DNA from: a virus
Lineage: Duplodnaviria > Heunggongvirae > Uroviricota > Caudoviricetes
Reading direction: 5' to 3' (one strand)
Virus record (IMG/VR): IMGVR_UViG_2531839235_000007
DNA length: 4,287 nt
Under the pieces are notes generated by a model. The model was given only the letters and a program-made list of their open reading frames with translations, did not search any database and had not been told where the DNA came from. Within the stretch, counting starts at the first letter, position 1, and each line of letters starts with the position of its first letter. Below, piece by piece: positions 1-4,287 of the stretch. The position numbers and the translations under genes are program-made.

Positions 1-486
1 CTCTGGATTGCTCAGATTGGCGCGATGACTGAACAGCAAATCCGGCAGGTCTGCCGTCAGTGCATGGACCGCTGCCGGGCGGGTGAAACGTGGCCTCCGG
101 ACCTGGCTGAGTTTGTGGCGTTGATTTCGGAGAGCGGGGCAAATCCATTTGGCCTGACGGTGGATGCCGTGATGGAGGAGTACCGTCGCTGGAGGAATGA
201 ATCCTGGCGGTACGACGGGAGTGATAAATACCCGTGGCCACAGCCGGTGCTGTACCACATTTGCCTCGAGATGCGTGACAGAGGGATTGAGCGGCAGATG
301 ACGGAAGGTGAGTTAAAACGACTTGCAGAACGGCAACTGACGAAATGGGCAAAGCAAGTTGGTAACGGGATGAGTATTCCCCCGATCCGGAGACAACTCG
401 CATCGCCGAAGTGCCCGCAAGGGCCAACGCCAATTGAATTACTGAAACAGGAATACGAGCGCCGGAAGGCGGCTGGTTTTGTTTGA
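1..486 (+). CDS. Replication protein P-like (lambda P family), 5'-truncated by the window edge
   Basis: Frame 1 is open from base 1 to TGA at 484-486 (track ORF 25..486 is the in-frame ATG portion). The translation recalls the lambda P C-terminal region: YPWPQPVLYH, TEGELKRLAERQL and IPPIRRQL versus my memory of lambda P YPWKSNAHYW, TDAELRRKAADEL and IPEPVKQL. This is from memory, not an alignment. Confidence 0.75.
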   Translation, partial: LWIAQIGAMTEQQIRQVCRQCMDRCRAGETWPPDLAEFVALISESGANPFGLTVDAVMEEYRRWRNESWRYDGSDKYPWPQPVLYHICLEMRDRGIERQMTEGELKRLAERQLTKWAKQVGNGMSIPPIRRQLASPKCPQGPTPIELLKQEYERRKAAGFV

Positions 487-519
487 ATCTGAGAAACGAT
501 TTTGTCGGAGGAAATTTTA

Positions 520-1236
520 ATGGAAACCGTATCTGACGCACTGAAAGCACTGAAAAGAGCCTCTTCACATGTGGTGGCAGCTCGCCTTGGAATTAGTCGT
601 GAAGAGGCTGTCAACGAACTGTGGAAACTGAAACGCCGTGGAGAAGCGGATAACAAGGGGGCGATATGGTGGCTGACTCAGGCTGGTGAAAGTGAACCGG
701 TGTCACCGGTACCGAAAGTGACGGCGCAAATGCTGACAGAGGCGATTGAACAACATGGCCCACAAACGGCGGATGAACTGGCATTGATGTTCGGAATTAC
801 CTCCCGCCGGGCGAATTCATCGCTGGCAATGGCAATCAGCAAAGGGTGTCTGATTCGCGTGAATCAGGATGGTAAATTTCGTTACTGCATACCGGGCGTT
901 GATTTACCGGCAGAGCCGAAAGCAGCATCCGTAGCTGAAACGGAGGGTAAAGCCCTTCCTCAGCCAGCTGGTGTTGCGTTACCAGTCCAGGAAACGGCTG
1001 CACAGGAAGAAATTAAAACAGAAGCGGTGGAGGACATTGTGAAGTTGCAGCAATCGTTCACTGAAGCGAAAGCAGATGACCTGATTCTACCATCGCTGCA
1101 TGTGGCTAACCGCGAGCTGCGCCGGGCGAAAAGTAATGTTCAGAAGTGGGAGCGAGTCTGTGCTGCGCTACGGGAACTGAACAAACACAGGGATATTCTC
1201 CGGGATATTACCGCCACCAGAGAGCAGCAGCGGTGA
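520..1236 (+). CDS. Hypothetical prophage protein with two winged-helix-like repeats and an acidic, coiled-coil-like C-terminal half (possibly DUF1627-type; family uncertain)
   Basis: Track ORF 502..1236 begins at a TTG; the in-frame ATG at 520 has GGAGGA 7 nt upstream, so 520 is preferred. Two similar segments (residues ~10-60 and ~75-130 of the track ORF) each look like helix-turn-helix plus wing. Stop TGA at 1234-1236. Confidence 0.75.
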
Positions 1237-1550
1237 GTGGCTGGAAGAAGTGGCGCTGGGCTGAAATCCTGATACTCCGGCAGTGTGCGGGAACGATGAG
1301 AGTCGAAAGCATCGGTTATCTGATTGGCCGTAGTGAGTCAGCCGTCAGGACGAAAGCGCGGGAACTGGGTATCAGCATGATGTTACGGGGTGATTATCAC
1401 CAGTCAGCCAAATGTTCACAGCGTGATATTGAGCTGGCGTGGCAACTGCATCAGCGTGGTGTACCCCGACGGGAAATTGCCGAAAAGTTTGGGATGAAGT
1501 TGGGCGCAGTGAATAACTACGTTTATTTCGACAGGAGGGTTCAGGAGTGA
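1233..1550 (+). CDS. Small DNA-binding protein with two tandem helix-turn-helix-like motifs
   Basis: Same frame as track ORF 1146..1550. GTG at 1233 overlaps the upstream TGA (GTGA), which suggests translational coupling; ATG at 1296 is an alternative start. Segments WAEILILRQ...[21 protein letters not shown] and [29 protein letters not shown] look like two HTH units; the first needs the 1233 start. Stop TGA at 1548-1550. Confidence 0.65.
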
Positions 1551-1849
1551 GGGTGAGGGTTTATATCGCCGGTCCGATGACGGGATATGAAAATTTTAAC
1601 CGCGAGGCATTTCACAAAACGGAAGAGGTGCTGAAACGGGAAGGGCATACCGTTTTAAACCCGGCAGTACTTCCGGACGGGCTGACTCAGCCACACTACA
1701 TGGATATTTGCATGGCAATGCTCCGTTGCGTGGATGCGGTTTACATGCTGAAAGGCTGGCAGCAGTCGGCAGGTGCAGGGGCTGAGCTGGCACTGGAGGA
1801 GAAACCGGGCCATGCGGTGATTTTTCAGGAGGTGGGCAGTGAATATTGA
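1547..1849 (+). CDS. DUF4406-like protein (nucleoside 2-deoxyribosyltransferase-like fold)
   Basis: Track ORF 1547..1849. GTG start overlaps the upstream stop (GTGA); AGGAGG at 1533-1538 precedes it, and an in-frame GTG at 1553 is an alternative. N-terminal VYIAGPMTGYENFNREAF and later AVYMLKGWQQSAGAGAE match my memory of the DUF4406 signature. Stop TGA at 1847-1849. Confidence 0.7.
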   Translation: MRVRVYIAGPMTGYENFNREAFHKTEEVLKREGHTVLNPAVLPDGLTQPHYMDICMAMLRCVDAVYMLKGWQQSAGAGAELALEEKPGHAVIFQEVGSEY

Positions 1850-2156
1850 CCCGGCGATAACGATTGATATGGCCCTGAACGCCGGCCTGGCACTTCTTGG
1901 TTATTTCTACATTATGTTCTGCAGCGGACGATGGCTGTCACTGTTGTTCATGAAAAAATGGAATAAACGCCGTAAGCAGGAGCAACGCCAGAAGGCAATG
2001 GATGCATTTTTCGAAGCCTTCGGAATTGACGGCATGGAACCAGGGGATCCAGCTCGCGCAATCAGCAGAGGGGGTGTAGTAATCCTTGTATATCGGAGTG
2101 AAGAGAAAAATGACGATCACAAAACAACGTGTAGAAGAAATCATATCCCGCATTGA
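1839..2156 (+). CDS. Possible small membrane protein (one predicted transmembrane helix followed by a basic stretch)
   Basis: Track ORF 1839..2156. GTG start with AGGAGG at 1827-1832, 6 nt upstream; ATG at 1869 is an alternative. Hydrophobic segment LALLGYFYIMFCSGRWLSLLF followed by KKWNKRRKQEQRQK. It overlaps the upstream gene by 11 nt and the downstream gene by 47 nt, so its true extent is uncertain. Confidence 0.4.
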   Translation: MNIDPAITIDMALNAGLALLGYFYIMFCSGRWLSLLFMKKWNKRRKQEQRQKAMDAFFEAFGIDGMEPGDPARAISRGGVVILVYRSEEKNDDHKTTCRRNHIPH

Positions 2157-2427
2157 AATGTATGGACATGGTGCAGGGTATATCGCAGACGAGGTTAATG
2201 ATCTGGCTATACTGGCGCTGAATTTATCAAATATCGCGAACCTGAAGCGATACGAGCTTGATATGGGAGGTTGCGACTCGTGCGGTCAGGATTGTGGCGC
2301 TGATATGACTGAAGATCCTGATGGTGATTATGTCCTGTTTGATGACGTGGTTAAGTTGTTTGAATTTGATACAACCACTCAAAAGTTAGAAATCCCGGCA
2401 AAGGAGGCAGCCAGTGGGCAAGATTGA
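2110..2427 (+). CDS. Hypothetical prophage protein with a Cys-rich CDSCGQDC motif and acidic C-terminus
   Basis: Same frame as track ORF 2086..2427, which begins at a TTG. ATG at 2110 with a purine-rich GGAGTGAAGAG stretch upstream is preferred. Stop TGA at 2425-2427. Confidence 0.65.
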   Translation: MTITKQRVEEIISRIEMYGHGAGYIADEVNDLAILALNLSNIANLKRYELDMGGCDSCGQDCGADMTEDPDGDYVLFDDVVKLFEFDTTTQKLEIPAKEAASGQD

Positions 2428-2851
2428 CTATCAGGCACTGCGTGAGGCAGCACAAAACTATCAATCGACGCTGGCGTGGTATCAGGCTACCCCGGACAGC
2501 CCAAATGCTGAACGGGATTGTGATGCGGCTCTTGCTGCGTTTAAGCGTCACATCCGTCATCGGGAAGCGGATATTATCGCTGATTTGCTGGATGGACTGG
2601 AAGAAGCAAAATCACAACTCAACGAGCAGCGTGAGTATTACGAAGGCGTTATCTCTGATGGGAGCAAGCGTATTGCTGAACTGGAAGCGCGGGAAGTTCA
2701 ATTACCGACTCGCTACGACCTTCGATATGGACACCCGATAAATGCAGATGAGCGACATGTCATGATACCTAAAGAAAATGGCAGTTGGCTTTACCTGATT
2801 GACCTAGAACACGCATTACGCGTCGCTGGCATTCGCATCAAAGGAGAGTGA
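2414..2851 (+). CDS. Ea22-like prophage protein (putative)
   Basis: Track ORF 2414..2851. GTG start with AAGGAGG at 2401-2407, 6 nt upstream. The N-terminus IDYQALREAA resembles, from memory, the N-terminal signature of ead/Ea22-like E. coli prophage proteins. Stop TGA at 2849-2851. Confidence 0.7.
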   Translation: MGKIDYQALREAAQNYQSTLAWYQATPDSPNAERDCDAALAAFKRHIRHREADIIADLLDGLEEAKSQLNEQREYYEGVISDGSKRIAELEAREVQLPTRYDLRYGHPINADERHVMIPKENGSWLYLIDLEHALRVAGIRIKGE

Positions 2852-2852
2852 G

Positions 2853-3044
2853 ATGAACGGACAAATATCAATTGTTCGACCAGGAGCATGTGACGATCGC
2901 GAAATACGAATGATTATTCGTCTGGCGATGGGGAAAACAATAACAGCTCTCATTACTCCTGAAAATCTCGCATTAGCATTAACAGGAAAGTCAGACATGC
3001 CAGTAGAGCTAAAGCTGCGAAATGTTGAGATTAAGGTGAAATAG
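2853..3044 (+). CDS. Hypothetical small protein (63 aa)
   Basis: Track ORF 2853..3044. ATG lies 1 nt after the upstream stop (GAGTGAGATG) with AAAGGAGAG upstream. I recognise no family. Confidence 0.6.
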   Translation: MNGQISIVRPGACDDREIRMIIRLAMGKTITALITPENLALALTGKSDMPVELKLRNVEIKVK

Positions 3045-3046
3045 CT

Positions 3047-3604
3047 ATGACCACTATTACCAAAGATCGACTGCTGACAATCCAGCATTGGCGCGAAACA
3101 TACGGACCGGGTAGCAACGTTGTGCTTCCAGCAGAAGAAGCGGAAGAGCTGGCACGGATTGCGCTGGCATCACTGGCAGCAGTATCGGATGAACGAGCAG
3201 CCTATGAATTATTTATGGAGAAGCGTTTCGGAGAATCTGTAGATCGCCGCAGAGCAAAAAATGGCGATAGAGAATACATGGCATGGGATATGGCGCTTGG
3301 CTGGATTATCTGGTGTCACCGCGCCGCCATGCTTCAGGCTGGAAACTTTCGGGAAAATAAGGGTTCGTCAACCAATAATTTTCGGATAATCTCGGAAACG
3401 TCAACCAACTCTCCGGCAATCCCTGATGAGGTGTTGTCCGCAATCCTGAAGGTCGCCAGGCTTCGTGCAGATTTCGATGCTTCTGAAGTGGACAGGCGAG
3501 GTATCGGTAGTTGTCTGGATGAGGCCGAGCAAGAACTTATCGTTACCATTAACGAATACGCCAGTCAGATCGCAGTAGAAGCGACACAGGGGGAGAACCA
3601 ATGA
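3047..3604 (+). CDS. Hypothetical prophage protein (185 aa)
   Basis: Track ORF 3047..3604. ATG with AAGGTGA upstream, 2 nt after the preceding stop. Long uninterrupted frame in a same-strand gene chain. I recognise no family. Confidence 0.75.
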   Translation: MTTITKDRLLTIQHWRETYGPGSNVVLPAEEAEELARIALASLAAVSDERAAYELFMEKRFGESVDRRRAKNGDREYMAWDMALGWIIWCHRAAMLQAGNFRENKGSSTNNFRIISETSTNSPAIPDEVLSAILKVARLRADFDASEVDRRGIGSCLDEAEQELIVTINEYASQIAVEATQGENQ

Positions 3605-3678
3605 GCCGGCCAGATGCATTTGCAGGCGTTGCTATAGCTATTGCTTTTCTAGTATATGTTATTTGTCGGTGGGGGTAA
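3601..3678 (+). CDS. Candidate 25-aa hydrophobic micro-protein (MSRPDAFAGVAIAIAFLVYVICRWG)
   Basis: Hand-translated; too short for the ORF track. ATG at 3601 overlaps the upstream TGA (ATGA), with GGGGAGA about 8 nt upstream. The peptide is one predicted transmembrane helix. Stop TAA at 3676-3678. Confidence 0.35.
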   Translation: MSRPDAFAGVAIAIAFLVYVICRWG

Positions 3679-3713
3679 AAACGTTCGCCGGGATTCACAC
3701 CAAAGGAGGGAAT

Positions 3714-3818
3714 ATGTCGGATGATATTTCACTGGCAATGGAAGGTGCGCTGGCTGTTATTGCTGTTGTGGGCGTTTACTGCCTGGTTGTGTTTTTGATG
3801 GATCGACTAGGGAACTGA
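3714..3818 (+). CDS. Candidate 34-aa hydrophobic micro-protein (MSDDISLAMEGALAVIAVVGVYCLVVFLMDRLGN)
   Basis: Hand-translated. ATG at 3714 with AAAGGAGGG at 3703-3710, 3 nt upstream. Acidic N-terminus, then one predicted transmembrane helix. Stop TGA at 3816-3818. Confidence 0.45.
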   Translation: MSDDISLAMEGALAVIAVVGVYCLVVFLMDRLGN

Positions 3819-3826
3819 ATTCATTA

Positions 3827-3848
3827 CGATATGGGAATTCCCATATCG
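3827..3848. repeat. 22-bp perfect palindrome CGATATGGGAATTCCCATATCG
   Basis: The sequence equals its own reverse complement. It sits between the 34-aa micro-ORF stop and the predicted hok promoter -35. No U-tract follows on either strand. Confidence 0.6.
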
Positions 3849-3860
3849 GGTAAAAACGGT

Positions 3861-3888
3861 TTGCGGTAAAGCGAGAGTTAAGTAGAAT
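3861..3888 (+). promoter_or_regulatory. Candidate sigma70 promoter for the hok/mok mRNA
   Basis: -35 TTGCGG at 3861-3866 and -10 TAGAAT at 3883-3888, 16-nt spacer. This places the transcript start near 3892-3897, where the 5' sequence complementary to the window's 3' end begins. Confidence 0.4.
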
Positions 3889-3906
3889 TGCTGCGGGTGC
3901 TTGAGG

Positions 3907-3942
3907 CTGTCTGCCTCGGGCATGCCACCGTAAGGCAGACAG
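3907..3942 (+). other. Stem-loop in the predicted hok mRNA leader (10-bp perfect stem, 16-nt loop with an internal GGCATGCC palindrome)
   Basis: CTGTCTGCCT at 3907-3916 is the exact reverse complement of AGGCAGACAG at 3933-3942. The loop contains the self-complementary GGCATGCC at 3919-3926. Confidence 0.5.
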
Positions 3943-3944
3943 AG

Positions 3945-4015
3945 AAAAGCCCCAGTTAACATTACGCGTCCTGCAAGACGCCTAACATTAATCTGAGGCC
4001 AATTTCATGCTAGAC
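3945..4015 (-). ncRNA. sok: Candidate Sok-like antisense RNA (coordinates approximate)
   Basis: In hok/sok loci the antitoxin RNA is antisense to the mok translation-initiation region. On the - strand there is a weak candidate promoter: -35 TTGCCT (+ coordinates 4050-4045), 17-nt spacer, -10 TAACCT (4027-4022). A T-rich run on the - strand near 3949-3941 could mark the 3' end. I could not define a clean terminator hairpin. Confidence 0.3.
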
Positions 4016-4219
4016 ACATGTAGGTTAGCCTCTTACGCGCCGAAAGGCAAGGAGAAGCAGGTTATGAAGCAGCAAAAGGCGATGTTAATCGCCCTGATCG
4101 TCATCTGTTTAACCGTCATAGTGACGGCACTGGTAACGAGGAAAGACCTCTGCGAGGTACGAATCCGAACCGGCCAGACGGAGGTCGCTGTCTTCACAGC
4201 TTACGAACCTGAGGAGTAA
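4007..4219 (+). CDS. mok: Mok-like leader ORF, in frame with and containing hok (70 aa)
   Basis: Track ORF 4007..4219. ATG at 4007 with CTGAGG about 8 nt upstream. The N-terminal extension MLDTCRLASYAPKGKEKQV resembles the chromosomal MokC extension as I remember it. Confidence 0.55.
   Translation: MLDTCRLASYAPKGKEKQVMKQQKAMLIALIVICLTVIVTALVTRKDLCEVRIRTGQTEVAVFTAYEPEE
4064..4219 (+). CDS. hok: Hok/Gef family type I toxin (HokD/RelF-like, 51 aa)
   Basis: ATG at 4064 with AAGGAGAAG upstream. MKQQKAMLIALIVICLTVIVTALVTRKDLCEVRIRTGQTEVAVFTAYEPEE has the Hok signature: N-terminal transmembrane helix, the conserved TRK-LCE-R motif and a periplasmic tail. It is close to Gef/HokC and RelF/HokD as I remember them. 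Stop TAA at 4217-4219. Confidence 0.9.
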   Translation: MKQQKAMLIALIVICLTVIVTALVTRKDLCEVRIRTGQTEVAVFTAYEPEE

Positions 4220-4275
4220 GAGACCTGGCGGGGGAGAAATCCCTCGCCACCTCTGATGTGTCAGGCATCCTCAAC

Positions 4276-4284
4276 GCACCCGCA
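4276..4284 (+). other. Candidate fbi (fold-back inhibition) element at the hok mRNA 3' end, pairing with the 5' end at 3892-3900
   Basis: GCACCCGCA at 4276-4284 is the exact reverse complement of TGCGGGTGC at 3892-3900. Long-range 5'-3' pairing of this kind is the known tac/fbi mechanism of hok mRNAs. The window ends at 4287, so the element may be incomplete. Confidence 0.45.
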
Positions 4285-4287
4285 CTT

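Follow-up and report, generated by a model that had tools for sequence, protein, structure and literature searches.

An early-operon DUF4406 gene from an E. coli O157-type prophage: a minimal member of the nucleoside deoxyribosyltransferase superfamily with candidate deoxynucleotide N-glycosidase chemistry

Introduction

What does a 100-residue protein with the fold of nucleoside 2'-deoxyribosyltransferases (NDTs) do among the replication genes of a temperate phage? This question is raised by a gene within a 4,287-nucleotide stretch of Caudoviricetes DNA (IMG/VR record IMGVR_UViG_2531839235_000007), hereafter the window. An earlier note, made from the sequence alone, had described a DUF4406-like, NDT-fold gene at positions 1547-1849, had placed it in the phage early region, and had called its function in prophages uncharacterised. 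The last point fits the literature, in which we found three mentions of DUF4406, all incidental, no mention of its Pfam accession PF14359 and, as far as it is searchable, no assayed member. The overall best explanation of our findings, which we hold to be evenly balanced between right and wrong, is that DUF4406 represents a minimal branch of the NDT superfamily, encoded here in an early operon, with 2'-deoxynucleoside-5'-monophosphate (dNMP) N-glycosidase chemistry. If confirmed, this would give a name to an early gene that is common in phages, and the enzyme family used for nucleoside-analogue synthesis would gain a minimal scaffold of natural origin.

Results

The gene is an intact reading frame that is already known. 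Two features define it:

1533..1538, + strand: AGGAGG ribosome-binding site (RBS), 8 nt 5' of the GTG at 1547, read directly from the sequence
1547..1849, + strand: coding sequence of the DUF4406 protein, with GTG start, TGA stop at 1847-1849 and 100 aa (ORF list, Pfam and RefSeq)

All 303 bases are 100% identical to the coding sequence of WP_001310212.1, labeled 'DUF4406 domain-containing protein' in E. coli O157:H7 genomes. We are therefore dealing with a known, correctly annotated, ordinary accessory gene. Translation may start at 1547 or at 1553, since the second in-frame GTG, at 1553, could be served by an AGGAG of its own (1543-1547) and is, by alignment, the start position used in most homologues. 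Two minus-strand ORFs that overlap the gene (1596..1793 and 1655..1813) are unsupported. A promoter and terminator scan gave no site above shuffle expectation at the gene boundaries; the nearest terminator-like match on the + strand (1921-1938) falls within the downstream gene.

Together with replication genes, the DUF4406 gene forms part of the early rightward operon in a lambdoid prophage. The host element is an E. coli O157-type, RacR-type prophage, and the following features surround the gene:

25..486, + strand: lambda-P-like helicase loader (Pfam Phage_lambda_P, 6.8e-16; PHROG 109 P-like helicase loader, 5e-55), marking the upstream replication module
1233..1550, + strand: upstream gene for a small HTH protein (weak HTH and Sigma70_r4 matches; PHROG 323, 2e-24; RefSeq CDS)
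1547..1550, + strand: GTGA overlap between the DUF4406 start and the TGA stop of the HTH gene (sequence; RefSeq L001 11687-12004 and 12001-12303)
1839..2156, + strand: downstream DUF4752 gene, with GTG start (ORF list; Pfam DUF4752, 7.5e-39; RefSeq coordinates)
1839..1849, + strand: 11-nt overlap of the DUF4406 and DUF4752 genes (ORF list; RefSeq coordinates)

The helicase loader lies about 1 kb upstream on the same strand, in agreement with the early-region placement given in the earlier note. Around the DUF4406 gene, a run of genes overlap each other. The GTG start of the HTH gene overlaps the stop of a DUF1627 gene as GTGA, exactly as at the DUF4406 start, and the overlap at 1547..1550 suggests, at the level of sequence, that the HTH and DUF4406 genes are translationally coupled. 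Among the Pfam and RefSeq neighbors in the O157 prophage, we detected no dNTP or dNMP enzyme beside the gene. The pseudogenes of the prophage are those for an exonuclease, RusA and DUF6645.

The protein belongs to DUF4406 and to the NDT superfamily by fold, an assignment about which we have almost no doubt. It matches PF14359 with 115.1 bits (cut-off 22 bits; E=2e-33), residues 4-92 covering positions 2-90 of the 91 in the model, and it matches PHROG 355 'nucleoside 2-deoxyribosyltransferase' at E=4e-43. All signatures of the family are present (YIAGPM-x-G, N-R-x-x-F, LNP-x-x-LP-x-G and GW-x-x-S-x-GA-x-x-E). The structure predicted with AlphaFold2 is confident and shows the NDT fold, a flavodoxin-like alpha/beta domain with a parallel sheet as in the solved structures of NDTs, DNPH1 and MilB. 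With the exact ORF, these matches bear out the family and fold first read from the sequence. The domain is minimal, with four strands and roughly 95 residues, and the predicted chain stops after beta4 at about residue 93.

Sequence links to characterised enzymes appear only at the level of the family. Searches of PDB sequences with the single protein, or with a profile of its close homologues (A1), returned nothing relevant; the broader family profile A3 was needed, and it reaches the T. brucei NDT (TbPDT, 2a0k) at E=5.8e-5 over the whole domain. TbPDT-type transferases are the only solved family with a significant sequence match. Sequence profiles reach NDT-type families only (TbPDT, LmPDT, BlsM, BcmB, PF05014 and DUF1937), and actinophage DUF4406 proteins also match PF05014, with up to 28.5 bits. 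The window protein itself has no PF05014 match at E<=0.01 in a Pfam scan. Aligning A1 to human DNPH1 with hhalign recovered the N-terminal motif only, without significance, and NCBIfam gave zero matches.

The active site retains Tyr and Glu but has Cys at the third catalytic position. Three stretches of codons carry the relevant residues:

1562..1585, + strand: Tyr6-Ile-Ala-Gly-Pro-Met-Thr-Gly13, strand beta1 and the next loop, aligned to 'IYIAGP' of TbPDT and 'YFCGSIRGG' of DNPH1
1703..1711, + strand: Asp53-Ile54-Cys55, which belong to helix alpha2 and its invariant YMDIC motif, with Cys55 placed by a gapless alignment to actinophage DUF4406 proteins
1766..1786, + strand: Ser74-Ala-Gly76-Ala-Gly-Ala-Glu80, an S-x-G-x-x-x-E motif with putative 5'-phosphate-binding Ser and Gly and putative nucleophile Glu

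Tyr6, at the end of beta1, falls on the Tyr that is catalytic in the NDT superfamily (TbPDT Tyr5, DNPH1 Tyr24), and the Gly9-Gly13 loop that follows is the counterpart of a DNPH1 loop whose backbone binds phosphate (loop roles from PMC3834327). In the A3 profile alignment (E=5.8e-5), Ser74, Gly76 and Glu80 align with Asp76, Gly78 and Glu82 of TbPDT. Like other nucleophiles of the superfamily, Glu80 stands where the helix following beta3 begins, and in the best local alignment to DNPH1 it pairs with Glu104. Six residues before it, where NDTs have an acidic binder of the 5'-OH, stands Ser74. This Ser and Gly76, six and four residues before the Glu, correspond to residues of DNPH1 and MilB by motif and fold; taken as sequence alone, the local alignment between the motif region and DNPH1 lacks significance. 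The Ser-x-Gly-x-x-x-Glu motif suggests substrates that carry a 5'-phosphate, as opposed to nucleosides.

The third catalytic residue, normally Asp or Asn, belongs to the helix that precedes beta3; at this position we find Cys55. It lies opposite the Asp of the 'RRD' motif in actinophage DUF4406 proteins, and that Asp aligns with Asn53 of TbPDT and with an Asp of BpNDT. Nearby Asp53 was ruled out as the Asp of the triad: the actinophage, TbPDT and BpNDT alignments place Cys55 at this position, and Asp53 varies in the wider family. The Glu/Asp arrangement that the earlier note named as a check is partly present, with Tyr and Glu in place but Cys at the Asp position.

The C-terminal active-site elements of NDTs are also absent (100 aa versus about 137-165 aa). 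Because the chain stops after beta4, the protein lacks the segment that supplies partner-subunit active-site residues in NDTs and DNPH1. In the NDT of L. leichmannii, C-terminal elements have an active-site role and are supplied by the partner subunit.

DUF4406 is widespread, and its putative active site is strongly conserved. Fourteen residues are invariant in 46 homologues (Y6, A8, M11, G13, N18, R19, F22, L37, P43, G45, S74, G76, A77 and E80), and most signature residues are kept in 73 more distant representatives. Across 120 homologues, where each of the columns for Y6, S74, G76 and E80 has 116-120 residues, at least 114 per column agree with the protein; column 6 is Tyr in 116 of the 120. 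Against diverged alleles dN/dS is about 0.07-0.17, a range by which the family is under purifying selection. The family comprises 17,408 clusters at 50% identity. It is present in 1,115 of 5,426 complete E. coli genomes, about a fifth. Among 50,697 phage records, 521 contain it, and their hosts span Proteobacteria and Actinobacteria.

Replication genes recur around DUF4406 genes, without a constant partner. In 80 diverse genomes, recurrent neighbors were replication initiators, DnaB, DnaC-like loaders, RdgC and Dam/Dcm methylases. None of the neighbors was conserved across the 56 scorable loci among these 80, and DUF4752 adjoins DUF4406 in close enterobacterial relatives only. Mycobacteriophage Ariel has, within 1.1 kb downstream of its DUF4406 gene, two genes whose domains are of the dNTP-pyrophosphohydrolase type (one a weak PRA-PH/MazG-type match that narrowly misses the Pfam cut-off, the other dGTP_diPhyd_N). 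The products of this type of enzyme are dNMPs. There is no informative fusion, because 48 longer relatives show only sporadic DUF551 or ClpX zinc-finger extras and overlapping sister families. Mufasa gp55 has an extra N-terminal region of 150 residues with zero Pfam matches. Actinophage proteins named 'MazG-like pyrophosphatase' or 'deoxycytidylate deaminase', considered as possible fusions, proved to be stand-alone DUF4406 proteins of about 125 aa that are mislabeled.

The O157 allele departs from the family consensus close to the putative nucleophile. The codons concerned are:

1619..1621, + strand: Thr25, allele-specific; Ala in most family members, the nearest relatives included
1778..1807, + strand: three allele-specific substitutions around the nucleophile, Gly78, Glu84 and Pro87 (column counts and nearest-allele comparison)

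The lineage-specific changes are A25T, R78G, A84E and L87P, the last three within 10 residues around Glu80 and each a one-base change. Position 78 is Gly here versus Arg or Lys in the family, position 84 is Glu versus Ala in 109 of 117, and position 87 is Pro versus Leu in 99 of 117. The residue four after the nucleophile, here Glu84, is Ala in TbPDT, LmPDT and DNPH1. Relative to the nearest alleles, the 46 nt from 1770 to 1815 carry zero synonymous changes. Against the closest alleles dN/dS is about 0.5-0.66, versus about 0.1 for distant ones, a rise that is not statistically secure because it rests on few substitutions (Sd 3-6, Nd 6-10).

Discussion

Taken together, the retained Tyr, Ser, Gly and Glu suggest a minimal dNMP N-glycosidase-type enzyme that acts on the nucleotide pool, a proposal for the chemistry that we place slightly short of an even chance. 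In this proposal, the enzyme would bind a 2'-deoxynucleoside 5'-monophosphate, with the 5'-phosphate held by Ser74, Gly76 and the Gly9-Gly13 loop. Tyr6 would orient Glu80 and disfavor a 2'-OH. Attack of Glu80 on C1' would release the base and leave a covalent deoxyribosyl-5-phosphate-enzyme intermediate, which could be resolved by water (as a hydrolase) or by another base (phosphodeoxyribosyl transfer). The effect might be to reshape or clean the pool of dNMPs and bases during phage replication. Because the usual general-acid Asp or Asn is Cys55, activation of the leaving group must differ from that in characterised enzymes.

Several observations touch on this proposal. The recurrence of replication-gene neighbors and the dNTP-pyrophosphohydrolase-type genes near the Ariel gene speak for it. 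Cys55 speaks against it, a change at the same position in the phage enzyme DmtZ having cost about 100-fold in kcat/Km, as do the missing segment with partner-subunit residues and the lack of an adjacent dNTP or dNMP enzyme in the O157 prophage. Tyr6, Ser74-x-Gly76 and Glu80, with Cys for Asp, make dNMP N-glycosidase activity a concrete and cheap hypothesis with obvious mutants.

Other substrates account less well for these features. A classical NDT would serve salvage by exchanging the bases of deoxynucleosides and not of nucleotides. 'Nucleoside 2-deoxyribosyltransferase' is the label of PHROG 355 and of many phage annotations in GenBank, the T. brucei transferase is the best sequence-level PDB match, and Tyr and Glu are conserved. 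However, these annotations are homology transfers, and some DUF4406-only relatives are labeled 'MazG-like' or 'dCMP deaminase'. Where TbPDT has Asp76 to bind the 5'-OH, the DUF4406 protein has an invariant Ser, like the 5'-phosphate binders DNPH1 and MilB, and the C-terminal part of the active site is absent from a chain of 100 aa, as against about 137-165 aa; we consider a classical NDT improbable. Polymeric DNA as the substrate, with the protein as a glycosylase or base-exchange enzyme for modification or repair of phage DNA, is highly improbable. The gene is located among DNA replication and recombination genes, and other genomes repeatedly have Dam and Dcm methylases close by, but every characterised relative by fold or sequence acts on mononucleosides or mononucleotides. 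Furthermore, the protein has no DNA-binding domain, no such fusion occurs in the 48 longer relatives, and we know of no modified bases in lambdoid phages like this one.

Counter-defence is a further possibility, in which the protein would act on, or sequester, a nucleotide that serves as a signal or cofactor (candidates are immune signals that derive from NAD+/ADPR or are cyclic nucleotides). The defence role suggested in the earlier note found nothing to tie the gene to known systems: PADLOC gave zero matches for the DUF4406 protein and seven neighboring proteins. The protein has no Pfam TIR match, and in structure comparison TIR structures, ThsB included, score below NDT-type structures. Sequence profiles lead to NDT-type families alone, there is no conserved partner gene, and we found no experimental hint in the literature. 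We therefore rate a signalling target as unlikely. A distinctly unlikely reading concerns the clade from proteobacterial phages, with Cys55 and no C-terminal lid, as a catalytically distinct minimal N-glycosidase that destroys or exchanges a specific non-bulk nucleotide (for example an immune signal of the host, or a dNMP that is damaged or modified) in temperate phages. If true, about a fifth of E. coli genomes would carry a function in counter-defence or on the nucleotide pool that has so far gone unrecognised.

Whatever the function of the family, the O157 copy may be impaired or inactive, because A84E and L87P adjoin the nucleophile and the prophage has several pseudogenes. That this copy is a decaying, probably inactive allele, a passive cargo of a defective prophage, seems somewhat unlikely on balance. 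Four changes at strong-consensus positions, three of them clustered near Glu80, the stretch at 1770-1815 free of synonymous change, the Ala that other enzymes have where Glu84 stands, the higher dN/dS against the closest alleles and the exonuclease, RusA and DUF6645 pseudogenes all favor decay. Yet the ORF is intact, with all invariant motif residues, the RBS and the coupled overlaps retained; the substitutions are few, could be adaptive, and give an insecure rise in dN/dS. The AlphaFold2 fold is confident, although AlphaFold2 is insensitive to point mutations.

Comparison with known systems

At the level of the family, the gene is the same as PF14359 and WP_001310212.1, the identical protein already being so labeled in O157:H7 genomes; there is no family-level difference, and the allele is off consensus at residues 25, 78, 84 and 87. 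TIR/ThsB domains and retron NDT-like effectors score lower than NDT-type enzymes, and the DUF4406 gene has no sensor or partner gene. PDB 1t1j (structural-genomics target APC5043, a hypothetical protein of 125 aa) has Asp at the Cys55 position and only weak sequence similarity (E=0.3); it adds no functional information because its function is also unknown.

The classical NDTs (PF05014; TbPDT 2a0k, L. leichmannii NDT 1f8x) share the fold, and their Tyr, Gly and Glu align. They differ in the 5'-OH binder Asp76, which is Ser74 here, and in Asn53 or Asp, which is Cys55 here. The transferases also extend further at the C-terminus than the DUF4406 protein, and four residues are inserted ahead of the motif.

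The CMP and hydroxymethyl-CMP N-glycosidases MilB, BcmB and BlsM act on ribonucleotides and have Phe, not Tyr, after beta1. They also have Asp78, an Arg23 gate and a five-stranded sheet in about 160-170 aa, as against the four strands and ~95 residues of DUF4406. S97/G99/E103 of MilB shares the S-x-G-x-x-x-E spacing of Ser74/Gly76/Glu80; Ser97 and Gly99 bind phosphate, and the E103A mutant is catalytically inactive (PMC4081090).

The same spacing is found in the 2'-deoxynucleoside 5'-phosphate N-hydrolase DNPH1/Rcl, where S98-L-G100-V-G-Y-E104 parallels S74-A-G76-A-G-A-E80, although sequence similarity to the DUF4406 protein is not significant. In the rat enzyme, phosphate is bound by Ser87 and by the backbone of Gly89, Glu93 binds the sugar, and a second phosphate-binding Ser comes from the partner subunit (PMC3834327). 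DNPH1 has Asp80 at the Cys55 position, is about 45 residues longer C-terminally, and carries Ala four residues after its Glu, where the O157 allele has Glu.

DmtZ, from the Gordonia phage Ghobes and from Wayne, an Arthrobacter phage, is a dAMP hydrolase and deoxyribose-5-phosphate transferase that we compared by description only. Its Tyr6/Glu103 pair is essential, the Tyr being proposed to exclude ribo-substrates, and uncharged residues in its 5'-phosphate pocket accompany dNMP specificity; its third position is Asn77, the residue whose change carried the loss in kcat/Km described above (PMC12884076). By its authors' account DmtZ is not a DUF4406 member, because they found no Pfam model for it (PMC12884076). 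It comes from Z-genome phages and is partnered with a Dut-like enzyme that cleaves dATP and dGTP, unlike the surroundings of the DUF4406 gene. Among phage-encoded enzymes of the NDT superfamily, DmtZ is the only one that we found with measured activity.

Gene and operon

The window almost certainly encodes a DUF4406 protein of the nucleoside 2'-deoxyribosyltransferase (NDT) superfamily within a phage early operon. The earlier note had proposed a DUF4406-like gene in the phage early region, and both points were borne out: an open reading frame occupies exactly these coordinates, 3' of a lambda-P-like loader in the early rightward operon of a prophage.

1547..1849, + strand: DUF4406 gene, GTG start, 100 codons

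The profile search that the note had suggested gave a significant match to Pfam PF14359 (DUF4406), at 115.1 bits against a cut-off of 22 (E=2e-33; 89 of 91 model positions covered). The product also matches PHROG 355 ('nucleoside 2-deoxyribosyltransferase', E=4e-43), and searches of NCBIfam and PADLOC with the protein returned zero matches. E. coli O157:H7 chromosomes contain the identical 303 bases (100% identity), under the RefSeq product name 'DUF4406 domain-containing protein' (WP_001310212.1). The gene is an annotated member of a known family with a predicted function only, and nothing here is new at the family level. AGGAGG lies 8 nt 5' of the GTG at 1547, and the TGA of the upstream gene shares GTGA with this start. 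Most homologues start at a position equivalent to a second GTG in frame, at 1553; thus, the protein may begin two residues later.

Window positions 1-3422 share 99.7% identity with a prophage in strain TR01, whose insertion site adjoins potC. The prophage begins with an integrase, an excisionase, a RacR-type repressor, an HTH protein, a YdaT-like protein, a DnaT-like initiator and the lambda-P-like loader (window 25..486). There follow DUF1627, a small HTH protein, DUF4406, DUF4752, an Ead/Ea22-like gene between two small ORFs, and a DUF551-like gene, and finally hok/sok, DUF968, a RusA pseudogene, and lysis and terminase genes. All window genes are on the + strand, most overlapping or nearly abutting the next, and no promoter-like or terminator-like sites exceeding shuffle expectation were found at the DUF4406 gene boundaries. 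The gene therefore belongs to the early rightward operon, at a position corresponding to the nin region of lambda. The prophage is at least partly defective, since several pseudogenes are present.

Six successive genes (DUF1627, HTH, DUF4406, DUF4752, PHROG 3126 and Ead/Ea22-like) are chained by start/stop overlaps, an arrangement suggesting that translation is coupled along the early operon:

1233-1236 and 1547-1550, + strand: GTGA overlaps
1839-1849, + strand: 11-nt overlap of the DUF4406 and DUF4752 genes
2110-2156, + strand: 47-nt overlap
2414-2427, + strand: 14-nt overlap

A few database entries, such as the 169-aa protein P0008, fuse DUF4406 to the downstream DUF4752. Because the two genes overlap in the window, these are probably frameshift or gene-calling artefacts rather than genuine fusions.

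Other window features are as follows:

502..1236, + strand: DUF1627 gene (Pfam 6.8e-82), at the position that ren occupies in lambda
3047..3604, + strand: ORF of 185 aa
3895-4069: sok (Rfam, 115.6 bits)
from 4007, + strand: overlapping mok-like ORF
4064..4219, + strand: Hok/Gef toxin ORF (Pfam HOK_GEF 1.2e-23)

The DUF1627 protein has weak winged-helix-like matches at its N-terminus (AlkZ-like, DUF5817_CT, MarR-type PHROGs) and a weak match to a Ren-like exclusion protein PHROG. Positions 3895-4219 form a complete hok/sok type I toxin-antitoxin locus (hokD in RefSeq). Between the window and TR01, 192 bases (3423-3614) are unalignable, with 98.2% identity resuming from 3615. This segment is a mosaic replacement within the C-terminal part of a gene named DUF551 in the RefSeq annotation of TR01; the corresponding 185-aa product of the window matches nothing in Pfam at E<=0.01.

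Distribution and neighbours

Within phage replication modules, DUF4406 is a mobile accessory gene that lies outside any fixed system. It is carried by 1,115 of 5,426 complete E. coli genomes, and relatives occur in 521 of 50,697 phage records (main hosts: Arthrobacter, Vibrio, Gordonia, Mycobacterium and Pseudomonas). A profile search at E<=0.001 recovered 17,408 clusters (50% identity). The family is under purifying selection, as indicated by dN/dS of 0.07-0.17 versus diverged alleles. We surveyed 80 loci from different species, 56 of which were scorable in that a crude gene caller placed the DUF4406 gene. The accessory status follows from neighbours that vary, with none conserved across the 56 loci. 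Those that recur are an HTH_36 domain protein (possibly a replication initiator), DnaB, IstB/DnaC-like loaders, RdgC, DUF2786/DUF7168, integrases, and Dam and Dcm methylases. No informative domain fusion was found among longer relatives.

In several actinophage records the label 'MazG-like pyrophosphatase' or 'dCMP deaminase' is wrong, DUF4406 being the sole domain in those proteins; elsewhere in actinophages, 'deoxycytidylate deaminase' or 'hydrolase' is wrongly attached to DUF4406 proteins. The 'MazG-like pyrophosphatase' label occurs in Mycobacterium phage Ariel (gp162-gp166; comparison sequence L163, 2474-4473), where the DUF4406 gene lies <=1.1 kb upstream of a PRA-PH/MazG-type gene (a weak match of 21.1 bits, just below the 21.3-bit cut-off) and a dGTP_diPhyd_N (DUF5664) gene. 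The five-gene stretch also contains a small ORF and an HNH endonuclease, interspersed among these genes. The arrangement is suggestive; the dGTP_diPhyd_N family turns dNTPs into dNMPs (PMC12884076). Mycobacterium phage Mufasa gp55 (comparison sequence L165, 1545-2306; 253 aa) carries DUF4406 at its C-terminus (residues 152-244), and its N-terminal ~150 residues lack a Pfam match. This protein may be a relative with two domains, and the partner domain could give a clue to function.

Predicted fold and active site

The protein is predicted to adopt a shortened form of the NDT fold. An AlphaFold2 model from 46 homologues is confident (pLDDT 87.9, pTM 0.82), with strands at 4-8, 35-37, 64-67 and 90-93 (beta1-beta4) and helices at 19-31, 48-59 and 75-85 (alpha1-alpha3). 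Structure comparison gave 12.4 for the structural-genomics protein 1t1j, 11.4 for the CMP N-glycosidase MilB, 11.0 for two bacterial NDTs, 9.6 for the 2'-deoxynucleoside 5'-phosphate N-hydrolase Rcl/DNPH1, and 8-10.4 for TIR and ThsB domains. Foldseek concurs (TMq 0.69-0.78 versus NDTs, DNPH1, MilB and BcmB; up to 0.89 versus predicted viral structures that carry a deoxyribosyltransferase or DUF4406 label). The fold expected in the earlier note is thus the one predicted.

Neither the single sequence nor a close-homologue profile found PDB relatives, and a profile built from a more diverse set of 73 family members matches Trypanosoma brucei NDT (TbPDT, PDB 2a0k) over the whole domain (E=5.8e-5). 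In this alignment, the Tyr of TbPDT 'IYIAGP' corresponds to Tyr6, Gly78 to Gly76, and Glu82, the nucleophile position, to Glu80; Asp76, six residues ahead of the Glu, faces Ser74. Human DNPH1 (sequence validated against PDB entries) has the same S-x-G-x-x-x-E spacing (S98/G100/E104), in a local alignment that is not significant alone. In rat DNPH1, the 5'-phosphate is bound by the side chain of the equivalent Ser87 and by the backbone of Gly89, with the sugar held by Glu93 (PMC3834327). In MilB, Ser97 and Gly99 contact the phosphate and the E103A mutant is catalytically inactive (PMC4081090). The dAMP hydrolase/transferase DmtZ of Z-genome phages, published in 2026, is the nearest characterised phage enzyme, covered according to its authors by no Pfam model; it is dNMP-specific, with an uncharged 5'-pocket and essential Tyr and Glu, the Tyr being the proposed excluder of ribo-substrates (PMC12884076).

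These parallels favour a 2'-deoxynucleoside 5'-monophosphate as the putative substrate and Glu80 as the covalent nucleophile. During replication, the protein would then act on the nucleotide pool, using Glu80 to cleave the N-glycosidic bond of dNMPs in a hydrolysis or a phosphodeoxyribosyl transfer. We hold this combined chemistry tentatively, at slightly less than an even chance. A true nucleoside transferase is distinctly unlikely, the residue at the Ser74 position being contrary and the C-terminus missing. A counter-defence protein that acts on or binds a signalling or cofactor nucleotide is a little less improbable, with nothing positive in its favour; a DNA-directed enzyme is very improbable.

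Independently of these readings, the window copy could have reduced activity or none. Four substitutions set the protein of this O157 allele apart from its nearest relatives, and all are private to it:

1619-1621, + strand: A25T codon (family consensus Ala, 77/119)
1778-1807, + strand: cluster of R78G (Arg or Lys, 92/118), A84E (Ala, 109/117) and L87P (Leu, 99/117)

The three clustered substitutions flank Glu80, each arises from a single-base change, and no synonymous changes versus the nearest alleles were found in the surrounding 46 nt (1770-1815). One related sequence (L009) is intermediate: it carries E84 and P87 together with a retained R78. TbPDT, LmPDT and DNPH1 all have Ala four positions past the nucleophile. 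Versus the closest alleles, dN/dS is ~0.5-0.66 on small counts, which together with the prophage pseudogenes is suggestive of relaxed constraint. An inactive, decaying allele is still somewhat unlikely.

In line with the earlier note's view of an uncharacterised function, the searchable literature mentions 'DUF4406' in three papers, each time incidentally, and 'PF14359' was not found there. The family is very large, and the residue analysis offers a direct, cheap assay of the predicted chemistry.

Comparison with known enzymes

The catalytic Glu/Asp arrangement that the earlier note proposed to look for is present in part: Tyr6 and Glu80 align to known sites, and Cys55 takes the Asp/Asn position. 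The third catalytic residue of NDT-superfamily enzymes is normally Asp or Asn. In a gapless alignment, Cys55 faces the 'RRD' Asp of actinophage DUF4406 proteins, which is aligned to Asn53 of TbPDT, the Asp of Bacillus psychrosaccharolyticus NDT and an Asp of 1t1j. Cys55 is invariant across enterobacterial relatives, and the wider family has mostly Cys, otherwise Asp, Gly, Ala, Thr or Ser. The nearby Asp53 was rejected as the catalytic residue, as it is not conserved in the wider family and Cys55 takes the aligned position. Because a Cys holds this position, leaving-group activation would have to differ, or the chemistry would not be the same. Replacement of the corresponding Asn in DmtZ lowers kcat/Km ~100-fold (PMC12884076).

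The solved enzymes have five strands and 137-165 residues, whereas the DUF4406 protein has four strands and ~95 residues. In DNPH1 and NDTs, such as that of Lactobacillus leichmannii, a C-terminal segment supplies residues from the partner subunit; the DUF4406 protein lacks this segment.

Follow-up and report, generated by a model that had tools for sequence, protein, structure and literature searches.

The stretch of viral DNA analysed here, a 4,287-nt record assigned to the Caudoviricetes and hereafter called the window, carries two short hydrophobic reading frames of 25 and 34 codons, ORF1 and ORF2, both lying directly 5' of a hok/sok locus. Their coordinates and sequences are as an earlier note on this DNA had given them (Table 1). 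We also recover three further features described there, namely the ATGA overlap that joins ORF1 to the preceding gene, the ribosome-binding motif 3 nt ahead of the ORF2 start codon, and the adjacency to a classical hok locus, in which the Rfam model of sok matches positions 3895-4069 (E = 2e-27) and the hok coding sequence matches Pfam HOK_GEF at 1e-23. PGAP names the hok product HokD. The promoter-like segment at 3861-3888 we take to be the hok promoter by analogy with hok of plasmid R1, and a GTTAAGTAGAAT box is conserved beside every hok copy. The window is 98.5-99.7% identical to the locus of prophage Sp6 of Sakai, the sole segment that differs between the two being 3423-3614; in the Sakai genome (NC_002695.2) the ATG of ORF1 is at 1550843 and that of ORF2 at 1550962. 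The 185-aa gene upstream of ORF1 has matches to PHROG 14306, 660 and 60, and its family is hyper-mosaic, with interchangeable C-terminal modules.

Table 1. Features of the region from the gene upstream of ORF1 to hok, in window coordinates.
Feature	Position	Strand	Remark
Upstream 185-aa gene	3047-3604	+	From the ORF list; TGA stop 3602-3604 overlaps the ORF1 start
Shine-Dalgarno-like GGGGGAG for ORF1	3589-3595	+	Inside the end of the upstream gene
ORF1, 25 aa, MSRPDAFAGVAIAIAFLVYVICRWG	3601-3678	+	ATG 3601, TAA 3676-3678
Left direct-repeat copy, GGGTAAAAACGTTCGC	3673-3688	+	Spans the last ORF1 codon and the stop
ORF2 Shine-Dalgarno, AAAGGAGGG	3702-3710	+	3 nt before the ORF2 ATG; predicted unpaired
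ORF2, 34 aa, MSDDISLAMEGALAVIAVVGVYCLVVFLMDRLGN	3714-3818	+	ATG 3714, TGA 3816-3818
Perfect 22-nt palindrome, CGATATGGGAATTCCCATATCG	3827-3848		End of the ORF2 cassette
Right direct-repeat copy, GGGTAAAAACGGTTTGC	3848-3864	+	Shares bases with the presumed hok -35
Inferred hok promoter, TTGCGG, 16 nt, TAGAAT	3861-3888	+	Read from sequence
hok/sok/mok locus (hok mRNA 5' region and sok; mok; hok)	3895-4219	+	
mok	4007-4219	+	
hok coding sequence	4064-4219	+	Pfam HOK_GEF

Both peptides had been described as essentially single hydrophobic helices, and this description holds: the six frames contain 70 ORFs that reach 20 aa, and the three most hydrophobic 17-residue segments in this set are those of Mok/Hok, ORF2 and ORF1, with best Kyte-Doolittle means of 3.22 for Hok, 2.95 for ORF2 and 2.66 for ORF1. 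AlphaFold2 models ORF2 as one helix spanning residues 2-33 (pLDDT 90). Insertion of either peptide into the membrane would be post-translational, as a single helix. We propose a topology in which the acidic N-terminus lies outside and the Arg-containing C-terminus inside, because this orientation follows the positive-inside rule. A reading of ORF1 as a lipoprotein or signal peptide was rejected, since Ile precedes the Cys and the N-terminus is acidic, as read from the sequence.

Neither peptide has a match in Pfam, NCBIfam, PHROG, PADLOC or the PDB sequences, and no toxin family of Pfam or NCBIfam is matched at E ≤ 1, in agreement with the earlier view that neither resembles a type I toxin. 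No Rfam family is found over 3560-3860. Homologues and loci were sought with a 51-aa extension and a natural ORF1-ORF2 fusion (P0008) as queries, the peptides themselves being too short. In K-12, a search of the prophages Rac and Qin yielded no homologue of either ORF, and a protein-based scan of species-representative genomes found none. In a DNA-pattern scan of such genomes, the matches listed were mostly chance, out-of-frame hits, the true ones among them belonging to E. coli and Shigella. Two contigs of less than 450 nt, labelled Xanthomonas and Acinetobacter, also matched and look like contamination.

ORF1 belongs to a family of 25-27 aa single-TM peptides with the motif M-x-W-P-E/D-A-F…Y-x-I-C-R-W-G, which tblastn locates in about 99 phage genomes, VT2-Sakai included, and which is spread through the Stx phages and found in many prophages of E. 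coli. This family identity is given here for peptides that are unannotated in every genome record inspected, and full-text literature searches with peptide strings and WP accessions returned no mention of ORF1. The window copy is a divergent allele, carrying W3R and a two-residue deletion; it thus lacks the otherwise invariant Trp3 and is set apart from the other alleles by a 6-nt in-frame indel. Part of the ORF1 set was retrieved by the motif pattern, which biases the apparent conservation of the end motifs. For copies reached without that constraint (L097 through ORF2, L127-L129 through tblastn), pairwise dN/dS is 0.12-0.53, with synonymous sites near saturation (pS up to 0.73) and shifted frames mostly at about 0.5-2.0. 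When the end-motif codons are excluded, the helix core gives 0.43. This substitution pattern marks ORF1 as a genuine conserved coding gene. An intact ORF1 is present in 134 of 141 ORF2-anchored loci, a count that, like the others reported for either ORF, includes many near-identical and hence non-independent copies. The commonest ORF1 allele (66 loci) places an Asp in the middle of the helix and other copies carry an L-to-P change, W26stop or a frameshift, so that some ORF1 copies may be decaying in cryptic prophages.

All 240 ORF1 copies start with an ATGA that overlaps the upstream stop, even though S, T, N and I all occur at codon 2, and the genes that precede ORF1 end in at least four unrelated C-terminal modules. 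We find that the same 27-aa cistron is attached to each of these modules, which indicates that the junction itself travels with ORF1. Where the window has its Shine-Dalgarno-like site, AGGAGGT or GGAGGA is found in the rest of the family, within different upstream genes. The invariant overlap, together with a Shine-Dalgarno site inside the upstream gene, makes termination-reinitiation the most likely route by which ORF1 is made. On its 3' side, ORF1 is followed by the -10 box of the hok promoter 23 nt away in phages that lack ORF2, and at other loci by intrinsic-terminator-like hairpins; it also adjoins hokW-sokW, and in about 60 loci there is no hok downstream. ORF1 would then be the terminal cistron of an early operon, coupled to the preceding gene and made only when that operon is transcribed, i.e., post-induction. 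In its overlap and in the Shine-Dalgarno site within the upstream gene it resembles the coupled terminal micro-cistrons with ATGA junctions known from phage operons, but it differs from them in being attached to at least four unrelated upstream modules.

The expectation that ORFs this short escape gene callers is borne out for ORF1 but not for ORF2, which PGAP annotates as a hypothetical protein (WP_001278460 and others; ECs_5710 in Sakai). ORF2 is open in 140 of 140 copies, comprising 17 distinct DNAs that encode 11 distinct peptides, and its dN/dS in frame is 0.19, whereas the shifted frames give 0.86 and 1.45; third codon positions account for 19 of its 35 variable sites, and a TGA-to-TAA change leaves the stop intact. 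Comparison with the divergent L097 copy gives a dN/dS of 0.15, and in 29 distinct alleles aligned, the Shine-Dalgarno sequence is near-invariant, with only its third A changing to G. From this pattern of substitution ORF2, like ORF1, is a genuine conserved coding gene, and both pass the test for synonymous-biased substitution that the earlier note had proposed.

Ribosome occupancy, a further check named in that note, is already in print for ORF2. A Ribo-seq study of Sakai lysogens listed it in 2017 as the novel translated ORF XECs145 (Hücker et al., PMC5597208), so that ORF2 is not undiscovered; the suggestion that these are new peptides stands insofar as neither matches a known family, but not for the existence of ORF2. 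The XECs145 peptide of Sp6 (ECs_5710 of O157:H7 Sakai) is identical to that of the window. In LB, XECs145 has an RNA RPKM of 79, a ribosome RPKM of 346, a coverage of 0.99 and an RCV (ribosomal coverage value, the ratio of ribosome to RNA reads) of 4.35, with an RCV of 1.14 in BHI, all for a sequence that is multi-copy in Sakai and was called with an extended 5' end (PMC5597208). The authors predict an inner-membrane location with one TM segment; the 25-aa ORF1 falls below their 30-aa cut-off (PMC5597208). XECs145 is given only in the supplementary tables, the main text naming neither it nor prophages, and its hok linkage, cassette structure, divergent branch and partner ORF1 are apparently not described (PMC5597208).

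In the window, ORF2 occupies a cassette of about 175 nt bounded by 17-nt direct repeats, whose two copies match at 16 of 17 positions, a score equalled in 33 of 2000 shuffles. Phages that lack ORF2 have a single repeat copy that links ORF1 directly to the hok promoter. Where enough flanking sequence is available, the hok promoter follows ORF2 in about 124 of 130 copies, and a divergent 29-30 aa branch that is 47% identical to ORF2, termed here ORF2b, is also found at the hok promoter, ending about 25 nt from it, behind three different kinds of upstream neighbour. Most hok loci carry no ORF2 and ORF1 lacks hok in the loci noted above, so a Hok-specific role is not required by these data. A search for a sigma-70 consensus promoter of the window-type ORF2 found none; about 55 nt upstream of ORF2b a promoter-like TTGAAx-N17-CATATT, read by eye, is conserved in L265 and mEp460. 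ORF2 is a separate unit between ORF1 and the hok promoter, with its own strong Shine-Dalgarno sequence that is predicted to be unpaired, and it is translated in uninduced lysogens; we propose that it is a hok-linked accessory. The palindrome at the cassette end folds into a 9-bp RNA hairpin (z = -2.6 for the plus and -3.9 for the minus strand) but has no T-run after it, receives no terminator call and in L065 and L085 has decayed with no compensatory changes, so it was set aside as a terminator or conserved RNA element. Sequestration of the ORF2 Shine-Dalgarno in a hairpin was discarded, since the fold leaves the site unpaired and the z-score of the region is only -0.8.

Small single-pass inner-membrane proteins of enterobacteria (<50 aa), among them MgtS, MgrB, AcrZ, KdpF and CydX, modulate larger membrane proteins. 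ORF1 and ORF2 resemble this class in their 25-34 aa size, one hydrophobic helix, short charged ends and conservation at the peptide level, and in having been missed or annotated late, and ORF2 also in its detection by Ribo-seq; they differ in having no sequence kinship to the named members and in being encoded by prophages rather than the core genome. The conserved end motifs, WPEAF…ICRWG in ORF1 and AxxAVxx(I/V)YCL…(D/E)(R/H)L in ORF2, argue for binding to a specific partner membrane protein over generic membrane damage. We consider it probable, with room for doubt, that ORF1 and ORF2 are two unrelated single-pass inner-membrane peptide genes of E. coli and Shigella lambdoid (Stx-type) prophages, ORF1 a coupled terminal cistron and ORF2 a hok-linked accessory, whose products would act as non-toxic modulators. 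This reading goes beyond the earlier note in the spread of the ORF1 family through Stx phages, the invariance of the ATGA overlap and the separate, hok-linked cassette of ORF2.

ORF2, and possibly ORF1, might instead be a lysogen-expressed accessory gene, or moron, that protects against other phages or alters host membrane function, its tie to hok being a matter of linkage only. Translation of ORF2 in uninduced lysogens, its behaviour as a discrete cassette between direct repeats, the promoter-like sequence upstream of ORF2b and the well-known precedent of small peptides with one TM helix that regulate membrane proteins of the host are all consistent with such a gene. Near-obligate adjacency to hok, maintained across branches diverged to 47% identity and behind three kinds of upstream neighbour, nevertheless exceeds what a generic accessory gene would show, and neither a PADLOC match nor, for the window-type cassette, a sigma-70 consensus promoter or T-run terminator is found; we regard this explanation as unlikely, though worth keeping in view.

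More doubtful is a toxin reading, small toxins being among the options of the earlier note: one or both peptides would be type I-like or holin-like products that damage membranes, are normally repressed, and kill or permeabilise the cell when expressed. Like Hok/Gef, Ldr, TisB, Ibs and ShoB they are small, hydrophobic and predicted to reside in the inner membrane, and they lie beside hok/sok/mok, itself a classical type I system. HokW of Sp5 aids lysis after induction and the hokW-sokW locus helps phage release (PMC8621323), which makes lysis-helper peptides plausible at this place. Three weak promoter-like sites are present on the minus strand (3738-3711, 3679-3651 and 3404-3375, vs 0.8 ± 0.8 expected), and from the first two of these, antisense transcripts could run across the start of ORF2 and the end of ORF1. 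Against this, the peptides share no homology with the Hok/Gef or other type I families, and we found no mok-like leader, fold-back mRNA element or known antisense RNA family (Rfam, 3560-3860) to accompany them; ORF1 lacks a separate 5' UTR, being just coupled to the gene before it. Type I toxins are kept silent, whereas ORF2 has an open Shine-Dalgarno sequence and, with its ratio of 4.35, ranks among the better-translated small ORFs of exponentially growing Sakai (PMC5597208). Efficient translation in healthy, growing cells thus leaves the toxin reading of ORF2 without support. Superinfection exclusion and the regulation of a membrane protein, which the earlier note also offered, may still apply.

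The two ORFs could also be leader peptides or regulatory uORFs, for which only the act of translation would matter, through read-through into hok or through mRNA structure. The short distances from the end of ORF1 (in ORF2-less phages) and of ORF2b to the hok promoter would suit such a role, as would the near-invariance in nucleotides, among close alleles, of the 3' half of ORF1 and of the spacer that separates it from ORF2, and the trigger of HokW production after induction is unexplained (PMC8621323). Purifying selection at the amino-acid level persists where synonymous sites are saturated, however, and in the divergent L085/L097 and L265 versions the peptides are conserved but the spacer is not; about 60 ORF1 loci, moreover, have no hok downstream to regulate. 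We consider this explanation very improbable. An arrest-peptide style leader was also rejected, since a peptide of 25-27 aa is probably still within the exit tunnel when its translation terminates.

It can be largely dismissed that the frames are open by chance in conserved non-coding DNA, or that a programmed -1 shift at the GGGGG run before TAA joins ORF1 and ORF2 into one protein. Close alleles are indeed as conserved in the non-coding spacer as in the ORFs, and two database proteins, P0008 and P0009, fuse ORF1 to ORF2 as one extra G in the run would. Such fusions are rare, however, in clusters of 5 and 2 member sequences, and the proposed frames have clearly the lowest dN/dS. Since neither the frame relation (-1 in the window, the same frame with intervening stops in L085) nor the G-run (absent from L085/L097 and VT2-Sakai) is conserved, programmed frameshifting is rejected.

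As for the non-toxic modulators that we favour, the most obvious candidate for the process in which they would act is the membrane and lysis programme of these phages, which is assisted by Hok and timed by induction. A bolder and rather improbable form of this idea gives prophage hok/sok modules a third component at the level of protein: the peptide of the ORF2 family, and perhaps that of ORF1, would be a membrane partner that binds Hok or a Hok target and times membrane permeabilisation post-induction. If true, this would turn a two-part, RNA-controlled toxin system into a timed lysis-helper device, and it could account for the coupling of HokW production and action to the induction of Stx prophages.

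The present analysis also shows that nearly all members of the family of the already-listed ORF2 (XECs145/ECs_5710) adjoin a hok promoter. A 30-codon floor in annotation pipelines causes ORF1 to be systematically missed. When 'hok/sok' is deleted or cloned together with its surroundings, ORF1 and ORF2 may be included or disrupted unknowingly. Stx-converting and related lambdoid prophages are medically important and much of their early region is without assigned function, and ORF1 and ORF2 provide cheap, well-defined targets for small-protein studies of lysis timing, Hok modulation and superinfection exclusion.

We find that the window is an early-right ('nin-like') segment of an E. coli lambdoid prophage carrying two conserved peptide genes, ORF1 (25 aa) and ORF2 (34 aa), each encoding one hydrophobic helix. 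Genes run from the C-terminus of replication protein P through DUF1627, a small DNA-binding-like ORF, DUF4406, DUF4752, a PHROG 3126 gene, Ead/Ea22, a PHROG 1222 gene and a 185-aa gene to ORF1, ORF2 and the type I toxin locus hok/sok, which is followed in whole prophages by DUF968, RusA and Q. All features described in the earlier note lie where it placed them, including the ATG of ORF1 that shares bases with the TGA of the upstream gene, the ribosome-binding site of ORF2 and the downstream hok locus, and its claim of hydrophobicity is borne out, as Mok/Hok, ORF2 and ORF1 give the top three 17-residue windows among the 70 ORFs of 20 aa or more in all six frames. The window matches Sakai O157:H7 prophage Sp6 at 99.7% identity over 288-3422 and at 98.5% over 3615-4287; the sole divergent stretch is a clean mosaic swap, in which another module takes the place of the upstream gene's C-terminal module (DUF551-type) and of ORF1's N-terminal third.

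Features of the window, in window positions
Feature	Position	Remark
185-aa gene	3047-3604	directly upstream of ORF1
Sp6-divergent stretch	3423-3614	mosaic swap
ORF1	3601-3678	ATGA overlap with 185-aa gene
GGGTAAAAACGGTTTGCGG, first copy	3673-3688	16/17 positions match second copy
ORF2 ribosome-binding site	3702-3710	AAAGGAGGG
ORF2	3714-3818	
Palindrome	3827-3848	22 nt, perfect; EcoRI site central
GGGTAAAAACGGTTTGCGG, second copy	3848-3864	
sok	3895-4069	Rfam match, E=2e-27
hok	4064-4219	Pfam HOK_GEF match, 1e-23
Minus-strand sigma-70-like promoter matches	3738-3711, 3679-3651	predicted transcripts antisense to ORF2 start and ORF1 3' end
Minus-strand sigma-70-like promoter match	3404-3375	

ORF2 is a real gene, known already as a hypothetical gene: gene callers were expected to miss so short an ORF, but PGAP annotates it (WP_001278460, WP_001278454, WP_001278450; ECs_5710 in Sakai). 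The family is very narrow, with 30 clusters at 73-100% identity in a word-indexed search of 5.8 billion proteins, the named ones all from E. coli, and 14 matches in an exhaustive profile search of 1.84 billion representatives. Among the fetched loci the frame is open in 140 of 140 copies (138 of 34 aa, two of 32 aa), which comprise 17 distinct DNAs encoding 11 distinct peptides. The synonymous bias proposed earlier as a check is present, with a dN/dS of 0.19 in frame vs 0.86 and 1.45 in shifted frames; 19 of 35 variable sites fall at third codon positions, and the stop is maintained despite a TGA-to-TAA change. AlphaFold2 predicts one helix spanning residues 2-33 (pLDDT 90).

ORF2 is translated in uninduced lysogens. 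XECs145 of Hücker et al. 2017 (PMC5597208) is ORF2, with an identical peptide and an extended 5' end, and in Sakai its ribosome-to-RNA read ratio (RCV) is 4.35 in LB (RNA RPKM 79, ribosome RPKM 346, coverage 0.99), 1.14 in BHI (121, 150 and 0.84) and 0.01 in BHI under combined stress (73, 1.1 and 0.37). The authors predict an inner-membrane protein with one TM, and XECs145 is absent from their main-text discussion (PMC5597208). The Shine-Dalgarno site is unpaired in the predicted RNA fold. The high ribosome load in growing cells disfavours the small-toxin option raised for ORF2. In keeping with the view that neither peptide resembles a known type I toxin, Pfam, NCBIfam, PHROG and PADLOC yield no family for ORF1 or ORF2, Hok/Gef included, and no PDB sequence matches them; Rfam gives no match over 3560-3860, and K-12 Rac and Qin hold no homologue. 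A programmed frameshift fusion of the two ORFs was rejected.

ORF2 is located in a cassette. In ORF2-less phages the ORF1 stop leads via GGGTAAAAACGGTTTGCGG directly to the hok promoter; the window has this motif twice (a repeat score equalled by 33 of 2000 shuffles), and the two copies enclose ORF2 and the palindrome. The latter forms a 9-bp hairpin without a T-run, stable on either strand (z = -2.6 and -3.9), shows no compensatory change or covariation in relatives, and could mark the end of an mRNA or serve for processing or for binding of a protein. The hok promoter lies downstream of about 124 of the 130 ORF2 copies having enough flank; the majority of hok loci lack ORF2, and some loci have ORF1 without hok. 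Among the few hok-less ORF2 copies, that of locus L002 (E. coli JNEC-KY177, 3249-3420) is followed by a hok promoter remnant and then by an IbrB-like and PAPS-reductase gene pair in opposite orientation, which may have been substituted for hok. Minus-strand sigma-70-like promoter matches number three in the window, vs 0.8 ± 0.8 expected from shuffles.

A divergent branch, ORF2b (MLVLKCALAIAAVMAIYCLVIVLMDHLSD, 29-30 aa), has 47% protein identity to ORF2 and starts with GTG preceded by GGGAGG; DNA identity between the two is 65%, and that between neighbouring hok loci 92-93%. ORF2b stands directly at a hok promoter behind three kinds of upstream neighbour. It lies 146 nt after ORF1 homologues in five mutually different loci (L261, L265, L277, L366, L371), occurs unannotated and without ORF1 in phage mEp460_ev081, and is found downstream of an ORF6N gene in one E. 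coli genome. A promoter-like TTGAAx-N17-CATATT is conserved about 55 nt 5' of ORF2b in otherwise different contexts (L265 3340-3430, L372 2420-2495), and the sequence suggests a dedicated promoter for this branch; window-type ORF2 shows no counterpart.

ORF1 is a real gene, and its family is unannotated. With a length of 78-84 nt it falls short of the usual minimum gene length of common gene callers, and, as the earlier note anticipated, it is unannotated in every phage record inspected; it is also too short for the Sakai Ribo-seq study (PMC5597208), which applied a 30-aa cut-off. Searching 50,697 phage records by tblastn with the 27-aa form matches 99, of which 97 almost full length, including VT2-Sakai (MTWPEAFANVGTVMAVVLVVYSICRWR), Stx2a_WGPS2 (MTWPDAFAIVGVAMSIALIVFAICRWG) and vB_EcoM-606R7. 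An IMG/VR motif scan adds many further copies, for a total of 57 distinct 27-codon DNAs encoding 37 distinct peptides. A divergent homologue, MTLPDAFAIVGITIAIAIIVYSICRWL, is an unbiased find, reached via the neighbouring divergent ORF2, 5' of which it lies in two gut-metagenome contigs (L085, L097). Selection on the frame extends to ORF1: pairwise dN/dS among six copies, four of them obtained without the ORF1 motif, is 0.12-0.53, with shifted frames mostly about 0.5-2.0 and synonymous sites near saturation (pS up to 0.73), and in the helix core (codons 8-23), the part unconstrained by the motif search pattern, it is 0.43 vs 0.65 and 1.40. ORF1 is intact in 134 of 141 ORF2-anchored loci, the others carrying W26stop (n=5), a frameshift (n=1) or an IS cut (n=1), where locus counts include many near-identical copies. 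Relative to most copies the window allele has a 6-nt in-frame deletion and W3R; as a caveat, the commonest allele has a mid-helix Asp.

Distant members occur in P1-like phage SJ46 (MSWPEAFAIVGVAMAIAAIFIFWG) and a groundwater contig (MNWPEAFALVGIAFALAFTLWALSR). In P1-like phage-plasmids with the peptide MSWPEAFA… (L132 1501-1811, Salmonella phage SJ46; L237, L315, L332, L361), a conserved acidic protein of 77 aa (MGKLTFVVEFEDGKEPP…) has its ATG no more than about 3 nt downstream of the ORF1 stop; this ORF1 member is not the operon's last cistron, and roughly 260 nt downstream contain no hok. In the groundwater metagenome contig L126 (926-1040), a hydrophobic ORF of 13 codons, MRLLCALVMMVGL, overlaps the end of a distant ORF1 through ATGA, which may be chance. 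E. coli phage-type ORF1 in two tiny contigs, L174 (Xanthomonas pisi, 431-nt) and L237 (Acinetobacter idrijaensis, 369-nt), one with the VT2-Sakai peptide, looks like assembly contamination, not real hosts.

ORF1 shows an ATGA coupling geometry, and ORF2 shows linkage to hok. ATGA stands at the start of 240 of 240 ORF1 copies, and codon 2 is Ser, Thr, Asn or Ile, always with A as first base, so that the upstream gene's TGA is preserved. Hyper-mosaic genes precede ORF1; their C-terminal modules are of at least four unrelated types (DUF551 '…HWMPLPEPPQEVxQ'; '…DYLKRNGLISVEDVLR'; '…YASQIAVEATQGENQ'; '…AENDLKNIEQKVNQ'), and each gene contains a Shine-Dalgarno site; as read from the DNA, this layout is the geometry of termination-reinitiation coupling. 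These genes (the 185-aa gene; L032, L094, L052, L305, L313, others) form a family of shuffled modules, with 'ITKERLLTI..WRETYGPGSNVVLPAEEAEELARIALASL', 'NFRENK.SSTNNFR', DUF551 and 'KLPDKAMDYLKRNGLISVEDVLR' recurring in proteins of 60 to >470 aa.

ORF1 is the last cistron of its operon. Downstream of it, about 39 loci have the hok promoter box at a distance of 23 nt; a second arrangement has the ORF2 cassette ahead of hok, and about 60 loci have other DNA, often opening with an intrinsic-terminator-like hairpin. A terminator is often present after ORF1 copies without downstream hok (L127 2578-2640; L129 2081-2140), and in the window (3678-3895) no terminator separates the hok promoter from the early-operon genes, so post-induction early-operon transcription may enter hok and collide with sok transcription. 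Such read-through is a possible explanation of why, as reported for Sakai prophage Sp5, sokW RNA is lost and HokW rises upon induction.

We infer that ORF1 expression would be confined to early-operon transcription after induction and that ORF2 production would be constitutive. Both peptides would insert post-translationally, N-terminus out and C-terminus in, and WPEAF, ICRWG and YCL…DRL, as putative conserved interfacial motifs, would favour specific partner binding over bulk membrane damage. The hokW-sokW locus of Sp5 aids phage release after mitomycin C (PMC8621323) and lies immediately 3' of an ORF1 homologue, which makes a putative role in a Hok-associated membrane/lysis programme the most attractive specific hypothesis. 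ORF1 is a small-protein family without earlier record, with nothing found by full-text literature searches and no annotation in the records inspected; for ORF2 the annotation and translation listing are already known, and family structure, hok linkage and cassette nature appear to be new. Both belong to a known kind, prophage-carried small single-pass membrane proteins, and are solid candidates amenable to testing, not a new class.

Follow-up and report, generated by a model that had tools for sequence, protein, structure and literature searches.

The window analysed here, the whole 4,287-nucleotide stretch of DNA, closes with a complete hok/mok/sok type I toxin-antitoxin cassette of the hokD/hokW type at positions 3861-4287. 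Only the terminator is missing, because the window ends (4287) just before it; in the nearest relative, the prophage Sp6 (L003, 7324-7351), the intrinsic terminator AACCCGCTTCGGCGGGTTTTGTTTTTT begins 1 nt past the window end. The initial annotation had described an apparently intact module, and every element that it listed was found where it had been placed, with the terminator alone falling beyond the window. Its identification of the locus as a hok/mok/sok type I module of a lambdoid prophage early region is supported by Pfam, Rfam and the homologues. The parts it had named also stand up to scrutiny: the Hok-family toxin ORF (4064-4219) contains neither a frameshift nor an internal stop, the in-frame Mok-like leader ORF opens at an ATG at 4007, 19 codons upstream of hok, and the leader hairpin appears at 3907-3942 both in the fold and as helix 2 of the consensus structure. 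The promoter it had called plausible is borne out by our reading of the sequence, by hexamer identity with 933W and by positional conservation. All of the sequence and structure elements of the cassette, together with their conservation and covariation, are shown by this analysis, and their coordinates are collected in Table 1.

Table 1. Features of the hok/mok/sok cassette, in window coordinates.
Feature	Position	Strand	Basis
hok promoter: -35 TTGCGG 3861-3866, 16-nt spacer, -10 TAGAAT 3883-3888	3861-3888	+	Read from sequence
hok mRNA, full-length form, ending with the window just before the terminator	3895-4287	+	nhmmer, fold, covariation
tac element, 5' end, GGGUGCUUGAGG	3895-3906	+	Pairs with fbi in full-length fold; conserved, U-A to C-G covariation
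5' leader hairpin	3907-3942	+	Fold; helix 2 with A-U/U-A compensatory changes
Predicted Sok antisense RNA, 71 nt	4015 to 3945	-	Homology to annotated 933W sokW; fold
mok Shine-Dalgarno GAGG, 8 nt 5' of mok ATG	3995-3998	+	Read from sequence
mok leader ORF, 70 aa, hok frame	4007-4219	+	ORF list; layout as in annotated mokW and the R1-type locus
sok promoter: -35 TTGCCT 4050-4045, 17-nt spacer, -10 TAACCT 4027-4022	4022-4050	-	Hexamers identical in 933W; position conserved across the family
Hairpin burying hok Shine-Dalgarno: CUCUU 4030-4034 with AGGAG 4050-4054	4030-4054	+	Helix 4, 100% paired in 23 sequences
hok toxin gene, 51 aa	4064-4219	+	ORF list, Pfam, PHROG, identity to HokD
Downstream box pairing with hok start region (4058-4070)	4199-4211	+	Inverted repeat I7; helix 6, 3 compensatory pairs
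3'-UTR hairpin GGCGGGGGA-GAAA-UCCCUCGCC	4227-4248	+	Helix 13, compensatory changes
fbi element CCUCAACGCACCC, complementary to tac	4269-4281	+	Fold, covariation, repeats I3 and I8

The toxin, MKQQKAMLIALIVICLTVIVTALVTRKDLCEVRIRTGQTEVAVFTAYEPEE, is opened by the ATG at 4064 inside the 70-aa ORF and matches the whole of the Pfam profile PF01848 HOK_GEF (positions 1-42 of 42; E 1.2e-23, 82.9 bits against a cut-off of 22), as well as PHROG 251, 'MokW-like host killing' (2.8e-33). It is 100% identical to HokD/RelF of E. coli K-12 and falls within the HokD orthologue group. RefSeq calls near-identical copies (96-99% nucleotide identity) hokD; the NCBIfam Hok models were of no help for naming, as they scored below their curated cut-offs (48.5 bits against 73 for the Hok subfamily HMM). 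The in-frame ATG 19 codons 5' of hok recurs in 15 of 23 relatives and is also present in mokW and the R1-type locus, while several other relatives carry an overlapping leader ORF in a different frame. This pattern fits a role for the translation of mok and not for its product.

Evidence for the hok promoter and for the extent of its transcript comes largely from comparison. The -10 hexamer ends 6 nt before a conserved GGGTGC 5' end at 3895, both promoter hexamers are identical in 933W hokW, and in all 23 relatives a -10-like hexamer precedes the conserved GGG start by the same interval, with the sequence 5' of the -10 diverging completely. Furthermore, when nhmmer aligned more than 50 loci (from Escherichia, Shigella, Kluyvera, Citrobacter, Pseudocitrobacter, Photorhabdus, Erwinia, Pantoea and an R1-type plasmid), the alignments started exactly at 3895, query position 1, and ended at approximately 388-393. 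Since the homology starts at this point and the sequence upstream of the -10 box diverges, the conserved unit is the transcript. Judged by consensus, the hok promoter would be weak: a generic sigma-70 promoter/terminator scan passed over it because it matches the consensus at only 8 of 12 positions, and likewise flagged neither the sok promoter (7/12) nor the Sok terminator. Support for the promoter calls therefore comes from homologues, from the conserved position of the hexamers and from published mutagenesis, and not from how closely they match the consensus.

The leader (3895-4069) matches the Rfam family RF01794 from end to end (model positions 1-157; 115.6 bits against a gathering score of 59, E 8.9e-27). 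Although this family is named 'sok', the match lies on the hok-sense strand and runs up to the hok AUG, and so it attests to the hok mRNA leader and not directly to the antisense RNA; automated annotation based on RF01794 would place 'sok' on the wrong strand. Two other Rfam matches, a ceN48 snoRNA (E 0.8) and a minus-strand 'sok' at 3822-3953 (E 0.67), were set aside as chance, the second of them arising because the 5' hairpin is near-symmetric. The minus-strand ORFs 4033-4197 and 3807-3962, which appear in the mechanical ORF list, are without support.

The minimum free energy (MFE) fold of 3895-4287 (z = -8.3) describes a molecule closed by the pairing of tac with fbi, in which the mok Shine-Dalgarno pairs with CCCC at 3950-3953 and the mok start with 4256-4268 (repeat I6). 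In alignment A2, which holds 23 relatives from Escherichia, Kluyvera, Citrobacter, Photorhabdus, Erwinia, Pantoea and an R1-type plasmid, the tac-fbi helix is 100% paired, and at its position 4 U-A occurs 15 times, C-G six times and U-G twice. RNAalifold recovered this helix and 12 others from A2, giving 67 consensus pairs. Across this consensus structure 95.2% of cells are paired, compared with about 44% when the partners are slid, 21 pairs are compensatory, and none of 500 shuffles did as well. Deleting 4253-4287 in silico yields an MFE prediction in which tac re-pairs with 3947-3953 and the mok Shine-Dalgarno moves into a new hairpin, 3995-4032, that would present the mok start and the Sok target. 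The Sp6 copy of strain Sakai departs from that of the window in the 5' hairpin, where T replaces C in the 3' arm and turns a G-C pair into G-U (L003, 6958-6972), and in the 3' arm with which the mok start is paired, where AA replaces TG (L003, 7290-7300).

Towards the end of hok, the nucleotides TTACGAA (4201-4207, with Tyr47 encoded by TAC at 4202-4204) are identical in 23 of 23 diverse relatives including the R1 type, and TACGAA, T308-A313 in module numbering, is invariant in A2. The heptamer is part of the downstream box, whose pairing partner is the hok start region (helix 6), and the UACG within it is presumably a TadA target motif. TTACGAA is also the kind of TadA site where hokD mRNA is reported to undergo A-to-I editing at a low level, by which Tyr is changed to an RNA-coded Cys (PMC12214031).

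The antisense RNA, which the initial annotation had deduced from the architecture without clearly resolving it, can now be assigned by prediction to minus-strand positions 4015 to 3945, through homology to sokW and through its fold. The predicted molecule has a 15-nt single-stranded 5' tail and a long interrupted hairpin followed by the U-tract GGGGCUUUU (-31.3 kcal/mol, z = -5.4), a fold in keeping with a Sok RNA, and its hairpin contains an inner stem that is additional to those of the Rfam consensus and of R1. In published work on the Sp5 copy, HokW is toxic, sokW expressed from its own promoter neutralises it, and probe YO-592 detects sokW RNA on northern blots (PMC8621323). The primers YO-421/422 swap precisely the sok -10 box, identical in the window ('pro-less'), abolishing antitoxin activity against HokW. 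A partial dependence on RNase III and Hfq was also shown for Sp5 hokW-sokW, as was the loss of sokW on mitomycin C induction (PMC8621323).

Over its full length the window shares 99.5% identity with Sp6, a lambda-like prophage of O157:H7 (Sakai and EDL933) in which the ORF carries the label 'MokC'. Ahead of the cassette the window encodes the C-terminal part of a P-like helicase loader and then a run of small phage proteins, and downstream the closest relatives have genes for a DUF968 protein, RusA and the Q antiterminator. Given these neighbours, the earlier description of the site as the end of the prophage early region is a fair one. The downstream sequence differs in 933W and in strain 90-3040, where it runs into a YgiW/YdeI-like gene. 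A 488-nt module region matches 4722 of 5426 complete E. coli genomes, and in 3857 of them the match reaches at least 80% query coverage, leader included, with a median of two places per genome; it also matches 101 phage records, among them 933W at 92.5%. The initial annotation had considered an intact phage-borne copy notable, a view that these counts do not support, and the 933W copy has already been annotated and characterised (PMC8621323). Its statement that the hok copies of K-12 are mostly disrupted is correct: apart from hokB, the K-12 hok loci have all lost activity through insertion elements or rearrangement (PMC12214031), and K-12 hokD is truncated, with only 4050-4287 matched.

Several smaller observations concern the surroundings of the cassette and its relatives. 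Just upstream of it are two very small hydrophobic ORFs, one of 25 aa (3601-3678, MSRPDAFAGVAIAIAFLVYVICRWG) that overlaps the stop of the preceding gene and one of 34 aa (3714-3818, MSDDISLAMEGALAVIAVVGVYCLVVFLMDRLGN) that follows GGAGG and is hypothetical in relatives (ECs_5710); neither gave a match in Pfam or NCBIfam. Between the latter ORF and the hok promoter, at 3827-3848, is a perfect 22-nt palindrome with a central EcoRI site, CGATATGGGAATTCCCATATCG, which has no T-run after it on either strand and lies just outside the block common to 933W, which starts at 3851. Near-identical hok loci also turn up on very short contigs (275-431 bp) that bear the names Acinetobacter idrijaensis and Xanthomonas pisi, as well as in an 'Actinobacillus phage' record (L020, L025, H12); they have the look of contamination from E. 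coli or of mislabelling. A decayed copy in E. coli ECMA0423 (L008) has a mutated 5' end, GACTGCATGTGG, and has lost the fbi pairing, and in three phage contigs and K-12 (L090, L094, L135, L004) the sequence 5' of the hok Shine-Dalgarno is unrelated.

Considering gene content, structure and context together, we think it very probable that the cassette is an intact moron of the hokD/hokW type in a lambda-like prophage closest to O157 Sp6, with a mode of action that is most likely R1-like. As far as modelling can take us, its sequence supports the R1 paradigm. In this model, the weak promoter at 3861-3888 would give rise to a stable transcript, about 420 nt long, that begins at G3895. In the full-length form tac and fbi would be paired and the mok and hok ribosome-binding sites buried, and we propose that for this reason neither translation nor Sok binding would take place. 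Slow 3' trimming would then strip away fbi, allowing the 5' end to refold onto 3947-3953 and the hairpin 3995-4032 to expose the mok start region. The short, unstable Sok (4015 to 3945) would pair with this region and block mok, and hence hok through translational coupling, with the duplex then being cleaved. Were Sok synthesis to stop, Sok would decay first and the stored hok mRNA would be translated; this could happen when the prophage is lost or induced, or when an infecting phage shuts off transcription. Hok would then enter the inner membrane and the membrane potential would collapse. Of the elements of this scheme, we infer Sok transcription, 3' processing, RNase III cleavage, toxicity and the biological trigger from the homologues R1 and Sp5.

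The probability that these ORFs and hairpins resemble a toxin-antitoxin module by chance is negligible; the Pfam and Rfam E-values (1.2e-23 and 8.9e-27) and the thousands of homologous loci already refute it. The candidate roles for such a module, by analogy, would be help with lysis on induction, as shown for Sp5, prophage addiction, and phage exclusion, which has been shown only for R1, on a high-copy plasmid. It is possible, if short of probable, that the module mainly serves the lytic cycle of its own prophage, with induction leading to the disappearance of Sok and the resulting membrane damage by Hok to faster phage release. In Sp5, a RecA-dependent fall in sokW RNA and increase in HokW production were seen, and phage lacking the hokW-sokW locus were released at about half the number (PMC8621323). 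However, these results represent a single study of one prophage and a 2-fold effect, and the Sp6-like prophage of the window may be defective. Moreover, its cassette is placed in the early region, whereas that of 933W is near the record end.

A device for addiction or abortive infection, which would kill cells that lose the prophage or are transcriptionally shut off by a superinfecting phage, strikes us as rather unlikely. Such a function is undemonstrated for any prophage copy, and hok is not enriched beside defence systems (bioRxiv 10.1101/2025.08.07.668861); furthermore, the several near-identical copies present in many genomes would blunt addiction unless each Sok were copy-specific. It is a good deal less likely again that the cassette, intact as it is, is physiologically silent, a hitch-hiking remnant that is never activated, in the manner of chromosomal hokA/B/C. 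Chromosomal hok loci, some of them intact-looking, did give no post-segregational killing or rifampicin activation (earlier work summarised in bioRxiv 10.1101/2025.08.07.668861), and decayed copies exist, with a mutated tac in the ECMA0423 locus and no leader in K-12 and some viral copies. The window, however, retains all of the regulatory elements, whose conservation extends to covariation, the Hok coding sequence is near-invariant among 73 phage copies, and the 92.5%-identical Sp5 copy is active (PMC8621323), all of which argues against silence and makes it an improbable reading.

The region in which Sok would recognise its target is unusually variable. Among 73 modules from IMG/VR phage contigs (within L059-L138), which encode an identical Hok and represent 60 unique sequences, the 15-base patch 4001-4015, comprising the Sok 5' tail and the mok-start flank, has a mean pairwise difference of 0.341, compared with 0.006 for hok, 0.000 for tac, approximately 0.015 for fbi, 0.075 for the Sok hairpin and 0.052 overall. 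It occurs as 16 haplotypes, in all of which the mok ATG in its middle is invariant, and the same patch is again the hot spot among 11 close relatives. One explanation, which we consider doubtful, is that the patch is under diversifying selection that keeps near-identical cassettes on co-resident prophages orthogonal. If so, each Sok would silence only its own hok, and separate addiction or induction signalling would be preserved for each prophage. The co-residence evidence on this orthogonality is mixed and anecdotal, with two genomes carrying three different patch haplotypes each and one genome carrying two identical ones. A variable Sok seed goes unmentioned in the Hok-diversity preprint, as covered by a term search, and in the hok passages shown from a cross-interaction review. 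The hypervariable patch is the sole lead from this locus that is possibly worth more work.

The module itself is already known, its toxin-antitoxin family being among the oldest and most thoroughly studied, and there is nothing new in the cassette as such. Hok homologues in general have been catalogued to the number of 44,248 and are enriched in prophages (2026 preprint, bioRxiv 10.1101/2025.08.07.668861). Its value lies in annotation. RefSeq usually names only hokD (or, wrongly, 'MokC') and leaves mok and Sok unannotated, and the window displays the full cassette whose truncated remnant is K-12 hokD/relF.

One close known system is hokW/mokW/sokW of 933W (AF125520) and Sp5 (Takada et al. 2021, PMC8621323), which is 92.5% identical to window positions 3851-4287 at the nucleotide level. 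The two cassettes share their ORF lengths of 51 and 70 aa, identical hok and sok promoter hexamers, identical tac and fbi, and the same position and length of Sok. They differ in the last residues of Hok, TAYEPEE in the window as opposed to VDYESEK in HokW, and at six of about 14 bases in the patch formed by the Sok 5' tail and the mok start, where complementarity is kept automatically despite the differences because Sok is cis-encoded. One base pair of the 5' leader hairpin also differs, by a compensatory G-C to A-U change. The cassettes are differently placed as well: that of the window follows the replication and small early genes, whereas that of 933W lies beyond the large L0134 gene.

The hokD (relF) locus of the K-12 Qin prophage encodes the same Hok and is 98.7% identical in nucleotides over 4050-4287, including the 3' UTR and fbi, but it lacks everything 5' of approximately 4050, relBE taking the place of the hok promoter, tac, the leader hairpins, the mok start and sok. 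An Rfam search of the K-12 locus gave no RF01794 leader match. With hok/mok/sok (parB) of plasmid R1 the architecture is shared and the sequence much diverged. Both have an in-frame mok 19 codons upstream, the same placement of the antisense promoter, tac-fbi pairing and an RF01794 leader, whereas their Hok proteins are only 42% identical and nucleotide similarity is weak (nhmmer, 55 bits). The inner stem by which the predicted Sok hairpin of the window exceeds that of R1 measures approximately 16-20 nt, and the carriers differ, R1 being a conjugative plasmid and the host of the window cassette a prophage.

Follow-up and report, generated by a model that had tools for sequence, protein, structure and literature searches.

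A lambdoid prophage toxin locus with a highly probable tac/fbi fold-back stem in its hok-family mRNA

Folding back of hok mRNA through pairing of its tac and fbi elements has been known since the 1990s, and the stem described here is an instance of that mechanism in a family already known; the finding is sound but unremarkable. The hok/sok (parB) locus of plasmid R1 is arranged as a promoter, tac at +1, a leader hairpin, ucb, the mok Shine-Dalgarno (SD) sequence, the Sok target, mok/hok, a 3' hairpin, fbi, and a terminator. The R1 model, which comprises tac/fbi pairing, the ucb/dcb switch, and 3' processing, has been summarized together with a metastable 5' structure of the mRNA (PMC9841398). 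The locus analyzed here has the same order of elements, and its tac is likewise predicted to switch from fbi to ucb; it resides on a prophage rather than on a plasmid, and it is known from its sequence and from predicted folds, whereas the R1 mechanism is experimental. A prophage-borne relative, hokW-sokW of the Stx2 prophage Sp5 (933W type), has been established by experiment as a type I toxin-antitoxin pair, in which a 71-nt antisense RNA, sokW, is expressed and is complementary to the hokW leader (PMC8621323). In the same work HokW was found to be 44% identical to R1 Hok, shorter hokW RNAs were observed but left unidentified, and tac/fbi pairing was not addressed (PMC8621323).

We analyzed a stretch of 4,287 nt (hereafter the window, numbered from its first nucleotide), and the conclusion that a complete type I toxin-antitoxin locus of the hok/mok/sok type lies in it, as part of a lambdoid prophage, is essentially right. 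The leader matches the Rfam model RF01794 at 3895–4069 on the + strand with 115.6 bits (gathering score 59), covering model positions 1–157. The HokD/HokW-like toxin gene hok (4064–4219, + strand) encodes 51 aa that match the Pfam model PF01848 (HOK_GEF) with 82.9 bits (cut-off 22) and PHROG 251, "MokW-like host killing," with 114.7 bits, and the gene is annotated as hokD in E. coli genomes. In the open reading frame list, a 70-aa mok frame (4007–4219, + strand) is in frame with hok and shares its stop codon; relatives of mok are annotated as MokC/MokW-like. The mok SD read from the sequence, GAGG at 3995–3998 (+ strand), precedes the ATG at 4007 by 8 nt and has the motif reported for R1 mok (PMC9841398). 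Related DNA is present in 4,722 of 5,426 complete E. coli genomes, the best matches being 99.2% identical to the window, and other E. coli contigs that encode an identical 70-aa Mok protein differ from it at 6–8 positions within 3851–4287. The window Hok is 98–100% identical to proteins named HokD (relF), about 82% identical to a HokC (gef) sequence, and 43% identical to an R1 Hok sequence. MokW-like loci of Stx2 phages, likewise prophage-borne, are about 92% identical to 3851–4287, encode a Hok of the same PHROG, and have tac and fbi elements identical to those of the window, whereas their upstream flank differs. A search for homologous proteins yielded near-identical Hok/Mok proteins only and added no diversity.

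The promoters of the locus were assigned by eye and from conservation, and a consensus promoter scan of the sequence found neither of them. The predicted hok promoter consists of a −35 element, TTGCGG (3861–3866, + strand; by eye), 16 nt upstream of a −10 element, TAGAAT (3883–3888, + strand; by eye and conservation), which is followed by a 6-nt spacer, TGCTGC, and then by G3895. Because a −10-like hexamer (TAGAAT, TATAAT, TACAAT, or TATATT) precedes the predicted first G by an equal distance in all aligned homologues, we place the +1 position at G3895. On the − strand, a Sok promoter is predicted by eye at 4022–4050, with a −35 element, TTGCCT (4045–4050), a 17-nt spacer, and a −10 element, TAACCT (4022–4027); this site falls at the position of the AGCCTCTTAC...CAAGG block, which is conserved in the family alignment. 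The predicted Sok-like antisense RNA of about 75 nt (3941–4015, − strand), whose ends we infer, folds with −32.9 kcal/mol (z = −6.2) into a long hairpin that is preceded by a single-stranded 5' tail and followed by a U-rich 3' end. All genes upstream of hok are on the + strand, and a terminator-like site is found at 3769–3785, upstream of the hok promoter.

The sequence TGCGGGTGC occurs once on the + strand, at 3892–3900, and once on the − strand, at 4276–4284, where the + strand reads GCACCCGCA, its exact reverse complement; the pair appears in the inverted-repeat listing as 9 nt with 100% complementarity and 375 nt between the arms. A preliminary description of this DNA had read the two 9-mers as the tac/fbi fold-back pairing of hok mRNA and had taken them as independent support for transcript boundaries near 3892 and at or beyond 4285. 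The complementarity is real and its identity as tac/fbi stands, as judged from the RF01794 match, position, conservation, and folding, but its limits must be redrawn: the conserved stem comprises 12 bp between 3895–3906 and 4269–4281. As a measure of the stem the 9-mer misses the inner 6 bp, in which TTGAGG (3901–3906) pairs with CCTCAA (4269–4274) across a single bulged C4275, and it includes 3 outer bp that fall outside the predicted transcript; altogether, 15 positions are complementary in the DNA and 12 within the predicted transcript. Likewise, the start near 3892 is better moved to G3895 on account of the −10 box 6 nt upstream, the spacing of which is constant in homologues. The corrected elements, which are offered as coordinates for annotation of the window, are tac (GGGUGCUUGAGG, 3895–3906, + strand), the 5' end of the hok mRNA and 5' fold-back arm, which coincides with the start of the RF01794 match and pairs in the minimum free energy (MFE) fold, and fbi (CCUCAA-C-GCACCC, 4269–4281, + strand), the 3' fold-back arm, which is identified from folds and alignment. 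The outer TGC of the 5' 9-mer (3892–3894, + strand) lies upstream of the predicted +1 and is probably not transcribed from the hok promoter, whereas the GCA with which it pairs in the window (4282–4284, + strand) lies within the predicted transcript. Compared with R1, the stem opens with three G–C pairs rather than two, has U–A rather than C–G at position 4, contains one bulged C, and has an inner arm of another sequence, and the window leader lacks the approximately 20-nt insertion of R1-type leaders.

In contigs with an identical Mok an intrinsic terminator follows, the sequence continuing as ...CACCCGCACTT AACCCGCTTCGGCGGGTTTTGTTTTTT; the part of the preliminary description that had the transcript reaching to or beyond 4285 is thereby borne out. 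The terminator probably lies just past the end of the window, which comes 6 nt after the stem; AACCCGCTTCGGCGGGTTTTGTTTTTT also directly follows fbi in the Sakai prophage Sp6. No terminator hairpin adjoins fbi in the relatives L001 and Stx2 phage II. In the Stx2-phage version ...CACCCGC is followed by a ygiW/ydeI-like gene, in contrast to the hairpin of the window's lineage. The terminator that follows repeats the ACCCGC of fbi in its 5' arm, and its 3' arm reads GCGGGU, as does the 5' end at positions −2 to +4. The 3' end of the transcript is predicted to lie in the U-tract after AACCCGCTTCGGCGGG.

Folding of the full-length RNA recovers the stem with a probability of 1.0, with or without the borrowed terminator, and in the MFE fold of 3895–4287 nt 1–12 pair with nt 375–387 (z = −8.3). 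Truncation at 4268, 4262, 4255, or 4250 shifts the 5' end onto 3947–3953 (P(G2:C58) = 0.94). The element involved is the ucb or anti-SD box, GAAAAGCCCCAG (3944–3955, + strand), which is predicted to pair with the region of the mok SD when the RNA is full-length and with tac when it is truncated. The resulting tac/ucb stem (3895–3902 with 3947–3953) is also the outer stem of the Rfam consensus and the stem of the RNAalifold consensus; position 4 (U3898), which pairs with A4278 in tac/fbi, is bulged in it. The mok SD is paired with 3949–3955 in the full-length fold and lies after truncation inside a predicted hairpin at 3995–4032 (+ strand), corresponding to the mok SD/dcb stem and Sok target hairpin, which forms when the folded RNA stops at 4262 or 4255 but not when it is full-length. 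Removal of the 3' element is thus predicted to refold the 5' end onto 3947–3953 and to free the mok ribosome-binding site, as published for R1. In the nascent RNA, a metastable 5' hairpin (3897–3923, + strand; nt 3–13 with 19–29) that would hide tac is predicted, folds of the first 30–48 nt having −18.8 to −22.5 kcal/mol, and it matches the metastable 5' structure described for R1 (PMC9841398). Both full-length and truncated folds contain a stable leader hairpin (3907–3942, + strand), for which RNAalifold shows compensatory changes (columns 17/68: AU 29, UA 25, GU 7, GC 2), and all folds contain a GC-rich stem-loop in the 3' UTR (4227–4248, + strand), which is also recovered by RNAalifold with compensatory changes (columns 391/423: GC 45, AU 13; columns 398/410: AU 33, GC 20). 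By analogy with R1 (PMC9841398), the latter is likely to be the 3'-terminal protective hairpin of the processed mRNA. A second long-range helix predicted in the window, 4007–4025 with 4249–4268, has 53.9% paired cells compared with 30–49% in slid controls and falls in a gap-rich region.

Conservation was assessed in 64 hok loci from Escherichia, Shigella, Kluyvera, Photorhabdus, Pantoea, Mixta, Sodalis, Erwinia, Enterobacter, Buttiauxella, and others, which were found with a 3-sequence Hok alignment and anchored by the Rfam leader match alone. The tac/fbi pairing is kept in 58 of these loci and displays compensatory changes: the fbi core GC[AG]CC[CT] is present in them, with 9–14 bp per locus, and MAFFT aligned the 3' element at columns 459–474 without structural input. 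In these loci the core lies 352–400 nt (median 375.5) from +1. Position 4 and its partner form C–G in 30 loci, U–A in 28, and U–G in 4, with one mismatch, and 82.3% of cells in the tac/fbi columns are paired across the 64 loci compared with 36–69% when the partner columns are slid. Whole arms have been replaced in Mixta and Sodalis (GGGUGCUCUGGAUC with GAUCCA-U-GAGCACCC) and in Photorhabdus (GGGCGCUUGAGA with UCUCAAGCGCCC), and in Citrobacter G11A is matched by a C-to-U change on the partner. In R1-type loci (L064, L066, and L077), the same columns of the alignment hold GGCGCUU and its partner (G)AAGCGCC. Loci of the hokC type (L019–L027) have the same tac as the window and, at the aligned columns, the fbi CUUCAA-C-GCACCC, so that a G–U pair stands in the inner arm where the window has G–C; their leader lacks the 3966–3981 hairpin insertion. 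The 3' element is lost in L020, L049, L051, and L067, among which L020 and L051 are hokC-type copies. Pairs of G and U are frequent in the stem (pair 11, GU 27 and GC 21; pair 9, GU 15), which fits an RNA of the + strand and not DNA. Most stem positions are near invariant, changes on both sides occurring in only 3 of 12 aligned pairs, and the shuffle control does not set the number of covarying pairs apart from chance, 442 of 500 shuffles reaching it. The long-range tac/fbi stem does not emerge unaided from RNAalifold, which on the 64-locus alignment returned the local tac/ucb consensus; this is expected because tac/ucb and tac/fbi pairing are mutually exclusive. These 64 loci give independent confirmation that prophage and chromosomal copies from many genera retain the stem together with the covariation at position 4. 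We also compared binding of each 5' end to its own and to other 3' UTRs (mean −20.1 vs. −17.8 kcal/mol; own 5' end best in 20 of 66) and dropped this test as evidence, since it discriminates poorly when 5' classes differ by 1–2 nt and G–U pairs are tolerated.

That the inverted repeat forms the tac/fbi stem by which a hok-family toxin mRNA of a lambdoid prophage folds back on itself is, in our judgment, highly probable, and two readings that deny it any role in RNA appear far less credible. The 9-mer on its own is weak evidence, because some exact 9-nt inverted repeat occurs in 335 of 2,000 dinucleotide shuffles of the 396-nt region 3892–4287, and a functionless repeat that happens to lie near the ends of the hok locus might be imagined. 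Such a coincidence is extremely improbable: a 9-nt inverted repeat linking the first and last ~20 nt of the region arose in 1 of the 2,000 shuffles, the pairing extends to 12 transcribed bp, it is co-located in 58 of 64 loci, and it shows both the C–G/U–A exchange at position 4 and wholly replaced inner arms in some genera. The duplex between nt 1–14 of the predicted mRNA and the 3' UTR has an energy of −21.5 kcal/mol, which none of 100 3' UTR shuffles attained; in many loci this test is weak, the real duplex being only 2–3 sd stronger than those with shuffled 3' UTRs, because G+C-rich 14-mers readily find partners. The arms might alternatively act at the DNA level, as inverted repeats at the termini of a small hok cassette that is mobile, and serve recombination rather than RNA folding. 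The module is indeed mosaic: homology to Stx2 phages begins at about 3851, that to P1-like phage hok loci spans 3883–4281 (the match starting at position 84 of a query that begins at 3800), and that to plasmid hokD loci spans 3890/3892–4281, so that the homology shared with P1-like phages and plasmids begins at about the −10 box and stops at the last base of fbi, and relatives diverge directly after 4283. We nevertheless regard the cassette as hardly tenable, given that the common G–U pairs of the stem would be A–C mismatches on the other strand or in DNA, that the 5' arm coincides with the promoter-defined +1 and has a local second partner in ucb, and that no target-site duplication was seen in the window sequence.

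Two further readings accept the stem and differ on its extent or present use. If transcripts began upstream or read through from phage genes, the working stem in this lineage might comprise 15 bp (3892–3906 with 4269–4284), in keeping with the inclusion of 3892–3894 in the exact 9-mer and with the + strand orientation of all upstream genes. We consider this unlikely. All three outer pairs (3892–3894 with 4282–4284) are kept in 7 of 62 homologues, namely close relatives of the window and one Pantoea locus, and are missing in the other 55; each position is paired in 39–52%, which is near chance, and the closest relatives, L001 and Stx2 phage II, have GCG in place of GCA at 4282–4284, that is, G rather than A at 4284. 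The spacing of the −10 box, moreover, indicates G3895, and the terminator-like site at 3769–3785 lies upstream. It is similarly unlikely that the locus is an inactive relic like the chromosomal hok copies of E. coli K-12, with a stem devoid of present function. Earlier work, as cited in a recent preprint, found that chromosomal hokA, hokB, and hokC gave no post-segregational killing (bioRxiv 10.1101/2025.08.07.668861), and the four homologues listed above lack the 3' element; the window, however, has an intact −10 box, tac, ucb, mok SD and frame, hok frame, Sok promoter-like site and hairpin, and fbi, and the related prophage hokW-sokW, whose MokW-like Stx2-phage counterparts are 92% identical to the locus, is a working toxin-antitoxin pair (PMC8621323).

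For the 12-bp tac/fbi stem, the following mechanism can be proposed. It combines results of the present analysis (the elements themselves, how they are conserved and covary, and how they are predicted to fold) with features carried over by analogy from plasmid R1, namely where the transcript ends, how it is trimmed and kept untranslated, and what Sok does. The mRNA would start at about G3895 and extend past the window end to the terminator hairpin. Pairing of tac (3895–3906) with fbi (4269–4281), about 50 nt past the hok stop codon, would close the whole RNA into a loop. In this closed form ucb (3944–3955) would mask the mok ribosome-binding site, GAGG at 3995–3998, so that neither mok nor the translationally coupled hok would be translated and the Sok target would be buried. 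Slow 3' exonucleolytic trimming, as in R1, would then remove fbi, whereupon tac would pair with ucb (3895–3902 with 3947–3953) and the mok SD would be released into the 3995–4032 hairpin. The refolded RNA would be a target for Sok and be destroyed or, once Sok had decayed, become translatable. Because prophage hokW-type loci, from which the truncated hokW RNAs have been described (PMC8621323), carry the intact set of tac, fbi, and ucb, the R1 model is directly testable there. A refinement that we regard as quite improbable is a longer clamp, in which the three extra pairs would form only in RNAs begun upstream of the hok promoter, such as transcripts running on from the co-oriented early phage genes upon induction, giving a 15-bp lock, and in which the 3' arm of the terminator would in addition compete with tac for fbi. 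Were this true, the longer clamp or the competition by the terminator would represent lineage-specific tuning of the unlocking of the toxin mRNA during the phage cycle.

The hok toxin gene at 4064–4219 (+ strand) encodes a 51-aa Hok/Gef protein that matches PF01848 with 82.9 bits and PHROG 251 ("MokW-like host killing"), and the 70-aa mok frame at 4007–4219 overlaps it. The Rfam model RF01794 is matched from end to end by 3895–4069 (+ strand) with 115.6 bits (gathering score 59) and reaches only 18.2 bits on the reverse strand. Although named "sok" or "sok antitoxin", this model describes the leader of the hok mRNA and not the antisense RNA, since its match is to the sense strand and has the hok start codon at its end. 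Phage genes (lambda P-like, DUF1627, DUF4406, and Ead/Ea22-like) lie upstream of hok, and in the closest genomes the locus is flanked by replication genes on one side and DUF968, rusA, and Q on the other, as in lambdoid prophages such as Sakai Sp6. Related DNA, mostly annotated as hokD, is carried by 4,722 of 5,426 complete E. coli genomes, and loci of Stx2-converting phages with 92% identity are annotated as MokW-like; hok genes are reported to be enriched in prophages (bioRxiv 10.1101/2025.08.07.668861). The hok/sok system of plasmid R1 has the same elements in the same order with the same predicted switch, and among relatives studied experimentally the nearest is the hokW-sokW locus in prophage Sp5, which functions as a type I toxin-antitoxin pair (PMC8621323). 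Nothing in the window locus departs from the hok family.

The preliminary description pointed out that TGCGGGTGC at 3892–3900 (+ strand) is the exact reverse complement of GCACCCGCA at 4276–4284 and took this as the fold-back pairing between tac, the 5′ end of the hok mRNA, and fbi, an element of its 3′ UTR. Both copies were located in the window, and the observation is confirmed. An exact 9-nt inverted repeat anywhere in the 396-nt stretch appeared in 335 of 2,000 dinucleotide shuffles and one linking both ends in 1 of 2,000; taken alone, the 9-mer is weak evidence. The complementarity extends inward, with CCTCAA at 4269–4274 complementary to TTGAGG at 3901–3906 and C4275 as a single bulged base. 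At the outer end, 3892–3894 and 4282–4284 give 29, 24, and 32 pairings per position among 62 loci, which is near chance; all three pairs occur in only seven of these loci (the window, close relatives, and one Pantoea locus), and of the relatives whose downstream flank differs, the two closest have G at 4284. These pairs fall 5′ of the predicted start and are probably fortuitous. Because of that position and their near-chance frequency, we take the working stem to be 12 bp with one bulge; the 9-mer holds six of these pairs and three others.

A −10 hexamer, TAGAAT, is found at 3883–3888, 6 nt 5′ of G3895, and all homologous loci examined have a −10-like hexamer equally spaced from the predicted first G. 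Loci of the R1 type, which lack one G at the 5′ end, also lack one C in the 3′ element, which thus tracks the predicted start. Because of this tracking and the conserved −10 spacing, we infer that +1 is G3895 or possibly G3896. Six nucleotides separate the stem from the window end; the next bases in Sakai Sp6 and in contigs encoding an identical Mok protein, AACCCGCTTCGGCGGGTTTTGTTTTTT, form an intrinsic terminator. The proposal of an RNA ending at or beyond 4285 therefore stands, whereas its 5′ end moves from 3892 to the predicted G3895. Homology to hok loci of P1-like phages spans 3883 to 4281 and that to plasmid hokD loci 3890/3892 to 4281, so that both blocks run from about the −10 box through the final base of the 3′ element.

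With these corrected boundaries the tac/fbi interpretation is supported. The minimum free energy fold of 3895–4287 pairs nt 1–12 with nt 375–387 (3895–3906 with 4269–4281; z = −8.3) at a probability of 1.0, whether or not a borrowed terminator is added downstream, and the mok SD region (3993–4006) pairs with the anti-SD box ucb (3944–3955). When the RNA is truncated in silico at 4268, 4262, 4255, or 4250, the 5′ end shifts to 3947–3953 with a probability of 0.94, and in the RNAs cut at 4262 or 4255 the mok SD becomes part of a new hairpin (3995–4032). The isolated first 30–48 nt fold into a 5′ hairpin that hides the same 5′ bases. These three predicted states would correspond to the closed (tac/fbi with ucb on the mok SD), open (tac/ucb), and metastable (5′ hairpin) forms of R1 (PMC9841398). 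This mechanism has been described before, and by analogy with R1 the transcript ends, 3′ trimming, and translational silence are predicted for the window locus; the identity of truncated hokW RNAs of Sp5 was explicitly left open by the authors (PMC8621323). A candidate second long-range helix is predicted just inside tac/fbi (4007–4025 with 4249–4268), where it would mask the start codon of mok together with some of the Sok target; in a gap-rich region of a 64-locus alignment it is paired in 53.9% of cells versus 30–49% in slid controls.

For this alignment, 80 hok loci were fetched, one genome per species, and the leader was placed in about 70 of them by the Rfam model, which is blind to the 3′ UTR; 64 nonredundant RNAs cut from the leader start were aligned with MAFFT. 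The 3′ element falls at columns 459–474 without structural input. Its core, GC[AG]CC[CT], is kept in 58 of 64 loci, 352–400 nt from the start (median 375.5), and forms 9–14 bp with its own 5′ end in each of them. Among the six exceptions, one is shifted by a single alignment gap (L060), one has an assembly gap (L040), and in L020, L049, L051, and L067 the 3′ region is replaced or decayed and the core absent. Overall, the 12 stem pairs of the window are standard pairs in 82.3% of cells, versus 36–69% with partner columns slid by 1–3.

The preliminary description suggested looking for covariation in homologous loci. Position 4 and its partner are C-G in 30 loci, U-A in 28, and U-G in 4, with one locus unpaired. 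In the competing tac/ucb stem, position 4 is the sole 5′-arm base that is bulged, which explains why only this base varies freely; the other 5′-arm bases must fit two partners and are nearly invariant. Whole inner arms are swapped in Mixta and Sodalis (GGGUGCUCUGGAUC with GAUCCA-U-GAGCACCC) and in Photorhabdus (GGGCGCUUGAGA with UCUCAAGCGCCC), and in Citrobacter G11A is offset by a C-to-U change in the partner. Since G-U pairs are frequent in the stem, the constraint acts on the + strand RNA. Two-sided changes affect just 3 of the 12 aligned pairs, and in shuffle controls of this 12-pair, 64-locus alignment the number of covarying pairs was not distinguishable from chance. RNAalifold chose the local tac/ucb stem over tac/fbi, and an energy test of each 5′ end against 3′ UTRs of other loci discriminated weakly.

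On the − strand, a promoter-like site for a putative Sok comprises TTGCCT (complement of 4045–4050), a 17-nt spacer, and TAACCT (complement of 4022–4027). The RNA predicted to span about 4015 to 3941 folds (z = −6.2) into a long hairpin preceded by an unpaired 5′ tail and finishes in a U-rich stretch; it would match the 71-nt sokW of Sp5 (PMC8621323). A GC-rich hairpin at 4227–4248 shows compensatory changes across the alignment and may correspond to the 3′-terminal hairpin that protects processed R1 mRNA (PMC9841398).

Several further features were observed around the locus. A mosaic breakpoint lies right past fbi (window 4282–4287; E. coli 90-3040, 5483–5530; Stx2 phage II, about 735–790): the latter two split from the window lineage past CACCCGC into a ygiW/ydeI-like gene and lack the terminator hairpin that Sakai Sp6 and the identical-Mok contigs have. 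ACCCGC occurs both at the 3′ end of fbi (4279–4284) and in the 5′ arm of the downstream terminator (seen in L083 and L002), and the terminator 3′ arm GCGGGU therefore equals the sequence at 3893–3898; despite this repeat, folding favors tac/fbi alongside the terminator hairpin. The last two bases before the predicted +1 (3893–3894) are GC in nearly all GGG-start loci (compared across L003–L056), unlike the variable remainder of the spacer.

Just 5′ of hok, two small ORFs (3601–3678 and 3714–3818) specify hydrophobic products, 25 and 34 aa long, with no match in Pfam or PHROG; relatives list the 34-aa product as a hypothetical protein. Between the end of the second and the hok promoter lies a perfect 22-bp palindrome, CGATATGGGAATTCCCATATCG (3827–3848), present among 86 loci only in the two closest relatives; Stx2-phage homology starts right past it, at about 3851, and it could be an operator, a hairpin, or a recombination junction. 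CRISPR repeats (RF01317) occur about 100 nt 5′ of the hok leader in Erwinia sp. CGal63 and Kalamiella (L059, 250–397; L075, 362–389). Leader pairs in Photorhabdus temperata (L037, 556 and 1185, within about 630 nt) and in an Enterobacteriaceae MAG (L076, 1 and 521) indicate that hok loci can duplicate in tandem. Near-identical E. coli/plasmid-type loci on short contigs of assemblies assigned to Veillonella, Acinetobacter, Xanthomonas, Ferruginibacter, Streptomyces, and Oscillibacter (L012, L022, L029, and L064–L066) most likely reflect contamination or mis-binning. Finally, TACG at 4202–4205, the hok Tyr47 codon TAC plus the next base, sits in the loop of a small predicted hairpin (4197–4211); according to a recent preprint, this motif lets TadA edit hokC, hokD, and hokE (A-to-I), turning Tyr into Cys.
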